Positions 1-64,000 of a stretch of 64,000 nt of DNA are shown here, piece by piece. Numbering within the stretch: position 1 is the stretch's first letter; each line of letters opens with the position of its first letter. The position numbers and the translations under genes are program-made. The notes under the pieces are model-generated. The model was given only the letters and a program-made list of their open reading frames with translations. It was not told the origin of the DNA and made no database searches. Origin of the DNA: an uncultured Thermococci archaeon (lineage in GTDB: Archaea; CAYQAE01; CAYVLA01); the NCBI GenBank assembly GCA_964549615.1, contig CAZJVP010000051.1, forward strand, positions 1-64,000, in the 5' to 3' direction.

Positions 1-11
1 TCACGGTGACG

Positions 12-41
12 GATACTGCATACTGATACTGCATACTGATA
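12..41. repeat. 13-bp tandem repeat GATACTGCATACT x2.3
   Basis: Identical units at 12-24 and 25-37 plus GATA at 38-41. Confidence 0.85.
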
Positions 42-44
42 ATG

Positions 45-70
45 GTTCGCTAAGCACATACTTAGCGAAC
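45..70. other. Perfect inverted repeat, 10-bp arms with 6-bp spacer (dif/tyrosine-recombinase-like site or operator)
   Basis: GTTCGCTAAG-cacata-CTTAGCGAAC; core AAGCACATACTT recurs at 169-180. Confidence 0.6.
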
Positions 71-154
71 TAAGTGGAGGGGCCCGGGAGTCTCGGGGAT
101 GATCAAGCATCACGGTGAAAGGTTGCAAAGAGCCCCACAGACAGATACACAGAA

Positions 155-170
155 CCAAAAGATTTATGAA
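155..170 (+). promoter_or_regulatory. Putative BRE/TATA promoter for the 295..579 gene
   Basis: CCAAAAGATTTATGAA upstream of a structured leader and a purine-rich RBS region. Confidence 0.45.
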
Positions 171-294
171 GCACATACTTTCGGTTTACGTATCGGGAAA
201 CGGTGTCCGACCGTGCAGTCCCCTTTGATATGGACTGCGTTTTCCCGGAGTGTTTTACAGACAGAAAACGAAGCAAGAAGGAGGATGATGAAGG

Positions 295-579
295 ATGGTC
301 GGTGAGGAGCCGTCTTTTGAGATAGTTGACATCTCGGAGGTCCCGCGGAGGAGATGGACGAAGTATTCCAGAATCGTTGAAGAGGCCATCAGGCTTCCTG
401 ACGACAAGGCCCTGAAGCTTCAGAGGGTCGGGATCAACATTCCAGCACTTCGGGCTGCATTGAGGAAGAATCGGGCCGGGCAGTATTCTTTCCGCATCTC
501 TAGGGGTGGAGAGTTCGTCTATGTCTTTAAGGTTGGGAAGGATGCGGGAAAAAAGAAGAGGGTAGGTAAGATCTCGTGA
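295..579 (+). CDS. Small basic hypothetical protein, putative DNA-binding
   Basis: 94-aa K/R-rich ORF; shares ALxxxRxxxxxxALRAAL...VYV with 527..946. Confidence 0.7.
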   Translation: MVGEEPSFEIVDISEVPRRRWTKYSRIVEEAIRLPDDKALKLQRVGINIPALRAALRKNRAGQYSFRISRGGEFVYVFKVGKDAGKKKRVGKIS

Positions 580-946
580 CGGGGAGGGATTTATGCGATG
601 GAGCCGTTGGTTCAAGTCCCATCCCCTCCACTTCTCCTGGGGGCTCCATGCTGCCTTCATGCCCTCTCTGCCTTGCCCACTTCTTGGTACAGACGTAGAC
701 GCATCCTGGGGTCTTGGCTACCACAAACTTGTAACCCTTGTGTCTCCACAAGGCAGCGCGAAGCGCAGACACACCTACGAGGCTGCGCTCGATCCGTAGC
801 GCCTGACCGAGCAGGTGGGGCGAGCCTCGATGGTTGATGAAGGCATTCGAGATCCTCCTCATTGGATCGGATTCTCGATAGTAGGAAGGCGAGTCGAGTT
901 GGACCAAAGGGAAGGCAATCAAGCTAGTAGAGATGGCCTGCGCCAA
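527..946 (-). CDS. Small hypothetical protein, paralog of 295..579
   Basis: ALRIERSLVGVSALRAALWRHKGYKFVVAKTPGCVYV aligns with the + strand neighbour; C-terminal tail runs through a tRNA-like fragment. Confidence 0.55.
   Translation of the reverse strand: MAQAISTSLIAFPLVQLDSPSYYRESDPMRRISNAFINHRGSPHLLGQALRIERSLVGVSALRAALWRHKGYKFVVAKTPGCVYVCTKKWARQRGHEGSMEPPGEVEGMGLEPTAPSHKSLPVTRSYLPSSFFPHPSQP
600..630 (+). other. tRNA 3'-half-like fragment (T-arm plus acceptor 3' strand), possible att-site remnant
   Basis: GGAGCC GTTGG TTCAAGT CCCAT CCCCTCC A; no D-arm or anticodon arm upstream. Confidence 0.5.
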
Positions 947-1160
947 GTCGGACCGGCCTCTTGACTTCTAGAATGGCGAAAACCCAGATAGCTATCCACG
1001 CTTGCCACAGAGCTCTTCTGCTCGGCTCCGACCTGAAGCTCTTGTCCGCTGGAATCACGCCAAATGGTGAGACTTAGCACTAACTGCCCACGCTAGGAGG
1101 CAGTTCAAAGTTCCCAGTACCGTAAACTTAGCTTCGCTTTTTGACCAGTCCGCCTCGCAC

Positions 1161-1733
1161 TCAGTAGTTGATGGCCAGCAGGACTATGCTCGTGCCGAAT
1201 GCAAGGGCCCAGACACGCTTGTCCCATTGGAATATCTTCTGTCCGTCGAGGATCATGAAAGGAAGGCAGTTCCAGACCGCGATCAGCGAATTAAGGTAGG
1301 CCCCCTCCCTGAGAAACGGGGCGGCGGGAATTACTGCGGATAGGGCCATGAAGGCCACCGCAAGTGCCATGTTGAAGGCCGATCCCGAAAGGGAGATCAC
1401 TCCCTCCTCTTCCCTAGAGATTCCGATGCCGTATATCCTGACGGCTCCTAGGGCCGCGAAGATGAACCCCACGAGAGCGCTCACAAGCGCCAAGACGAGG
1501 CCAATCGGCCATATCTGGTAGGCCGCCCAGTAGCCGAATCTCATGGCCATGTACTTGTGTGCGAGCTCGTGCCCGATGAAACCGACGCCGACCGTGAGGA
1601 TGGCCCAGCAAAACCTGGCGGGATCGAACCGGCCGGCATAGATTGTGAAGGCCAGGCCTAGGACGGCAGCTGAAAGAAGGATCTGGGCAGTCTCCCAGCC
1701 GCTCGGCAGCAATGACCCCGTTGATGTTCTCAT
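1161..1733 (-). CDS. Site-2 protease (M50) family membrane Zn metalloprotease
   Basis: HELAH and N-x-LP-x(3)-LDG motifs, hydrophobic segments; start placed at ATG 1733. Confidence 0.88.
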   Translation of the reverse strand: MRTSTGSLLPSGWETAQILLSAAVLGLAFTIYAGRFDPARFCWAILTVGVGFIGHELAHKYMAMRFGYWAAYQIWPIGLVLALVSALVGFIFAALGAVRIYGIGISREEEGVISLSGSAFNMALAVAFMALSAVIPAAPFLREGAYLNSLIAVWNCLPFMILDGQKIFQWDKRVWALAFGTSIVLLAINY

Positions 1734-1926
1734 GGCAGAAACCCGCATAGATTCCGAGGCCAGAGGCGTCTCAGAAAGACTTTTATCCAAAAGCGCTCAA
1801 ATATGCTTTCCGAAGAGCCCCGCAAAGCTCGATAACCGTAGGATGCCGTGAAACCGTCCGAAGGGAGTCATTCGCGCTTTGCCGAAGTGGGGCTCGCCGA
1901 AGCCGACCGCGACGCGAGGTGAGAAA

Positions 1927-2127
1927 GTGACCATACGGGTTTCAAGCCTCTACGATAAGGAGGTCTTCAGCAGTTCCGGGAACCATATAGGGAGAATAGA
2001 GAACGTCATGATCGAGGCCCGTGAGGGGCGCGTCTCCGCCATCCTGCTCAAAGGGCGGACCGGCATTCCCTTCGATAGGGTCATGGCCGTGGGGGACGTC
2101 GTCATAGTGAAGGCGACTAAGACCTAG
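1927..2127 (+). CDS. PRC-barrel domain protein
   Basis: SSLYDKEVFSSSGNHIGRIENV...IPFDRVMAVGDVVIV; GGTGA RBS before GTG. Confidence 0.85.
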   Translation: MTIRVSSLYDKEVFSSSGNHIGRIENVMIEAREGRVSAILLKGRTGIPFDRVMAVGDVVIVKATKT

Positions 2128-2140
2128 GAGAAGGCAACGG

Positions 2141-3556
2141 TCACTTCTCCACCCTCATCGCTTGGAGGAGCCTTCTGGTTACGCTTTCCTTTACCATCGA
2201 GATGAGCATCTGAGAGTCCTGCGTGCCGCTGAAAACTCCCAGGGGCACGGTCGCGCCAGCCGAAGTGGGATGGCCGCCCGTTGATCCGAGGTCGCCGAAG
2301 CCCCGCTTCATCACATCTGCCACGTTCATTCTGACGTCCTTCGTTCTAGCGTTTACCACGATGTTCTCGTTGACGATCGCGAACACGAACGCGGTCGAGA
2401 CGCCCTCCAGCTTCAGCAGGTACTCGCAGGCTTGAGGGATCGCGTCCCGGTTCTTGATCACCCCCGCGGTGGAGATCACAACATCCCGCACGAAATCCCT
2501 GTTCTGGATCGCCACCGCCAGCGCATCGGCCGTATCCATGGACACGCTTGGCGATTTGACTTTCTCCAAGAGATCCTGATCGGAAAGGGGCACCAGGTGA
2601 TTCACCGCCATGATGTCGTCCGGGCTCATCCCGCGAGTGAACTCCGCGGTGTCTGTCATGATGCCGTAGAGGAGGGCAGATGCCAGCTTCTTGTCCGGGG
2701 TTATTCCCGCAAGCTCCAAGTACTGGGTCATTATGGCGGAGGTGGACCCAGTTGACGTCCTGATGTCGAGGAAATCCGCGTTCAAGGTCCTGTCGTGCAG
2801 GTGGTGGTCGATGATTATCTGCGGCGTCCTGTCGGCGGTTAAGGCGCTCACGTAGCTCAGGTTTGAGACATCGACAAGGGCGATGCTCTTGTAGGTCCTG
2901 AGTATGTGCTTCGTTATCACGTCGACGCGGGTCAGCTTCGTCCCTAGAAGGTTGACTAGCGCCCTGTTCTCGTCCCGGCCTATCTCCCCGGCGTACATGA
3001 TCTCGGTTTCGACGCCCTCCTTCTTGGCGAGTTCTGCGAGCGCCGAAGCGCTGGCCACAGCATCGGGGTCTGGATTGTCGTGAATCAGGATCGCCAGCCG
3101 TCCGTCGCCGGATCTCATGATGGATCTGAGCCTGGTGAGCTTGTTCAGGGGTCGCATCTTCGCCAACTCCTCGTTGACGAAGTCGGCGGCGGCCTCAGTC
3201 TGTGCATACACCCTGTCGACCATCAGGCGCTTTAGCGCTGGCACGTCTATGCCCTTCTCGCCGATCGCTACCACGAACTTGTCGGGATACTCACGTTTGA
3301 TGGTCTCACATATCTCCCTAGTATCCCTGGATGACTCCCCCATCACCACGACGACGTCCGCTTCATCCTTAAGCCTCGCGCGGGCCAGGGTCGTCAAGTT
3401 CCTGGGCTTCCCCACCACGACCCCGTAGCCCGCTTCGCGGAGTTCCCTAGCCTTTTCCTCGTCATCATGGACGATGGTGACGTCTTCTTTCAGCGTCTTC
3501 TTGATGAACTCCGCTATCCTGAGGGTGACGTCGTTACACCCCAACACCATGTACAT
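2141..3556 (-). CDS. DHH family phosphoesterase with N-terminal TrkA-N (RCK) domain
   Basis: HDNPDPD, IIIDHH, GIMTDT and GGH motifs; N-terminal Rossmann-like TrkA-N. Confidence 0.9.
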   Translation of the reverse strand: MYMVLGCNDVTLRIAEFIKKTLKEDVTIVHDDEEKARELREAGYGVVVGKPRNLTTLARARLKDEADVVVVMGESSRDTREICETIKREYPDKFVVAIGEKGIDVPALKRLMVDRVYAQTEAAADFVNEELAKMRPLNKLTRLRSIMRSGDGRLAILIHDNPDPDAVASASALAELAKKEGVETEIMYAGEIGRDENRALVNLLGTKLTRVDVITKHILRTYKSIALVDVSNLSYVSALTADRTPQIIIDHHLHDRTLNADFLDIRTSTGSTSAIMTQYLELAGITPDKKLASALLYGIMTDTAEFTRGMSPDDIMAVNHLVPLSDQDLLEKVKSPSVSMDTADALAVAIQNRDFVRDVVISTAGVIKNRDAIPQACEYLLKLEGVSTAFVFAIVNENIVVNARTKDVRMNVADVMKRGFGDLGSTGGHPTSAGATVPLGVFSGTQDSQMLISMVKESVTRRLLQAMRVEK

Positions 3557-3703
3557 GGAGCCTTCCCCGAACGAGGCGACTGCGACCCAGGACCGTTATA
3601 ATATGTTTTTCGTAGACCTCAGAAGTGCCCACGGTGAGACCTACGGGAGGCCGGAAACACTGGTCGAAAAACAATAAATATCCGCGGGCCTCAGTGGCGC
3701 AGG

Positions 3704-4576
3704 ATGCCTCTCAGCGCCAAGGATCTTGAGGCCAAGATCGACGCACTTTACGAAACGGCCAGACAGATCCAGATGGAAAGGGACGAACTGAACGAAAAGG
3801 CCCGCAGGTTCCGCGAGAGAAGGGACGAGCTCAATAGCCAGGTCAGGGAGCTGTTGATGAAGGCGGACGAGTGCCGGGCGCAGCGTGACAGAATCAACGC
3901 CCAGATAAGGGCCCACAAGAAGAGGAGGGACGAGGTCACCAACGCGGCAAGGCTCGCTCGGGCGAAGATGAGAGAGATGGGCATTGACATTAGAAAGATG
4001 CCGAGGCTTCCCTCCGAGGAGGAGATAAAGGAGAAGATTGACCGCATAGAGTGGGAGATTCAGACGCGGGTGCTCAGCGTCCAGGCCGAAAGGAAGCTCG
4101 TCGAGAAGGCCCAGAGGCTGAGAAAGGAGCTTCAGGAGGCCCACGCGTTGCGGGAGAGGCTCAGGGAAGTGGGCGACAAGAGGGTTGAGGCAGAGGCATT
4201 GCGGATTAGTTCCAACAAGCTTCACTCCAAGATAATCTCGCTCTCACACGAGTCCCAGCTTCACCACCGGAGGATGATGGAGTTCCTCGAACAGGCAAGG
4301 CCTCGAAGAGAGGAGGCGGATGCCAATCATCGGAAAATGATGGAGTTGATCCAGCAAGCCGATCAGAAGCACGCTGAGCTAATGGCGATCAGGCAGGAGA
4401 TCGCCAAACTGACCGAGAAGGAGCGAGACCTGGATCGCAAGAAGGAAGAGAGAAGGTCTCTGGCCTCGGAGAAGAAACTGAGGAAGAGGGCGGAGGAGGC
4501 GTTGGAGAAGCTGAGGGCCGGCCAGAAGGTTGAGCTCCAGGACCTCATGCTGCTCAGGGAACTCAACCTCATGTGA
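3704..4576 (+). CDS. Archaeal coiled-coil protein (COG1340-like)
   Basis: Repeated RDELN heptads, IEWEIQT, C-terminal GQKVELQDL. Confidence 0.8.
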   Translation: MPLSAKDLEAKIDALYETARQIQMERDELNEKARRFRERRDELNSQVRELLMKADECRAQRDRINAQIRAHKKRRDEVTNAARLARAKMREMGIDIRKMPRLPSEEEIKEKIDRIEWEIQTRVLSVQAERKLVEKAQRLRKELQEAHALRERLREVGDKRVEAEALRISSNKLHSKIISLSHESQLHHRRMMEFLEQARPRREEADANHRKMMELIQQADQKHAELMAIRQEIAKLTEKERDLDRKKEERRSLASEKKLRKRAEEALEKLRAGQKVELQDLMLLRELNLM

Positions 4577-4577
4577 C

Positions 4578-7436
4578 TCAGTCCCAGAACCTTCTTGTCC
4601 TGACGTACAACTTCTCCTGGGAGAATATGTCCCTAAGGAGATCCTCCTCGCTGCGGTGGAGCTTGGACAGGACTCGAGCCGCGGTCTGGGGTCCGATGCC
4701 CCTCGCCGCCATGGTCATCATCGCCCACTTTCCATACTCCGAGACGAGGTCGGCGCTGAGCCTTGCCCTATCCGCAAGCTCCTTCTGAGCCCGGCTGAGC
4801 CTGCCGCCCTGGCTTCTGCGGCGAAGGGCTTCCTCCGTCTGCACGTCGCCCGCCCGAAGAGCCGCAAGGACCCTTGAGCCGCACGACAGGCAACGGGGAC
4901 GGTCGTCCGCCTCCTCAACCCTAAGCTTTCTCGAGGCAAGGCAGTTCATGCAGACCAGCTTCATCCTCTTGGCCATGAGCCTATTCCTGAGGATCGACAT
5001 GATCTCCATCACCGGACTCTCGGCCGAGATTATGTCCGAGAAGCCGTCTTGTAGGAGAGCTGGGGAGGCGAAGGGGGAGACCTCGTTGCTGCGCACGATC
5101 TCTACCTTTATGCGGCCGGCCCTAATGTCCTCGAAGATCGAAGCGACCGTGGCTGGGTCAAGCTTCTCCAACATGATCTCGTTGAAGGCTTCGTCGAAGA
5201 GCGGCGTGTCCTCGTAGACCAAAGCTAGCCTATCCAGGCTTATGGAGCTATAGTCGACGTCCCTACGCATCGCACCGAACCTCTTCGCGACTTGAACCAG
5301 GCGCCACTTGAACAGGGAGGTTCGTTTCATCACGATCCGCAGCACAGGCACTATGTGTTCGGGATCCAGGTCCATTATGGTCTGGAGCACGAGCTCGGGC
5401 TTACCGGATCCATCCGGGAAAGTGAACACTATCCTGTAGGGGTCAACCTTCACTCCCACCGCCGCGCCGAACCTCGCAGTCAGAAGCGCTGCCACGATCC
5501 TGGCAATCGTCTCGTTCGCCTTCGTGCCGAAGCACCCGTGGAAGATGACCTTGTCTTGGTACGCCTCCAGAACCAGGTTCGTGTCGGTGGCGACGACGCT
5601 GCTCCTCAACTGGGACCTCACGTACTGCCTGATCAGGGAGAGCTCTGCTTTGCCTATGTGGTAGTCGGAGAGAATTCTCTCCTCGTCAAACCCGTCGCAG
5701 AGTAATGCCCGGAGCCTGCCCACCTCTTGCGCGACCTCGTATGGCACGGGTATCATCTCCCCTATCCAACCGGGAATCGCGCCTACCGGGTTCACCACCG
5801 GTGACACGAGGACCTTGTTCTCCTCTATGTCCAGGATCGACCATGCCTCGCCCTTGGTGATGAAAACCGTGCCACGTTCGGCCCTGGTTGCGACGAACTC
5901 CTCGTCCAATGTGCCTATGGTCTGATTGTTGACGATGTTGACGATCCTGAACTTCTTGACGTCGGGTATTGTGCTAAGGTTCTCGAAGTAGTACTGCCAT
6001 GCTGCACGCTTGCGCCTCAGAGTGCTCTGATCCATCCACACCATATCCTGGCTCTCCAGCTGCCTGACGACCCGCATGAGATCCTCGGGGCTGAGATCCC
6101 TGTAGGGATGGGCCCTCCGGACGACCGAAAGTATCTTGGACGCTGGAACCAGGGGCTCCTCAAGGCACATTCCCACGATCTGATGGGCCAGCACGTCGAG
6201 CGATCGCTCGGGCATCAGCGTCCGTTCTATCTCTTCACTTGCGGCTCTCCTAGCGATGACCATGGACTCCAAGACGTCGTCGGGATCGACCGTCACGATC
6301 ACGCCCTTTGAGGTCTGTCCGGTCCTGTGTCCTGACCTTCCGACTCTTTGGATAAGGCGGCAGACTTGGCGCGGCGACATATACTGAACGACCAGGTCCA
6401 CGCTCCCCACGTCGATGCCAAGCTCCATGGATGAGGTACATATGATGCCCTTGATCTCTTCGGACTTGAACTTCCTCTCGGCCTCGATCCTGACCGTGGA
6501 GGAAAGGGAGCTGTGGTGGACATCAACGGCTGCCCCTCTGTCCCAAAGGTTGAATCTGGATGAGAGCACCTCGGCCATGTCCCGCGTGTTGACGAAGACG
6601 AGGGTCGACCTGTGGGCATCGACGAGTTCCCTCACACGCCTGAGCCTTGCAGCGCTCTTCCTGGAGACCATTATCTTCTTGGATATCTTCTCGTCCCCGG
6701 CCTTGGGCCGGGGGAACTCGACAGTCAAGGAAACGTCCCTGAAGAAGGCCGTCCTGCAAATCTCTACCTTTCGGTTTCCGCCGAGAAAGCGCGCCACCAG
6801 CTCCGGCGACCCGACCGTCGCGGAGAGCCCGATCCTCTGGAACTCCCCTGCGAGTTCCACAAGCCTTTCCAGTCCGACCGCGAGCTGTACGCCTCGCTTG
6901 TCCTCGGCAAGCTCGTGAATCTCGTCGACCACGACGAACCTGACTCCGCTCAGATGCCTCCTCATCGTCGATCCTGGAAGTATTGCCTGGAGGGTCTCGG
7001 GCGTGGTGATCAGGATATCCGGCGGCCTGACGGCCTGCCGCCTCCGTTCCTTGGCAGGGGTGTCTCCGTGCCTTACCTGGACCTTGAAGCCTAGGTCTTG
7101 GCCCCACCACTCGAGCCTGTCGAGGAGGTCCCTGTTCAGCGCGCGGAGCGGGGCTACGTAGAGAACGCTTATCCCCTTGGACCTGCCGTCCCGGATCATC
7201 CTATCTAGGATCGGCAGGATGGCCGCCTCAGTCTTTCCCTCCCCCGTGGGGCCGATGACGAGGACGTGACCGCCGCGCCTGACTGCAGGGATCGCCTCCT
7301 GCTGTATCGACGTGGGCTTCGTGAAGCCCCTGCGCCGCAGGGCATCGTTTATCTTCGGGTGCAGGTCCGTGAAGACGTTCGGTCCAGGCGGCCCCGGTGT
7401 TTCCGCCAGGGAAAGCTGCTTAGTCTCGGCCATCAA
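4578..7436 (-). CDS. lhr: Lhr-family SF2 helicase with C-terminal Zn ribbon
   Basis: PTGEGKT, DEIH, SAT, QRVGRSGH; C-terminal CxxC...CxxC. Confidence 0.93.
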   Translation of the reverse strand: MMAETKQLSLAETPGPPGPNVFTDLHPKINDALRRRGFTKPTSIQQEAIPAVRRGGHVLVIGPTGEGKTEAAILPILDRMIRDGRSKGISVLYVAPLRALNRDLLDRLEWWGQDLGFKVQVRHGDTPAKERRRQAVRPPDILITTPETLQAILPGSTMRRHLSGVRFVVVDEIHELAEDKRGVQLAVGLERLVELAGEFQRIGLSATVGSPELVARFLGGNRKVEICRTAFFRDVSLTVEFPRPKAGDEKISKKIMVSRKSAARLRRVRELVDAHRSTLVFVNTRDMAEVLSSRFNLWDRGAAVDVHHSSLSSTVRIEAERKFKSEEIKGIICTSSMELGIDVGSVDLVVQYMSPRQVCRLIQRVGRSGHRTGQTSKGVIVTVDPDDVLESMVIARRAASEEIERTLMPERSLDVLAHQIVGMCLEEPLVPASKILSVVRRAHPYRDLSPEDLMRVVRQLESQDMVWMDQSTLRRKRAAWQYYFENLSTIPDVKKFRIVNIVNNQTIGTLDEEFVATRAERGTVFITKGEAWSILDIEENKVLVSPVVNPVGAIPGWIGEMIPVPYEVAQEVGRLRALLCDGFDEERILSDYHIGKAELSLIRQYVRSQLRSSVVATDTNLVLEAYQDKVIFHGCFGTKANETIARIVAALLTARFGAAVGVKVDPYRIVFTFPDGSGKPELVLQTIMDLDPEHIVPVLRIVMKRTSLFKWRLVQVAKRFGAMRRDVDYSSISLDRLALVYEDTPLFDEAFNEIMLEKLDPATVASIFEDIRAGRIKVEIVRSNEVSPFASPALLQDGFSDIISAESPVMEIMSILRNRLMAKRMKLVCMNCLASRKLRVEEADDRPRCLSCGSRVLAALRAGDVQTEEALRRRSQGGRLSRAQKELADRARLSADLVSEYGKWAMMTMAARGIGPQTAARVLSKLHRSEEDLLRDIFSQEKLYVRTRRFWD

Positions 7437-8385
7437 GAGTCCCCTTTCGGCGATGCACGAACTCCGGCACCGCGTCCCGCATGGGCTCGAAATCGTTAGG
7501 GTCTTTGACCAACATGCACTTCATGCTGACCTTCGAGTGAAGGCTGCTCGGCAGCCTTATGATTCTCTTCTCGTCCATGGTTACCTTGGCGTCGGTCAGG
7601 GACGCGGCCAGGGTGGAGAGGAAGCCGAGGAGCGCGCCCAACCTCTTCTCGCCCAATAGGTTGTTCAGCGCGATCCTGTCCCTCGCGGACAAGGCGTTCA
7701 GTATCTGCTCCTTTTCCTTGATTGCACGGTTGGAAACCGTGCTGGGAAGGGGGCTCAAGTTCTCTTTCCTGGCCCTTCTCAGGATCCACGAAATCCGCCT
7801 CCTGAACAGAGCGCTGTAGCCTCCTTCCATGAAGAGGTCCCCGGGAACCCTTCCGCCGGACACGTAGTCCAAGATCTTTCTGCGCCCGGACGAACCTATC
7901 ACGCTTATGCTGGGGTCCAAGGCTCTGATGTGGTACCCACGGCCCGAGTAGACCAGATAGATCTCCCGCAGGGCAAGATCTCCCCTCAGGGCGTCGATGT
8001 AGTCCAGGGCCAGTTGCTTGGCATCATTCAAGCACACCTCGCAAACGTTGCCGGGCGAGCATTGGCAGGACCGGACGGGCAGGTCCTTCGCGTCGATGTC
8101 GAAGGCCAGTTCGGTTCTGAACATCCCTTCCCTCCTCTCGGGGTGTCTGTAGAAAGCCACGCTGCAGTAGGCCGAATAAGGTGCTCGAACCAGCAGGTAT
8201 TTCGCGAGATCGTCGGGGCTGCGGATCACATTGTACCGGTCATTGGGGCCACTACCATCGTGGTCGAAGGCGAACTCCCTGGAGCTTATGCCGTCGGTGA
8301 CGAAGGCGGGCAGGTCATGGATCGACCACTCCGACTGGTAGTATGACCTCTGTTCCTCTTTGGACGCTTCGCCGTATAGTGCCAT
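7420..8385 (-). CDS. priS: DNA primase catalytic subunit
   Basis: REFAFD, ELAFDID, Cys Zn knuckle, SGRGYH, D..VT.D..R.IRLP.SLH. Confidence 0.95.
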   Translation of the reverse strand: MALYGEASKEEQRSYYQSEWSIHDLPAFVTDGISSREFAFDHDGSGPNDRYNVIRSPDDLAKYLLVRAPYSAYCSVAFYRHPERREGMFRTELAFDIDAKDLPVRSCQCSPGNVCEVCLNDAKQLALDYIDALRGDLALREIYLVYSGRGYHIRALDPSISVIGSSGRRKILDYVSGGRVPGDLFMEGGYSALFRRRISWILRRARKENLSPLPSTVSNRAIKEKEQILNALSARDRIALNNLLGEKRLGALLGFLSTLAASLTDAKVTMDEKRIIRLPSSLHSKVSMKCMLVKDPNDFEPMRDAVPEFVHRRKGTLDGRD

Positions 8386-8464
8386 GTCCCCGTCTCACTC
8401 CTGACGTCTACGGCATAAATATTGTCTTTTGGGTCACGAAGATTGGCTGCCTCGGGGTGGCGTA

Positions 8465-9271
8465 TCAAGGCAGCGGATGGCGAGCCTCGGTGCGGATGGA
8501 TTGCCGGATTCGGGCTTCCGATTGACGGCATGCGGAGATGAAGTCGCGCGTGGTTATGGTGTCGCCAAAGTGAGTTTCGAAGTACCGGATCGCCCACCGG
8601 GTCGCAAGCCTCTCCTGGAAGGTGTCCGGGCACTCAACCCCCACCGTGGCGTCCCGGACGAGGTATAGATGATAGTCCCGAGGCGCCATCTCCTCGATTC
8701 CCCCTGGCGCGCGCAGGATGCACATATCCGTCGCGAACCCGCAGTAGACGAGGTTCTGGACTCCCCGCTTGGAAAGCTCCGCGTCCAGCTCGTCGGTTTC
8801 AAAGACGAGAGGCTCTCCGGGCATGGGAGCCACGATCTTCGCCCTATCCATCCGGGAAAGCGGCGACCGCGTCGCGTAGCGCTCCCCATGGGACCGCCAG
8901 GCTATTGCCTCCCGCCAACCGCGCGGCTCGGCGGGGTCGGAATCTGGCTGATCGTCAGGTTTCACCATAGCTCGGTTGCGCCGTATCACATCCGATTCGA
9001 CATGGCACACAAGCACCCCGGTGCGCCTTGCCGCATCCATCATCGGGCGAATCTTCTTTCGCATTATGCGCGAGGCCTCCCTGTGAACGATCGGGAAGCC
9101 CATGCCGACCCAGAAGTTGGGATCGATCCTAGGTCCGTCCTCGCACCCGATGTTCCAGCAATGCATGACCACCAATGCGGTCTTGGGCTCCTCAAGTTCG
9201 ACATCCTCATAGGCGTATCCTGGCCGCGTGATCGGGATCGTGCGGTAGTAGCGAGTCCTGAGCCCCAGCAT
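8465..9271 (-). CDS. Isochorismatase/cysteine hydrolase family protein
   Basis: KTALVVMHCWN, GFATDMCIL, LVRDAT; ATG 2 nt from the upstream stop. Confidence 0.8.
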   Translation of the reverse strand: MLGLRTRYYRTIPITRPGYAYEDVELEEPKTALVVMHCWNIGCEDGPRIDPNFWVGMGFPIVHREASRIMRKKIRPMMDAARRTGVLVCHVESDVIRRNRAMVKPDDQPDSDPAEPRGWREAIAWRSHGERYATRSPLSRMDRAKIVAPMPGEPLVFETDELDAELSKRGVQNLVYCGFATDMCILRAPGGIEEMAPRDYHLYLVRDATVGVECPDTFQERLATRWAIRYFETHFGDTITTRDFISACRQSEARIRQSIRTEARHPLP

Positions 9272-9272
9272 T

Positions 9273-10517
9273 CTACCGCTTCCTGTTCCGCTCCGCGACG
9301 GAGCGGACGATCTCGGCAGCAAGCCTGCAGTGCTCGGCCCGGTACTTCTCGCAGAAAGTCGACCACCGTATGAAGTTTTCCAAGAAGTCCCTGGCTCTGG
9401 GACAGGAGTCAGCGCTGTAGCGGTAGGTGTGGCTCGCCGGCGGGACTGAATAAGGGTAGACCTTTCTGCGGGCGTAGTCATCGAGAAATGTGCAGGCTGC
9501 TGGCATCAGGTAGTATTTGCCCTGGCCGGCTCCGGGGATGCCGGCATCCGACAGCTGTTGTGCGAACTCCTCGGCGCTGCAGGTGAACTGCCCAGGATCG
9601 ATGCTGAACCCGAACATCCAGCAGGAATAGACGTTGAGGTAGTCAGGGATCCGAAGCGGCGTTATCCCAGGGATCTCTCCGATAAGATCCGTGAGCATCC
9701 TGGCCATCTTATCTCGATGGGCGACCTGGTCCCTGATGACCTCAAGCTGGGCTAGACAGATCGCCGCGGTGCATTGCGTCATCCGGTAGGCATACCCGGG
9801 TCGGACGTGCTTGCGGCCGAAGTGCGGTTCCATCACGGCCCCGCGGCTCTGTCCCATGAACCGAATTCTTTCCGCAAGCTCGTCGTCGTTCGTGACTATG
9901 CAGCCCCCCACATCGGAGCCCATCGTCTTCTCTGCGTCAAACGAGAACGCTCCCGCCCTAGAGAGCGTGCCGGCAAGCCGTCCTTTGTATTCCCCGAAGA
10001 GGGCCTGGCAGGCATCCTCGTACACGGCAAGGTCGTTACGTTTGGCAAGGGCGTTTATTGGGTCCATGTCGCAGATGATCCCGGTCTTGTGGACGACGAG
10101 GATCGCCTTGGTGCGATCTGTGATGCAGGGCTCGATCGTCTCGGCGCTCACGTTGAGGCTGTCCGGAGCGGTGTCCGGAAATACCGGGATGTAGTTCTCA
10201 CGCACGATGCCCTGGATCGTACCGTAGTCCGTCACCGGGCTCACGATGATTTCGTCGCCCGGGTCTAGTTCCAGCGCAGCGGCCAAGCACGCCAGAGCCG
10301 GCGTGCAACCGGGGGTCGCAATGCAGTGTTTGACGCCCAGTTCCCGGGCGAACGCCTTCTCGAAACGCCCGACCATATCGACGGTAAGGCCGCTGTCGAC
10401 AACTTCCTTGAGGTATTTCAGGCAGTTGGGCCCCATCGTGCGCGGGAAAGAGTTGGGCAGCCTCCCACCTAGGCCCTCGAAGGCCGCTGCGCCGTACCTA
10501 GCCCTCTCCTTGTCCGT
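9273..10517 (-). CDS. DegT/DnrJ/EryC1/StrS PLP-dependent aminotransferase (start uncertain, ACG proposed)
   Basis: PGDEIIV, EDACQA, FSFDAEK (PLP Lys). Confidence 0.9.
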   Translation of the reverse strand, partial: TDKERARYGAAAFEGLGGRLPNSFPRTMGPNCLKYLKEVVDSGLTVDMVGRFEKAFARELGVKHCIATPGCTPALACLAAALELDPGDEIIVSPVTDYGTIQGIVRENYIPVFPDTAPDSLNVSAETIEPCITDRTKAILVVHKTGIICDMDPINALAKRNDLAVYEDACQALFGEYKGRLAGTLSRAGAFSFDAEKTMGSDVGGCIVTNDDELAERIRFMGQSRGAVMEPHFGRKHVRPGYAYRMTQCTAAICLAQLEVIRDQVAHRDKMARMLTDLIGEIPGITPLRIPDYLNVYSCWMFGFSIDPGQFTCSAEEFAQQLSDAGIPGAGQGKYYLMPAACTFLDDYARRKVYPYSVPPASHTYRYSADSCPRARDFLENFIRWSTFCEKYRAEHCRLAAEIVRSVAERNRKR

Positions 10518-11289
10518 ACTTACACCCCGAAAGAAGATGCTCGACGACCTCGTTGGGTTCGGCCAGCCAAACCTCATCCCCTCCAAGGCGGATCACGGCC
10601 TCGAAACGTTCCTCAAGCTGTTCCAACGTGCAGTCCTTCCAAGGATGAATCGGCTTTCCGGGCATGGGGCAGTGGCAGTAGTCGATGACCCAACCTCGCT
10701 TCTCGATCGCTTGGTGGATCCGCTTGTAGGGATCGAAGGCCGAGTAGAAGGGTGGCGGGAACTGGCTGTGGATGGGCACGCGGCAAAGCCGCATGGGGTC
10801 AGTCCCGCGCGTGTTGATGTCGTCGTAGATGGTCATCACGGCCTTGTACCCCGCCCTCCTTGCCACCTTCAAGGCCGCCGGGTAACTGTCATTGCTCCCT
10901 GGGACGCAGAAGATGGATATGGGAAGGTCCAGTTTGCGCTCCAGGATGGCCTTAGCCATGACCACCTCCTCCTCTGCATTATCGTCAGTTATCGGCGCAT
11001 GGGTCTTGCCATGACACGAAACCCCCCAACCTTCCTTGCAAAGCATCGCCACCTCCTCCTTTGAGAGAATCATCATCCCGTCATAGCTGCTCCCGGGGAC
11101 ATTCCGCGGCACGCCGATCTGGTCCGCCACCAAGCAGACATGGCCCGGAATGCGGTACTTGCGGTGCAGCCCAAGCGCATAGTCTAGGAGGGCTTGGCAC
11201 CCTTCATCGTAAGTGATCGAATACACCCATCTCTTGCCGTCCTTCCAGACCCCATCAACCGCCTCTCTCGAAGGCCCGACCGGCAGCAT
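10498..11289 (-). CDS. Polysaccharide deacetylase (NodB/CE4-like)
   Basis: SITYDEG, GWGVSCHGKTH, FCVPG. Confidence 0.82.
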   Translation of the reverse strand: MLPVGPSREAVDGVWKDGKRWVYSITYDEGCQALLDYALGLHRKYRIPGHVCLVADQIGVPRNVPGSSYDGMMILSKEEVAMLCKEGWGVSCHGKTHAPITDDNAEEEVVMAKAILERKLDLPISIFCVPGSNDSYPAALKVARRAGYKAVMTIYDDINTRGTDPMRLCRVPIHSQFPPPFYSAFDPYKRIHQAIEKRGWVIDYCHCPMPGKPIHPWKDCTLEQLEERFEAVIRLGGDEVWLAEPNEVVEHLLSGCKYGQGEG

Positions 11290-11410
11290 TGCTGTCCATC
11301 CCTGCTATGATCCTGCCTGCCTCCTAACGTTCCTTAAGCCCAGATATTATATGTTGCGAGTTCTGTTGTGCTGCGGGGCCCCTTCGGCCCGGCGCATCGG
11401 CCTAGGTTGA

Positions 11411-11427
11411 GAAAACCTTTATTTACC
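11411..11427 (+). promoter_or_regulatory. Putative BRE/TATA promoter of rps2 operon
   Basis: GAAAACCTTTATTTACC. Confidence 0.55.
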
Positions 11428-11502
11428 TAGCTTGGGCGTCCAAGACAGGGGCGAAGGTGAAGGCCCAACGGCCGGCCCCTTCGTGATCCTTCTGGTGATA
11501 TC

Positions 11503-12162
11503 GTGTCCGAGGAGCAACAGTCAGCCCAGCCGTCACAGCAGCTGCGGGCACAGGCTGCGCAACCACAGCAGGAAAACCTCCTTGTACCCATGGACACATA
11601 CCTTGCTTCGGGCGTCCACATAGGCACCCAGCAGAAGAACAAGGACATGGAGGAGTACATCTACAGAGCCAGGACGGACGGCCTCTACGTCATGGATGTC
11701 CAGAAGACGGACGAGAAGATCAGGGTTGCGGGCCGGTTCGTGGCCCAGTACAAGCCGCAGGATGTGCTCATCGTCTCCGCCAGACAGTATGGCAAGAAAC
11801 CGATCACGATGTTCGCACAGGTGACCGGCGTCCGCGCCAAACCCGGCCGATTCGTGCCCGGGAGCCTCACCAACCCCAACCTCAAGGAATTCATGGAGAT
11901 CAAACTGCTCATCGCGACGGATCCGCGGGCCGACGCCCAGGCCATCTCGGAGGCTAGGGACGCGGGCATCCCCGTGATAGCGCTTTGCGACAGCGACAAC
12001 GAGACGTCGTACGTGGATCTGGTCATCCCGACAAACAACAAGGGCAAGAAGGCGCTCTCCCTTGTTTACATGCTCCTTGCAAGGGAGGTCCTGATGGCAA
12101 GGGGCGAGATCGACAGCTACGAGAAATTCCAATATGGCGCGGAAGCCTTCGAGGGGGAGTAG
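11503..12162 (+). CDS. rps2: 30S ribosomal protein S2 (uS2)
   Basis: [31 protein letters not shown]. Confidence 0.97.
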
Positions 12163-12164
12163 GG

Positions 12165-13013
12165 GTGGTGTCGAGGCGTCCGGCGGTCGCGGGGCAGTTC
12201 TACGAGGGAAGAGGCGAGGCCCTAAGGTCCCAGATCGAAGGCTTGTTCAAATCCAAGATGGGCCCGGGATCCCCGCCCAAGCAGCCCGGCAGTGAGGGCC
12301 GGGTCGTCGGCGCCGTGGTGCCTCATGCCGGCTACGTCTATTCAGGTGCCGTTGCGGCTTGGAGCTATTCCGCCATATACAAGGATCGCAGGCCGGGATC
12401 GTTCGTGATACTCGGGCCCAACCATCATGGCGTTGGGTCGGGCGTTTCCCTCTTCCCGGAAGGGACGTGGGAGACCCCGTTGGGAGCCGCTTCCATTGAT
12501 GATGGGCTGGCGAGGGCCATCCTCAAGACCTCAAGCATAATCGACAAGGATACGGAGGCGCACGCCTACGAGCATTCCATCGAGGTCCAGATACCCTTCT
12601 TGCAGTACCTCTTCGGGGGGATAAGGTTCGTTCCGATCTCGATGATGCTCCAGGACCTTGAGACGGCAACCGAGGTTGGTCGCGACATTGCGAAAGCAGC
12701 TAAAGCCGAGGGCGCGGATGTAGTCGTCATAGCCTCGACAGATTTTTCCCATTACGTTCCCCCCGACGTCGCCCACAGGAACGATGACTTGGCCATACAG
12801 CGCATCCTCGCGATGGATGCGCAGGGGCTGTTCAGGGTGGTAGAGGAGGAATCCATTTCCATGTGTGGTTATGGGCCGGTGATGGCCGCAATCGAGGCCT
12901 GCACCGCGATGGGTGCTAAGAGGGGCGAGCTTCTGAAGTACGCCACATCCGGCGACGTGATGCCCATGAGGGAGGTCGTCGGGTACGCATCCATTGCCAT
13001 GGTGAGGGGCTAG
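12165..13013 (+). CDS. MEMO1 family protein (AmmeMemoRadiSam protein B)
   Basis: RRPAVAGQFY, PHAGYVYSG, EHSIEVQ, STDFSHY, MCGYGP. Confidence 0.93.
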   Translation: MVSRRPAVAGQFYEGRGEALRSQIEGLFKSKMGPGSPPKQPGSEGRVVGAVVPHAGYVYSGAVAAWSYSAIYKDRRPGSFVILGPNHHGVGSGVSLFPEGTWETPLGAASIDDGLARAILKTSSIIDKDTEAHAYEHSIEVQIPFLQYLFGGIRFVPISMMLQDLETATEVGRDIAKAAKAEGADVVVIASTDFSHYVPPDVAHRNDDLAIQRILAMDAQGLFRVVEEESISMCGYGPVMAAIEACTAMGAKRGELLKYATSGDVMPMREVVGYASIAMVRG

Positions 13014-13801
13014 GCTCCGAAGCGCCTCTCCCTGTGCTGGAAGGTCCTGATGGCCCTGAGGAAGTCTATCTTCCTGAACTCCGGCCAGTACGACTCGCAG
13101 AAATACAACTCACTATAGGCCGACTGCCACAGCAGAAAACCGCTCAATCTCTCCTCGCCGGAGGTCCTGACTATGAGATCCGGGTCGGGAATCCCATCCG
13201 TGTAGAGGTGGGACCTTATCAGGTCCTCGCTGACCTGCGAAGCGTCGAGCAAGCCCTGACTGACCTTGTACGCTATCTTCCTGCATGCCTCGACGATCTC
13301 GAGCCTGCCCCCGTAGCCGACGGCGACGTTGAGTTGGTAGTCCGAGTATTCCTTGGTTGCGGCCTCGGCGACCGCGATGGCGTCGCGGACGTTCTCCGGC
13401 AGAAGATCGGTCTTGCCTATGGCGCGCACCCTCACCCTGTTGCGGTGGACCCGTTCGTCCTTGGAGACCTCTCTGAACTTCTCTTCGAACATCGACATGA
13501 GCGCCTTGACCTCTTCGCTGGGTCGGTTGAAATTCTCAGCCGAGAACGCGTAGACGGTAACGATCCTAATGCCGAGGTCCCAGCACCACTCGAGAACCTC
13601 TTCCAGCTTGCTCGCGCCCGACCTGTGGGCTTCGTTGCTGCTTATGCCCAGCGATCTTGCGAATCGTCGGTTCCCATCGAGGATCAGTCCTATATGACCT
13701 GGCAGGGGTCCTTTCCTGACGCCCCGTTCCAGCCGCCATTGGTAGGCCCTGTATATCGGGTAGAGTAGCAAGCCTCCCGCCCGACGAAGAAGCGTTTTCA
13801 A
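13010..13801 (-). CDS. uppS: cis-prenyltransferase (polyprenyl diphosphate synthase)
   Basis: HIGLILDGNRR, YAFSAENFNRP, RTSGEERLSGFLLWQ; TTG start estimated. Confidence 0.95.
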   Translation of the reverse strand: MKTLLRRAGGLLLYPIYRAYQWRLERGVRKGPLPGHIGLILDGNRRFARSLGISSNEAHRSGASKLEEVLEWCWDLGIRIVTVYAFSAENFNRPSEEVKALMSMFEEKFREVSKDERVHRNRVRVRAIGKTDLLPENVRDAIAVAEAATKEYSDYQLNVAVGYGGRLEIVEACRKIAYKVSQGLLDASQVSEDLIRSHLYTDGIPDPDLIVRTSGEERLSGFLLWQSAYSELYFCESYWPEFRKIDFLRAIRTFQHRERRFGA

Positions 13802-13968
13802 CGGTACAACTACCCCGGCGCCGTGGCACGGGGCCTCCGATTCCATATTAAATCTTTTCCGCGCTGAAAGCGGGCTCTTGTGACTATCTGTCTATCACCC
13901 CTTTGGGCGTCCATCCGCCATGAGCATGCTGGCCGGACGGCAGAATGATTTTTCCAACGGCTTTGGTG

Positions 13969-13983
13969 CAAAATATTTATATG
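13969..13983 (+). promoter_or_regulatory. Putative BRE/TATA promoter of the wHTH-smc-scpAB operon
   Basis: CAAAATATTTATATG. Confidence 0.55.
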
Positions 13984-14038
13984 CTCAGGCGGTTCGAGCG
14001 AGGCCGCCTGAGAAGTTCCCCCTAAAAGGCGAAACCCT

Positions 14039-14614
14039 TTGGTGACGCCCCGAGAAGAGAAAGGAATCTATGGCCTGGTCGGCAGCCCGGAGCGCCTCAA
14101 GATGCTAGAGGAGCTCAGATCGGGGCCCAAGGACAGGGGGTACTTCATCAACCTCCTTCACCTCTGGCCTCAGGCCGTCAAGTACCACATAGACATACTC
14201 GTCCGAGGCAAGCTCGTCGCAGAGAGATGGGCCGAGAAGGGAAGGAGGAAGAAGATCTACAGCCTCACGAAGGAGGGCGAGCGAGCAATGAGCAAGGTAC
14301 TGCAGCAGGGAAGGCGCTTCCCAGGCGACGACTGGGTTGATGTGTTCGTCGGGCCCAAAGGGAGGGACGTCCTCAACTTTCTTACCTCGGTGGCGGATGG
14401 CAAGTGGCACGACCTTCGCGAGGCGAGACAGCGCATCGGAGACCGGGAGATAGAGGCCTTGCATAGGAACGATATGATCGAGATCGATGCGAAAGGGTCA
14501 AGGGTCCGGATGAAGGAGTTCAGCCTGGCCATAAACTCCGACTGGATAAGGACCTTGGCCGGACGGAGCTCAAAGTCAGACTCGCGAAGCGGTGTCAATC
14601 CATGGTCTACATAG
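14039..14614 (+). CDS. Winged-helix protein (ArsR-like N-terminus, probable second wHTH)
   Basis: SPERLKMLEELRSGP...YHIDILVRGKLV...GRRKKIYSLTKEG; overlaps smc start. Confidence 0.75.
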   Translation: MVTPREEKGIYGLVGSPERLKMLEELRSGPKDRGYFINLLHLWPQAVKYHIDILVRGKLVAERWAEKGRRKKIYSLTKEGERAMSKVLQQGRRFPGDDWVDVFVGPKGRDVLNFLTSVADGKWHDLREARQRIGDREIEALHRNDMIEIDAKGSRVRMKEFSLAINSDWIRTLAGRSSKSDSRSGVNPWST

Positions 14615-17600
14615 AGAAAATATCGATGAGGGGTTTCAAGTCATTTGGAAACCAGAGGGTGAGCATACCGCTCTCGAAAGGGTTCACGGCCATCGTGGGG
14701 CCGAATGGTGCCGGAAAGAGCAACGTGGTCGACGGCATATGCTTCGTGCTCGGCAGGATGTCATCGAAGTCGATGCGCGCGGAGAAGTTCTCCGACCTGA
14801 TCTGGGCGGGAAACGAACACTTCCCTCCAGGATCCTACACCGAGGTCTCGCTCCATCTCAACAACTCAGACAGGAAGATACCTCTTGACGAGCCAAAGGT
14901 GGTCGTCTCACGGCGGGCCGATGCATCCGGGAGGTGCGTGTACCGGGCGAACAAGAGCCGCGTGACGCGCAACGAGATAGTCGATCTCCTCTCAATGGCC
15001 AACATCTTCCCGGAAGGCTACAACATAGTATTGCAGGGAGACATAACCAAGATCGTCAAGATGACGCCGGTCGAGCGAAGGATGCTCGTCGACGAACTTT
15101 CAGGGATAGCCGAGTATGACATGAAGAAAGAGAGGTCGATGAAGGAACTAACCAAGGCCGAGGAGAACATAAGGGCAACAAACCTGGTCATAGACGAGGT
15201 CCTCTCGCAACTGCGCAGGCTTGAGCGCGAGAGGGATGAGGCCGTCAGATACCAGGAGATCATAACCCAGATCAGGGAGCTCAGATGGCAGCTTCAGTAC
15301 AACCAACTCAGGAAGGACAGGGAGCGTTACAATGCCATCCTGGAGAGGACGAAGAAGGGCGCCGAGCGCATAGCGCAGATCGAAGCCGAGATCCAGCAGC
15401 TCAGCTTGGAGATCCAGAGGGAGCAGGAACGGCAGGACGAACTCCAGAGGACGATCGAGAGACGACAGGAGATCGATATGGAGAGGCTCGGAAAGCAGAT
15501 CGAGGAAGCGAGGGCGCAGATCGTCCGAGCCCAAGAGAACCTGAAGAATACGATCGAGAACCTGGAGAGGCAAAAACAGGTGGCGGCGCGGCTCGAGGAA
15601 GAGAAAGCTGGCACCGCTGAGAAGATCAAGGAGAGAAGGAACAGAATCAAGGCTTTGGAGGGACAGCGGCAGACGATCGCGAGCCTCCTTGAGTCGCTGC
15701 GCTCAAAACAGGCCTTGCTCAACGGTCGGATCGCCAAGGTCGAGGAACAGAACTCCGGCCTCAGGGACGCTCTGGCCAGCGTGGAGCTCAAGCTGAAGGA
15801 CGCCCGCGCGGCGGACGCAGTCGCGCGGCAGAGGTGCTCGCAGGCAGCCGCTAAACTGGGACAGGCGCGGCAGGAGCACGCATACCTCCAGAAGTCGTAT
15901 CAGGAGCTCTCAGAAAGATCCGAAGGCAAGAGGCTAAGGCAGGCCGAGGACAGGAGGGAACTGGCAGACCTTGAGGCGAAACTGTCCTCGTTGAGCGATG
16001 AAGCCCGAAGGTTGGCCGGGGAGATCGAGAAGGTCACTCGGACCCTCTCGACGGTGAACCAAGAGCTGGAAAAGACATCGAGCAAGGAGGCCCGCATGGA
16101 AGCGTTCCTGAGAGCGGCCGACGAGAGCCAGAACCCGGTCAAGAAGGCCATATCGTTCCTACTTCAACGCAAGGTGGCCGGGGACCCAGCGGGAATCGTC
16201 GGAACCGTTTCCAGCCTCGCCAAGGTGGCAGACTGCTACCGGACACCCATCTTCGCTGCGACCGGCCCCCTGTCGGATTACGTCGTGGTCAAGGACAGGC
16301 AGACCGCAGAACAATGCATACGCCTTCTGAAGGAGAAGAAAGCTGGATGGGCCAACTTCATTCCTCTCAGGGACCTGGAAAGGGTGAACTCCAAGCCGTC
16401 CCCAGAGTTGCTCAAGAAGAAGGGCATCGTGGGACTCGCCCTGGACATGGTCGAATTCAGCCAAGACCTGAGGCCCGTGTTCGAATTCGTCCTGGGCAGC
16501 ACCCTTGTGACCAGCGATCTGGAGTCATCGGACTCGCTCCCCAAGATGTTTCGCACCGTGACCATGGACGGCGAGGTGGTTGATCCATCGGGCATCGTTT
16601 CCGGTGGGTACTACGATCTTGCGTCGGGTCTCGCCCCCGCGCTGAGCTTCGGCGAGGGCGATCTTGCAACCTTACGAGATCAGGCCAGGTCGCTGAGGGA
16701 CGAAAGGCAGGCGCTATCGGAGGAGCTTGAGGAACTGCGATCCAGACTCCTTGAGGTGGAGATGAAACGGGCCGAGGTTCAGGCCGGCATCCAAGGCAGA
16801 CGGCAGAGCATCGATCTGCTAGAGAGGGAGATCCAGGAGATCGATGCCAAGATGCAAGAGACGTCAGCGTCGATCGGGATCGCCGAGCAGACGATAGCTG
16901 AACTTGCCTCCCAGGCCCAGGAGGCCGACGATGCTGCGCGGAAGATGGCGGAGGCTCTGGCCCGCCTTGAGATGGAGAGGGAGCGGCTGCTACGCCTTAT
17001 CGAAAGCCCCGAGCTTAGGGAATTGGACAAGGAGGCTAGAGCCCTCTCAGCGGCCATCAGCGAGAAGATTGAGGCACAGGCCAAGATTGCCTCGGAGATC
17101 ACTGCCCTAGAAAGGGAGACGCAACTCCTCGAGGAGTCAACGTCGACGGGTGACGATCGGCTCAAGGAGGCTAGACAGGCGGTGGCAGGACTGCAGGTGA
17201 TTCGCGACAAGATGGAGAAGGACATACCGAACCTGCAGAAGGAGCTCGTGCAGCTTACGGACTCGCAGCAGGACATCAGGGAGGGCATTCAGGAGCTCAA
17301 ACGAACCCTGTACGAGCAGAAGCAGGCCCACGGAGAACTGGTCCAGAAAAGGGCCGCCCTCATCGAGGACAAGAACAGGCTCTCCGTCGAGATCAACTCG
17401 TCGGTCTACGAAAGAAGCCAGCTTGACATCGAGATCCACCAACTCGAGGAGCAGCTCTCGCTTGCGGGTTACGAGTACGAGCCCCTGGAGATCGACAACC
17501 TCGAGGAGCTGTCAAGGAGGATCACGGTGCTGGAGGCCGACAAGTCCAAACTCGAGCCGGTGAACATGCGGGCAATAGAGGCGTACGAGGAGACGGAAGC

Positions 17601-18198
17601 CAAGTTCAATGAGTACAAGGAGAAGCGGGACAAGGTCATGGAGGAAAGGGAGGCGATCCTCCGTTTCATGAGCGAGATCGAGGCCAAGAAGAAGCAGGTC
17701 TTCATGGAGGCGTTCAACAGCATTGCGGCCAACTTCGAGAAGATCTTCGCGAAGCTCTCACCGGGAGGCGTGGGGAAGCTCTTGCTGGAAAACAATGATG
17801 ACCCATTCCAAGGGGGCCTTGAGATCCAGGCGAGGCCAGCAGGCAAGGAAGTCAACGTGATCGACTCGATGTCGGGCGGCGAGAAGGCCCTGACGGCGCT
17901 GGCCTTCATATTCGCGGTACAGGCATACAAACCATCGCCGTTCTACATCCTGGACGAGATAGACGCGCATCTGGATGACGACAACGTGAAGAGGGTGGCA
18001 GAGCTGATCCACGAGATATCCAGGGAGTCGCAGTTCGTCGTCGTCACGCTTCGCGACTCGATGATGGCGCAGGCAGACGAACTGATCGGGGTCAGCATGG
18101 ACGAGACCGGGGTGAGCAAGGTCGTCGGGGTCCGTTTGGAGGCCGGAAGGCTGGTGGAGGGCGAGGTGTTGGCCGAGGCAGGAGGTGATGAGGAGTGA
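14602..18198 (+). CDS. smc: Chromosome segregation protein SMC
   Basis: GPNGAGKSN, hinge, long coiled coils, MSGGEK, LDEIDAHLD. Confidence 0.97.
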   Translation: MVYIEKISMRGFKSFGNQRVSIPLSKGFTAIVGPNGAGKSNVVDGICFVLGRMSSKSMRAEKFSDLIWAGNEHFPPGSYTEVSLHLNNSDRKIPLDEPKVVVSRRADASGRCVYRANKSRVTRNEIVDLLSMANIFPEGYNIVLQGDITKIVKMTPVERRMLVDELSGIAEYDMKKERSMKELTKAEENIRATNLVIDEVLSQLRRLERERDEAVRYQEIITQIRELRWQLQYNQLRKDRERYNAILERTKKGAERIAQIEAEIQQLSLEIQREQERQDELQRTIERRQEIDMERLGKQIEEARAQIVRAQENLKNTIENLERQKQVAARLEEEKAGTAEKIKERRNRIKALEGQRQTIASLLESLRSKQALLNGRIAKVEEQNSGLRDALASVELKLKDARAADAVARQRCSQAAAKLGQARQEHAYLQKSYQELSERSEGKRLRQAEDRRELADLEAKLSSLSDEARRLAGEIEKVTRTLSTVNQELEKTSSKEARMEAFLRAADESQNPVKKAISFLLQRKVAGDPAGIVGTVSSLAKVADCYRTPIFAATGPLSDYVVVKDRQTAEQCIRLLKEKKAGWANFIPLRDLERVNSKPSPELLKKKGIVGLALDMVEFSQDLRPVFEFVLGSTLVTSDLESSDSLPKMFRTVTMDGEVVDPSGIVSGGYYDLASGLAPALSFGEGDLATLRDQARSLRDERQALSEELEELRSRLLEVEMKRAEVQAGIQGRRQSIDLLEREIQEIDAKMQETSASIGIAEQTIAELASQAQEADDAARKMAEALARLEMERERLLRLIESPELRELDKEARALSAAISEKIEAQAKIASEITALERETQLLEESTSTGDDRLKEARQAVAGLQVIRDKMEKDIPNLQKELVQLTDSQQDIREGIQELKRTLYEQKQAHGELVQKRAALIEDKNRLSVEINSSVYERSQLDIEIHQLEEQLSLAGYEYEPLEIDNLEELSRRITVLEADKSKLEPVNMRAIEAYEETEAKFNEYKEKRDKVMEEREAILRFMSEIEAKKKQVFMEAFNSIAANFEKIFAKLSPGGVGKLLLENNDDPFQGGLEIQARPAGKEVNVIDSMSGGEKALTALAFIFAVQAYKPSPFYILDEIDAHLDDDNVKRVAELIHEISRESQFVVVTLRDSMMAQADELIGVSMDETGVSKVVGVRLEAGRLVEGEVLAEAGGDEE

Positions 18199-18887
18199 GG
18201 TTGCAGCTCGACTACGGGCAACTGGATCTCGGGCGGGAGATAAAGCCGTTGGATCTGCTGCTTCACTTAGTGGTCGCGGGGAAGATGGATCCCTGGGAGA
18301 TAGATATCGTCGAGATCACCGACAAGTATTTCGAGAAGTTGGCCGAGTTCCGAGACCTCGATCTAAGGATATCCGCGCGAACGATCCTGGCCGGTTCGAT
18401 CCTCGTCAGGCTCAAGTCAGAGGCGATCCTGTCCTCGGATCAGGTCGATCTGAACGAGGAGGAAGAGGAGGAACTCAGGGAGATGTATCGAGTCCTTCCT
18501 CTTTTTCCGCCGATCAGGAGGGTCAATACGAAGACGACGCTTCCGCAGCTATTCGAGGCCCTCTTGGACGCCCTAGAGGAAGAGCGCTACAGGAAGGAGA
18601 TGATGCTTGCCTCCGCGGACCGGACGGAGGAGAGAACCCTCCTCGTGGACGAGGATCGAATCGACGTACGGGAATCCATGATGAGGCTTTACGATAGGAT
18701 CTGCAAGATCGCTTCGGCGGCGCGCAAGGTGAACTTCAAGGAGCTCTTGGTGGGCCAGGAAACGATCGCGATCTGCCGGACCTTCCTCTACCTCCTCTAC
18801 CTGGTCAGGGACGGCAAGATTAGGATATGGCAGGAGCACTTCTTCGGCGCGATCTACATCGAACCCGTGGGTGTGACGCGATCATGA
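18195..18887 (+). CDS. scpA: Kleisin ScpA
   Basis: MDPWEIDIVEITDKY, C-terminal TFLYLLYL...QEHFFGAIYI. Confidence 0.92.
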   Translation: MRLQLDYGQLDLGREIKPLDLLLHLVVAGKMDPWEIDIVEITDKYFEKLAEFRDLDLRISARTILAGSILVRLKSEAILSSDQVDLNEEEEEELREMYRVLPLFPPIRRVNTKTTLPQLFEALLDALEEERYRKEMMLASADRTEERTLLVDEDRIDVRESMMRLYDRICKIASAARKVNFKELLVGQETIAICRTFLYLLYLVRDGKIRIWQEHFFGAIYIEPVGVTRS

Positions 18888-19402
18888 GCCTGAAGGAAGA
18901 CAAAGCCCTCGTTGAAGCCTGTCTGTTTGCGGCTGGAAAGCCCGTCAAGATATCAGAGCTGGCCAGCCTGCTCGGCACCAGGTCGCAGGAGTACGTTGAG
19001 AAGCTCGTTGAGTATCTCGTTCTCGAGTACGAGGAGCGGGGCAGCTCGATCGAGATAGTCAGGGTCCTTGATGACAGCTTCGCCATGCAGCTGAAGGCTG
19101 GCATGTATGAGAAGGTACAGAACTACTCGCCTCGCAGCGAACTCTCCCCGGCAGTGTTGAAGACGCTGGCGCTGATCGCCTACAAACAGCCCGTGAAGCA
19201 GTCGGAGATCGCAAACATAGTTGGCAGCCAAGCGTACGAATACATCCGCAAGCTGATGGATCGCAAGTTCGTTTCGGCCTATGCCAGCGGAAGGACGAAG
19301 ATCCTGAAGACGACCAAGGAGTTCGCACAGTACTTCGGCTTCGAGACGGACGAGGCCAGCGAGATCAAGGAGAAGATGAAGAGCGTCGTGACGGTTGAGT
19401 AG
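18884..19402 (+). CDS. scpB: SMC-Scp complex subunit ScpB
   Basis: VEACLFAAGKP, LKTLALIAYKQP, TTKEFAQYFG; ATGA overlap with scpA. Confidence 0.93.
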   Translation: MSLKEDKALVEACLFAAGKPVKISELASLLGTRSQEYVEKLVEYLVLEYEERGSSIEIVRVLDDSFAMQLKAGMYEKVQNYSPRSELSPAVLKTLALIAYKQPVKQSEIANIVGSQAYEYIRKLMDRKFVSAYASGRTKILKTTKEFAQYFGFETDEASEIKEKMKSVVTVE

Positions 19403-19832
19403 CCTGTGAGGGGGACCGGACCGGCCCAAGCTCGATGATGATCTCCGTCCTCGGATCCCGGAGTCGGTCTACCAGAGCCCTTGAGAGGTCGCAGGCGGCC
19501 TTGTCGGCATGTATGAAGACGGTCCTGGGACAAATGTAGTCGCTTTTCCGGAATACCATCTCGACGGGATCGGTCAGAGGAAGGCTCGGATGGCCGAAGC
19601 CCCTCACCTCCTCCTCGATGCCGGAGGTCCTGATCACGAGCGACATCTCGTTGCCTTGCTGGATCGCCTTCCTTATGCCTTCGGAAAGATCGACGCATCC
19701 CTTTGAGCTGCAGACCCCGATGACGCAGTCTGCCTTCTTGGTGATCTCGGGGGCCTTGGTTATCTCCAGGGTCGTGCGGTGGCGGGACGATATGAGGGGG
19801 TGTCCGCGTGCCGTGAAAACCTCGCGCTGCAT
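19365..19832 (-). CDS. DUF371 domain protein
   Basis: ARGHPLISSRHRTTLEITK, ADCVIGV, RKSDY, ADKAACDL. Confidence 0.88.
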   Translation of the reverse strand: MQREVFTARGHPLISSRHRTTLEITKAPEITKKADCVIGVCSSKGCVDLSEGIRKAIQQGNEMSLVIRTSGIEEEVRGFGHPSLPLTDPVEMVFRKSDYICPRTVFIHADKAACDLSRALVDRLRDPRTEIIIELGPVRSPSQATQPSRRSSSSP

Positions 19833-19866
19833 CAGATATTTCAGACTGCGACCCTGTATTAATTTG

Positions 19867-20529
19867 ATGGCCCATCTCGACCAGCAGAGCAGGCGCCTGA
19901 GGCTGGTTGAAAACCTCGCGTCGGCCGGATACATTGTCTCGCCCAGGGTAAGGAACGCCTTCCTCAGGGTGCCCCGCGAACTATTCGTGGGGCACGGATT
20001 GGCATCGAGCGCCTATGTCGACACCCCTCTTCCGATCGGATGGGGCCAGACCATCTCAGCTCCTTCCATGATCGCGATCATGTTGGAGGAGCTCAAGCTC
20101 GAACCCGGCCTGAAAGTGCTCGAGATAGGGGCTGGCAGTGGCTACAACGCGGCGCTGTTGTACGAGTTGGTTGAACGGAAGGTTTACACGGTCGAGAGGC
20201 TGCCAACGCTCGTGGACCTAGCGAGGTCCAACCTTAAGGCTGCTGGATACGAGGGCAAGGTGCAGGTCATCTGCGGGGACGGGACCAAAGGTTATCCGCC
20301 TGAGAGCCCGTACGACCGAATACTCGTAACGGCGGGTGCACCGCAGATTCCGAAGCCGCTCGTCGACCAGCTTGTAGAGGGCGGCATCATAGGCATACCG
20401 GTTGGGGGGAACCAGTACTTTCAAGAGTTCGTGACCGGGGTCAAGGGGCCGAAGGGACGTCTGGAGACGAGGTCTCACGGGGGCTGCGCGTTCGTCCCGT
20501 TGATCGGGGAACATGGATGGAAGGGATGA
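19867..20529 (+). CDS. pcm: Protein-L-isoaspartate O-methyltransferase
   Basis: GQTISAPSM, VLEIGAGSGY, PYDRILVTAG, FVPLIG. Confidence 0.95.
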   Translation: MAHLDQQSRRLRLVENLASAGYIVSPRVRNAFLRVPRELFVGHGLASSAYVDTPLPIGWGQTISAPSMIAIMLEELKLEPGLKVLEIGAGSGYNAALLYELVERKVYTVERLPTLVDLARSNLKAAGYEGKVQVICGDGTKGYPPESPYDRILVTAGAPQIPKPLVDQLVEGGIIGIPVGGNQYFQEFVTGVKGPKGRLETRSHGGCAFVPLIGEHGWKG

Positions 20530-20532
20530 AGT

Positions 20533-20808
20533 CTGGACAAGATCGTGATCTGGCCCGCGTTCATAGACTCCGAGCTTTCGCGCAGCCAAGGCAGGAGACT
20601 GGCGCGCAGGCTATGCGTCAAGGGTCCCAGCGTTGAGGAAATGCTGGACTCGGCAAGGAGTCTTGGGCTGAAGTGCGAAGTTGCCGCGAAGTCGTTGCCG
20701 AGAAGATGGTACTGCGAGAGCAAGGCCCTCCTCGTGGATGAGAAGCTCCCGAGGGCCGAGGCCATTCGCAGGATAGCGGAGGAGATCCGCCGCCGAAGGT
20801 CAGCGTGA
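20533..20808 (+). CDS. srp19: Signal recognition particle protein SRP19
   Basis: KIVIWPAFIDSELSRSQGRR...P; start CTG 20533 or GTG 20545. Confidence 0.85.
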   Translation: MDKIVIWPAFIDSELSRSQGRRLARRLCVKGPSVEEMLDSARSLGLKCEVAAKSLPRRWYCESKALLVDEKLPRAEAIRRIAEEIRRRRSA

Positions 20809-20863
20809 TGTGGGGCCGCTGGTAGGCCAAGCCTGGCTGGGTCTGGGAGGGCTGTGGAACGCT

Positions 20864-21463
20864 TCAAGGCCGGGAGACGAAGATGTTCCCTGCCAGGTAG
20901 AACCTCAGCGGCATATGCTGGCCCCTCGATAGGCCGATCCTGCTCGTCACCTTCACTTCTAAGGAAACCGCGGGCCCCAGGGTGAAGAAGAGGGTGCCTT
21001 TCGTCAGGTCTAGGCCGTTGTGCCTCGCGTCGATCGCGAAGGCTTGGGTCAGCTTGGCTGGGCCGCTGGTCAGCTCTCGGAGCTTCCGCGTTCTTCTGCG
21101 TTTCATCATCAGTGGGATTCCACTAATGGGCTGCACCGCCCTGATCAATACTGCTCCCGCCTCCCCGGGAGGCTTGGCGACGGCGTTGAAGCAGTGGTGC
21201 ATTCCGTAGGTGAAGTAGACGTAGGCTACCCCGGGCGTGCCGAACATCATGGCGTTCCGAGGAGTTCTGCCCGCGGACGCGTGGCTCCCGGGATCGTCGC
21301 TTCCGAGGTAGGCCTCCGTCTCGACGACCAGGCCGGAGACCTCGCCCTCCGTGCACCTGTGAACAAGTAGCTTGCCGAGCAGCTCGCGCGCCACCTGTTC
21401 CGTGGGCCTCTCGTAGAACGAACGCGGCAGTGGTTCCTCCGTCGAAGCCCGCTTACAAACCAT
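20864..21463 (-). CDS. mpg: DNA-3-methyladenine glycosylase (MPG/AAG)
   Basis: ETEAYLG, YVYFTYGMHHCFN, AVLIRA, GPAKL. Confidence 0.93.
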   Translation of the reverse strand: MVCKRASTEEPLPRSFYERPTEQVARELLGKLLVHRCTEGEVSGLVVETEAYLGSDDPGSHASAGRTPRNAMMFGTPGVAYVYFTYGMHHCFNAVAKPPGEAGAVLIRAVQPISGIPLMMKRRRTRKLRELTSGPAKLTQAFAIDARHNGLDLTKGTLFFTLGPAVSLEVKVTSRIGLSRGQHMPLRFYLAGNIFVSRP

Positions 21464-21943
21464 GCGAGGGATGCCTCCGTTCCTGTCCGGAATTTCTGTC
21501 TGCGGCGGCGACTTTATGGCTGGGCACGGTGCAGCAAAAATCTTTCGCGAGGGGTCCCCTCGCGGGGAGCGTGAGGCCGGACGCCTATCCGGGTCTCGCC
21601 CGCCCAGCTTTGTGGGAAGGGTCCTCTCCGATCCGGGCTTCTGACGGCTGGGATGTGTCCAAGCCTTCCGCTTCCATGTCGGAAAGATGGGTCTGGAACG
21701 CCCTCTGATTTCTTGCCATGCGACAAAGGCCCTCAAGACCAGCTCATCTATGAATGGATCAGCTCTATGCAGGCCCCGCACAGCAGCTATTTGCCCATGC
21801 GCTCAACGTTCCAAAGATGCCTAAAGGGCGCCGAGGCATGGACAGCTTCCTGATGGCGCATCCAGTCCCGGATGCGCCCCTGTGCCTCGAGATCGTCCCG
21901 CGCCGCGCCAAATACTTTAATACGCGTGACGGCATCTTGCTCC

Positions 21944-22660
21944 GTGGGAAGCGAGGACGTCCGAAGACTGTGCAGGATGATGGCCGGCGAAATCGTGATG
22001 TCCGAACGTCTCTGCGAGGCGATTCGGAAGTGGCGGGGGATCTTCGAGGTCTCGCAGGTCGAACTGGCCTGTCACATGGATGTGTCGCCCTCGGTGATCA
22101 GCGACTACGAGTCGGGCAGGAGGCCTTTCCCCAGGGTGGACACCGTCCGAAGGATCGTTCAGTCCCTCGTGGAGATCGACGTGGCGAGGGGGGGCAAGGT
22201 GTTGAAGTCCCTTCGACGCTTGGTGCTTCCCGAGATGCCGCCCGGCGTGCTCTTGGACATGAAGGAGTTCTCAGCGCCGCTGAAGGCTAGGGCGCTGATC
22301 GACCAGATAGGCGGTGAGGTCGTTTTTGGGGAGCACCTCCTCGACAGGGAGATTTTCGGGTATACGGTGATCGACAGCGTCAGGGCGATCGTCGAACTCA
22401 GCAGGGACGACTTCATCAGGTTCTATGGCCTGACATCGGAGAGAGCCTTGGTCTTCACGAGGGTGGCGCTTGGCCGATCTCCCTTCGTGGCCATCAAGGT
22501 TGGGGGCATCAACCCCGGCATCGTGGTTCTCCATGGTGAGGGGCTTCAAAAAGTGGACGAGTTGGGCAGGCGCATTGCGGAATCTGAGAACATACCGTTG
22601 GTGATAGCCAGAGCTCCCACGGTTGAGGAGCTTGTGAAGAGACTTCGCAAGGTCGGTTGA
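21944..22660 (+). CDS. Archaeal XRE-family HTH regulator (COG1709-like)
   Basis: AGEIVMS...KWRGIFEVSQ...SVISDYESGRR, GYTVIDS, GRSPFVAI; TATA about 25 bp upstream. Confidence 0.85.
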   Translation: MGSEDVRRLCRMMAGEIVMSERLCEAIRKWRGIFEVSQVELACHMDVSPSVISDYESGRRPFPRVDTVRRIVQSLVEIDVARGGKVLKSLRRLVLPEMPPGVLLDMKEFSAPLKARALIDQIGGEVVFGEHLLDREIFGYTVIDSVRAIVELSRDDFIRFYGLTSERALVFTRVALGRSPFVAIKVGGINPGIVVLHGEGLQKVDELGRRIAESENIPLVIARAPTVEELVKRLRKVG

Positions 22661-22662
22661 CC

Positions 22663-22770
22663 CTACTCCTCCTCCGCCGGACGGAGGAGAAGCCACGAGT
22701 AGAACATGAGGGCAATCGAAATGAAAATGATCATGAACATTATGATTATTAAAATGCCGGCCATTCTCAT
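22663..22770 (-). CDS. 35-aa single-pass membrane microprotein
   Basis: MRMAGILIIIMFMIIFISIALMFYSWLLLRPAEEE; GGGGTGA RBS and TTTATAT box upstream. Confidence 0.65.
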   Translation of the reverse strand: MRMAGILIIIMFMIIFISIALMFYSWLLLRPAEEE

Positions 22771-22938
22771 TCTTTTTTCACCCCTAATGTCAAGACACAG
22801 TTTTTTCATTGCGACACCGCGGGATTTGGATATAAATGTTATGATGCCCGATGCCCGACGCGTGGCGGCGGAGGGACGCCGGGCCGTCTGCGCGCAGTGG
22901 CTCGGTAAGAGAAAAAAAGGGTCGATCGCTCGGGTCTG

Positions 22939-23601
22939 ATGTTGCCAACCCAGAAGAGACGGGCCATATGGGTGACCCTTGGCCTGATAGCGGCAAACTG
23001 TCTAGTCTTCTGTGTCACGGTCGACGACCGGCTACAGCTCAAGGAGCAAGCATTGCTCCGAGGCGGGTTCACGCCATCCCTCTTCTTTCATGGAGAAGGC
23101 GCGGAATCGCTCCTGACCCACATGTTCCTCCACGCTGACGTCTATCATCTTCTTTCCAACATGCTTGCGCTGCTCTGGCTTGGGGCGGCCTTGGAGTCGA
23201 GGATCGGCAGCCGCTGCTTCCTCGTCGTCTATCTTGGTTGCGGCGTCCTCGCCGCCCTCATCTTCGGCATGTTGGACCCCGGGTCTACCGTCCCCGCTGT
23301 GGGAGCTTCGGCGGCGATCTTCGGTGTGATGGGCAACCTTGCCCTGCTATATCCCACGAGCTTCGTCGTCGTCCTTTTCATCCCGGTGCCCGTCGTTCTC
23401 ATCGCCATACTGTACGCTTTGGCGACGATAAGCGTCCTCCAGGCCGGCTACGCGGGTCCCATCGGGCATCTCGCTCACCTTGCCGGCATGGCTTCGGGAA
23501 TGGGGCTGGCTTTCCTAATGGAGCCGGAGGATGCGCTCAAGGGGCTTGGCATATTCACCCTATGTTTCGTGGCAATAGTGGTCATGATGCAGCTTCTGTA
23601 A
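22939..23601 (+). CDS. Rhomboid family intramembrane serine protease
   Basis: HMFLHA..HL..NM, GASAAIFG, AHLAG. Confidence 0.92.
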   Translation: MLPTQKRRAIWVTLGLIAANCLVFCVTVDDRLQLKEQALLRGGFTPSLFFHGEGAESLLTHMFLHADVYHLLSNMLALLWLGAALESRIGSRCFLVVYLGCGVLAALIFGMLDPGSTVPAVGASAAIFGVMGNLALLYPTSFVVVLFIPVPVVLIAILYALATISVLQAGYAGPIGHLAHLAGMASGMGLAFLMEPEDALKGLGIFTLCFVAIVVMMQLL

Positions 23602-23682
23602 CCCGGCGCGTTGGGCCGCTCGCACCTCGGCAGCGAGCATTTCTCCCAACATATAAGAATCGGGACCTAAGCTGAGCGTGTT

Positions 23683-24621
23683 ATGAAGATACTCGTTACC
23701 GGCGGAGCGGGATTCATAGGTTCAAACCTTGCCAACCTACTAGCAGCAAGGGGCGAAGAGGTGTGGGCGCTCGATGATTACAGCCTGGGCGTCCCTGGGA
23801 ACCTCGACAAGAGAGTCCATGCCCTGAGGGCATCGGTAACCGATCGCGACGCTCTGCTGCGTGCCGCCCAGGGGTCGGATGTGGTCTATCATCTGGCTGC
23901 CAGAAGCAGCGTCACCATGGTCGACGACGATCCCGTCCTCGCTGAGGCGGTCAACGTCGGCGGCTTTCTCAACGTCCTGGAGGCAGCTAGAAAGACCGGC
24001 ATCGGCAGCGTCGTCTACGCTTCAACGAGCAGCATGTATAGCGGGGTTAAGCCCCCGCACAGGGAGGACGCCGTGATCGTGCCGAACACCCTCTACGAAC
24101 AGAACTTCTTGGCTCGGGAGCAAATCGCCTCGGTCTACTACAGAAACTATGGCCTGCGTACGGTGGGGATGCGCTTCTTCAGCGTATACGGTCCCAATGA
24201 GTGGCACAAGGGCAAGTATGCCAACCTGGTCAGCCAGTTCATCTGGGCCATGATGAAGGGGGAGAGGCCCGTCATCTACGGTGATGGAACGCAGACCCGG
24301 GATCTCACCCACGTCCAGGACGTTTGCGAAGCGCTGATCCTAGCTTCCTCTGCAAAGGGTGCTGAGGGCCAAGTCTTCAACGTCTGCACAGGGAAGGCAA
24401 CGAGCCTCAATGATCTCGTCAAGGTGATTGCGGATGAGCTCAAGCTCGACATCGAGCCCGTGTACATCAAGAATCCCTTGAAGAGCTATGTCGCGCACAC
24501 CTTGGGCGATCCTTCCAAGGCGGAGAGGATTCTCGGCTTCAAGGCGAAGATCGACCTACGGACGGGGGTCGCCCGTTTGGTTGCCGAAAACAGGAAACGC
24601 CTAGCCTCCGGCGAAAAGTGA
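23683..24621 (+). CDS. NAD-dependent epimerase/dehydratase
   Basis: TGGAGFIG, ASTSSMY, RFFSVYGP, GDGTQTRD. Confidence 0.92.
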   Translation: MKILVTGGAGFIGSNLANLLAARGEEVWALDDYSLGVPGNLDKRVHALRASVTDRDALLRAAQGSDVVYHLAARSSVTMVDDDPVLAEAVNVGGFLNVLEAARKTGIGSVVYASTSSMYSGVKPPHREDAVIVPNTLYEQNFLAREQIASVYYRNYGLRTVGMRFFSVYGPNEWHKGKYANLVSQFIWAMMKGERPVIYGDGTQTRDLTHVQDVCEALILASSAKGAEGQVFNVCTGKATSLNDLVKVIADELKLDIEPVYIKNPLKSYVAHTLGDPSKAERILGFKAKIDLRTGVARLVAENRKRLASGEK

Positions 24622-25992
24622 CCGGCCTGCCTCCAGGAGCTCATCCGCCTGCTCCTTCGACGGCGCCTCGGCGTAGATCCTCGCGACGGGCTCGGTTCCC
24701 GACGGTCTGACCAACAGCCAGCTGCCGTCCTCGAAGTATAGCTTCAGCCCATCAGTCTTCACGACCTTGCTGACTTTGCGTTTCGCCAACGACTCTAGGT
24801 CCTTTGCGGCCTTGCCAAGCTTCTCGCGGGCTGCCTCGGTCAGAGCAACCTGGGTTCTTTTGGCGACGAAGGGCCCGAACTCCGCGCGAAACCGGTCCAG
24901 CAATCCCACTATGGTGTCCTGTTTCTGAGCAAGGAGTTCCACGATCCTAAGCGATGAGAGGATGCCATCTTTCTCCGGGATGTGGTCCGAGAAACCGAAC
25001 CCGCCCGACTCCTCCCCACCTATCACTGCCTTCTGCTCCAGTAGATACGGTGCTATGTACTTGAACCCGACAGGAACCTCAAAGACGGGAACGTTCAGCT
25101 TGGCGGCCAACGCGTCGATGGCCGACGTCGTTGCCACGGTCCGAACGATCCCTCCCCTCTTCCGGTCCTGCGCCCTCTGGGCGAGGAGGGGGAAAAGCAT
25201 GTTTGGCGAGATGTACTGGCCGTCCGGCCCGACAGCGCTAATCCGGTCGGCGTCACCGTCGGTGGCGAGACCGATCTGCGCACCCGTCTGGGCGACGGCG
25301 TGCTTCAGGTCGCTGAGGTGTTCCTCCGTCGGATCCGGCTGTATGCCGCCGAAATTGGGATCAGGGTCCGAATGTATGGTGATAACATCGACGCCGAAGC
25401 TACGAAGCAGGCGGTCGATGTAGCCCCTCCCCGTTGCATGCATGGGGTCGTACACAACTTTGATATCCGAGGTCGACAGAGCCACGGCTCCCAACATGGC
25501 CCTCACCTGCTCGAAGTACGGCGGAAAGGGGTCGATCCTCGTGATCTCGCCCTTGGCGTTGCGGTCGGGCTTCGGTTGGACCTCCTGGGAAACGAGGCTC
25601 TGTATCCTGCTTGTGATGGCTTCATTCGCGGGGCCCGCGTAGCTCGGGATGAATTTCATTCCGTTCCAGTCGGGAGGGTTGTGGGATGCTGTGATCATAA
25701 TTCCGCCACAGGCCTTCCAGTGCCGAACGGAGAATGCGATGGCTGGCGTCGGAGCGTCCCTTTCAGGCATGAGGACGTGAAATCCAATCGAGGATGCGAT
25801 ATCGGCGACCTTTGAAGCGAAGGCGTCCGAGTCCTTCCTGTTGTCAAAGCCCACTACGAGGCGGTTCTCAGAGGGGACGTAGCCTGCTTCAACGAGGTAT
25901 TGGCATACGGATGATGCCAAGGACTCCACGTTCTGCTCGTTGAAGTCCTCGCCAGTGCGGGCTCGCCACCCGTCTGTGCCGAATGTTATCAT
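24601..25992 (-). CDS. Phosphoglucomutase/phosphomannomutase family protein
   Basis: FGTDG, TASHNP, DGDADR, GGEESGG, RPSGTEP. Confidence 0.95.
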   Translation of the reverse strand: MITFGTDGWRARTGEDFNEQNVESLASSVCQYLVEAGYVPSENRLVVGFDNRKDSDAFASKVADIASSIGFHVLMPERDAPTPAIAFSVRHWKACGGIMITASHNPPDWNGMKFIPSYAGPANEAITSRIQSLVSQEVQPKPDRNAKGEITRIDPFPPYFEQVRAMLGAVALSTSDIKVVYDPMHATGRGYIDRLLRSFGVDVITIHSDPDPNFGGIQPDPTEEHLSDLKHAVAQTGAQIGLATDGDADRISAVGPDGQYISPNMLFPLLAQRAQDRKRGGIVRTVATTSAIDALAAKLNVPVFEVPVGFKYIAPYLLEQKAVIGGEESGGFGFSDHIPEKDGILSSLRIVELLAQKQDTIVGLLDRFRAEFGPFVAKRTQVALTEAAREKLGKAAKDLESLAKRKVSKVVKTDGLKLYFEDGSWLLVRPSGTEPVARIYAEAPSKEQADELLEAGRSLFAGG

Positions 25993-26103
25993 CCGTCGGA
26001 CCGCCCAGACGATTGGGCGGAATGGTCAATAAAAATATGCCGTCTTGGCACCGCGCAGCTTTCTGTCAAGCACCTTTATTAGTCGCCGCGCGGGGGAGAA
26101 TCT

Positions 26104-26706
26104 GTGACATCGCATCTTCTTCTGTCCGCGCTTCCGCTCATGGTCATTCCGAGCGCCTTGTGCGTTAACGGAGACCTTCTGCGGTCCTACCTTCCAGGCG
26201 CCGTTGACGGCTTCCTGCCAGAGGAGGGTCAGTCCATCTTCTGCGTCGCGTCGAACATGACGTACATCTACGACGGTGGCTACCTCACCTATGTAAACCA
26301 GGGGACTGTCATGGCGCTTCAGCAGTTCTACGCCAAAGGGGAGTCCGCCTACTTCTCAGTCACCCTCCACCTCATGAACTCGCGCGAGAACGCCTCCAGG
26401 ATCGTGGGGTATTTCAGGGGCATCCTCTCCAGTTTGCCCACCCTGAGGGATGCCGAGCTGGGCGAAGGCGGATTCGAGTGCTCAGACTCATCGGTGAGCT
26501 ACCTTTACTTCTGGCAAGACCGGCTCTTCGTCGCACTCGAGGGCACCAGGGACTTGTCCATCCAAGCGATGAGGCTGTCCGGCGGCGAGATCCTGCGGAA
26601 GGCGCTGCCGGAGGAATCGTTGTGCGCGGGACTGGGGCTGGGAATCCTTTGCTTGGGTTCCTCTCACCTTTTTCGTCGGGGAGGCGGACATCGGCAAGTG
26701 CCGTGA
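26104..26706 (+). CDS. Secreted hypothetical protein with C-terminal PE-TM-basic tail
   Basis: N-terminal signal-like segment; ends [25 protein letters not shown]. Confidence 0.7.
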
Positions 26707-26782
26707 TAACATTATCTTCTTGCCGATAGACTTAAGAAGCCCCCTGCCTGAGAGCCAGTTCCGTTTCGATGGAGATGATCGA

Positions 26783-27835
26783 GTGAAGGTCGGGATCACA
26801 GGCTACGGGGCATATGTGCCCAGGTACCGGATAAGGGCGAGGGACATAGCAATCATGTGGGGCCAGGATCCCTCCGCAGTCGAAAGCGGTCTGGGGGTGA
26901 TCGAGAAGGCCGTTCCGGGCATAGACGAGGACACGATCACGATATCGGTCGAGGCCGCGAGGAACGCCTTGAAACGCGCAAGAATCCCGCCGACCGAGAT
27001 CGGAGCGCTCTACATAGGATCGGAGTCGCATCCCTACGCCGTCAAGCCAAGCGGCAGCGTCGTTGCGGCGGCGATCGGGGCAGGGGAGCGCATGACGGCG
27101 GCTGATTACGAGTTTGCCTGCAAGGCGGGCACGGCTGGAATCCAGACCGTGATGGGCCTTGTTGGCTCCGGATCGATAAGATATGGGATGGCGATAGGCG
27201 CAGATACCGCCCAAGGAGCTCCGGGCGATCCTCTGGAGTATAGCGCGGCTGGGGGCGGGGCCGCCTTCGTGATCGGTCCCGATGATGAGAACAACGTCGC
27301 AAGGATCGACCACACGGTATCCATGACGACCGACACGCCTGACTTCTGGAGGAGGGATGGCCAGCCGTATCCAAAGCATGGCGGAAGGTTCACGGGCGAG
27401 CCGGCGTACTTCAAGCACGTCATCGAGACGACGAAGATGATGATGCGGGAGACCGCCACCAAGCCGGCGGATTTCACCTACGCGGTCTTTCACATGCCGA
27501 ACAAGAAGTTCCCGGAACGGGCGGGCAAGACGCTGGGATTTGAGCCCAGGCAGATCGATCCGGGGCTCGTCGTCGAGAGGATCGGCAACACCTACTCCGG
27601 CTCCTCGCTCCTTGGCCTCTGTTCAGTCTTCGACATCGCCAAGCCAGGCGAGAGAATAATCCTGACAAGCTACGGATCAGGGGCCGGCTCGGACAGTTTC
27701 GCGCTGACGGTTCAGCCGGGGATCGAGGAGAAGAGGCCGCTAGCTCCACTGATGCGGGACATCATCAACCGGAAGAAGTACATCGACTATGCCACATACG
27801 CCAAGTACAGGCAGAAGCTCATCTTCGCGGAGTGA
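26783..27835 (+). CDS. Hydroxymethylglutaryl-CoA synthase (archaeal)
   Basis: [36 protein letters not shown]. Confidence 0.95.
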
Positions 27836-27840
27836 TTCGC

Positions 27841-28998
27841 ATGAGGAAGGTCGCAATCATTGGAGTTGGAATGACGGACTTCGGCGAGCTCTGGGACCGA
27901 TCTCTGCGTGACCTCACGGTCCAGGCGGGGCTTGAGGCCATTAGGGATTCAGGCCTTCCGGGACAGGAGATAGACGCGCTCTATGCTGGGTGCATGTCCA
28001 GCGGGATCTTCATCCAGCAGGAGCACATAGCCAGCTTGCTTGCAGACTACTGCGGCCTGGTGCCCAAGGCTGCGACCCGCGTCGAGGGAGCCTGCGCATC
28101 CGGCGGGATCGCGCTTCGCCAAGCGGTCATGGCTGTGGCGTCCGGCATGCACGACGTCGTGGTGGCTGGAGGAGTGGAGAAAATGACCGACATCCTCACC
28201 GAACAGACCACGATGGCGCTCGCGTGCGCAGCGGACCGGGAGTGGGAAGCATTCCAAGGCGTGACCTTCCCGGGCCTCTACGCCATGATAGCCCGAAGGC
28301 ACATGCACGACTACGGAACCACCGAGGAGCAACTTTCGCTCGTTGCGGTCAAGAACCACGACAACGGCTCCAAGAACCCCCACGCTCAGTACCGTCGCCC
28401 GGTGACGCTCGAACAGGTCATGAACAGCTCTCTCATAGCCGATCCCATCCGCTTGCTCCACTGCTCCCCGATAAGCGACGGAGCGGCAGCGGTGGTCGTG
28501 GCCTCGGAGGAGAAGGCGAAGCAAGCCACGTCCGAGCCGATATGGGTCATCGGGTCAGGTCAGGCCTCCGACACCATAGCTCTCCACGACAGGAAGGATA
28601 TCACAACAATGAACGCGACGGTCGTGGCTGCGAGAGAGGCTCTCAAGATGGCCGGAATCACCCAGAAGGATGTGGACCTCGTTGAGGTCCACGACTGCTT
28701 CACCATAGCGGAGATCCTGGCCATCGAGGACCTTGGCTTCTTCAAGAAAGGCGAAGGAGGCCCGGCTACGGAGCAGGGTTTGACCGCGCTTAACAGCGAG
28801 ATCTCCGTCAACCCGAGTGGGGGCCTGAAATCCAAGGGCCATCCCGTCGGTGCCACCGGGATAGCCCAGGTGGTGGAGGTTGTTCTGCAGCTTCGCGGAC
28901 AGGCTGGGGCCAGACAGGTGAAAGACGCGGAGATCGGAATGACGCACAACGTTGGTGGCTCAGGCGGGACGTGCGTGACGCACATACTGAGCAGGTGA
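27841..28998 (+). CDS. Acetyl-CoA acetyltransferase (thiolase)
   Basis: [29 protein letters not shown]. Confidence 0.95.
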
Positions 28999-29002
28999 TT
29001 GG

Positions 29003-29398
29003 ATGGGAGTTCCTAGGTTCTGGAGGGAGATTCCATACAGATATCAGCTGATCGGCACGAAGTGCTCGACATGCGGCACTTGCTTCTTCCCGCCCAGATG
29101 GCTATGCCCGAACTGCCGTGGGGCAGGGAAGGTGGAGGAGACGAGGCTTTCGGGCGGAGGCGAGGTTCTGACCTACACCGTCGTGCGGGTTCCGCCAGAG
29201 GGCTTCGAGAGGCAGGCTCCCTATGTTGTTGGGATAATCAAGTTGGACGAGGGCCCCAGAATAACCTCCCAGATAGTGGACTGCGAACCCGAGGACGTGA
29301 AGATAGGTTCCAGGGTGAGGGCCGTCTTCCGGAAGATCGACGAGGAAGGCCCGGCGGGAGCCATTCACTACGGTTACAAGTTCATCCTTGAGCAGTGA
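29003..29398 (+). CDS. DUF35 Zn-ribbon/OB-fold scaffold protein
   Basis: CxxCG...FPPR..CxxC, IHYGYKF. Confidence 0.93.
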   Translation: MGVPRFWREIPYRYQLIGTKCSTCGTCFFPPRWLCPNCRGAGKVEETRLSGGGEVLTYTVVRVPPEGFERQAPYVVGIIKLDEGPRITSQIVDCEPEDVKIGSRVRAVFRKIDEEGPAGAIHYGYKFILEQ

Positions 29399-30690
29399 TC
29401 CCATTGGCGACGAGTCGGATTCCTGGATTCTACAAGCTATCGATGAAGGAAAGAGCCCAAAAAGTCAGGGAGATCTGCGGGCTGAGCGATGAACAGGTTC
29501 AGGCCATCTTCAAGACGGGCACCTTGCCGCCCGAACAGGCGGACCGCATGATCGAGAATGTGATCGGCACGATCGAGCTTCCCTTCGCGGTGGCGACCAA
29601 CTTCTTGATCAACGGCAAGGACTTGCTGATTCCCATGGCCATCGAGGAACCGTCGGTGGTGGCGGCTGCTAGCAACGCTGCGAAGATGGCCCGCGAGGGC
29701 GGAGGCTTCTGGGCGGAGGGCGGGGAGCCCGTGATGATCGGGCAGATACAGGTCTGCGGCCTACCGGACCCGTACGCGAAGTCGGTGGAGGTTCTGCGAC
29801 ACAGGGCCGAGATCCTTGCGCTTGCGAACGAACAGGACCCCATGCTCGTCAGCGCTGGGGGAGGGGCGATAGGGTTGGAATGCCGGGTCGTCGAGAGCCC
29901 CAGGGGCAGGATGCTCATAGTGCACCTTCTGGTCGATACGCGCGATGCCATGGGGGCTAATGCCGTGAACACCATGGCCGAGGCCGTGGCGCCCTACGTT
30001 GCCGAGATAACCGGGGGGAAGATCTACCTGCGGATAGTTAGCAACCTAGCTACCTCCCGCCTGACCCGCGCTTGGGCCGTCTTTCCCAAGCAGGAACTCG
30101 GCGGGGAGGACGTGGTCGAGGCGATCCTGTGGGCCCACGCTTTTGCCGAGGCAGACCCGTATCGGGCCGCTACGCACAATAAGGGGATCATGAATGGCGT
30201 GGTCGCGGTCGCGCTTGCAACAATGAACGATACTAGGGCGCTTGAGGCTGGCGCCCACGCGTATGCGGCTCTCGGCGGCAGATACAAACCCCTCACCAGA
30301 TGGGAGAAGAACTTCTCGGGCGATCTAGTCGGAAGCGTTGAGATGCCCCTGGCAGTCGGCCTCCGTGCCGCGACTGCCGTCCACCCCGTCGCGAAGGCCG
30401 CCGTTGCCATCCTGGGAGTCAAGACCGCGCAGGAGCTGTCGCAGGTGATGGCTGCCGTGGGCCTCGCCCAAAACCTCGCCGCCCTAAGGGCTCTGGCAAC
30501 CGAGGGAATCCAGAGGGGCCACATGTCGCTGCATGCCCGCAACGTCGCAATCCTAGCTGGGGCGAAAGGCGACGAGGTCGATGCCCTGGCCGAGGCGCTT
30601 GCGTCGGAAGGCAAGGTGAGGTTGGACCGGGCAAAGGAGATGCTGTCCAGAATGCGATCCTCCCAGCCGGCGCCGGGAAAGGGGACATAG
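29395..30690 (+). CDS. HMG-CoA reductase, class II
   Basis: IENVIG, EEPSVVAAAS, DAMGANAVN, THNKG, GHMSLHA. Confidence 0.95.
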   Translation: MIPLATSRIPGFYKLSMKERAQKVREICGLSDEQVQAIFKTGTLPPEQADRMIENVIGTIELPFAVATNFLINGKDLLIPMAIEEPSVVAAASNAAKMAREGGGFWAEGGEPVMIGQIQVCGLPDPYAKSVEVLRHRAEILALANEQDPMLVSAGGGAIGLECRVVESPRGRMLIVHLLVDTRDAMGANAVNTMAEAVAPYVAEITGGKIYLRIVSNLATSRLTRAWAVFPKQELGGEDVVEAILWAHAFAEADPYRAATHNKGIMNGVVAVALATMNDTRALEAGAHAYAALGGRYKPLTRWEKNFSGDLVGSVEMPLAVGLRAATAVHPVAKAAVAILGVKTAQELSQVMAAVGLAQNLAALRALATEGIQRGHMSLHARNVAILAGAKGDEVDALAEALASEGKVRLDRAKEMLSRMRSSQPAPGKGT

Positions 30691-30858
30691 GCTGTCGGTG
30701 TTTGGGGCAAGATCTGCGGCCCGCGGCGAGGAATGGCTCGCCCGCCCCGTGGTTTTGGACCGCCTGAATTCAGGCCGTCTCCCTTGCGGTATCCCAAACC
30801 CAGTCCGAACGCCCGGGGCAACAGATTTATTGCCGGCCCGGGCCCGAAGTTGGGTCCA

Positions 30859-31150
30859 GATGGACATCATCACCGACACGGTCGTGTGGTTGATCGACAA
30901 GACAAGCGGTTTTGCTCTCGCGGCTGGTAGATGGACTAGCAAGACCTTCGTGTGGGCCCTGGACTGGGCAAGCGAGAAGACCGTCGCGGCCTTCCGCCTC
31001 CTGGCGCAGGTTGTCGAGTGGGGGATCGACAACCCGTGGAGGGCAGCTCGGCAGGGTGGAATGGTCGTTCTAATCGTATTCGCCGTCTTGGCGATCGAGA
31101 TCTATGTGTACGACCTGATGAAGAGAAGGCGGCACTCTGGGGAGGCCTAG
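30859..31150 (+). CDS. Small membrane hypothetical protein
   Basis: MDIITDTVVW...; C-terminal TM plus basic tail; TTTAT box about 30 bp upstream. Confidence 0.6.
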
Positions 31151-33267
31151 CGGCGGGCCGTCCTGCGGCTCTTGGCGATCCTCCTCACGAACGCGACCGT
31201 CGCTTTCTTGAACTCTTCGTATGCGGCTCTGAACTCGTCCATCGTCTTCACCACGGAGCCGAAGTTGGGCCAGTCTTCAACTCTCACGCCTCCTAGTCCG
31301 AAGTCGGGGGTGATCCCGGCCTCAGCAAGCTGGGCTTGAACTTCCGGCGTCAGCTCGTACGCTTTTCTGAAGTCTTCTAGGTGCAGCAGCCTCTGTATCA
31401 TCCTGGGATCATGCTTCATCATTATCGCGTTCTCGTAGGAGGATAGGTCGAACCCGGCCTTCCTTGATGCTGTGAGGACGTTGTATTGGTGGTTGGGGAA
31501 CTCGGTGTTGGTCATGTTCCTGTTCGCGAGGGTCAGGTAGGTGTCGTCAGGCTTGCGCTTGGAGGCAGGAAGCATGTCGATCTTGTCCAAGATCTCGGCT
31601 GCCTGCTCGGGGGTCAGCTGGAACTTGCGTTGCAGGTAGTTGAGCCACTTGGGCCGATTCTCGTCGCTGAAGAATATCCAGTATACGCGCTGGCATACGA
31701 GGGTTCCGGAGAAGCCGATATCCCGCTCAAGTTCGGAAAGATACTTCGCCGTTTCATCGGGGCTCCCGAAGGCTCCTGACTCGGCTATGGCTCGAACGAA
31801 GGCCGGGTTGGTCAGGGTCTTGAGGTACTTGAAGGAACATATGGCGCAGATCTTCTTCTCGACGGTATCGATCGAAGCATCCTTGATTCCCATGTCTTGC
31901 GCAAGCCTGTCGAGGAACCTCCCTTTGTCCTTGATCCGACCCAGGGCTTGCCGCAGGATCCTTTCCGCCTCCACATCCCTCAAGTGGCTCTCGAGCCTTC
32001 CTCCCATATTGGTCTCGTATGCCTGGGTTATTGGGATGCCCATCTTGAGAGCCCGGGCCATGCCCGACATCGCCCGGATCACCAAGGGCGTCTCTTGGGC
32101 CACGGTGTAGGTGACAGTGTTGTTCGTCCCGATCCCCAGCCCATTCAGCGTTTCGGTTATGTCCAGGGCCGCCGGGTAGCCCCCTGCAACCTTGAACACG
32201 ATGTTCGGCCGGCCGCGCTCCATCTTGGCATCATACCCCCAGGTCAGTTGACGGTCGTATTCCGAGAGGAATCTTGACGCGGCCGAGTAGATCTTGAGCG
32301 CATCCGCAAGGCTTCCGTCGAGGCTGTGGGCAACGTTCGGGTTGAGCTGGTAGCTGACCATCCCGTGGTGGAACTTGGATGCCAGGGCTATCGGCCTGAA
32401 GACGACCAGGTTGGGCCAGAGGGCAATCATCGTTGCCTGCATGGCGATCTCGTCGCCCCGTTTCTGGGGAGAACTGAACCACTCCTTGTGTTGGCGCACA
32501 ACCTTGCCGAACTCATGCCAGAGCGAGGGGTCGTCCTCATAGGCCTTCGCCGCGAGCACCGGATTCGTTGACACCTGCACGAAGCCGAGATGTCGGAGCC
32601 ATCTGAGGCCGATGGCGTAGTCGTTGCCCAATTTGCACATGCCTCGGGCCGAGATCTTGTAGTACACGGTCTCCCTCAGGGCATTCCTCGTGGCTTGGAG
32701 GAATGACAGAACGGGTGAGTTCTGGTCGATCCTGGCCTCGACTTCCTCAGCGATCTTGGCCATCATGCCAGCGCCCTTCATGATCTTCTTCATGTCAGCG
32801 AGCATCCTCTCGACCACCGCGGCCCCGACCGGGTGCTTTCCATCGTGGTTCTGCGCCTCGGTCTTGGCGAAGGTCCCAAGGGCCTGCACGATGATGGAGT
32901 ACGCGTCATCGCACTCGGAACTGGATAGCCCGACTATCTTGGGCTCGATGCCGCTTAGGTTGAACCCGATCTCAAGCATGACTTCGTAGGTACGCGCCCT
33001 ATCCAGTACCTTTCTCTTCAACTCCGCCGCGCGATCCTCCCGATGGATCTCGGCCTCGAGGAAAACGAGGTTTAGCTGTCTGGTTACGTTGCCCACGACT
33101 TCCATGAGGTTTCCCCGCATCTCCGGGGACAGCAGGTGGTCAGCAGCAGTCTGCGGATGTCCGGCCAGCGCGAGGGCGACGACGTGTCCTGCATGGTCCA
33201 AACTCGTCGGAGGGCTCAGATCCTCGGGCTGGGACTGGAAGACGATCTCCCTGAACCTGTCGGTCAA
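31147..33267 (-). CDS. Transaldolase-family protein with long N-terminal extension
   Basis: QVSTNPVL, NIVFKV (Schiff-base Lys), NNTVTYTVAQ. Confidence 0.8.
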   Translation of the reverse strand: MTDRFREIVFQSQPEDLSPPTSLDHAGHVVALALAGHPQTAADHLLSPEMRGNLMEVVGNVTRQLNLVFLEAEIHREDRAAELKRKVLDRARTYEVMLEIGFNLSGIEPKIVGLSSSECDDAYSIIVQALGTFAKTEAQNHDGKHPVGAAVVERMLADMKKIMKGAGMMAKIAEEVEARIDQNSPVLSFLQATRNALRETVYYKISARGMCKLGNDYAIGLRWLRHLGFVQVSTNPVLAAKAYEDDPSLWHEFGKVVRQHKEWFSSPQKRGDEIAMQATMIALWPNLVVFRPIALASKFHHGMVSYQLNPNVAHSLDGSLADALKIYSAASRFLSEYDRQLTWGYDAKMERGRPNIVFKVAGGYPAALDITETLNGLGIGTNNTVTYTVAQETPLVIRAMSGMARALKMGIPITQAYETNMGGRLESHLRDVEAERILRQALGRIKDKGRFLDRLAQDMGIKDASIDTVEKKICAICSFKYLKTLTNPAFVRAIAESGAFGSPDETAKYLSELERDIGFSGTLVCQRVYWIFFSDENRPKWLNYLQRKFQLTPEQAAEILDKIDMLPASKRKPDDTYLTLANRNMTNTEFPNHQYNVLTASRKAGFDLSSYENAIMMKHDPRMIQRLLHLEDFRKAYELTPEVQAQLAEAGITPDFGLGGVRVEDWPNFGSVVKTMDEFRAAYEEFKKATVAFVRRIAKSRRTARR

Positions 33268-33506
33268 TGTCTCACGCCCTTTCAGGCCACCTCATGGGCA
33301 TGTCTTCAAAAATCTATTTCACGACATCGATCTGGGGCACGGTCGGCTTCATGGAAGCTGTAGGGCCCTTGACAAGGAAGCGTCATTCTCTGGAAGTGTG
33401 CTTCGTGTTCGTACGGGAGTCTCCAGAGTTCGATCTTCGTCGCGATGTGCATCCAACCGGTTAGGAATACTTAAGAGGCCTGTCGCCGAGCACGGCGGCA
33501 ACGCCC

Positions 33507-34538
33507 ATGGCATCAGGGCAGAGGCAAATGGCGAGAGGAATCCTTCTAGCAGTTGTTGTTCTGGTCCTCGTGAGTCCCAATCCGCTCGCGGGCCAACAGG
33601 GCTCAAACGTCACGAAGCCGCTCTTGCTGGTCTACTCTCAGGGCGAGCCGGCTTACGGCCGAGAGCTCGCCAACATTCTGTCCGGAGATCCGCGCATCGA
33701 TGCGCAGATCCTTGTCCTCACGGACCCCGATCTGTTCAAATCCATGCTGTACTTCCCAAGCGTCAAGGTCGTCCTGGCTGTCTTCAACCATGACAAGGAC
33801 GAAGGGCTGGGGGAGCATCTGCAGAATTTCTTCGAGGGGGGCGGAGGTATGGTCGGATTGGGGTTTGCAGGATGGCAGACCACCACGCGGCAGGCGAGCC
33901 AGACGGTCTTTCCGCTGAACGCAAGCTCCTACATCGTGGGTAGCTACAATGCCTCGGCCAGGGCATATATGCACGATCTCTACGTCGACGAAGCCCATCC
34001 CATCAGCCGGGATATCGGTGACTTCACGGCTTACACCCACAAGGTTTTTGTGAGCGCGGACAAGGCTTCAGGTCAGCAGCTGTCTGTGAAGTCCGAGGGT
34101 GAGGTGACCGTCGTCTATCGTGACGCAGCGCTCAATGCCCCAGCTGTGGTCGTATATGAGGCCGCGGGGGTCAGCGTGACCTTTGCGTGCTTTGCGGGCG
34201 ATTCGGTCGAGAGGGCGCCGACATACTTCGGACGTTTCACGAGCCGGGAGGAGTTCAGGAAGCTTCTCAGGAATTCGATTGCCTGGGTCTGGGCAAGTGA
34301 GCGGCGATATGGGAAAACGATGTCCAGCGCGCTGGCCCGATTCGCGGAGGAAGCGCATGAGGCCGATGAGATCAGGGCGCAGGCCGAGCTTTCAGCAAGG
34401 CAGCACAAGACTCACCGGTTGCTGAGGACCGTGGCGATTGCGGCGTTGGCCGTCCTCGGCGTGGGTGCCATCCACCGGAAGTGCTTTGCTCCATCTTCCC
34501 GGAAGACGACCGTCGAGGAGCAGGCAAAGGGCGGGTGA
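33507..34538 (+). CDS. Secreted, membrane-anchored protein with ThuA/class I GATase-like domain
   Basis: Signal peptide, LQNFFEGGGGMVGLG, HPI, C-terminal helix plus TM. Confidence 0.7.
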   Translation: MASGQRQMARGILLAVVVLVLVSPNPLAGQQGSNVTKPLLLVYSQGEPAYGRELANILSGDPRIDAQILVLTDPDLFKSMLYFPSVKVVLAVFNHDKDEGLGEHLQNFFEGGGGMVGLGFAGWQTTTRQASQTVFPLNASSYIVGSYNASARAYMHDLYVDEAHPISRDIGDFTAYTHKVFVSADKASGQQLSVKSEGEVTVVYRDAALNAPAVVVYEAAGVSVTFACFAGDSVERAPTYFGRFTSREEFRKLLRNSIAWVWASERRYGKTMSSALARFAEEAHEADEIRAQAELSARQHKTHRLLRTVAIAALAVLGVGAIHRKCFAPSSRKTTVEEQAKGG

Positions 34539-34573
34539 AGAGTTGCAGCGCAAGGACGTGGCTGAACTTGGAG

Positions 34574-35452
34574 ATGAAGCAGGTGGTTGACCGAAGGCTC
34601 GTCGGCATAGTCGCGATCGCCTTCGTTCTGTCCTCCGCAGGGTTCAGCCTCTTCGTTGGCGAACGCGTCGAGTCTCCAATAGAAGTGATCAGGAACGAGT
34701 GGAACTTGCCAACCGACTCCAAGGGCATCTACAGCATGCCGAAGACGGAGGGCCGCTACACGTATTCGCTGGGACTGGTGGTCCGGAAGCCCTTTGAGAA
34801 ACTGGAGCTACTCTTCGCAACCCTGAAGAATTCGTCGTTCAAGATGGTGGGCGGTGAAATCCCGCCATCGGCCTCGGCCAGGGAGCGATTCGGGGCCATC
34901 GTCGAGCTTGGCAACATGACCTCGGTCATCGAAGGGTATGCCGAACGGTACCACATGCGCTTGGAGGAGCACGAGTTCCGCGCCAAGGTCGGATCGCGGG
35001 AGTACGAGGGATTCGTCGTCGACCTCACCTGGCCGATCGTGCCCGTCGCGCCGGCGGCCGTCCAGCACGGGCTTCCCACCGTGCACGCGCTGCTCTTCGA
35101 CCCGAACGGCACGGCGCTCCAGTACTATCGCGGTTTTCCGGACTTCTTCCTGTCCAGGAACGAATCGATAATCGATCTCACGATACAACGTAACCAAAAC
35201 GTCACGAAGTTCTCCCAGAGGACCACCCAGCAGGGAACGAGCCTCCTCATGAAGGACGCCCCCGCGCTGGGCAGGCTCGCATTCAGGGATCTTCGGAAGG
35301 AGGATCAGATCTTCGTAACGGTTGCCGTCAACTCGGCCGACCCGGATGCCATGTATCAGGCGACGCCCGCGAGGGACACGATGATCCACATGATCCTTGT
35401 CTTCATCGACGGTGAGTGCTATGACGTGTTCGTTTCGCCCATCATATGGTGA
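34574..35452 (+). CDS. N-terminally anchored hypothetical protein
   Basis: Long ORF in operon; N-terminal TM. Confidence 0.7.
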   Translation: MKQVVDRRLVGIVAIAFVLSSAGFSLFVGERVESPIEVIRNEWNLPTDSKGIYSMPKTEGRYTYSLGLVVRKPFEKLELLFATLKNSSFKMVGGEIPPSASARERFGAIVELGNMTSVIEGYAERYHMRLEEHEFRAKVGSREYEGFVVDLTWPIVPVAPAAVQHGLPTVHALLFDPNGTALQYYRGFPDFFLSRNESIIDLTIQRNQNVTKFSQRTTQQGTSLLMKDAPALGRLAFRDLRKEDQIFVTVAVNSADPDAMYQATPARDTMIHMILVFIDGECYDVFVSPIIW

Positions 35453-35453
35453 G

Positions 35454-36731
35454 ATGGCGAGGCCGGCCTTGTGTAGGAGATCCTTGGGAGCGGATCGAGG
35501 GATCGCTAGATCTTTTCGCCTTGCAGTCGCGCTTCTTGCCGCTGCCTATCTGTCTGGCTGCTGCTGCGCCGAGCCGAAGGTTGACCCTGAGAGCGGAAGG
35601 ATCAGGCTGTTGCTGGTCGGAGAGGCAACGTCGGGCGGCAACACCTTCGTCGTGAGCTTGCTAAGATCGGACCCGCGCATCAGCCACTACGCTACGATCT
35701 ACGGAGGAGCAAGCGCGGAGCCGGATGCTGCGAGGAGATACGTGCGCATCCACTTCCCTAGGACGGCGGGACGGCTTGCCTCAAGCATCGACGTCATCGA
35801 GTACATGGATGCCCCTCCCTGGCTGTTCACCGATGACCAGCAGGTCTGGATTCATGACTCGATCAGGGACAGCGGCATGGGGCTTGTCCTTGTCGAGATG
35901 GGCTGGCACACCTGCTACTACGCTTGGTGGTCGTGCAACTGCCCGTGGGATTGGATTAACTCTCCCATCTACCAAGCATGGCCGATGGACGTGGTCCTTG
36001 AGAAGATCATCCAGACATCGACCTACATCGAGATAGTGGAGAGGACGCCCGTCGTTGATCTTCCGGACATCGAGCGCACTCCTTACCAAGGAGCACTTTA
36101 CGTCGGTGTCGTCATTGCTCGTCCGGGCTCCAAGGTTCACGCAAGATGGCGGGTCGGCAAGGAGGATGCGATCGTATCCACAACCTACGGCAAGGGGACC
36201 ACGTTGTCGCTACCATCGGGATGGGACTGCATCCCCTCGGACATGATGAGAAACTGGAAGTACTTCATAGACTTCGTTCTGAACAGCGTTTACTATGCAG
36301 CGAACGTCCCGATACCGGAGGATCCGGAACTGGCCCACAGCCTCAGGGCGGCCTTCACACAGTTCTTTGAGCAGAAAACCCTCATGTTATCCTTGCTGGA
36401 TTTCATCGATAGGTTCGGCGCGAATACGAACCCCCTCCACAAGATGATCGACGACCTAGAGGCGAAGAACAAGGAGGCAGGCAGGCTCTACATGCAGGGC
36501 GACTATGCCGGCTCATGGGAGTCGGTGCGGGAAGCCTTGGATGGATTGGCCAAGATCTCCAACGAGTCCGCCAAGCTTCGAAGGAAGGCCCTCTTCTGGG
36601 TGTTCGTCACCGAGTACCTTGCGGTCTCAGGTACCTCCATGGCTTGCGGCGTCGTACTTTGGACGGTGATGGTTAGGAGGCGCTACTACAGGGAGGTCAA
36701 GACAACCCGTCTTGAGACGCGCCTTGAGTAG
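35454..36731 (+). CDS. Secreted, C-terminally anchored hypothetical protein (paralog of 60248..61495)
   Basis: Signal peptide; RRYVRIHFPRT; FIDRFGANT; TM plus RRRYYREV tail. Confidence 0.8.
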   Translation: MARPALCRRSLGADRGIARSFRLAVALLAAAYLSGCCCAEPKVDPESGRIRLLLVGEATSGGNTFVVSLLRSDPRISHYATIYGGASAEPDAARRYVRIHFPRTAGRLASSIDVIEYMDAPPWLFTDDQQVWIHDSIRDSGMGLVLVEMGWHTCYYAWWSCNCPWDWINSPIYQAWPMDVVLEKIIQTSTYIEIVERTPVVDLPDIERTPYQGALYVGVVIARPGSKVHARWRVGKEDAIVSTTYGKGTTLSLPSGWDCIPSDMMRNWKYFIDFVLNSVYYAANVPIPEDPELAHSLRAAFTQFFEQKTLMLSLLDFIDRFGANTNPLHKMIDDLEAKNKEAGRLYMQGDYAGSWESVREALDGLAKISNESAKLRRKALFWVFVTEYLAVSGTSMACGVVLWTVMVRRRYYREVKTTRLETRLE

Positions 36732-37963
36732 TGGGCATTCTCGGCATCGTGCCTCAGCTGGGCGAATGGTCATTTTTAAGGCTGCGATCGGTCCGCCCTC
36801 CATTGTCCAAAGCAACCACGGGGCCCGAAGCTAGGGCCCTCTTTGCTGCCTCATTCGCGTACAATCTGGGCGCGGCGATGGCCGGCCTAGCCGCGATCCT
36901 CCTGGCCATCAGGTTGGAAGCGACGCCTTTGGAGCTCGGCCTTATCGGCATGATATGGCCGGCCTTCTACACCGTCGCATGCTTGTTCTCCGGGCCGCTG
37001 TCCGATCGGGTCTCGCGAAGGCTTCTTTGCTCGATCGGATGCGCGATCGCGTGCTCGGCCTACCTGCTGATGATGGAGGCGTCTTCACCGCGGCAGATAA
37101 TGCTCTTCGGGTTCCCCGTGGGAATAGCCATGTCCTTGTTCTGGCCTCCCCTGGAGGCTTGGCTTGCCGAGCTTTCGTCTCCTGCGGATCTGAGGAGGAA
37201 CTTCGGCGTCTTCAACATTGCCTGGAGTGCAGGAGCCGCACCGGGGCCCTTTCTCGCGGGGGTGGCCATCAACGTCGGCGTGCCTTTCGCGTTCGTTAGC
37301 AGCGTCTCTTTCATGGCGATTGCAGGCGTCATCGTGATGACGCGTAGGCCCGACGTTCGCAGGGATGCCAACACCCGACGACCACTTACCGCCGATGAGG
37401 ACAGCTCACGGAGATACCTGCACCTCGCTTGGGTTGCCAATTTCGGAACGTACTTCACGATCGGCATCATCAGGTCCCTCTTCCCGAAGCTAGGAGGGGA
37501 GCTGGGGATGAGCTCGCCATCCATCGGGAGCCTGTTGTCAACTATAACGTTCACCCAGGTGCTGATGTTCGCCTTGCTGCGTCGGACGTCAATCTGGCAT
37601 TACCGGATTGCGCCACTCCTTGTGTCCCAGTTCATATTGTTGGCCGGATCCCTCTTGATATATACGGGGACCAGGTTCGAAGGGTTCCTCCTGCCGATGG
37701 TGATGGCCGGAGGTTGCGCGGGGATTTCCTACTTCTCCAGCATCTACTACAGCATCAACACGCCCGTCCGGTTGGGTGCCAGAAGTGGCCTGCACGAGTC
37801 GTTGATCGGCCTCGGCGTTGTGGCCGGGCCTCTCACCGGGGGGATCGTGGCTCAGAGGTGGGGGCTGAGGAGTCCATATCTTCTTTCCGCCGCAGTCACC
37901 CTTCTCGGGATAGGTTGTCTAGCCTGCGTGGGGATCGCGCTTCGCACGGGACGGAAGAAGTGA
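36731..37963 (+). CDS. MFS transporter
   Basis: About 12 TM segments; GPLSDRVSRR motif A. Confidence 0.9.
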   Translation: MGILGIVPQLGEWSFLRLRSVRPPLSKATTGPEARALFAASFAYNLGAAMAGLAAILLAIRLEATPLELGLIGMIWPAFYTVACLFSGPLSDRVSRRLLCSIGCAIACSAYLLMMEASSPRQIMLFGFPVGIAMSLFWPPLEAWLAELSSPADLRRNFGVFNIAWSAGAAPGPFLAGVAINVGVPFAFVSSVSFMAIAGVIVMTRRPDVRRDANTRRPLTADEDSSRRYLHLAWVANFGTYFTIGIIRSLFPKLGGELGMSSPSIGSLLSTITFTQVLMFALLRRTSIWHYRIAPLLVSQFILLAGSLLIYTGTRFEGFLLPMVMAGGCAGISYFSSIYYSINTPVRLGARSGLHESLIGLGVVAGPLTGGIVAQRWGLRSPYLLSAAVTLLGIGCLACVGIALRTGRKK

Positions 37964-38060
37964 CACGAGAGCGGTCCCAGACGTTTCTGCGTCCGCTACA
38001 AAGTAGGAGGGCGGAAACGGTGCAGACACGGCTCCCTGCACGGTTGATGAAGAAGGGACG

Positions 38061-38157
38061 TGGGCCCGCGGGGAATTGAACCCCGGACCTTTGCCTGGTG
38101 GTACGACCACCATCCGGTTATCAGCCGAACGCTCTAACCAAGCTGAGCCACGGGCCC
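38061..38157 (-). tRNA. tRNA-Ile(GAU) with a 22-nt insertion, probably an intron near 43/44 (about 38091-38112)
   Basis: GGGCCCG/CGGGCCC acceptor, TTCGG-CTGATAA-CCGGA arm, GGTTCAATT T-loop; insert hairpin TGGTGG-TCGTA-CCACCA. Confidence 0.88.
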
Positions 38158-38318
38158 TTTGCCCTTTGCGCCCGGCTACGGTTGAGCCAATAAAAATATC
38201 TCTAGGGCCAGCCGTCCATGGCGGTTCGAAAAAGTCCCATCCTAGGTCGGGGCCCCGCCAGGTGGCAAGCTCGGGGAATAGCTATAAGTCCGACGGCATA
38301 CCTCGGACAGGTGCGACC

Positions 38319-38849
38319 ATGAAGGCCGAGGACGTTAAACGTGCCATTCGAACGGTGCCCAACTTCCCAAAGAAAGGGGTCATGTTCAGGGACATAACCA
38401 CCTTGGTGAAGGACTACAAGACCTTCAGGTATGCGATAAAGAAGCTTGCCAGCATGTTCCTGGATGACGACATAGACGTGGTCGTTGGGATAGAGTCCCG
38501 CGGTTTCATCATCGGCGCCCCGCTCGCCCTGGAACTTTGCGCGGGCTTCGTTCCCGTCCGCAAGCCTGGCAAGCTGCCGTACAAGACCGTCAGGAAGGAG
38601 TACCGAACGGAGTACAGCCTGGACTCGGTGGAGATGCACGTCGACGCCATCAAACCCGGCCAGAGAGTTCTGATGGTCGACGATCTGATCGCCACCGGGG
38701 GCACGATGAAGGCGGCCATAGACCTCGTCGAGCAGCTGAAGGGCCAGGTCGTCGGAGTGGCGTTCGTCGTCGATCTGCCCGAGCTTCACGGAAAGGAGAA
38801 GCTCAAGGGCTACAGGGTCGTGAGCCTTGTCGAGTTCGAAGGGGAGTAG
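38319..38849 (+). CDS. apt: Adenine phosphoribosyltransferase
   Basis: FPKKGVMFRDIT, ESRGF, RKPGKLP, VDDLIATGGT. Confidence 0.95.
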   Translation: MKAEDVKRAIRTVPNFPKKGVMFRDITTLVKDYKTFRYAIKKLASMFLDDDIDVVVGIESRGFIIGAPLALELCAGFVPVRKPGKLPYKTVRKEYRTEYSLDSVEMHVDAIKPGQRVLMVDDLIATGGTMKAAIDLVEQLKGQVVGVAFVVDLPELHGKEKLKGYRVVSLVEFEGE

Positions 38850-38897
38850 CGCTCAGCAGGTGCCATTTAAGAAATGGCCGGAGTCACTTGGCTCGAT

Positions 38898-39027
38898 GGG
38901 CCGATAGCTCAGCCTGGCAGAGCACCGCCTTTGGGAAGGCAGGTTTGCTTCTCGGCGAGCGCAAGGCGGGGGCCGCGGGACAGGCACGATGTCTCGGCCT
39001 GCGCGAATTCAACTCCCGCTCGGTCCA
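38898..39027 (+). tRNA. tRNA-Ala(CGC) with two introns (33/34: 38932-38959; 53/54: 38980-39007)
   Basis: G3:U70 acceptor pair; both inserts have BHB geometry; removal gives a canonical cloverleaf. Confidence 0.88.
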
Positions 39028-39138
39028 TCCTTCTTCCACCGGGGTCTCGGGGCTGAACGATGCGGCCATGCCAAAGACCATTGCGCCCACATTGCTCAGC
39101 ACCCGAGCCTACACCCAGGCGCGACTGCCCAGTTGGCC

Positions 39139-40257
39139 CTACTGGGTCTGCAGCCAATTCGCCCTCCGCCCTATCTGCGCCATCTTAACGAAGAACGAGC
39201 AGATGATGACGCCCGTCAGTGCGGTCACGACCAGGGGGGTGAGCCCCTCGGCGGGGCTGATGATGAAGTTGAGTGCCCTGTGAAGCACTATAAGGAATAT
39301 CACTAGCGATGTCCCCAGGACCATGTAGTTCCACATCCTAGCGTCCCTCTCGAAGTAGTTGTCGACCATCTTGCCAAGGATGGTCAGGACGACGATGGAC
39401 AGGATGAAGGGGAATGCGTGCACGGTGTACAGCTCGAGGAAGAACTCGGACCCGTAGTTTGGCGCGGTTATGACCCGGTATATGATCACAGCGGCGGCGA
39501 CGATGGCCAGAAGTATGGATGTCATGTAGCTGTAGAAGGTGAGGCGTCCCTCGGACCCGGTCTCCTTCAAGGTAGCGTATACCCCTTGCAGGTATCTCAG
39601 CAGAGTGGAGAAGTGCTTGTCGAGCCCGAAGCCTATCGCGAAGAGGTAGCCCCCGACGACGAAGATCACTGCAGCCAGACCCACCAGCAGCGGAGCCTCG
39701 GCCACGCTTGCGAGAGAAAAGATCACGAGCGCAAGCCCTGGAAGCCCGAGGAATGTCCTTGCCCTTTTCGGGTCGGAAGCGATCTCGGAAAGGTATCTCG
39801 TGATGATCAGGTAGGTCTCTTCCAACCTCTCGCTCTGCTTGACAACGACCCTCTCGGTCGCCGTTATGTTCACCTTGTCCTTCAGGAGAGGGATTATCTG
39901 TTCGTCCTCCAACCCGTCCGAGACGAAGATGGTCTCGTCGGGGGAGATCCTCTTCACAACCTCATCGAGTTGCCTGGATATCTTGACGTCCGACTCAACT
40001 CCAACGTCGCGGTCGCCCGTGAGGGTGGCGACCTCGACCTGCACCTTTTCCTTGTTCTTTATGGCTGACTCCGTTATCGAGTCCGCCAAGCCCACCGCCC
40101 TGAGAATGGAGTTGACATCGCTGTCCTCCGCATCGACTAGTCCAAGCTGGATGGCTGCCTTGAGGTTCTCTTCCCTTCCGATGACGGGTCCCTGCAGCCG
40201 AGCCTTCCTCCCGAGGTCATCGTCGCGGTCGACGCAGAGCACCATGATGCGCTTCAA
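39139..40257 (-). CDS. DUF373 family membrane protein
   Basis: VLCVDRDDDLG.K, DAEDSDVN, VSDG.ED, VVKQS; TTG start estimated. Confidence 0.88.
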   Translation of the reverse strand: MKRIMVLCVDRDDDLGRKARLQGPVIGREENLKAAIQLGLVDAEDSDVNSILRAVGLADSITESAIKNKEKVQVEVATLTGDRDVGVESDVKISRQLDEVVKRISPDETIFVSDGLEDEQIIPLLKDKVNITATERVVVKQSERLEETYLIITRYLSEIASDPKRARTFLGLPGLALVIFSLASVAEAPLLVGLAAVIFVVGGYLFAIGFGLDKHFSTLLRYLQGVYATLKETGSEGRLTFYSYMTSILLAIVAAAVIIYRVITAPNYGSEFFLELYTVHAFPFILSIVVLTILGKMVDNYFERDARMWNYMVLGTSLVIFLIVLHRALNFIISPAEGLTPLVVTALTGVIICSFFVKMAQIGRRANWLQTQ

Positions 40258-40602
40258 GTACCTCGGCCCCGCAAGATCTACAGCTGGCGCAAATTTTGAT
40301 AAAGGTTTCTTAGCACTTCCTCCCCAGCGTCCCATGCTATGGAAGGATGACTGCGTCTAGCCTTATCTGGGACTTTGTCCGCAGAGCTTCCTCCGTCCCC
40401 TACGCCTCGATGGCGTGATCCCTGCACCCGGTTGCCGCAGGACCAGATCGCGTATCGACGACATGAACCGCGGAGCCGCAGATGGTGCGTCTGTACCCCC
40501 CGTAGCGTTAACGCAAGCGGCAGTCCGGAAAGAATTTTATGAGGCCGGCCGAAGCTTGGTTCGGCGGTCTTCTTGGAGCGGCGGGTTTTCCAGCGTGACG
40601 GG

Positions 40603-41865
40603 ATGACCATCGTCGAGAAACTGCTCAGTTGGTCATCCGGCGCGGAGAGGGCCCGCCCGGGCATGATCGTCGAGTCGCGCCTCGATCTCGTCCTTGTGAA
40701 TGACGTGACCGGTCCCCTAGCCATCGAGCAGTTCCGAAAGATCGGCGTGGGACGGGTTTTCGATCCCTCCAGGATCGCGCTAGTGATGGATCACTATGCC
40801 CCGAACAAAGATGTCCAGTCCGCTGCCCAGTCAAAGATGCTCAGGGAGTTCGCGCGCGAAATGGGCATCAAGAGCTTCTGGGAGATCGGCCGCTGCGGCA
40901 TTGAACACGTTCTCCTTCCGGAAGAAGGCCTCGTGAAACCCGGCATGATAATCGTGGGGGCCGACTCACATACATGCACCTATGGTGCGCTGGGAGCGTT
41001 CGCGACCGGGATAGGATCAACGGAGGCGGCCGTCGCAATGGCGACCGGGAAGTGCTGGTTCCGGGTGCCGGAGTCGCAATCCTACCGCATCGACGGCCGG
41101 CTGGACAGATACGTGACGAGCAAGGACGTGATACTCACAATCATAGGGAGGATCGGCGTCGAGGGCGCTTCGTACATGTCCATGGAGTTCTCAGGCTCAA
41201 CCGTGGAGGCAATGAGCCTGGACAGTCGCGCCACGATGTGCAACATGGCCATAGAGGCGGGAGCGAAGTGCGGCATCGTCGAGCCGGACGAGGTAACGCG
41301 TCGATACGTGTCCGAAAGAACCGCGGACCTGATCGAGGTCGAGAACCTATTCAGCGACGAGGACTGCCGGTATGCCGCGACCTTCGAGTTTGCTGCCGGT
41401 GAGATCGAGCCCGTGGTGGCGCTTCCACCCCTGCCATCCAACTGCGTGCCAGCGGCCGAAGCATCGAACGTGAAGGTGGACCAGGCCTTCCTGGGCTCCT
41501 GCACCAACGGCAAACTTGAGGATCTGGCCTTGGCGGCGGAGATCCTGAAAGGCGAGACGATCCACCCGAACGTACGCATGATCGTGATCCCTGCAACCTG
41601 GAGGGTATACCGAGAGGCGATGGAGAAGGGCTATCTGTCCATCTTCCTGGACGCCGGGGCATGCATCTCCTGCCCGACCTGCGGCCCCTGCCTCGGCGGC
41701 CACATGGGCGTACTGGCCGATGGCGAGAGGTGCATAAGTTCGACGAACAGGAACTTCGTCGGCAGGATGGGAAGCCCCAGATCGGAGGTGTACCTAGCAT
41801 CTCCGGCGACGGTTGCGGCCAGCGCGATCACCGGACATGTAACCGATCCGAGGACGATACGATGA
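40603..41865 (+). CDS. leuC: 3-isopropylmalate dehydratase/homoaconitase large subunit
   Basis: GADSHTCTYGA, GSCTNG, CGPCLG, STNRNF. Confidence 0.92.
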   Translation: MTIVEKLLSWSSGAERARPGMIVESRLDLVLVNDVTGPLAIEQFRKIGVGRVFDPSRIALVMDHYAPNKDVQSAAQSKMLREFAREMGIKSFWEIGRCGIEHVLLPEEGLVKPGMIIVGADSHTCTYGALGAFATGIGSTEAAVAMATGKCWFRVPESQSYRIDGRLDRYVTSKDVILTIIGRIGVEGASYMSMEFSGSTVEAMSLDSRATMCNMAIEAGAKCGIVEPDEVTRRYVSERTADLIEVENLFSDEDCRYAATFEFAAGEIEPVVALPPLPSNCVPAAEASNVKVDQAFLGSCTNGKLEDLALAAEILKGETIHPNVRMIVIPATWRVYREAMEKGYLSIFLDAGACISCPTCGPCLGGHMGVLADGERCISSTNRNFVGRMGSPRSEVYLASPATVAASAITGHVTDPRTIR

Positions 41866-42347
41866 TCGGGAGAGCGCACGTGTTCGGCGACAACGTGAAC
41901 ACCGACGTCATAATACCGGCTGCCTACCTCAACACCTACGATCCCTTGATCTTGGGAAGGCATGCAATGGAGGGGATCGATCCTGGATTCAGCTCGAGAG
42001 TACGCAAGGGGGACATCATCGTTGCCGGAGCAAACTTCGGCTGCGGGTCAAGCAGGGAACATGCGGCGATCGCCATCAAGGCGTGCGGGATATCGGCCGT
42101 TGTTGCCTCCAGCTTCGCCCGGATATTCTTTCGGAATTCGATCAACATCGGCCTCCCTGCCCTAGTTGCGGAGGAGGCACGCTCGGTGAGGGAAGGGGAC
42201 GAGCTCGAGATCCTACTGGACGATGGTCTGATAAGGAACTTGACCAAGAACGAGGTGTACAGGTTCTCCCCGCTTCCGGAATTCGTCATCGAGATCCTCA
42301 GGGACGGAGGTTTGCTCGAGCATACAAGGAGAAGGCTTGGACGGTGA
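41862..42347 (+). CDS. leuD: 3-isopropylmalate dehydratase small subunit
   Basis: NVNTDVIIP, NFGCGSSREHA, SFARIFFRN. Confidence 0.92.
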   Translation: MIGRAHVFGDNVNTDVIIPAAYLNTYDPLILGRHAMEGIDPGFSSRVRKGDIIVAGANFGCGSSREHAAIAIKACGISAVVASSFARIFFRNSINIGLPALVAEEARSVREGDELEILLDDGLIRNLTKNEVYRFSPLPEFVIEILRDGGLLEHTRRRLGR

Positions 42348-42351
42348 TTGC

Positions 42352-43443
42352 ATGTACAAGGTTGCCGTGGTCAGGGGCGATGGTATAGGCCCCGAGGTCA
42401 TCGAGGAAGGCCTCAAGGTGCTTCGCGCGGCTTCTGAGGCTTGTGGTCTGCAGTTCGACTTCGTGGAGGCTGATGTGGGGGGCGAAACCTATCTGAGGAC
42501 TGGAAAGGTCATTCCGGATTCCTCAAGGGACATATTGGATGAGTGTGACGCCATCTATTTCGGGGCGGTTGGCCTTGAGCCGCAGCGGCTCGAGCCCGGC
42601 ATCGCCGAGCAGGCGATCTTCCAGATCAGGTTCAGCTATGACCAGTACGTTAACCTTCGCCCGACCAAGCTTTACCCTGGCCTTGAGCAGTACATCCCGT
42701 TGAGGCCGGAGATCGCGGCCAACGGCATCGACATCCTCATCGTGCGGGAGAATACCGAGGGGCTGTACTGCAGGCAGGGCGGGGTGTTGCGCGGGGAATG
42801 CCCCAGCGGCGGAGATGTGGCGACCAACCTGATGGTCTACACGCGGAAGGGCGTCGAAAGGGTGATCAGATACGCCTTCGACCTAGCCCGCAGGAAGGGC
42901 AGGAGCAGGGTGACGAACGTGGACAAGGCAAATGTCCTGGTGTGCAGCCAGTTCTGGAGGTCCATATTCCAAAATATCGCGGCCTGCTATTCCGGCATCG
43001 AAATCGAGCACGCCTACGTCGACGCCTTCACGCAGTGGGTGTTGAGAAACCCCTCCCACTACCAGGTCGTCGTGACGGAGAACATGTTCGGGGACATAAT
43101 CTCAGACCTAGTTGCGCCCCTGTCAGGGAGCCTCGGGATGATGCCGGGAGGCAACATCTGCCCGGGTGGGAAATCGATGTTTGAGCCGATCCACGGCTCG
43201 GCTCCCCGCCTTGCAGGGAGGAACGTGGCGAACCCGATCGCGACGATACTGGCCGGAAAGATGATGCTTGAGGAAGCCTTTCATGAAGTGGAAGCGGCGA
43301 ACCTGATCGAAACGGCGGTCGCCAGTGTCCTCAGTGAGGGCAAGGTGAGGACGTATGATATCTGCGGGAAGAGGCCCGGCGAGGCCGCGACCACATCCCA
43401 GATGGGAGACGCCATTGCCAGGAAGGTGCGGGAACTGGGCTAG
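42352..43443 (+). CDS. leuB: 3-isopropylmalate dehydrogenase family protein
   Basis: [37 protein letters not shown]. Confidence 0.88.
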
Positions 43444-44138
43444 CCGCCACAGATCCTCCTCTTCACGTTCGGGTCCGCCGCAGCCAGACGTCTCAGGACG
43501 TCCTCAAATGACTCGCCGGGCAGGAGCTCCCTCTTGAGATACACGCCCGTCCTTCCCACCGAGTCACGCCTCGAGAGGACCTCTATCCTCTCCTTGACGA
43601 TGTCCAGTCCAACCCCGATCTTCTTTGCCACCACGGCCTCCTGGCCCACGATGCTGGTTTCCACATGGCCGTCCGCCACTGGCTCGATGAGCATGAGTCG
43701 CTTGTCTACCCCAGGGGTTCTCAAGCCGCTCTCGATTCCCTCCAGGTCGAGGGCTCCTCCGAAGGCGTAAAACTGCTCCTCGACTGCAGTGGGCTTGACG
43801 AGCGGGAAGGTCACGGATACGTCATCCTCCAGGTAGATATGCCCCTTGATCAGGTGCCAAGGCGTCGCCTGGACGATCTCCCTCCTCAGGATGGGCAGCT
43901 CTCCCAGCGCGATCTCCACGACGTAGGACGGAACCTGGTGAAGCAAGACCACGTCCACGTCGCTCCTGCTATGCACGTCGCCCCTGGCGATGCTTCCGTG
44001 AACGTAGGGAGAGTGGTCGGCCAGCCTTCTCATGAGGAGCTTGGCACTTTCCCTCTTTTCCCTGAGAAGCGCCCAATGCGACTCCGAGTAGCGAACGATC
44101 CGCGTTGTTGGTCTTGAAACCGTCTTCTCCCTTACCAA
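43440..44138 (-). CDS. Pol-beta superfamily nucleotidyltransferase (archaeal COG2413-like)
   Basis: HGSIARGDV..SDVDV, GVDKRL, RRD.VGRTG. Confidence 0.85.
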   Translation of the reverse strand: MVREKTVSRPTTRIVRYSESHWALLREKRESAKLLMRRLADHSPYVHGSIARGDVHSRSDVDVVLLHQVPSYVVEIALGELPILRREIVQATPWHLIKGHIYLEDDVSVTFPLVKPTAVEEQFYAFGGALDLEGIESGLRTPGVDKRLMLIEPVADGHVETSIVGQEAVVAKKIGVGLDIVKERIEVLSRRDSVGRTGVYLKRELLPGESFEDVLRRLAAADPNVKRRICGG

Positions 44139-44147
44139 CCAACCAGC

Positions 44148-44549
44148 CTATTCAGCCTTCTCTTTCGGTTCGAGTATGCTGAGGACGTCCTTCCAAGCGG
44201 CATGGAAGCCCTTCTCGTATTCCCTGACGAACGGCGCGTTCCTCCTTCTCCTGAACTCGCTGACCATCTCCCTCTTCTGTTTTCCGGTGAAACTTCCGGC
44301 GAGGATTCTGAAGATAAGGGAGTCGACGTTCTTCTCAAAGACCGAGATCCTCATCCCTTCAAGGGCCTTCCTATACCCCCGGCCAAACTCGGTATCCTTA
44401 AGCTTGATGGCCTCCAACGCGGCCTCCGCCCCCTTGGCGTCCTGGGACACTAGAGACGAAACGAACTTCGTCAAAGTCTCGACGTTGCTGGATCCACCCG
44501 CAAGTCTCCTGGCCGCCATCGGATCGCTTTCCTTTAAGAAAGGGCTCAT
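44148..44549 (-). CDS. Helical hypothetical protein
   Basis: Internal repeat EFGRGYRKAL / EYEKGFHAAW. Confidence 0.7.
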   Translation of the reverse strand: MSPFLKESDPMAARRLAGGSSNVETLTKFVSSLVSQDAKGAEAALEAIKLKDTEFGRGYRKALEGMRISVFEKNVDSLIFRILAGSFTGKQKREMVSEFRRRRNAPFVREYEKGFHAAWKDVLSILEPKEKAE

Positions 44550-44563
44550 AAAAATTTGAGCGG

Positions 44564-45580
44564 ATGAGCATGTGTACGAAACTGCCCTTTGGCAAGGTTG
44601 ACCCGGAGTGCCTGACCAGGTACGTCTTCGACCGGTTGCCGCCTCCCTCGGAGAGGGTCGTCGTTGGCCCGTCCGTGGGCGAGGATGCGGCGATCATAGA
44701 TATGGGCGGGCTGGAGGGGACCTACATGGTGGTCTCGTCGGACCCGATTTCCGGCGCGGAGAGTGAGATCGGGCGATACGCGGTCCACGTCAACGCAAAC
44801 GACGTCGCCACCGCTGGGGCAAGGCCGTCCCTGTTTGCGACAAACCTGATGATGTCTAGGTCGGCGACGCCCAGAGATCTTAAGGTCCTGTTCGGCCAGA
44901 TCTGTGAGGAATGCGCGGCACTGGGGATATCGATAGTTGGAGGCCACACCGAGGTATCGCCGATCGATAGGACCATAGTCTCCTCGACGATGATCGGGTT
45001 CGTCGCGCGGGATGCACTGGCTCGCAGGCCCATCGAACCCGGGGACGTGCTGATCCTAACCAAGGGGGCGGGGATAGAGGGCACCTCGATAGTGGCGTCG
45101 AAGAGGGGGGAGGAGCTCGCCCGTCTTCTCGGACGCGGTTTGATCAGGCGCGCCCGGGCCTTCTCACGCAAGATCAGCGTGGTGCCCGAGGCGATGATCG
45201 CGGCTGAAGAACGGGTCAAGAGGATGCACGACCCGACCGAAGGAGGGGTTCTCGGCGGCCTATTGGAGATGTGCGTGGCGAGCCGAATCTCGGCTCGCGT
45301 TGATCCCGCAAGGATTCCGATCGCCCCGGAAACGAAGGCAATTTGCGAACGCCTTGGCATCGACCCGCTGAAGCTGATAGGCTCCGGCAGCCTGCTCTGC
45401 ATTTTCTCGTCCCAGGCGGCGCGGAGGGTGCAACGAAGGTTCAGCAAAGCCGGGATTCCTTCAGCGCGGATAGGGATAGTGGAGAAGGTAGGCAAACCCA
45501 AGCTCGTGCTGATCGCTGAGTCTGGCGAGGAGGAGCTGAAGCAGTTCCCGCCCGACGAGCTCTGGGGCGCTATACTGTAG
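44564..45580 (+). CDS. AIR synthase/HypE-like family protein
   Basis: GEDAA, SSDPI, NANDVA, GGHTEV, MHDPTEGG. Confidence 0.9.
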   Translation: MSMCTKLPFGKVDPECLTRYVFDRLPPPSERVVVGPSVGEDAAIIDMGGLEGTYMVVSSDPISGAESEIGRYAVHVNANDVATAGARPSLFATNLMMSRSATPRDLKVLFGQICEECAALGISIVGGHTEVSPIDRTIVSSTMIGFVARDALARRPIEPGDVLILTKGAGIEGTSIVASKRGEELARLLGRGLIRRARAFSRKISVVPEAMIAAEERVKRMHDPTEGGVLGGLLEMCVASRISARVDPARIPIAPETKAICERLGIDPLKLIGSGSLLCIFSSQAARRVQRRFSKAGIPSARIGIVEKVGKPKLVLIAESGEEELKQFPPDELWGAIL

Positions 45581-46976
45581 GCTGCACGCGTGCGCCCGGG
45601 CCCCTTAGCTTGCCCTTGGCGGCGTCGTCGGCAACGGCCAAAGCTTTCTCGTAGAGCTTCTTATCAATGAATCCCTGGCTGACCAGGTCTATCAGGCTGG
45701 TCTCGTCGATGATCTCCGTCTTTCCTGAAGGCCTGATCACGACGTCTATCTCCAGGTCGATGTAGCGAACCTTTCCGGGATAGAACTCAACGGGGGTGTT
45801 TATGTTGATGAGTCTGCCCTTCAGGAGGTCCGCGGCCGAGTAGTAGGAGTTCACATAGTACCATTCGCCCCGTACCATCTCGGTGATCGCGTAATCGCCC
45901 TCCTCGATGTCCACGTTCAAGCCGTCATATCTTCCGCTGCCCACCATCTTCCTCCTCAGTACCAGCCGGTCTTCTCCCAGTTCCTGGACGAGGCCTTTGA
46001 GGTGGATGGTCTGGCCATCGGCCTTGACATGCTCCACCGTGTAGAAGTACGTGTCCAGCCTGCTGAAGATGGCCTCCTTCAGCGCCTTGTTTGCCTCATC
46101 CCTGCCAACCTTCTCCATCAACTTCTCAGCCACGTCGACCGCCACAGAGTACGTCTCGCCCATGGACTTTATCGCGTGGTGGTTCTCCACCGTGGGAGCA
46201 ACGGAGGATCTAAGCTCATCCAGCTTGCGCCTCGCCTCGCCACCGAACTCAAAGGAGATGAACTCCTCTCCGGAATAGAGCGGGTTGGACAGGGACATCT
46301 CGACCTCGTCGGCGGCCCTTCTGAGGTTGTCGACGTCCTGGGCAAGTTGCTGCGGATCAGCTCCTTCAGCTGCAGTTCTCCAGAGCAGGCCCCACCCTTC
46401 AGGCTTCAGCTGCTTGCCCAGGGCGATGAGCTCGTCTCGCTTCGGCCCCTTGATCTTCTTGCTTACCTTCACCCCGTCGTCCGAGAGCAAGACCGCGTAC
46501 TTGCCCGGAAGGTTTATCTTCATGTCCAGGACGGGCTTCTTCCCGCCCATGGGGATGGATCTGATCTGCACCTTGATGTCCTCGTCCTCCTTGATGACGC
46601 GCGTTGTGTTGGAGAACGGTAGGTAGCCGACCTCGTCGTCGATATCGACGAAGGCAGCTTTCAGCCTGCTGTCAACCTTCTGCACAGTGCCAAGGTAGAC
46701 CGCGTTGAGATTGATCTTGGAGTCGCGCTTCACGATGTCGAGGAAGCTTTCGATCAGCGCGTCCTTGACCGCCGAGACCGCCTCCAGTTCCCCGGATACC
46801 ACTATGCCGCTTCCGTCCTCGGTGCTGTTTATCTCAGCCCCCGCCGGGGAGAGGTCCCGGTCCGATTCGAATTTCTGGGCCAGCTCCTCGGAGGCCTGGC
46901 TGAGCGTGAAGCCCTTCTCAAGGAACAGCTTGGAGAGTGCGGTCGAGTATATGCCCCTTATTCGCACGGACGTCAA
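45570..46976 (-). CDS. RNase E/G-like RNA-binding protein FAU-1 (S1 plus DUF402)
   Basis: VRIRGIYSTAL, WRTAA, NINTPVE, YIDLEIDV. Confidence 0.88.
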   Translation of the reverse strand: MTSVRIRGIYSTALSKLFLEKGFTLSQASEELAQKFESDRDLSPAGAEINSTEDGSGIVVSGELEAVSAVKDALIESFLDIVKRDSKINLNAVYLGTVQKVDSRLKAAFVDIDDEVGYLPFSNTTRVIKEDEDIKVQIRSIPMGGKKPVLDMKINLPGKYAVLLSDDGVKVSKKIKGPKRDELIALGKQLKPEGWGLLWRTAAEGADPQQLAQDVDNLRRAADEVEMSLSNPLYSGEEFISFEFGGEARRKLDELRSSVAPTVENHHAIKSMGETYSVAVDVAEKLMEKVGRDEANKALKEAIFSRLDTYFYTVEHVKADGQTIHLKGLVQELGEDRLVLRRKMVGSGRYDGLNVDIEEGDYAITEMVRGEWYYVNSYYSAADLLKGRLININTPVEFYPGKVRYIDLEIDVVIRPSGKTEIIDETSLIDLVSQGFIDKKLYEKALAVADDAAKGKLRGPGARVQPTV

Positions 46977-46992
46977 TGTTCCACCACCGGTG

Positions 46993-47118
46993 TGGGGGGG
47001 CCGGGATTCTCAGAGAAAACCTTGGTTTTCGTCTTTTGAACCCGAGTCGCCGGCTCCCATTCGGCGATTCTAAGCCGGAAGGGTGTCCAAGTTATGGACC
47101 AGACTACCCTACCCCCCC
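46993..47118 (-). tRNA. tRNA-Pro(UGG) with three introns (22/23: 47083-47093; 33/34: 47060-47071; 59/60: 47007-47034)
   Basis: Removing three BHB-bounded inserts gives GGGGGGGTAGGGTAGTCTGGTCCATCCTTCCGGCTTTGGGAGCCGGCGACTCGGGTTCAAATCCCGGCCCCCCCA; TTTTTATA box upstream. Confidence 0.88.
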
Positions 47119-47397
47119 GGGTCTCTTTGTGGTCCGGCTTGGAGCCGGCTGGTATAAAAATTCTATCATGGGCAGGCCTTCAGGGCGGATTTCACCTTCC
47201 TTGGTCGATGCTGCCCTGCTGAGCATGCCTTCGCGAAGGACATGCCATCTCATAGCCGTCAGGTTGGGCACCAACGACCTGGCTGGGCATTTGTGGGGCT
47301 CGCGCGTGGCCTCTTGAGATCGCGGAAGCGGAGGAGCGATTTATCAACGCTCGGTCGGCCTAATCGACAGTTCCTCACATTCATCTTCGGTGATGCC

Positions 47398-47790
47398 GTG
47401 GCCATCTACCAGGGTAAGTCCGGAAGGAAGAGCACGGGCGGAAGGTACAAGCCCCACCACAAGAAGCGTCGGTTCGAGCTGGGCAGGTTCCCGGCTGAGA
47501 CGCGGATAGGGGAAAGGAAGCTGCGGATCATAAGGACCAGGGGGGGCAACATCAAGCAGAGGCTGATGGCCTCACAGTTCGCCAACCTCGTGGAATCCCC
47601 GGGCCAGAAGGCGAGGCTGGTCAAGATCCTCACCGTGAAGGACAATCCCGCCAGCCGGGATTTCACAAGGAGGAACATCATCACGAAGGGAGCCATAATC
47701 GAGACGGAGGCCGGGCTGGCCCGCGTGACGTCCCGGCCCGGGCAGGACGGCGTGGTGAACGCCGTCAAGGTTGAAGCGAAAAACGCCTAG
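47398..47790 (+). CDS. rps8e: 30S ribosomal protein S8e
   Basis: [35 protein letters not shown]. Confidence 0.96.
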
Positions 47791-48680
47791 GGTCTTATCC
47801 CCAGCTCGTCGATGGTCAACAGCGGCATCAGCTCGATCCCGAACTTTGACCTCAACAGCTCGGCTGCGCCCTCCTTTCTGTCCACAACGCAGGTTACCCT
47901 GACGACCCTGGCCCCCGCTGCCTGGATCGTCTCCACGCAACCCACCAGGGACCCTCCTGTGGTCGCAACATCATCGATCAGGAGCACCCTGTCTCCCTTG
48001 CCCATCTCCCCCTCCACCCGCTGCTGGGTGCCATGGGCCCTCTCGCCCTTCCTTATCATCGCGTAGGGCAGGTTTCCCCTCATCGCTACAGCGACGACCA
48101 GGGGTACGGCGCCAAGCTCGGGCCCCGCGACCATGTCGATATCCTTGAGGTAGAGTGCTTCGATGAGCCTGGAAACGAGTGAAAGAGTCCGGGGGCGTGT
48201 GATTATCCTCTTCATGTTCAGATAGTAGGTGCTCTTTCTACCTGAGGTCAGGGTGAAATCGCCGAACAAGAGGGCGTCCTGCCTCGTGATTCGTATCAGC
48301 TCCTCCTTGAGTTCATCCACGCCCAGAATTTCGTACTCGTCGTAGCAGGAGGTATATCCTTTGTGGCACGCGGGCCCGGCCTGCTCGACATCCAGCAGAA
48401 TCGAGTCTCCGTCGCAGTCGATCTTCAGACCCTTGAGGGCCTGCGTCGACCCGCTTTCCTCTCCCTTCACCCACAGTTTCCGCCTGCTCGTGCTCCAGTA
48501 GGTCACCTTTCCGGTGGTCAGGGTTGCGAGGACGGCCGCCCTGTCCATGTAGGCCTGCATGAGGATTTGGCCGGTTGCCCAATCTCGAGCGATCGCTACC
48601 ACAAGATCATTTTCCGCCAGCCTGCGCTTGAAATCGAGCCTTTCGAGCACCTTGTTGGCTTCCTGCGTGGAAAGCTTCAT
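47787..48680 (-). CDS. Fusion of phosphoribosyl-AMP cyclohydrolase (HisI) and orotate phosphoribosyltransferase (PyrE)
   Basis: LW.KGEESG, DCDGD, ACHKG..SC, then [23 protein letters not shown] in one frame. Confidence 0.9.
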
Positions 48681-48897
48681 TGTCCCGCCTTTGCCGACAG
48701 GATGATTTAACGCTTTTCGACCTCGAGCTGGTCGCGTTCTAAAGATCTGCCTGCGTCTTCTCCCTAAGGCGGATCTGGCGAAATGCGAAAGGAATGATCT
48801 CTGCTTCGGCCCTGGCGCCTTCACAGTTAAGAGACGCGTTGCGTGACACGGATCGTTGGCTTGCTCTAATCGCGATCTTGGTGGAAGTCATCATGCA

Positions 48898-49887
48898 ATG
48901 CTGGGGTGGATTTCGGCCCGGTTGAAGCGGAGGAAGTCCAAGATCGCTGTGGCTCTGATCTTGATCGTGCTGATCGGACCGTTTCTCGTTCCGGTACCGC
49001 CCCTCAAAGACACGGTCCCTCCGCTAGAGCTTGCCGATCCAGACAGTCTCTTCGCGGATGTGAACGGGATATCGGTGCACTACAAGATGCGCGGCAGCGG
49101 CAAGCCCGCCATCGTACTGCTCCACGGCTTCGGCGCCAGCCTCTTTTCATGGAGGGAAGTCCTTCTTCCCCTTGCGCAGAACCACACGGTGGTTGCATTC
49201 GACAGGCCTGCCTTCGGCCTCACGGAGAGACCGCTTCGTGGGGATTGGGTCGGCGAGAACCCATACACCGCTGAGGCCCAGGTCAGGTTAACTTTTTCCC
49301 TCATGGACAGGCTGGGTATCGAGAAGGCTGTGATCGTAGGACACTCAGCAGGAAGTGCGATTGCTCTCTTAGCTGCCTTGGAGTTCCCGGCTAGGGTGCA
49401 GGCCCTAGTGTTGGTGGATCCCGCCTTGGGGTCGGGGCATGGGGGCTCCTTGATCCGCGCGCTCTGCAGCGTGCCCCAGATCCGACGTCTGGCTCCTCTG
49501 TTCGTGCGATCCATCCGGAGCTGGGGCAAGAGGATTCTCGTGCGGTCCTGGCATAACTCGTCGCGCATAACTGAAGAGATAATGGCTGGATATACGAAGC
49601 CTCTCCGCGCAAAAGACTGGGATCTGGGGCTCCTGGAGTTCGCGCTTGCAGCAAGGCCCACCAAGATCAGAGAGAAGCTTTCGTCCATCGCCCTGCCGGT
49701 CCTGGTAGTCACGGGAGACGACGATCGCGTGGTGGCGCCGGAGGAGAGTGCCCGCCTGGCGCAGGAGATGCCCAATGCCAGGTTGGCCGTGATTCCGCGT
49801 TGTGGCCATATCCCTCAAGAGGAATGTCCCCTCGCTTTCCTTGAGGCGGTGCAAGACTTCCTGCGGCGGCTGCCGTGCGTGCCATGA
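48898..49887 (+). CDS. Alpha/beta hydrolase with N-terminal membrane anchor
   Basis: HGFG, GHSAG, GDDD, CGHIP. Confidence 0.9.
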   Translation: MLGWISARLKRRKSKIAVALILIVLIGPFLVPVPPLKDTVPPLELADPDSLFADVNGISVHYKMRGSGKPAIVLLHGFGASLFSWREVLLPLAQNHTVVAFDRPAFGLTERPLRGDWVGENPYTAEAQVRLTFSLMDRLGIEKAVIVGHSAGSAIALLAALEFPARVQALVLVDPALGSGHGGSLIRALCSVPQIRRLAPLFVRSIRSWGKRILVRSWHNSSRITEEIMAGYTKPLRAKDWDLGLLEFALAARPTKIREKLSSIALPVLVVTGDDDRVVAPEESARLAQEMPNARLAVIPRCGHIPQEECPLAFLEAVQDFLRRLPCVP

Positions 49888-50012
49888 GATCCCGAAATCG
49901 CTCGACGGTTTGGTTCGCGGGATGTAACGGGCTTAACCACGGAGAGTCGTTCTGTGGGATCCCTACGTCTTCATGGGCGGGGTCCGGCTCGGGTAGGCAG
50001 GAACTGAACTCT

Positions 50013-50026
50013 GGAAAAATTTAAAT
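50013..50026 (+). promoter_or_regulatory. BRE/TATA promoter of tRNA-Phe
   Basis: GGAAAAATTTAAAT about 25 bp upstream of the tRNA. Confidence 0.6.
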
Positions 50027-50050
50027 CAAATTCTGCCCCGGCCTAGCTAG

Positions 50051-50143
50051 GCCGAGGTAGCTCAGAGGGAGAGCGCCGGACTGAAGGCCTTCGAACAGGG
50101 GTCCGACATCCGGGTGTCGCGAGTTCGATTCTCGCCCTCGGCA
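50051..50143 (+). tRNA. tRNA-Phe(GAA) with canonical 37/38 intron (50087-50107)
   Basis: GCCGAGG/CCTCGGC acceptor; CCGGA-CTGAAG^A-TCCGG; GTTCGATT T-loop. Confidence 0.9.
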
Positions 50144-50181
50144 CTCTTTCTTCAGAGCTCTGCCAGGCCTCCGGTCCGAAA

Positions 50182-51795
50182 CTACGACACCAGCGTGACT
50201 CCGGGTATCAGCGGTATGTCTATCCCTTTGCGGAAGAAGCGCATCGAGTGCTCGTAGATCCCTTTCTCCGTGAACATCATCCTGATCCAGGTGCTTGGCC
50301 TGCAGAAGACGCCCCAAGGTAGCTTGAAGGGAGGCCCTCTCCTGATGTCCCAAAGCCTTCGGACGGGCCCTTTGCCGTCGATCTCCATCAGGTCGTAGCT
50401 CAGCCTCCTGTAGTCCCACTCCCCGCCAGTGAGGTCGGAGGCGAGCTTGATCCACCAGGGCGGGGAGCTGTCCTTGATGAGCGGCTCGGGGTCGCAGTCG
50501 AACTTCTTCCCGAACTCCCGGGACACGTCCATCATCCTGCCCGGCCAGTCCCGGTTGCCGATGCCGGTCATGATGTTGATGGCCGCCGTCTCCACCGCGA
50601 TCGGGTCCTTGCTTGCGCACGCGAAGCCGCCGAACTTGCGGGCGCCGAAGATGAGCGGTCCCTCGCCTTCCTGGCCGACGATCCCCGACAGGAGCCCGAA
50701 GCTCTTGGTCCCGTTCTTCGCCAGGAGATTGTGGACGGTTCCATTCAGGCTGGCCGCCCGGCTGGCCACGTAGCTCATGGCCATGATGAGGGTGACGAGG
50801 TTGTTTCCCTCAAGATGGTGGGGGTCGACCTGCATCAGCCACTGGCCTTCCTCTTTGTAGGCCTTCATGGGGGAGGTGGATTCCATCCCGTTCGTCACGA
50901 TGACCTCCCTTGACTTGGTCTCTTTCAGCTTCCTGACGCGCAGCACCTCGTACTTTATCTCCGGGTCGGGCGTGAAGTCGAAGGCCTCTGACGCCTTCTT
51001 CTGGTCGAAGTAGGCGAAGGGCATGCCGTGGGCGTGCCACCTGTTCTGTTTGGGGTTCCACCCGATCGCCGAATTCTTGACGCACAGCGTGTACATGGTG
51101 TTGTTATGCATCTTGGCAATGGGCAGGTTGAGGAAGTAGTTGTACTTCTCCTCCAGGAGGGACTGCGGGATCCGCGTCTTGGTGAAGAATCCCAGGTCGT
51201 TTCCCTTCGTCTCCAGGGGGTACTCGACCAATGGCTCCTCCTCGGCATAAAGGTCGATGAAGTAGACCTTGCCCTCGTACCCGGGCCTTGAGAAGACGTG
51301 CGCGTATCCATTTTCCAGGAAAGCCCTTGGGGTGCCTCCCTCCCACAACATCGTCTCGCCCAGGTGTACCTCTCCCACCCGCATATCGAGCAGCGCATCG
51401 ATCGCGCCCGCAACTACCGCCGGCTGCGTTGCGATCGGCTGCAGGTCAGGGTCGGTGACTATCTTGTTCCTTGCCAATATGGGCCTGCACAGCGGGCTGT
51501 TGTAGAAGACGCCTACGAATCCGGTATTGTTCGGCTTGACGAGGACCTTCGCCCCGTCAACCGGCTCATCCTTGAAAAGTTCCCTCGTGAGCAGATAGGA
51601 GGCGGCATAGTTTGCCGAGACCGGTTCCCGCCTGCCTGCGCTGACGAGATGAACGGTGGTCTTGCCCGAACCGAGGGACTTGACCTCCCTGGGTTTGATC
51701 TCCCTCGGTTTCCTGTACTTGGAAACGTTGACCTTGGGGACCAGCCATCCTTCCTGAGGTTTCAGCCATTCCTTTGGGTCATGCTTTGTGAACAA
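50182..51795 (-). CDS. DUF362 domain protein (putative Fe-S)
   Basis: VLVKPN, LPIAKMH...TLCVKN, GQEGEGP, SKDPIAVE. Confidence 0.78.
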   Translation of the reverse strand: MFTKHDPKEWLKPQEGWLVPKVNVSKYRKPREIKPREVKSLGSGKTTVHLVSAGRREPVSANYAASYLLTRELFKDEPVDGAKVLVKPNNTGFVGVFYNSPLCRPILARNKIVTDPDLQPIATQPAVVAGAIDALLDMRVGEVHLGETMLWEGGTPRAFLENGYAHVFSRPGYEGKVYFIDLYAEEEPLVEYPLETKGNDLGFFTKTRIPQSLLEEKYNYFLNLPIAKMHNNTMYTLCVKNSAIGWNPKQNRWHAHGMPFAYFDQKKASEAFDFTPDPEIKYEVLRVRKLKETKSREVIVTNGMESTSPMKAYKEEGQWLMQVDPHHLEGNNLVTLIMAMSYVASRAASLNGTVHNLLAKNGTKSFGLLSGIVGQEGEGPLIFGARKFGGFACASKDPIAVETAAINIMTGIGNRDWPGRMMDVSREFGKKFDCDPEPLIKDSSPPWWIKLASDLTGGEWDYRRLSYDLMEIDGKGPVRRLWDIRRGPPFKLPWGVFCRPSTWIRMMFTEKGIYEHSMRFFRKGIDIPLIPGVTLVS

Positions 51796-51851
51796 TCTCC
51801 GTCGCCTCCTGCATGCTTCCGGTTGATGCGCAATCCAGAGTTAGATAAGTG

Positions 51852-52898
51852 CTATCCTCCGCCGTGATATCTGTCGTAGAAATCCAGTATCTCCTTTGGG
51901 GTGGCCGTTCCGGTCGTCCCGATCTTCTTTATCGTGACTTTGGCTGCCATGTCGCCGATCTCGGCAGCCTCAAGTAGGGTCGCGCCGCACGCCAGCGACC
52001 CCGCAATGCCCGCATCAACAGTATCGCCTGCTCCGCAGGTGTCTATCTCGCCCCCGATGACTACGGGGGGGACTTGTTGGACGGCGTCGCGATCGAATAT
52101 GGTGATCGCCTTCGGCCCTCTCTTGACGAACACCGGCTTGCCCAGGAGAGAGTTAAGCGTGCGCCCGGCCTTCTCGACGACGTCGTCGGGTGGAAGGCCG
52201 GCCATGCTATCCTCGTAGAGCCCTGTGCCCACCGTGGCCTCGTACTCGTTGGGGGCGGCCATCGTGTTCTTGAAGAGCTGTATTCTGACCCTGCTGTCCG
52301 ATATGATGGGCATATCGACCTCTCCAGCGATCCTCACCAGCTCTTGCAAGACCTTCTTGGTTATCACGGCGATCCCTGGCTTGTCCGCATAGTCGGCGAT
52401 GATCATAGCATCCACCAAGTCCTTGGCCTCGTTGAGCGATTCCAAGATCCTGTCCTCGCTAGCCTTGCTTATGGGGGAGACGTTCTCGATGTCCACCCTG
52501 CCAACCTGCTGTATTCGGCTTCCATGGGCAGAGGCGAAAAACTTCTCGAAGGTCGGAGTCACCCTGGACTCATCGACGACGATGTACCGGGTGTCCATCT
52601 TCCGGGCCTTGAGCTGCTTGGTGAGTTCGAACCCATGTAGATCCTCTCCGAAGACGCTGATGGGATACGTCTTGGGCCCGAAGTCCGCCACGTTTGCGCA
52701 TACGTTCGCCCCGCCGCCCGGCGAGTAGGTATCGGCTCCCCTTCCTCTGAGCCTCACGATCGGAACGGGAGCTTCCCTTGCTATCCCTTCCATGGTCCCG
52801 ATTCCGTATCTGTCAAGGTAAAGGTCACCGATCACTGCGATCTTTCGCTTGGATGCCTTGGATAGTATCTCTTGGAGCCTACTTCTGGAAATCGTCAC
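51852..52898 (-). CDS. PfkB family kinase (RfaE/HldE kinase domain-like)
   Basis: VIGDLYLD, AREAPVP, PGGGANV, PNEYE, DTCGAGDT. Confidence 0.88.
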   Translation of the reverse strand: MTISRSRLQEILSKASKRKIAVIGDLYLDRYGIGTMEGIAREAPVPIVRLRGRGADTYSPGGGANVCANVADFGPKTYPISVFGEDLHGFELTKQLKARKMDTRYIVVDESRVTPTFEKFFASAHGSRIQQVGRVDIENVSPISKASEDRILESLNEAKDLVDAMIIADYADKPGIAVITKKVLQELVRIAGEVDMPIISDSRVRIQLFKNTMAAPNEYEATVGTGLYEDSMAGLPPDDVVEKAGRTLNSLLGKPVFVKRGPKAITIFDRDAVQQVPPVVIGGEIDTCGAGDTVDAGIAGSLACGATLLEAAEIGDMAAKVTIKKIGTTGTATPKEILDFYDRYHGGG

Positions 52899-52963
52899 GC
52901 GGATTTCTCCTCGGCCGCAAGTTCGGACGCATGCTTGAAAACTCTCACGATCGGACCGAAAGC

Positions 52964-53881
52964 CTAGCGGCCCAGCGTCGTTTGCCGGGGGCCTCGGTCG
53001 AGGGAGCTGGCGATCGCGCCGATCGCCCTGCCGACCGTTGCCTCCGAAAGTTTCATGTCCCGGACGAGGTAGGCATGCGCGGCCGTCGGGTCAGGCCGCC
53101 GCAAGGACGATCTCCAGGCTGGGTTGACAGGCGGGTCTAGGTAGTACCTCTTGATGCGTAGAAACGTTCTTTCCATTTCGCCGTCCAGCCCCATCTGGGC
53201 TAGGACCGCGCTTATCGTGCGGAAGGTTCTGAGAAGCCGAAGGGATCTCTTCGGGCCCAGCCCCTTCACTCCGCCAGGGTTGTAATCCGTACCACTGAGA
53301 AGGGCCAGATCTATCAGCTGCCCCAGGTCCATGTCGAGTTTCTCAAGCACCTCCGGGAGGGCGCACGTCTCCGCACCCGTCTTGGACAGACGTATGATCA
53401 TCCGTGAAGCTCCAAAAAGCAGGGCATCGAAGTCGTTGGTCAGGGCTGCCCAGCACCCTCGTTTGGTCATGTATGCGGCCTGAGCCTCTGCTTCCTCAGG
53501 AGCCTGTACCCAGGGGACGCCCAGCACGTCCAGCGCCGCCTTCATCTGCTGCTTCATGGTCTCATCCAGGATGAAGCCCCTTCTTGCAGCCTCGACCGAG
53601 CGCTTGCGCATGGTCTCGTCTTTCAGTGCGGGCGTCTCCCCGTCGAAGACGAAGATGGGTCTGAGGCGGACTTGGCAGAGGGCCGCGACCTCGTTGCAAA
53701 GTCCGATGAGGTGACCGATCACCAGGCCGTCGGAGTTCCTGTACGGGGAACCGGTCGAGTCCCTGATCTGGAACAGGTGCCTATAGATCAGGTTCGCGGT
53801 GTCCACTGCCACCGTCCGCGACGCCAGAGCCGACGCCTCGACGTACGTGCGTGGAACGAGCTTCCCCAACTTCGCCCCCGT
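52964..53881 (-). CDS. Divergent FEN1/XPG-family 5' nuclease (ACG start proposed; TTG 53869 alternative)
   Basis: AVD..N, FVFDG, EAEAQ, NDFD, GTDYNPGGVKGLG, C-terminal RQTTL. Confidence 0.85.
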   Translation of the reverse strand, partial: TGAKLGKLVPRTYVEASALASRTVAVDTANLIYRHLFQIRDSTGSPYRNSDGLVIGHLIGLCNEVAALCQVRLRPIFVFDGETPALKDETMRKRSVEAARRGFILDETMKQQMKAALDVLGVPWVQAPEEAEAQAAYMTKRGCWAALTNDFDALLFGASRMIIRLSKTGAETCALPEVLEKLDMDLGQLIDLALLSGTDYNPGGVKGLGPKRSLRLLRTFRTISAVLAQMGLDGEMERTFLRIKRYYLDPPVNPAWRSSLRRPDPTAAHAYLVRDMKLSEATVGRAIGAIASSLDRGPRQTTLGR

Positions 53882-53891
53882 GGTGATCCCT

Positions 53892-54293
53892 CTAGCCCTT
53901 GATGATGTTGATCTCCAGTCTGCGCCGTCTTGGGCCGTCGAACTCGCAGAAGAAGATGGCCTGCCAGGTCCCGAGGCTCAGCCTCCCGTCCCTTATGGCC
54001 AAGGTCACCGAGTGGCCCAGAAGGCTGGACTTTATGTGGGCGGCGGAGTTACCCTCGGCGTGGCGGTAGGAGTTCCCCCAGGGCACAAGCTTCTCGAGCT
54101 TCGCCATTATGTCCTCGACGACGTCTGGGTCGGCACCCTCATTGATCATGATGCCGGCCGTGGTGTGGGGAACACAGATGACGCAGATGCCCTCGTCGAC
54201 CTTGCTTCCGCGGACGGCCGACTCGACGCGGTCGGTGACGTCCAGGGCTTGGGTTCTGGAAGAAGTGCCGATCTCAAGCTCGCAAGCGATCAT
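53892..54293 (-). CDS. YjbQ/UPF0047 family protein
   Basis: PHTTAGIMINE, GNSAAHIKS, LGTWQ, EFDGPR. Confidence 0.92.
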   Translation of the reverse strand: MIACELEIGTSSRTQALDVTDRVESAVRGSKVDEGICVICVPHTTAGIMINEGADPDVVEDIMAKLEKLVPWGNSYRHAEGNSAAHIKSSLLGHSVTLAIRDGRLSLGTWQAIFFCEFDGPRRRRLEINIIKG

Positions 54294-54407
54294 TGCCGTC
54301 TGCCCTTCGAAGCCGGTTCGGACCTAGCTTATCTTTGCTTTCATCTGGGCATGCGATGCTGGCTGAACAACATTAAAGATCGAAACGCCAAAGATGGCGC
54401 CATCCCG

Positions 54408-55178
54408 GTGGTTTCCGTTCCACTTTTCGATCGCCTGAAGTACAGGGCGGGCATATTCGATCTGCGCGGGACCCTCGTCGATCTGGATGGTCGCTACAAG
54501 AAAGTCCTCTATCTGAAGACCGTAAGGGATTTCGGAAGGCGAACAGGCAACCGGTATTTGAGTTCATTCAACGAATCCGACTTGGAGCAGCTTCTCAGGA
54601 TGAGTGCCTCCAAGAGGGCCGAGGCATTGGAGCGGTTCGGGCTGGACCAGGAGACCTTCAACGAGGCCTGGCTCACTGACGATGCCCTGGCGATCAGGAT
54701 GAGGTACAGCCAGGTGCAGCCCGATGCTCGCGTGCTTCGGGTACTAAAGAGCAAGGGGGTTAAGCTTGGGATCGTGACCTCGGCCGTGAAGAGGGCCGCC
54801 GACATGGACGTGGGCCTACTGAAGGGCAAGATCGGCAGCAGGATATTCGACGAAGTCGTGATGACCTCCTACGAGCCAACCCTTGCGCCCAAGCCCGATC
54901 CATCCGCCATAAGGGCCTGCATGGCGAGGATGTCCGTCTCGCCCGACCAGACCTTCGGGGTTGGCAACTCTGACCGGGACATCGCCGCCTACAAGGCCGC
55001 AGGCATCCTCGACATCCTGATAGAGAGGCCAGGCGCGCTGGAGATGGGGGCTTCCGTAGAGAGAGGGTTGAAAGCGTCGATCAAGATCTCCAGCCTCGAG
55101 GAGCTAATCCCCATAGTCATACAGAGGGGATGGGTGTCAAGGCTCCTGTGGCGTCGACCCGTGCCTTCGGCGGTCTGA
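54408..55178 (+). CDS. HAD superfamily hydrolase
   Basis: FDLRGTLVD, GIVTS, KPDP, VGNSDRD. Confidence 0.82.
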   Translation: MVSVPLFDRLKYRAGIFDLRGTLVDLDGRYKKVLYLKTVRDFGRRTGNRYLSSFNESDLEQLLRMSASKRAEALERFGLDQETFNEAWLTDDALAIRMRYSQVQPDARVLRVLKSKGVKLGIVTSAVKRAADMDVGLLKGKIGSRIFDEVVMTSYEPTLAPKPDPSAIRACMARMSVSPDQTFGVGNSDRDIAAYKAAGILDILIERPGALEMGASVERGLKASIKISSLEELIPIVIQRGWVSRLLWRRPVPSAV

Positions 55179-55223
55179 TCCTCCTCCGAGCTCAGGCCGG
55201 GGGCTAGACCGAGCCTTCACAGC

Positions 55224-56414
55224 TCAGGCCAGGCCTAGGTCCCTGTTGATCTCCTCTTGGTATACCTCCACCTTGCAATCCAAGATGTCCTTGATGCTCA
55301 CCACTTCGCCCGTTGCAGAGGACTCGAATATCCCCATCGGGAGGGCTTCTGCTTCGGCGCCGAGCCGGCCATCGACCTCCACCTTGCCTCCGTCGAGCAC
55401 CGCCCTGGCGAAATCCCAGATCTCGATCGCCACCGTGGAGTTGAAGTCCCGTCTCATGCCGATGCCTCCTGGGAAGAGCTTAGCCTTCTGGTCGTCGCTC
55501 AGCTCTCTCAGCATCCAGCGTATGAGCCCGTCGACCGGCACGACGTGCTGACCGGGAACGTCCTCGGTCATGCTGCAAAGGCCCTTGTCCCAGCCCACGG
55601 ATCCTCTTGAGCCGTAGATGACCCTCTGCTCAAGGGACTCTCCCGGCGCGACGTTGCTCCAGGTCCACACCCCGCTCGACCCGCTCTTGAACTTCATCAG
55701 GGCGAGGCTCAGGTCCTCCACCGTGTACGGTGTCGGGTCCTTGCGCTCCGGCCACGAGCCGTACCTTACGCGCTCTAATGTCTTGGTTATCGCCGCCACC
55801 TTGTCTATGGGTCCCATGTTGTAGATGAAAAGGTCCGCATAGTGCACCCCCCCATCCAAGATCCAGCCCCCTCCAGCCTTCATCTTGTCGTGTCTCCAGC
55901 CCCATGCACCTAGGGAGTAGCTCAGCTGCTGCCAGAATATCATCCTTGGGTCCCCGATCTTTCCGGTGGAGATTGCCCAGTTTATAGCGCGGTTCTCGGC
56001 ACCCCTGCGATAGTTCTCGGCAACCGCGAGGATGAGGCCGTGGTCGTCGGCGGAGTCTATCATCGCCTTGCAGGCGCGCATCGTAATGCCCAGAGGCTTC
56101 TCCACGATGACGTGCTTTCCGGCCTCCATGCAGGCCAGTGCAATGGTGTGGTGGGATCGGTGTTCGGTGCAGATGTCAACTGCATCGATCTCCTCGGAGG
56201 CCAGCATCTTCTCGAGGTCCGTATACGCCTTAGGCATCTGCTTCTGAAACGCTGCTAAGTCTTTCGCCCTCTTCTGCGCAGCACCTTCGATCAGGTCGCA
56301 TGTTGCAACGACCTGCACGTCCGTCAGGCCCGCCGCGTTTAGCTGCCGAAGGCCCTCTACGTGGGCCCCAGATATTCCGCCGCACCCGATGAGTGCCATC
56401 CTGAGGGCAGCCAT
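55224..56414 (-). CDS. Gfo/Idh/MocA family oxidoreductase
   Basis: GCGGIS, HVIVEKP, AENYR, GGG..LDGGVH. Confidence 0.92.
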   Translation of the reverse strand: MAALRMALIGCGGISGAHVEGLRQLNAAGLTDVQVVATCDLIEGAAQKRAKDLAAFQKQMPKAYTDLEKMLASEEIDAVDICTEHRSHHTIALACMEAGKHVIVEKPLGITMRACKAMIDSADDHGLILAVAENYRRGAENRAINWAISTGKIGDPRMIFWQQLSYSLGAWGWRHDKMKAGGGWILDGGVHYADLFIYNMGPIDKVAAITKTLERVRYGSWPERKDPTPYTVEDLSLALMKFKSGSSGVWTWSNVAPGESLEQRVIYGSRGSVGWDKGLCSMTEDVPGQHVVPVDGLIRWMLRELSDDQKAKLFPGGIGMRRDFNSTVAIEIWDFARAVLDGGKVEVDGRLGAEAEALPMGIFESSATGEVVSIKDILDCKVEVYQEEINRDLGLA

Positions 56415-56500
56415 CTCGGTCACTGGCGCGCGCCTCGGTCCGGGCAAATATAAATGAGAACCGCGAGCCTCTTCAGGCTTGGCCGGCCCTACCAGCGTGG

Positions 56501-57358
56501 TCAATGACCTTTGCCCGCCTCAACGGGTCGGTCGCCGGCAAGCTGGGCTGGCGCTTTGGCGAAGTAGGTGACGATGACCAACCATGCCATGAAGAACCCG
56601 AAGCCGATCGCCGTGTGATAGTTCACCGCGACTTGGCCCCAGGCGATCACAGCGAAGACCACCGCGACGAGCCTCATTATGCTCGCAAGGTAGAATCCGA
56701 GCAGCGCTGCCGCGATCCAGCCCAGCTTCCTCGCGGTACTCTGCTTAGATTCGAGTATCGGGACGCACCCTATGAAGGCGAAAGCCATTATGCCCTTGAT
56801 GCCGGTGCAGCCATAATCGACCAAGAGCCCGCTCGGCGTGGAATCGGGAAGGAGGATCTTTGCTCCTTGGCTGGTGACCCGTCCACCGAGCATCCTCACC
56901 AGGGAGGCGACTACGCTGGCTAGCGTCTCTGCATAGCCCATGCGGTCGACGCAGAAACGTTCAACCGAGTAACCGGCGCCGATGATCCCGAGGAAGAGAG
57001 CGGGAACCCAGAAGACGACCAAGGGCCGGTAACCAAATAGCATTAGACAGAGGGCGAGGAAGACGCCGAGCATATCGAAGAGGCCGAAGATTCGGCTGGC
57101 TGGGTCTTGCAACAAAGACCTTATGACAACGCCGGCAATGAGTGCGGCGCCTAGAGCAACCTCCCAAAGCCTCGGCCTTTGCGCCAGACGGGGGTCCTTC
57201 TCCAAGTCACCCCATCTGAAGCCAAACCAGATCACCATGGTGAGTGGAACGACCCAGAAATACGTCCGGCTCGTGTGAAGCACGTAGAAGGTGAAGGGGT
57301 TGAGCAAGGCTAGGCAGAACAGGATGAGCAGCAGATGGAGTCGGCGCAGGGTCACCAT
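56501..57358 (-). CDS. Exosortase/archaeosortase family protein
   Basis: Multi-TM with Cys (YGCTG), Arg (IMRL) and His (NYHT) triad in the expected order. Confidence 0.8.
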   Translation of the reverse strand: MVTLRRLHLLLILFCLALLNPFTFYVLHTSRTYFWVVPLTMVIWFGFRWGDLEKDPRLAQRPRLWEVALGAALIAGVVIRSLLQDPASRIFGLFDMLGVFLALCLMLFGYRPLVVFWVPALFLGIIGAGYSVERFCVDRMGYAETLASVVASLVRMLGGRVTSQGAKILLPDSTPSGLLVDYGCTGIKGIMAFAFIGCVPILESKQSTARKLGWIAAALLGFYLASIMRLVAVVFAVIAWGQVAVNYHTAIGFGFFMAWLVIVTYFAKAPAQLAGDRPVEAGKGH

Positions 57359-57522
57359 CGTCCCTCCAAACGCCTTGGGCCGCGGCGTGTTTAATGCTTG
57401 CCCCTGCGGGAAGCGGGGATCGGGAAGGTCTCAATCCTGGGCCTGGACGCCTCCTGGCCGGGCCCGCCGGGCATGCACCTACAAGCAGGAAAGCGCGATT
57501 TTAGGCCGCATGCGCGGTCGCG

Positions 57523-57564
57523 GGACGTTAGAGCACGGATGATGGAGCGCGGATGTTAGAGCGC
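57523..57564. repeat. Degenerate 14-bp tandem repeat x3 (GGAYGWTRGAGCRC)
   Basis: GGACGTTAGAGCAC / GGATGATGGAGCGC / GGATGTTAGAGCGC. Confidence 0.7.
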
Positions 57565-57710
57565 GCATGGCAGTCGAACGGCAACGTCACGAACCAAACC
57601 GTCCAAGATCCAAGCATGCCCGCCCACGGGAACCCCCCGACGTTGACCGGAAATCCCTTGACAAGAGATAAATACCGATCGGGCGGTGCGTGATGGGTGG
57701 GCGCCGAAGG

Positions 57711-60077
57711 ATGAGCCGGCATATCCATGTCCTGCTCGCAGGGTTGGGTTTTCTGTGTCTGCTGCATCTGTGCATCGCCGACGCTGTGCAGACCTACATG
57801 GTTCCGATGAGGGATGGGGTGAGGCTGGCAACGGATGTCTACCTGCCGAGCGGGCAGGGCCCTTGGCCGACCATTCTAAGCCGCACCCCGTATGGCAGGT
57901 TCAGGATCGACGAGCTGACCGGGCGCGGCTACGCCGTGGTGACCCAGGACTGGAGAGGCTACTACGGATCCGAGGGCATCAAGATGCCTTTCGAGTCGGA
58001 TGGCTGGGGCGACCTCCAAGATGGGTACGATACGGTGGAGTGGATAGCGAGCCAGAACTGGTCGAACGGCAAGATCGGCACGTGGGGAGGATCGGCGCTG
58101 GGAATAACGCAGAACCTCATGGCCGGAAGCTACCCTCCACACCTCGTCTGCCAGCACATACTTGCCGGCGCGTCCGACCTCTACTCCCAGATGTTCTTCC
58201 AGGGCGGCGTCTTCCTGAAATCCATGGTGGAGTCCTGGTGGGCCGTGCACGGCACGCCCGAACACCTCGCGGAACTGCTGGCGCATCCCAGCTACGACCC
58301 AAGATGGGAGCTCTTGAACTCCGAGACGAGGGTCTCAGGAATGGCCTACCCCGCCCTGCATGTAGGCGGGTGGTACGACATCTTCCTGCAGGGCACCATA
58401 AACGCCTTCATGGAAAGGCAGTACAACGGCGGTCCGGGCTCGAAGGGCAACCAGAAGCTGGTCATTGGCCCCTGGTGGCACGGGGGGTTCGGAAAGACCA
58501 CGCAGGGTGAGCTGACCTTTCCGCCAAACTGCGTCTACACCGATGACTGGCTCGATACCTTCCGGCTCTACGACTACTGGCTAAAGGGCATCGACAACGG
58601 CTATACAGCCATTCCGACCGTTCGCTACTACGTGATGGGCGATGTTGACGATCCCTCGGCGCCAGGCAATGAATGGAGGTCTGCGGATGGGTGGCCCATC
58701 CAGCACACCAACATCTCCCTTTACCTATCCGAAGTTGGCCTGAGCTTCCAGCCCGGCCCGGCCGGCGCAAGAAGCTACCATTATGATCCGAACAACCCTG
58801 TCCCCACCGTCGGGGGCGCTAATCTGGTTCTTCCATCAGGTCCGATGGATCAAAGGAAGGTCGAGGAGAGAAGCGACGTGCTCGTCTTCACAAGCGAGCC
58901 CCTGGACTACCCCGTGGAGGTAACCGGGAGGGTCTTCGTGGAGCTCTTCGCATCATCATCGTGTCCCGACACCGACTTCATGGCTAAGCTGACCGATGTA
59001 TATCCCGACGGACGTTCGATGCTCGTGCTTGATGGGGCAATCCGTGCGCGACACAGAAACTCGATGGAGGCGGAGGATTTCATGGAGCCGGGCAACGTCT
59101 ACGAATTCAGGATCGATCTATGGTCGACCAGCATCGTGTTCAACAAGGGACACAGGATCAGGGTCGACATAACGTCCAGCAACTACCCCAGGTTCGATCC
59201 CAACCCCAACACGGGACATCCCTTCAGGGCCGACGCCGAGACGAGGATTGCCAATAACACCGTCTACTATGGGGAGCTGTACCCTTCGAGGATCGTATTG
59301 CCCTTGGCCGGCCCGGACACGGATGGCGATGGCCTCTACGACATCATGGATCCCTTCCCCCGCCGCGCCGGGCCGATGCCGACGCTGGAGGAAATGCACG
59401 GGGAGATGCAATCCCTAGATGGCTTGATCGCCTCGGTCAAGGACCTCAAGCTGCTGCGCATCTTGGAGGAGGGCAGCCGAGTTGCGAAGGCACGCTTGAC
59501 GGAAGGCGACCTAGTCGCCGCAGGGCACTTGGTGGACACCCTGGAGGCATGTCTGCCCTACGACCCCTACGAGATCTCGCTCGCGGAGGCGCGCGGGCTT
59601 GTGGACGCTGCTCTCGACGAGGCATCTGCGGCTTTGCGCGAGGGCAGGCTCCTAGACACGATCGAATGCGTACGGACGGGTTGGATGCTCGGTACCCTCA
59701 GGACCGGACTGGAGGGGGGTCGCGCGGGTCCCCTCCTCCGCTACCTCTCGGAAGCTCTGGACCTGTTGAGGGCCGGCCGATGCTCCGATGCAGGAAGGCT
59801 TGCGGGGTGGACCAATCGAACTGATGTCAGGTCGCTGGCCGTGAGAATCCAGATCGCCAAGGAGGCAGGGGCCGCCCCATCGGATCTGGCGATGATCGAG
59901 TCGATGATGGACTCGGCGAAGGACAGGTTCCTGCTGCGTCAGTTCGCTGGCTCGGACTCGATGCTCGCGATCATCGATCAGAGGCTTGCAAGCTTGGGAT
60001 TCCCGGTGGCCGAGAGATGGTCCCTCGCGTGTCTGGTTGCGGCCCTGCTGACGTATGGAAGGCGCAGGATCGTCTGA
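57711..60077 (+). CDS. Secreted CocE/NonD (S15) family hydrolase with C-terminal helical extension and TM tail
   Basis: MRDGVRLATD, RTPY, GGSALG, GWYD, GPWWH, PepX_C-like domain. Confidence 0.9.
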   Translation: MSRHIHVLLAGLGFLCLLHLCIADAVQTYMVPMRDGVRLATDVYLPSGQGPWPTILSRTPYGRFRIDELTGRGYAVVTQDWRGYYGSEGIKMPFESDGWGDLQDGYDTVEWIASQNWSNGKIGTWGGSALGITQNLMAGSYPPHLVCQHILAGASDLYSQMFFQGGVFLKSMVESWWAVHGTPEHLAELLAHPSYDPRWELLNSETRVSGMAYPALHVGGWYDIFLQGTINAFMERQYNGGPGSKGNQKLVIGPWWHGGFGKTTQGELTFPPNCVYTDDWLDTFRLYDYWLKGIDNGYTAIPTVRYYVMGDVDDPSAPGNEWRSADGWPIQHTNISLYLSEVGLSFQPGPAGARSYHYDPNNPVPTVGGANLVLPSGPMDQRKVEERSDVLVFTSEPLDYPVEVTGRVFVELFASSSCPDTDFMAKLTDVYPDGRSMLVLDGAIRARHRNSMEAEDFMEPGNVYEFRIDLWSTSIVFNKGHRIRVDITSSNYPRFDPNPNTGHPFRADAETRIANNTVYYGELYPSRIVLPLAGPDTDGDGLYDIMDPFPRRAGPMPTLEEMHGEMQSLDGLIASVKDLKLLRILEEGSRVAKARLTEGDLVAAGHLVDTLEACLPYDPYEISLAEARGLVDAALDEASAALREGRLLDTIECVRTGWMLGTLRTGLEGGRAGPLLRYLSEALDLLRAGRCSDAGRLAGWTNRTDVRSLAVRIQIAKEAGAAPSDLAMIESMMDSAKDRFLLRQFAGSDSMLAIIDQRLASLGFPVAERWSLACLVAALLTYGRRRIV

Positions 60078-60247
60078 CGCCGCCGTCTGGATCCTAGTTG
60101 GTGTCAAGAGGGTTGAGCACCGGTACGAAGATCGGGTGAGGCGGACGCGGCCGCCTCCGCCGAATCACTGTCTCCGGATGGGAGTGAGGAACGCCGGAAA
60201 AAGAGTTAAGAGGTTCCACAAGAGACGCACACTGCGGAGGGGGTAGG

Positions 60248-61495
60248 ATGCGGCCTTGGCAGTTTCCGGGCTGCCTCATACAAGGCTTTGTTGCGCTTGC
60301 CTTGCTTGCGCCGGCCTGCCTAGGAGCCGGAAGGCTCAACATCTTGGCCATCGGCCAGGTAATGCCCGGCGAATGCTTGGTCCCGATGTGGTTTGACGCC
60401 GATCCGCTGGTGAGCTACGTCCTCATACCGACCGATATCGACGTCATGGGCGGACAGGGCGTCGCGGGACAGCGCGTCATGGAGGATGCATGGCGCAGGT
60501 ACATAAGGATCTACTTCCCAAAGACCAGGCAAGCTCTTGTCCAGGGCTTTGAGTTCCTCGTTTTCCCCGACGGATACATCGAGCCCTTCACCGCCGCCCA
60601 GAAATCCGACATCAGGTACGCGTTGGAGAACGGCCTCGGGGCCTTCGTGACGATGGGCGGGGACCTTTCGGGTCCGACATACAAGTCCTATCCAGGTTGG
60701 AAGAACTCCGTGCTTTACGAGCTCATGCCCGTCGAGTTGACCGACAACATGAGGCAGGATGGATCTGTTTTCACCATCAAGGTGCTCAAGGATGACCCTG
60801 CCGTTCTTTCGGCTTTCATTCCCTTCGGCATAGAAAGGGTACCCGGATCCGGTTTCACCTACCTATATCCCAGGGAAGGCGCCACGACTTGGGCCCGGCT
60901 TTTCTCCAGCGGACTTCCCTTAGGGGCGCCAGGCGCCTGGCTTGTGTCCTGGAGGTGTGGGCCCAATGGCGGGGACTTCTGGACGGTTGCGGATGACCTT
61001 GATCATCCGTGGTGGTCGTTCCAGCGAAACCAATACAATATGGACATATTCCTCAACATTCTTCTGTATTCGACCGGCCGCAGGCTCCCCGACGACATCC
61101 TCCTGATCCATGACCTGCGGAATCGCTACTGGAAGTACAACCAGGAAAAACTCTTGTTGATGTCGCTGCTTGAGTTCGTGGATAGGTTCGGGGGAAACAC
61201 GCGGTCGATCGAGAACGAGATAGGGGCAGTGGACCAGGAGAAGGAGACGTCGTTTGACCAGTATAGGCGCCAGGAGTTCAGCGAAGCATTGGACACGATA
61301 GACGCAGCCATAAAGAGGATCCTAGAGACGGCAAACAACGCAATGAAGCTGAAGGACCGCGCCTTGATGTGGGTATACGTGACGGAGTGGTCTGCCGTTA
61401 CGGGGACGCTGGCGGTGTCGGGCTTGGTGGTCTACAGCCTCCTGGTGAAGAGGAGACTGTACAAGGAAGTGAGGGTTACTCGATCGGGAGCCTAG
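60248..61495 (+). CDS. Secreted, C-terminally anchored hypothetical protein (paralog of 35454..36731)
   Basis: RRYIRIYFPKT; FVDRFGGNT; TM plus KRRLYKEV tail. Confidence 0.8.
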   Translation: MRPWQFPGCLIQGFVALALLAPACLGAGRLNILAIGQVMPGECLVPMWFDADPLVSYVLIPTDIDVMGGQGVAGQRVMEDAWRRYIRIYFPKTRQALVQGFEFLVFPDGYIEPFTAAQKSDIRYALENGLGAFVTMGGDLSGPTYKSYPGWKNSVLYELMPVELTDNMRQDGSVFTIKVLKDDPAVLSAFIPFGIERVPGSGFTYLYPREGATTWARLFSSGLPLGAPGAWLVSWRCGPNGGDFWTVADDLDHPWWSFQRNQYNMDIFLNILLYSTGRRLPDDILLIHDLRNRYWKYNQEKLLLMSLLEFVDRFGGNTRSIENEIGAVDQEKETSFDQYRRQEFSEALDTIDAAIKRILETANNAMKLKDRALMWVYVTEWSAVTGTLAVSGLVVYSLLVKRRLYKEVRVTRSGA

Positions 61496-61528
61496 AAAAG
61501 TGGGTCTCGCCTTTTCCCCGTCGGTTGC

Positions 61529-62401
61529 TTAGGCTAGTGCTATCAATCCCACCCCGAGGGCCATGATCGCCGCCGCGATGAGCTTCAGGTTGGTTCTCTC
61601 CTCCCCCAATATCTCGAAGCCGAACAGGACCGCGAACATGATCGACGTCGAGCGAAGCGAGATGACGTATGAGACCTCGACCGTTCGCATGGCAAAGAGG
61701 ACCAAGAGATACGAGAAGATGCACAGGAAGCCCACCGCGATGGCTTGCCTCCAAGATTTCGACGCGCCCATCCGCATCCTCGCAAGTCCGTAGCGTCTGA
61801 GGAAGAGCGGTGAGAGGAGCAGGCCGCAGACCGTAAACGTCAGGTAGAGGTAGACCACGGGGTCGACCAGCGAAACGCCGACCTTGTCTATGGTCTGATA
61901 GAAGGATATGCAGAGACCCGTCGCGATCGCTGCTGCGGATGCGGGGCTTGCCAACCTGGCAGCCGTTTGCCCGAGAGACAGCCCGCCCTTGGCCGGTTGA
62001 TGGAAGAGATAGATGGATAGCATTGTGAGCAGAATTCCAGCCCAGCCGATGCTCGAGGGTCGCTCCCCAAGCAGCATGAGCGCCCAGGTCAGCGTGAGGA
62101 CAGGCGCCAGCCCCCTGGCCAGAGGGTAGGCGTGGGACAGATCACCCCGGGAGTAGCTCCTTCCAAGGAGCAAGAAGTAGAAGCAGTATACCGAGCCGGT
62201 GCCGAGGATGCACATCCATCCCTGCCAGGGGATATCCGTGCCGGGCGCGGTCAGGAGGAAGAGAGGAGTGTACAGCAGTATCGCAGCCCAGACATACAGA
62301 AATGAGAAGAGTGCTTTGTCTTCGGACTTCTTGAAAAGGAGGTTCCAGTAGGCATGGAGCAGGGCGGAGACCAAGACGAGGGCCACTGGGAATAGGATCG
62401 T
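61529..62401 (-). CDS. EamA/DMT family transporter (ACG start proposed)
   Basis: SALLHAYWN, GDLS.AYPLARG, GE motifs; about 10 TM. Confidence 0.88.
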   Translation of the reverse strand, partial: TILFPVALVLVSALLHAYWNLLFKKSEDKALFSFLYVWAAILLYTPLFLLTAPGTDIPWQGWMCILGTGSVYCFYFLLLGRSYSRGDLSHAYPLARGLAPVLTLTWALMLLGERPSSIGWAGILLTMLSIYLFHQPAKGGLSLGQTAARLASPASAAAIATGLCISFYQTIDKVGVSLVDPVVYLYLTFTVCGLLLSPLFLRRYGLARMRMGASKSWRQAIAVGFLCIFSYLLVLFAMRTVEVSYVISLRSTSIMFAVLFGFEILGEERTNLKLIAAAIMALGVGLIALA

Positions 62402-62591
62402 ACGATCACCGGCGGGTGCAGGTACGAGATACCCGGGGATATGAATCTCCTGTCGATCCCCATCGAGAACGCTGATATTCCAGAGCACAATCTCGAGTTG
62501 GGATCATGCGGTGGCGGGTTGATTTTGGTCCCAGTGTCAGGGGCGAGCGCTCACAAAGCTTTTTGAAAATCCGTCTCCAGTTGAGGTTCGC

Positions 62592-64000
62592 ATGTGGCGC
62601 GTCGAGGTCGCAGAGAACCCGGACTGGGGGTACGCCAGGAATCTCCAACTCGTCCTCAAGACGCATCTTGCGGAGTATTCGTCCTCCGTCTTTTCCGTCC
62701 CACTCGAGGCAGGCGGCCTGAGGTACTATGGCGGAAACAGGGACTATTCATGGCAGGGCTTGATCGTCGGTCCGATCGACGGCGTCCTATACAAGACGCT
62801 TGACGGGCTGTTCTACTCAACGGGGTCTCAGCTCGCGGCGAGGCATGTCTGGTACCAGCCCGGCGAGTTCTCGTACGGATATGAAGATCCGGCCGGACAG
62901 GCATTCGTGGTCAGGATCGCTTTGGATGACCTGCAGGGACGAATCTTTCTGAGGGCTGCGGCAAACAAGCCCTGCTGGTTCGCCGTCCCGCTGGATCTTA
63001 GGCCGGCGGAGAGGTGGACCGAGGCCAGCTACGCGGTCCGTTGGCTCGAAGGGAGCGTCGTGATCCAGAGCGACGCAGCGCCCGTTACGGTCACGATGCG
63101 AGGCTTCAGCGCAAGGCAGGACCTGAACATGTCCCTGAACTGGAGGTACAAACTCGGCGACGGGTTCAGGGAGATCAGGGACGGGCTCGTGGCCTTTTCT
63201 GAGCACCGACGGCCGATCCATCTGCCCTTTGCGCTCTACTGCCCAAATGGGCTTCTGGAGGTTCAGGTTGACGCTGAACCGCGCCTGCCGACAAACCTTC
63301 CTCGGGCGGAAAGTCGCGCTGCGGTTCGCCTGGGAACCGGCAGGGTGGCCCAGGCCTTACGGTTGCGCATCGAGAACCTTGGCACCTTCGGAATCCCCGT
63401 CGCCGGAACATGGTTTCCCGAGGCCGGAGCCTGGTGGTTCAGGAAGCCGTGGATCAGGGACGCGATCGAGGGGCTGAGATGGAACATCAGGACCTACGTA
63501 GAGATCCTCGGGCGCTCTGGCCCCGTGGGTTCGCTGGTGCTCGGGCTGCTGGACCTGCTCGAATCCCGCGGGGGGCTTCCCATCATATACGGCGAGGGGG
63601 GATGCTTTTCAAGCGATGCGCCGCCGCTCCTTCTGACCGTTGCTTGTGAACTGGCCCGTCTAGGTCAAAGCCGGAACCTTGCGCTGAGGGCCGTTGACGT
63701 GGCGCGACATGTCTGCGAAAATCTTCTTGCTGGCAAATCCGTCTCAGGTTCGGTCTTGGCAGACTCCGTCATCTGCTGCCCGGCGAGTTCATCTTGGCTC
63801 GATTCCGTCATCTCTCTGGGCGGCATTAGATGGCCCACCAGGATTCCGCGATCTTGGGCCGCAGAGGGCCTTGATCCGCGCTCAAGCGAGTTCGGGTTGG
63901 TCGAGGTCAATGCCCTCTACATCGAGTCGCTTGGCAGGGTGCTCGAGTGCGCGGCGGAGATGGGCCTCGGTGTGTCGGCCGTACTGGAGCAGGTGGCCGG
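62592..64000 (+). CDS. Glycogen debranching enzyme-like protein (amylo-alpha-1,6-glucosidase), truncated by window end
   Basis: Open frame from ATG 62592 (GAGGT RBS); EAGAWWFRKPWIRD, SSDAP, SSWLDS, VEVNALY motifs; absent from the ORF track. Confidence 0.72.
   Translation, partial: MWRVEVAENPDWGYARNLQLVLKTHLAEYSSSVFSVPLEAGGLRYYGGNRDYSWQGLIVGPIDGVLYKTLDGLFYSTGSQLAARHVWYQPGEFSYGYEDPAGQAFVVRIALDDLQGRIFLRAAANKPCWFAVPLDLRPAERWTEASYAVRWLEGSVVIQSDAAPVTVTMRGFSARQDLNMSLNWRYKLGDGFREIRDGLVAFSEHRRPIHLPFALYCPNGLLEVQVDAEPRLPTNLPRAESRAAVRLGTGRVAQALRLRIENLGTFGIPVAGTWFPEAGAWWFRKPWIRDAIEGLRWNIRTYVEILGRSGPVGSLVLGLLDLLESRGGLPIIYGEGGCFSSDAPPLLLTVACELARLGQSRNLALRAVDVARHVCENLLAGKSVSGSVLADSVICCPASSSWLDSVISLGGIRWPTRIPRSWAAEGLDPRSSEFGLVEVNALYIESLGRVLECAAEMGLGVSAVLEQVA

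Follow-up and report, generated by a model that had tools for sequence, protein, structure and literature searches.

A stretch of 126 nt in the genome of an uncultured hot-spring archaeon (3.2 Mb in 104 contigs) is very probably a real and working gene for tRNA-Pro(UGG), predicted from its sequence to be interrupted by three introns of the endonuclease type. The gene is on the minus strand and runs from position 47118 to position 46993 of the window, i.e., the whole stretch of 64,000 nt that was analyzed, with a FAU-1-like gene on one side and the gene for ribosomal protein S8e on the other. A sequence-only reading of this DNA had proposed a tRNA-Pro(UGG) with three non-canonical introns at this place, and the spliced cloverleaf, eight orthologs, the proline paralogs and the genes for splicing enzymes all agree with that proposal. 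The features of the locus are as follows, in which introns are also given in bases counted from the 5' end of the gene (base 1 = window 47118).

46993..47118, minus strand: whole predicted tRNA-Pro(UGG) gene, 126 nt, four exons and three introns
47153..47160, minus strand: TATA-like box TTTTTATA, 35-42 nt upstream of the mature 5' end
47094..47118, minus strand: exon 1, tRNA positions 1-22 (acceptor 5' strand, U8, A9, D-stem 5' strand, D-loop and position 22)
47083-47093, minus strand: intron 1, 11 nt, at 22/23, bases 26-36
47072..47082, minus strand: exon 2, positions 23-33 (D-stem 3' strand, position 26, anticodon-stem 5' strand, U32 and U33)
47060-47071, minus strand: intron 2, 12 nt, at 33/34, bases 48-59
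47035..47059, minus strand: exon 3, positions 34-59 (anticodon UGG, G37, A38, anticodon-stem 3' strand, then a 4-nt variable loop, T-stem 5' strand and the first six T-loop bases)
47007-47034, minus strand: intron 3, 28 nt, at 59/60, bases 85-112
46993..47006, minus strand: exon 4, positions 60-73 (U60, T-stem 3' strand, acceptor 3' strand and discriminator A73)
45570-46976, minus strand: FAU-1-like gene (Pfam DUF402 plus RNase_E_G)
within 47242-47790, plus strand: S8e ribosomal protein gene

In the predicted pathway, transcription from the TATA-like box about 35-42 nt upstream would yield a precursor of about 126 nt plus a leader. The archaeal tRNA-splicing endonuclease would excise the three introns, RtcB would ligate the four exons into a tRNA of 75 nt, and CCA would be added afterwards, since the gene encodes none. 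The box TTTTTATA is likely an archaeal TATA element, belonging to a promoter that would give a short leader. A box of the form TTTTTAT(A/T/G) or TTTTTAAA was present 35-48 nt upstream in all eight orthologous copies, surrounded by flanking sequence that has diverged.

Spliced form and proline paralogs

Excision of the three inserts of 11 nt (22/23), 12 nt (33/34) and 28 nt (59/60) resulted, as had been claimed, in a clean tRNA-Pro: the remaining 75-nt sequence was called tRNA-Pro(tgg) by ARAGORN. When the eight combinations of insert removal were tried, only full removal gave Pro(tgg) without a leftover intron. Bases 1-25 of the spliced form mapped back to 47094..47118 by BLAST, i.e., to exon 1. 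In the ARAGORN model, the spliced form possesses an acceptor stem of 7 bp, its anticodon and T stems have 5 bp each, and all stems are paired. Its D-stem consists of three pairs plus U13/U22, which is also the case for the Pro(GGG) paralog on contig C67. With TTTGGGA as anticodon loop and TTCAAAT as T-loop, the molecule has U33, the anticodon UGG, a purine at position 37 and a T-loop conforming to TTCRANY, as expected of a tRNA-Pro(UGG) cloverleaf. The proline identity bases of archaeal ProRS are G35, G36, A73 and G1-C72, all of which are carried by the spliced form.

Two further proline tRNA genes were identified in this genome by BLAST with the spliced form and by our scan, of which the second was read by eye.

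Contig C67:3-94: Pro(GGG), one 17-nt intron at 32/33, D-arm uninterrupted
Contig C88:77580-77691: Pro(CGG), first intron of 15 nt at 22/23, helix GTCC/GGGC
Same Pro(CGG) gene: second intron of 22 nt at 59/60, helix TTCA/TGAA, 5-bp inner helix

The D-arm of Pro(GGG) differed from that of spliced Pro(UGG) by one D-loop base. On comparison of these sequences, the predicted Pro(UGG) gene is the one that unites intron positions found singly or paired in its GGG and CGG sisters.

An intact tRNA-Pro(UGG) elsewhere in the genome, combined with failure to detect a spliced product, had been named in the sequence-only reading as the sign by which the interrupted gene would be recognized as a pseudogene. 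No second gene with a TGG anticodon was found in the 35 matches of the Rfam tRNA model, in the ARAGORN calls after re-reading or among the 31 high scorers of the genome-wide scan described below. The interrupted gene is the only UGG proline tRNA found; given a scan recall of 25 out of 35 and an assembly in 104 contigs, a hidden second copy may exist. Two genome-wide ARAGORN calls of Pro(tgg) were rejected, as they turned out on re-reading to be Lys(CUU) and Ala(CGC, with G3:U70), respectively.

Structure and predicted removal of the three introns

Each of the three introns has a 4-bp helix, and every cut follows a strand of that helix at a distance of two bases on the 3' side. The central helices of the host gene, GTCC/GGAC, CGGC/GCCG and TTCA/TGAG (with one G-U pair), have four pairs out of four. 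The motifs of the three inserts had been quoted in the sequence-only reading as helices followed by bulges on both strands. All six quoted strings are found where they had been placed, but only insert 3 has, strictly speaking, bulges on both strands. Accordingly worded, intron 3 alone possesses the strict hBHBh' motif, and introns 1 and 2 are of the relaxed hBH/BHL kind.

Intron 1 is a relaxed helix-loop, in which GTCC of the exon pairs with GGAC of the intron and the 5' cut lies inside a 7-nt loop. A 3' bulge of 2-3 nt adjoins the D-stem, and there is neither an inner helix nor a contiguous outer helix. In the predicted minimum-energy fold, the 3' cut site of intron 1 is within a D-stem-like helix.

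Intron 2 is a bulge-helix-loop. The anticodon-stem bases CGGC (positions 28-31) pair with GCCG of the intron, a 3-nt AAU bulge is found at the 3' cut, and the pairs C-G, U-G and U-G make up a short outer helix; again there is no inner helix. The 5' cut sits in a hairpin loop, the loops of inserts 1 and 2 being 7 or 8 nt long. The splice-ready form of intron 2 is incompatible with the mature anticodon stem, as it needs the 5' strand of that stem to be paired to the intron. In a model at 37 C, the pair probability of the splice-ready form was about 0.25 vs. 0.67 for the anticodon stem.

Intron 3 combines the T-stem as outer helix, the central helix TTCA/TGAG, an 8-bp inner hairpin and the bulges AAA and AAU. 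Modeled at 37 C, its strict motif is less stable than the minimum-energy fold by 5.7 kcal/mol.

Intron boundaries were also searched for with our own SPLITS-like script, which enumerates excisions with 4-bp pairing and then scores the spliced cloverleaf. The pairing required by the script is between two 4-base stretches, one of which stops two bases short of the 5' cut and the other two bases short of the 3' cut. Applied to the 126 nt alone, it returned inserts 2 and 3 in all five of the five top solutions, and insert 1 was tied between bases 26-36 and bases 23-34. This equal score leaves room for a real tRNA gene that is processed differently from our prediction: intron 1 could be excised elsewhere (e.g., as bases 23-34) or retained as a D-arm hairpin, or one of the inserts could be removed without the splicing endonuclease. 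The lack of a contiguous outer helix in intron 1 and the perfect pairing of GGGU with ACCC around the insert-1 hairpin in the predicted precursor fold also fit such processing. However, excision of bases 23-34 would separate the D-stem from the anticodon stem by two bases and would use the helix CUGG/UUGG with three G-U pairs, and if insert 1 were retained, G19 of the D-loop would be buried within a helix. Excision of bases 26-36, in contrast, recreates the D-arm of Pro(GGG), and in Pro(CGG) the identical junction is interrupted by an intron with the helix GTCC/GGGC. The tie was settled in favor of bases 26-36 because of this D-arm match and this shared junction. Moreover, the bases GGACAC before the 3' cut of intron 1 are invariant in the nine sequences compared. 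Different processing of the gene is thus considered unlikely, and excision of the 11-nt intron at 22/23 is the reading adopted here.

The motifs extend over bases 20-37, 39-63 and 74-118, respectively, without overlap. A single structure containing all three has a predicted energy of -40 to -50 kcal/mol vs. -57.6 kcal/mol for the minimum-energy fold. The suggestion in the sequence-only reading that neighboring motifs may force ordered splicing is not supported: since the three motifs do not overlap, an order of removal is not a necessity, and in these models nothing would force one.

Conservation among relatives and detection controls

When 61 genomes were searched at the DNA level, three other family members turned out to contain the complete 126-nt gene, with identities of 91, 88 and 85%. 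Five further copies of 126-128 nt, all with three inserts, were identified in metagenome contigs by a pattern search whose pattern tolerated the absence of inserts 1 and 2 (a gap length of 0 was permitted). Thus, nine of nine sequences from different assemblies, i.e., the host and eight relatives, have three inserts at identical places. The same DNA search gave no match to the 126-nt gene in G004, a class-level relative. G004 has a Pro-like gene of 111 nt.

Among the four family genomes, the exons bear the mark of purifying selection: 4 of the 75 exon columns varied, against 21 of the 51 intron columns (4/11, 6/12 and 11/28 for introns 1, 2 and 3, respectively) and 37 of the 45 flank columns (19/22 and 18/23). 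The varying exon columns are D-loop positions 16/17 and T-stem positions 49/50, the latter being TC or CT, either of which pairs with G64/G65. Exons 2 and 4 were unchanged in all nine sequences.

The introns varied in a structured manner. In the four genomes, the variable columns of introns 1 and 2 are loop bases plus the final base of intron 2, and the helix strands and the remaining bases beside the cuts are fixed. Across the eight distinct sequences, the helix of intron 1 is constant and its loop bases 27-30 are variable, with GGACAC before the 3' cut kept throughout. The helix of intron 2 is likewise constant and its loop bases 49-53 vary; this intron is 11 nt long in the relative G003. 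The inner helix of intron 3 has been maintained through changes, including one double-sided change. At the fourth pair of the intron-3 central helix, five of the eight distinct orthologs have A opposite G, which leaves three pairs. Overall, 97.5% of the cells in the splice-ready structure pair across the nine sequences. These sequences are very alike: one double-sided change was seen in 35 pairs, and the observed covariation score was reached by 16 of 500 shuffles. No change at all occurred in the eight distinct sequences in helix H1, in helix H2 or in the outer helix of intron 2, so covariation is uninformative there.

The unspliced locus escapes standard detection. ARAGORN reported nothing at it, with or without intron mode, and the two tRNAs it found in the window are both elsewhere. 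A search of 46700-47400 with Rfam at E values up to 10 gave only a chance match to the viral Parecho_CRE (E 7.2), and the locus is absent from the 35 tRNAs found genome-wide with the Rfam tRNA model. Of 22 sequencing runs found, none is recorded as RNA. Both this and the failure of the two tools would fit a decaying tRNA-Pro pseudogene with accumulated insertions. However, a pseudogene would not be expected to keep 71 of 75 exon columns invariant among four genomes beside flanks diverged at 37 of 45 columns, nor three inserts with conserved helix strands in all nine sequences, nor a conserved TATA-like box upstream, and no other UGG isoacceptor was found that could take its place. Decay is therefore judged highly improbable. 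Presence in eight related assemblies, exon constancy and the lack of another UGG tRNA among those found disfavor both this explanation and that of chance, and point to a functional tRNA-Pro(UGG) gene.

For the genome-wide scan with our script, long variable arms had to be allowed for Leu and Ser only. The real genome gave 30,230 T-arm candidates, of which 835 formed spans with a 7-bp acceptor stem and U8 and 341 were resolved. A score of at least 33 was reached by 31 of the 341 resolved spans, all of them tRNAs and Pro(UGG) included; 25 of these spans belong to the 35 Rfam tRNAs, and the other six are new genes. With the reversed genome as decoy, 351 spans were resolved, none of which reached 33 (maximum 32.0). 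The 4-bp helix rule, which a junction would satisfy by chance with a probability of about (6/16)^4, holds at all three Pro(UGG) junctions. Three free excisions can force many sequences towards a cloverleaf, but a chance resemblance in intergenic DNA is of negligible probability in view of the decoy result, of junctions that are set by the cloverleaf and the paralogs and independently satisfy the helix rule, and of conservation of the gene in eight other assemblies, which refutes it.

Intron load, splicing enzymes and known systems

The Pro(UGG) gene is part of a set of tRNA genes rich in introns. By a heuristic based on gene length and inspection by eye, 24 of the 35 Rfam tRNAs and seven Rfam-missed genes, i.e., about 31 of 42, bear introns. 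The heuristic count was about 47 introns in 42 tRNA genes, or about 1.1 per gene. Counts for multi-intron genes are approximate and were corrected by eye, because the script wrongly splits single variable-region introns in two (e.g., in the Met gene on contig C79 and the Ile gene in the window). Two other genes also resolved as three-intron genes: Gln(CUG) at contig C75:12828-12961 and Gln(UUG) at contig C48:29522-29666. Besides Pro(UGG), at least five tRNA genes are missed by Rfam and at best miscalled by ARAGORN. Automatic annotation would thus show an organism without tRNAs for proline (UGG and CGG), glutamine, histidine and glycine (GCC). The relatives had 28-37 Rfam tRNA matches each. Genome-wide ARAGORN in intron mode, with 47 calls, was rejected as an inventory, as it contained several "introns" of 200-2600 nt and wrong anticodons.

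A PF01974 search of the genome identified only two proteins, of 393 and 403 amino acid residues, both of which are multi-unit. The 403-residue endonuclease is encoded on contig C90 and aligns from end to end with 4FZ2, the epsilon2 endonuclease of ARMAN-2 (E 2e-73). Aligned to 4FZ2, it retains Y160/K161 of the ARMAN-specific loop, the catalytic residues Y236/H251/K282, and also R275 and W384; the loop and catalytic residues used in this comparison are those given in the available parts of PMC12397907 and PMC6379350. The 393-residue protein, encoded on contig C88, has two endonuclease units. Its C-terminal unit matches the alpha subunit of A. pernix (E 2e-43) with one 1-residue gap, which is outside the Crenarchaea-specific loop, and the lysine at K44 of this loop is kept. 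An RtcB ligase is also encoded (E 1.8e-182). The host endonucleases keep the loop residues linked to a broad substrate range, so cutting of relaxed motifs is predicted from their sequences, and either or both of these loop-lysine endonucleases would act on the relaxed introns 1 and 2.

The epsilon2-type enzyme was found in all four family genomes, the identity being 66-76% for the three relatives. None was found in G004, the class-level relative, which has a single open frame of about 190 amino acid residues with endonuclease similarity. In a sample of 201 genomes, the only other full-length epsilon2-type enzymes came from 11 genomes with sizes of 0.7-1.1 Mb (35-41% identity).

Three-intron tRNA genes are already known, and what is new here is the lineage and the enzyme setting. 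We tentatively suggest, with somewhat less than even confidence, that this family (genomes of 2.4-4 Mb, one member labeled Hadarchaeota) had its own Thermoproteales-like burst of tRNA introns, with about 1.1 introns per gene, at least three triple-intron genes and at least six Rfam-invisible tRNA genes. The burst would have been enabled by two broad-range endonucleases, i.e., an epsilon2-type enzyme, which has elsewhere been encountered only in tiny DPANN genomes and was possibly acquired from them, and a two-unit enzyme with a crenarchaeal-type loop. If this is the case, the helix-loop introns of 11 and 12 nt would be among the smallest natural substrates of archaeal enzymes. Apart from this suggestion, the host extends heavy tRNA disruption, including the three-intron maximum, to a lineage outside Thermoproteales and DPANN. 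The pairing of such disruption with a previously unreported combination of two endonuclease types is relevant to the proposal in the literature that the number of introns tracks the substrate range of the endonuclease. The relaxed introns 1 and 2 would also be handy minimal substrates for examining the requirements of the epsilon2 enzyme and the loop-bearing two-unit enzyme.

In the available parts of PMC8450103, PMC4033280 and PMC3239211, three introns are stated as the maximum for archaeal tRNA genes, mainly in Thermoproteales, and close-set introns requiring successive removal are described for such tRNAs, so that ordered splicing has a precedent, though the present gene does not call for it. 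The statement in the sequence-only reading that triple-intron tRNAs come mostly from Thermoproteales agrees with the first two of these sources. For instance, 71 introns are reported in 46 tRNA genes of Pyrobaculum calidifontis (PMC8450103, PMC4033280). Similar to Thermoproteales as portrayed in these sources, the host has up to three endonuclease-type introns per gene, non-canonical sites in the D-arm, anticodon arm and T-loop, relaxed motifs, and genes that standard tRNA finders miss. Its intron load of about 1.1 per gene, which is our own estimate, compares with a reported Thermoproteales average of 0.84. Different from Thermoproteales, however, a same-genus relative of the host is labeled Candidatus Hadarchaeota, and the host enzymes are of the two-unit and epsilon2 types rather than an (alpha-beta)2 heterotetramer.

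Similar to Candidatus Micrarchaeum acidiphilum (ARMAN-2), the host has a full-length epsilon2 homolog with Y160/K161 and the catalytic triad, introns at 59/60 and 53/54, and short relaxed introns, as far as the available parts of PMC3239211, PMC3488258 and PMC12397907 describe this organism. In vitro, the ARMAN-2 enzyme is reported to cleave a relaxed intron of 13 nt at 59/60 (PMC3239211), and both ARMAN-1 and ARMAN-2 were listed in a 2014 review among archaea with multiple-intron tRNAs (PMC4033280). The sequence-only reading had placed introns of 11-12 nt near the lower length limit for archaeal tRNA introns; in the literature consulted, this 13-nt intron was the shortest archaeal case encountered. 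Unlike ARMAN-2, the host has a genome of 3.2 Mb instead of about 1 Mb and a second endonuclease, and its epsilon2 enzyme is only 35-41% identical to the sampled small-genome homologs.

The Hadesarchaea archaeon YNP_N21 is described in the available part of PMC5829648 as having an alpha4-type endonuclease with an L3 loop and increased tRNA gene disruption; three-intron genes for Hadesarchaea are not mentioned in that part. The host shares with it a phylum-level label and richness in disrupted tRNA genes, but the host family has epsilon2-type and two-unit enzymes in place of the alpha4-type. In the literature on tRNA introns or endonucleases of Hadarchaeota/Hadesarchaea, only a mention by Kaneta (2018) was found, and neither an epsilon2 enzyme nor three-intron tRNAs.

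Finally, the available part of PMC3728597 reports tRNA introns of 11 bp in the red alga Cyanidioschyzon merolae and a preferred order of intron removal, measured by RT-PCR, for its three-intron tRNA-Ile(UAU). Similar to that gene, the Pro(UGG) gene has introns in the D-arm, the anticodon loop and the T-loop, and the minimum intron length is 11 in both cases. Different from the Pro(UGG) gene, in which two of the three motifs are relaxed, the C. merolae gene is a eukaryotic nuclear gene with three strict hBHBh' motifs (PMC3728597).

Interrupted tRNA genes in the window

Besides the three-intron tRNA-Pro(UGG), the following tRNA genes of the window also carried insertions.

38898-39027, + strand: tRNA-Ala(CGC), 130 nt, with G3:U70 and introns at 33/34 and 53/54
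38061-38157, - strand: tRNA-Ile(GAU), whose variable region carries a roughly 22-nt insert
50051-50143, + strand: tRNA-Phe(GAA), interrupted at 37/38 by a canonical intron of 21 nt

The two introns of tRNA-Ala(CGC) were 28 nt each, and this gene was mislabeled as Pro(tgg) by the intron mode of ARAGORN. The default ARAGORN label for tRNA-Phe(GAA) was Leu(aag). The insert of tRNA-Ile(GAU), which the intron-removal script divided into two segments of 11 nt, fitted the 4-bp helix rule poorly.

A fused open frame was also observed in the window.

47787-48824, - strand: 345-aa open frame, in which a phosphoribosyl-AMP cyclohydrolase (HisI) domain and a phosphoribosyltransferase domain are fused

tRNA genes elsewhere in the source genome and in a class-level relative

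The intron-removal scan of the source genome identified the following tRNA genes on its other contigs.

C75:12828-12961, - strand: tRNA-Gln(CUG), apparently three introns
C48:29522-29666, - strand: tRNA-Gln(UUG), apparently three introns
C78:30057-30178, + strand: tRNA-His(GUG), two or three introns
C76:22638-22746, - strand: tRNA-Gly(GCC), two introns
C88:77580-77691, - strand: tRNA-Pro(CGG), two introns

Their scores were all at least 33, versus a maximum of 32.0 for the reversed-genome decoy. All of them were missed or miscalled by ARAGORN, and none was matched by Rfam.

A tRNA-Asp gene was also found in this genome.

C78:980-1074, - strand: tRNA-Asp(GUC), with a D-region intron of about 22 nt

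The 3' strand of its acceptor stem apparently contained five additional bases, and only 5 of the 7 acceptor-stem pairs formed in the best parse.

A Pro-like gene was found in G004, the class-level relative.

G004 contig C17:11216-11326 (1501-1611 of the extracted locus L043), + strand: Pro-like tRNA gene, 111 nt

This gene encoded CCA, had an uninterrupted D-arm and contained inserts in the variable region and the anticodon loop. Parsing of its anticodon loop did not yield a standard 7-nt loop with U33.

Splicing endonucleases

Two splicing-endonuclease genes were found in the source genome, and each of the three family relatives likewise carried both.

C90:41466-42674, - strand: epsilon2-type endonuclease, 403 aa
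C88 (1456-2637 of the extracted locus L018), - strand: two-unit endonuclease, 393 aa

The nearest match to the catalytic unit of the two-unit enzyme was a crenarchaeal alpha subunit. Outside the family, the epsilon2 type occurred only in genomes of 0.7-1.1 Mb in a sample of 201 genomes.

Follow-up and report, generated by a model that had tools for sequence, protein, structure and literature searches.

Near-cognate initiation at ACG is known from eukaryotes and viruses, with VP2 of AAV and the C' protein of Sendai virus as examples, and to our knowledge initiation on codons that mismatch in their middle position has so far been documented for eukaryotic scanning ribosomes. Prokaryotes have their own alternative startcodons, namely GUG, UUG, CUG, AUU, AUC and AUA (NCBI translation table 11), of which the AUU of E. 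coli infC is an example, while in the chloroplasts and mitochondria of plants genomic ACG codons become AUG startcodons through C-to-U RNA editing. The literature matches on ACG initiation include, among those listed, AAV, plant, viral and human cases. No report of ACG starts in archaea was found in this literature, the matches listed being eukaryotic, viral, organellar and E. coli reporter work.

Here we describe a candidate ACG start in an archaeal gene encoding an EamA/DMT transporter, which lies on a stretch of 64,000 nucleotides (G000:C51:1-64000, hereafter the window) from a genome of 3.21 Mb in 104 contigs (G000). An earlier note on this DNA had proposed that the gene starts at an ACG behind a Shine-Dalgarno (SD) sequence, and both the homologs and the sequence context support this core reading, to the extent that we consider the ACG highly likely to be the start of the EamA gene. 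The fuller proposal, in which EamA would be translated from this ACG by SD-anchored near-cognate decoding with the initiator Met-tRNA, as at a few other genes, is given a probability of roughly 0.78.

The EamA gene, its leader and its homologs

Direct reading of the minus strand from 62410 to 62390 gives GGTGA TCGT ACG ATC CTA TTC, confirming the motif as the earlier note had given it, and the ACG is in frame with a 319-aa ORF (61529-62488) for which the mechanical ORF list uses a GTG at 62488 as start (Table 1). The ORF product matches the Pfam model PF00892 in two stretches, corresponding to the two repeats, with an E-value of 3.2e-23 and 82.9 bits (cut-off 28.2). The ACG differs from AUG at a single base, the middle one, which makes it a near-cognate codon, but it is outside the startcodon set of NCBI table 11 (TTG, CTG, ATT, ATC, ATA, ATG and GTG), and because of this the public gene call (P0001, 281 aa) starts at the TTG at codon +9. 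The codon-usage score is -3.4 across the 30 codons upstream of the ACG versus +6.9 downstream. DNA of this locus is also present in hot-spring metagenome runs.

Table 1. Positions of the features discussed. Plain numbers refer to the window; C-numbers refer to other contigs of the same genome.
Feature	Position	Strand	Basis or remarks
ACG, proposed EamA initiation codon	62399..62401	-	Homology alignment and nucleotide invariance
Shine-Dalgarno sequence GGTGATC, GGTGA-to-ACG spacer 4 nt	62404..62410	-	Complementarity to 16S 3' end
EamA/DMT transporter CDS as predicted from ACG, 290 codons plus TAA	61529..62401	-	PF00892
In-frame stretch from ORF-track GTG (62488) to ACG	62402..62488	-	Read as 5' untranslated/promoter DNA, non-coding
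TATA-like TTCATAT, 44 nt 5' of ACG	62439..62445	-	Putative promoter role
GTG at codon +5, nearest canonical alternative start	62384..62386	-	Sequence reading
GGTGATATCGTG, comparison start motif	from 11494	+	S2-like N-terminus
GGTGATGCCGTG, comparison start motif	from 47389	+	S8e-like N-terminus
TrkA, candidate ACG start	C30:44197		GAGGTGAT-GTGA-ACG; in-frame TGA immediately before ACG
HMPTM radical SAM, candidate ACG start	C45:19711		GGTGA-TCCG-ACG; first canonical codon +52
Zinc-ribbon/DUF4389, candidate ACG start	C19:31162		Zn_Ribbon_1 model position 1 at residue 2; canonical codon +33
Secreted protein, candidate ACG start	C20:76839		GAGGTGATC-CT-ACG
AglB, candidate ACG start	C43:3226		ACG at start position; ACG in G000-G002

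Sequences of the form GGTG[AG]NNNNACG occur four times in the window versus 4.24 times expected, with no excess over chance, and the remaining three are not gene starts; therefore the case for an ACG start rests on homology and context. The other two ACG candidates counted in the earlier note were not identified within the 64-kb window.

With regard to the leader, the 3' end of the 16S rRNA of this genome (contig C46) reads ...GGATCACCTCCT, to which GGTGATC is a 7-nt complement, and SD matches of at least 7 nt are present in only 2.6% of the 1,189 canonical-start genes. The note had compared the spacing with that of rps2 and rps8e; both start motifs were found (Table 1), and their spacing is also 4 nt, which falls in the genome-wide range of 4-6 nt. 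The TATA-like TTCATAT that it had placed downstream of the ORF-track start was located there (62445-62439, in minus strand order), and is backed by a ATTCATAT-like element that relatives conserve: AGATTCATAT(T/C) is common to the loci L001, L051 and L044, counterparts at comparable places are ATTGATATA in L047 and L048 and TTCCATATT in L016, and in L001, L051, L044, L047 and L048 this A/T-rich element is found 44-54 nt 5' of the ACG. This A/T-rich element may act as promoter (TATA box), and if so, the transcript would start just 5' of the SD sequence and would not include the upstream GTG.

Local tblastn was applied to 111 loci from the genomes of relatives, GTDB genomes and metagenome contigs, of which 85 had an N-terminal match, one ran off the locus end and 67 were distinct. 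In 54 of the 67 distinct loci the codon aligned to the ACG of the window is a canonical startcodon (42 ATG, 10 GTG and 2 TTG), with ACG in seven, GCG in three and ATT, CCG and CTG in one each; among the four loci with GCG or CCG, an ATG is present one codon upstream in L021, L078 and L023, and none in the L107 group. The family start lies 15 residues 5' of an invariant His (for example MILLPVLLVLTSAALH... and MPLAAVALVLASCGLH... in public homologs, which are mostly 285-293 aa long), and this position agrees with the claim of the earlier note that the ACG gives the usual N-terminus length. ACG is carried by the window and by the six loci closest to it, namely L051 and L044 (80-81% identity to the window), the G001 paralogs L003 (62%) and L016 (57%), and L047 and L048 (56-57%), and the next relatives, L004 (from G003, same family) and L049, have an ATG at the aligned codon. 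Gene calls in this clade are ragged, with lengths of 277, 281, 282, 285, 298, 304 and 314 aa, as expected if the true start lies outside the codon set of the gene callers, and on this reading the public models would start at five different wrong places.

When the seven ACG loci are compared over codons -6 to +20 (27 columns), only the ACG and the Trp codon TGG at +18 are identical throughout. The conserved residues P+4, V+8, S+11, A+12 and A+16 are each encoded by 3-4 synonymous codons, and the 4-nt spacer preceding the ACG is different in each of the seven loci; such invariance amid varying neighbours would not be expected of an ordinary Thr codon or of a triplet in the leader. A GGTGA or GGTGG is found exactly 4 nt 5' of the ACG in six of the seven loci. 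The exception is the G001 paralog L016, which has an ATG two codons upstream of the ACG and is also an exception to the lack of a conserved in-frame canonical alternative.

Probable ACG starts elsewhere in the genome

The search was expanded to the whole genome and to its relatives G001-G004, of which G001 belongs to the same genus, and which together with G000 are not independent samples. Translation very probably starts at ACG in EamA and in five or more other genes here (Table 1). In TrkA, position 1 of the TrkA_N model falls on residue 3 and no canonical codon occurs before +17, within the Rossmann motif, and the aligned codon in the orthologs is ATG (G001), TTG (G002), GTG (G003) and ATG (G004). 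The HMPTM radical SAM protein would begin M-TPTKSLCPTCLR when started from ACG; its zinc ribbon at the N-terminus (model 4-45 of 45) begins at residue 3 and would be lost with a start at the first canonical codon, +52, and the aligned codon is ACG in G000-G003 and ATG in G004, with SD sequence and ACG also present in the HMPTM paralog in G002 and G003. For the zinc-ribbon/DUF4389 gene the codon is ACG in G000-G003, although for this gene and for AglB the relatives G001 and G002 contain an in-frame GTG inside the SD sequence, three codons before the ACG, which counts against an ACG start. The counterpart of the secreted protein starts with ATT behind GAGGTGATC-AC in G001, and with ATG in G002 and G003. 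All six ACG genes have SD matches of 7-10 nt, compared with 2.6% of the canonical-start genes with matches of at least 7 nt, but since the ACG candidates were ascertained via their SD sequence this link to strong SD sequences is partly circular. A further candidate is a GH4 glycosidase gene (L130), where position 2 of the Pfam model falls on residue 4 and the relatives are paralogs too diverged for start alignment, whereas an ACG candidate in the aIF2 gamma gene was rejected, as the relatives conserve an ATA or ATC one codon upstream and not the ACG.

Genome-wide counts were made with a crude codon-usage gene finder of our own, which gave 2,535 stop-to-stop ORFs with thresholds set during the analysis, and was used instead of raw codon counts behind GGTGA, GGAGG and GGTG with an ORF-length filter only, as these were swamped by internal and spurious frames. 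For the 1,189 genes whose first canonical codon comes early, the start is ATG in 532, TTG in 354 and GTG in 303. Behind SD matches of at least 5 nt, ACG is enriched only 1.65-fold in 5' regions versus gene interiors, compared with 3.6-5.1-fold for the canonical codons and 2.2-fold for ACT, and ACG is therefore not a common startcodon. With a strict filter (SD match of at least 6 nt, a distance of 8 codons or more to the first canonical start and coding-like sequence downstream, with non-coding-like sites as controls), ACG accounts for 5 of the 23 sites versus 2 of the 223 controls (p 8.6e-5), CTG for 5/23 versus 6/223, and all near-cognate codons together for 12/23 versus 25/223. Of the 1,054 sites behind GGTGAT[CT]NN, 18 are start-like: ACG in 4/8, ATG in 4/14, TTG in 4/10, GTG in 1/10, and five that are single codons. 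ACC, ACA and ACT are start-like in 0/15 cases, and the non-canonical codons other than ACG in 5/1,012 (ACG versus these, p 2e-7). The exact motif GGTGATYNNACG is present at 25 sites in G001-G004, of which only one is a clear start (HMPTM) and one a possible start (L192, no Pfam match).

The suggestion in the earlier note that ACG initiation is routine in this lineage thus holds insofar as it recurs in at least five further genes, but not with regard to its frequency: we estimate that ACG starts are recurrent but rare, at about 6-10 genes per genome, or ~0.2-0.4% of the ~2,535 ORFs. From these comparisons, ACG, with some CTG, ATT and ATA, appears to be exchangeable with ATG, GTG and TTG at gene starts in this lineage.

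Alternative readings of the EamA start

An ACG which is really an ATG, misread in sequencing or assembly, was one possibility that the earlier note had raised against itself, and the site does lie in the GTAC context it remarked on. The identical ACG is however found in six more distinct loci, which come from different assemblies and metagenomes, and ACG recurs at the starts of other genes in four genomes. Furthermore, a Logan contig, which is an independent assembly of run X1 (possibly the source sample of the window), covers 61500-63000 without differences at a word depth of 38.7; coverage by run X2 is limited to 61847-62027 and 62113-62263, with the ACG outside. The comparative data already refute such an error, leaving it a negligible probability. 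Translation from the GTG at 62488, as in the ORF track, would give an N-terminal extension of 29 residues (MLWNISVLDGDR...), and is consistent with a frame that is open from this position and with the annotation of the G001 copy from an upstream ATG (P0006, 304 aa). This extension is not conserved, however, and homologs do not align through it, the outcome that the note had named as counting against an ACG start: in-frame stops are found upstream of the ACG in L047 (TAA at -1), L048 (TAA at -7) and L051 (TAG at -8), with no ATG, GTG or TTG in the interval up to the ACG, so that on sequence grounds upstream translation is excluded in these three loci, while L044 has 37 open codons upstream of the ACG without a canonical start. 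As the extension also has a negative codon-usage score and contains the conserved TATA-like box, a start at 62488 is highly improbable. Somewhat closer at hand is the Ile codon directly following the ACG, an ATC in the window and ATA in some relatives, which is a rare table 11 startcodon 7 nt behind GGTGA; ATC or ATA is present here in all seven ACG loci, and the ATG in L004 and L049 sits 8 nt behind GGTGA. A start at this codon would leave unexplained why the ACG is invariant beside a freely varying 4-nt spacer. ATG-started homologs likewise conserve the Ile at +1, consistent with constraint at the protein level, and the +1 codons of the other ACG genes are TAC, ACC, AGT, AGA or CCC, making the Ile start very unlikely.

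Starts at a canonical codon downstream, either the GTG at +5 or the TTG at +9 picked by the gene caller, would leave the ACG and the SD-like motif as leader sequence, and both codons are indeed available. The first downstream canonical codon is however not conserved in position, being at +5, +13, +5, +7, +9, +9 and +5 in the seven ACG loci, whereas ACG and SD sequence stay fixed; the stretch from +1 to +8 (I, P, V) shows conservation of the protein with synonymous variation in the DNA and matches the MILLP... N-termini of ATG-started relatives; the distance from GGTGA to the GTG would be 19 nt; and the L051 protein would begin two residues before the invariant His. A downstream start is for these reasons considered unlikely, although a truncated protein might conceivably be made from such a codon at the window locus alone. 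Finally, C-to-U editing of the mRNA could turn the genomic ACG into AUG, followed by canonical initiation. A single change of this type makes ACG canonical, and likewise converts CUG to UUG, and an editing system could tolerate the retention of ACG, without mutation to ATG, across long divergence. In contrast, the ATT start of the secreted protein in G001 and the ATA or ATC starts of aIF2 gamma cannot be repaired by C-to-U changes, and we know of no mRNA editing system or machinery in archaea. We regard editing at EamA as rather unlikely, and a novel archaeal C-to-U editing activity that converts the ACG and CTG starts of the lineage to AUG and UUG as slightly less probable again; if true, this would extend mRNA start-codon editing beyond organelles for the first time.

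Proposed initiation at ACG and its relation to known systems

If translation of EamA does start at the ACG, near-cognate initiation is the likely mechanism. The 7-nt SD sequence GGTGATC in the short leader would pair with the 3' end of the 16S rRNA and set the ACG in the P site, where the ordinary initiator Met-tRNA (anticodon CAU) would accept it as near-cognate despite the middle-base mismatch, and the protein would begin M-ILFPVALVLVSALLHAYWN. The same initiation would take place at the small set of ACG genes here and in the family-level relatives, joined by a few CTG, ATT and ATA/ATC starts. In this scheme it is Met-tRNAi that would decode the ACG, the strong SD sequence would be what permits initiation there, and the weak startcodon would set a low translation rate.

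The components of the initiation machinery that we inspected are ordinary. There are 35 RF00005 matches in the genome, and three tRNAs were inspected in their folded form. The initiator (C20:206743-206818) shows A1:U72 and three G:C pairs and carries the anticodon CAT, the sole tRNA-Thr(CGT) detected is an elongator of the usual kind, and a special initiator tRNA with anticodon CGU was not present among the tRNAs reported by aragorn. The aIF1 gene is present, starts with ATG and is unremarkable; its product has IEFQGDH in place of IELQGDH in G000-G002, a replacement that G003, likewise a genome with ACG starts, lacks. Reinitiation after termination on an upstream gene does not provide a general mechanism, as only TrkA and HMPTM closely follow a gene on the same strand, whereas the EamA, zinc-ribbon, AglB and secreted-protein genes (four of the six) are behind divergent genes. 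An 86-aa ORF which ends in the TGA of the GGTGA was also rejected as a candidate (score -20.8, no Pfam match).

ACG-start reporters in E. coli are reported to work only weakly and to give an N-terminal Met, with some Thr in one culture (10.1101/063800). For archaea, aIF1 and aIF2 are described as homologs of eIF1 and eIF2, GUG and UUG starts are stated to be permitted, and AUU is reported to be rejected by aIF1 in Sulfolobus (PMC4705826). The aIF2 gamma gene itself appears to start at AUA or AUC in this family, which raises the testable idea of feedback on startcodon stringency, as in bacterial infC. Since a single C-to-T change would convert the ACG of EamA and HMPTM to ATG, the fact that ACG has been kept suggests selection for a weak start, and its retention over ~40% protein divergence hints in the same direction.

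If ACG does function as a startcodon in archaea, then table 11 and the gene callers that depend on it will wrongly annotate genes that are few but systematically affected, as standard gene finders either cut or over-extend ACG-started proteins; TrkA, the radical SAM enzyme and the zinc-ribbon protein would lose their first domain under canonical-start annotation. It would also mean that the aIF1/aIF2 machinery, together with a strong SD sequence, tolerates a middle-base mismatch.

When compared with the known systems, the EamA protein of the window is an ordinary member of the EamA/DMT family, with two EamA repeats, ~290 aa and a shared N-terminus 15 residues before the conserved His-x-x-W-N, and the startcodon is the sole difference. 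With ACG initiation in eukaryotes and viruses the EamA start has in common a codon one base from AUG, presumably read by Met-tRNAi, but there the codon is selected by scanning and Kozak context, whereas the archaeal ACG would be placed by Shine-Dalgarno pairing, and would be the sole start of housekeeping and membrane genes, conserved across genera, unlike the alternative isoform starts of eukaryotes. The alternative starts of prokaryotes are similar in that an SD-led mRNA is combined with a near-cognate codon, and CTG, ATT and ATA candidates are present in this genome as well, but the mismatch of ACG is at the middle base and the codon is not in table 11. Plant organelle editing likewise presents a genomic ACG at a conserved start position, but the neighbouring archaeal ATT and ATA starts are beyond repair by C-to-U changes. 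Read in this way, the ACG start would be a form of near-cognate initiation with practical consequences for annotation.

Sequence surrounding the EamA ACG codon

The proposed ACG start of the EamA gene is embedded in a perfect 12-nt palindrome (GATCGTACGATC, window 62396-62407), which spans the 3' part of the Shine-Dalgarno (SD) sequence, the ACG and the next codon. The palindrome is not conserved, with GATCATACGATC and GATCACACGATC found in the relatives, and its presence in the window is probably a coincidence. The same region holds an 86-aa ATG-initiated ORF of which the TGA stop lies inside the GGTGA motif; this is most likely not a gene. It has no Pfam match and a codon-usage score of -20.8, and part of it lies over the beginning of the plus-strand gene at 62592, which is divergent to it. 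At the family start position, that is the codon aligned with the ACG across EamA homologs, one of two distant homologs on metagenome contigs (L050 and L088) has ATT behind AAAGGAGGG, and the other has a CTG immediately 3' of a stop.

We also counted exact occurrences of GGTGATYNNACG and its reversed control in four related genomes, giving 15 vs 3 in the genus mate G001, 6 vs 1 in G003 (same family), 4 vs 2 in G002 and 0 vs 1 in G004. There is an excess over the control in G001, and the majority of these GGTGATYNNACG sites are not start-like.

Near-cognate start candidates in other genes

A second HMPTM-like radical-SAM paralog lacks a canonical start (ATG, GTG or TTG) ahead of its CxxC ribbon, and carries GGTGA-TGGTACC-ACG in G002 (L154) and GGGGA-TGGTCGT-ACG in G003 (L153), in both cases with the ACG four codons upstream of the aligned position. 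Non-ATG starts are very common in the source genome G000, as the 1,189 genes having an early first canonical codon use ATG 532, TTG 354 and GTG 303 times. The predicted ORFs end on TAG (1,158), TGA (1,131) or TAA (188). In addition, four genes in G000 have a candidate CTG (oligopeptide ABC ATPase, a signal-peptide protein and a protein which we take to be MtrH-like from reading its N-terminus by eye) or ATT start (ABC-2 permease), all with a strong SD upstream and a coding-like stretch ahead of the first canonical codon.

Locations of the features discussed (C, contig of G000)
Feature	Location	Strand	Loci
86-aa ATG ORF	window 62406-62666	-	
Candidate CTG/ATT start	C97 (L160:195-1175)	-	L160
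Candidate CTG/ATT start	C100:13016	+	
Candidate CTG/ATT start	C48 (L161:401-862)	-	L161
Candidate CTG/ATT start	C99 (L162:401-1216)	-	L162
aIF2 gamma candidate start	C88:86061-86063	-	L131; orthologs L169 (G001), L171 (G002), L170 (G003), L172 (G004)
aIF1	C81:67940-68158	-	L181; compared with L178, L177, L176

Initiation factors aIF1 and aIF2 gamma

The aIF1 proteins of G000, G001 and G002 contain IEFQGDH; at this site the sequence is IELQGD or IELQGx in G003 and in a further 12 archaea included in the comparison. ACG starts are also present in G003, the aIF1 of which lacks the change, so ACG starts do not require it.

In this family, the aIF2 gamma gene itself seems to start at ATA (G000, G002 and G003) or ATC (G001). 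In these four genomes GG[AG]GG[GT] is located 6 nt upstream of this codon, and there is no canonical codon between it and the upstream stop. The first canonical codon in G001 and G002 is the Met of MVGHVDHGKTT, and a start there would remove the conserved LPHVNVG of aIF2 gamma; the G004 ortholog has ATG at the start. A near-cognate start on aIF2 gamma, the factor binding initiator tRNA, would be reminiscent of the AUU of bacterial infC.
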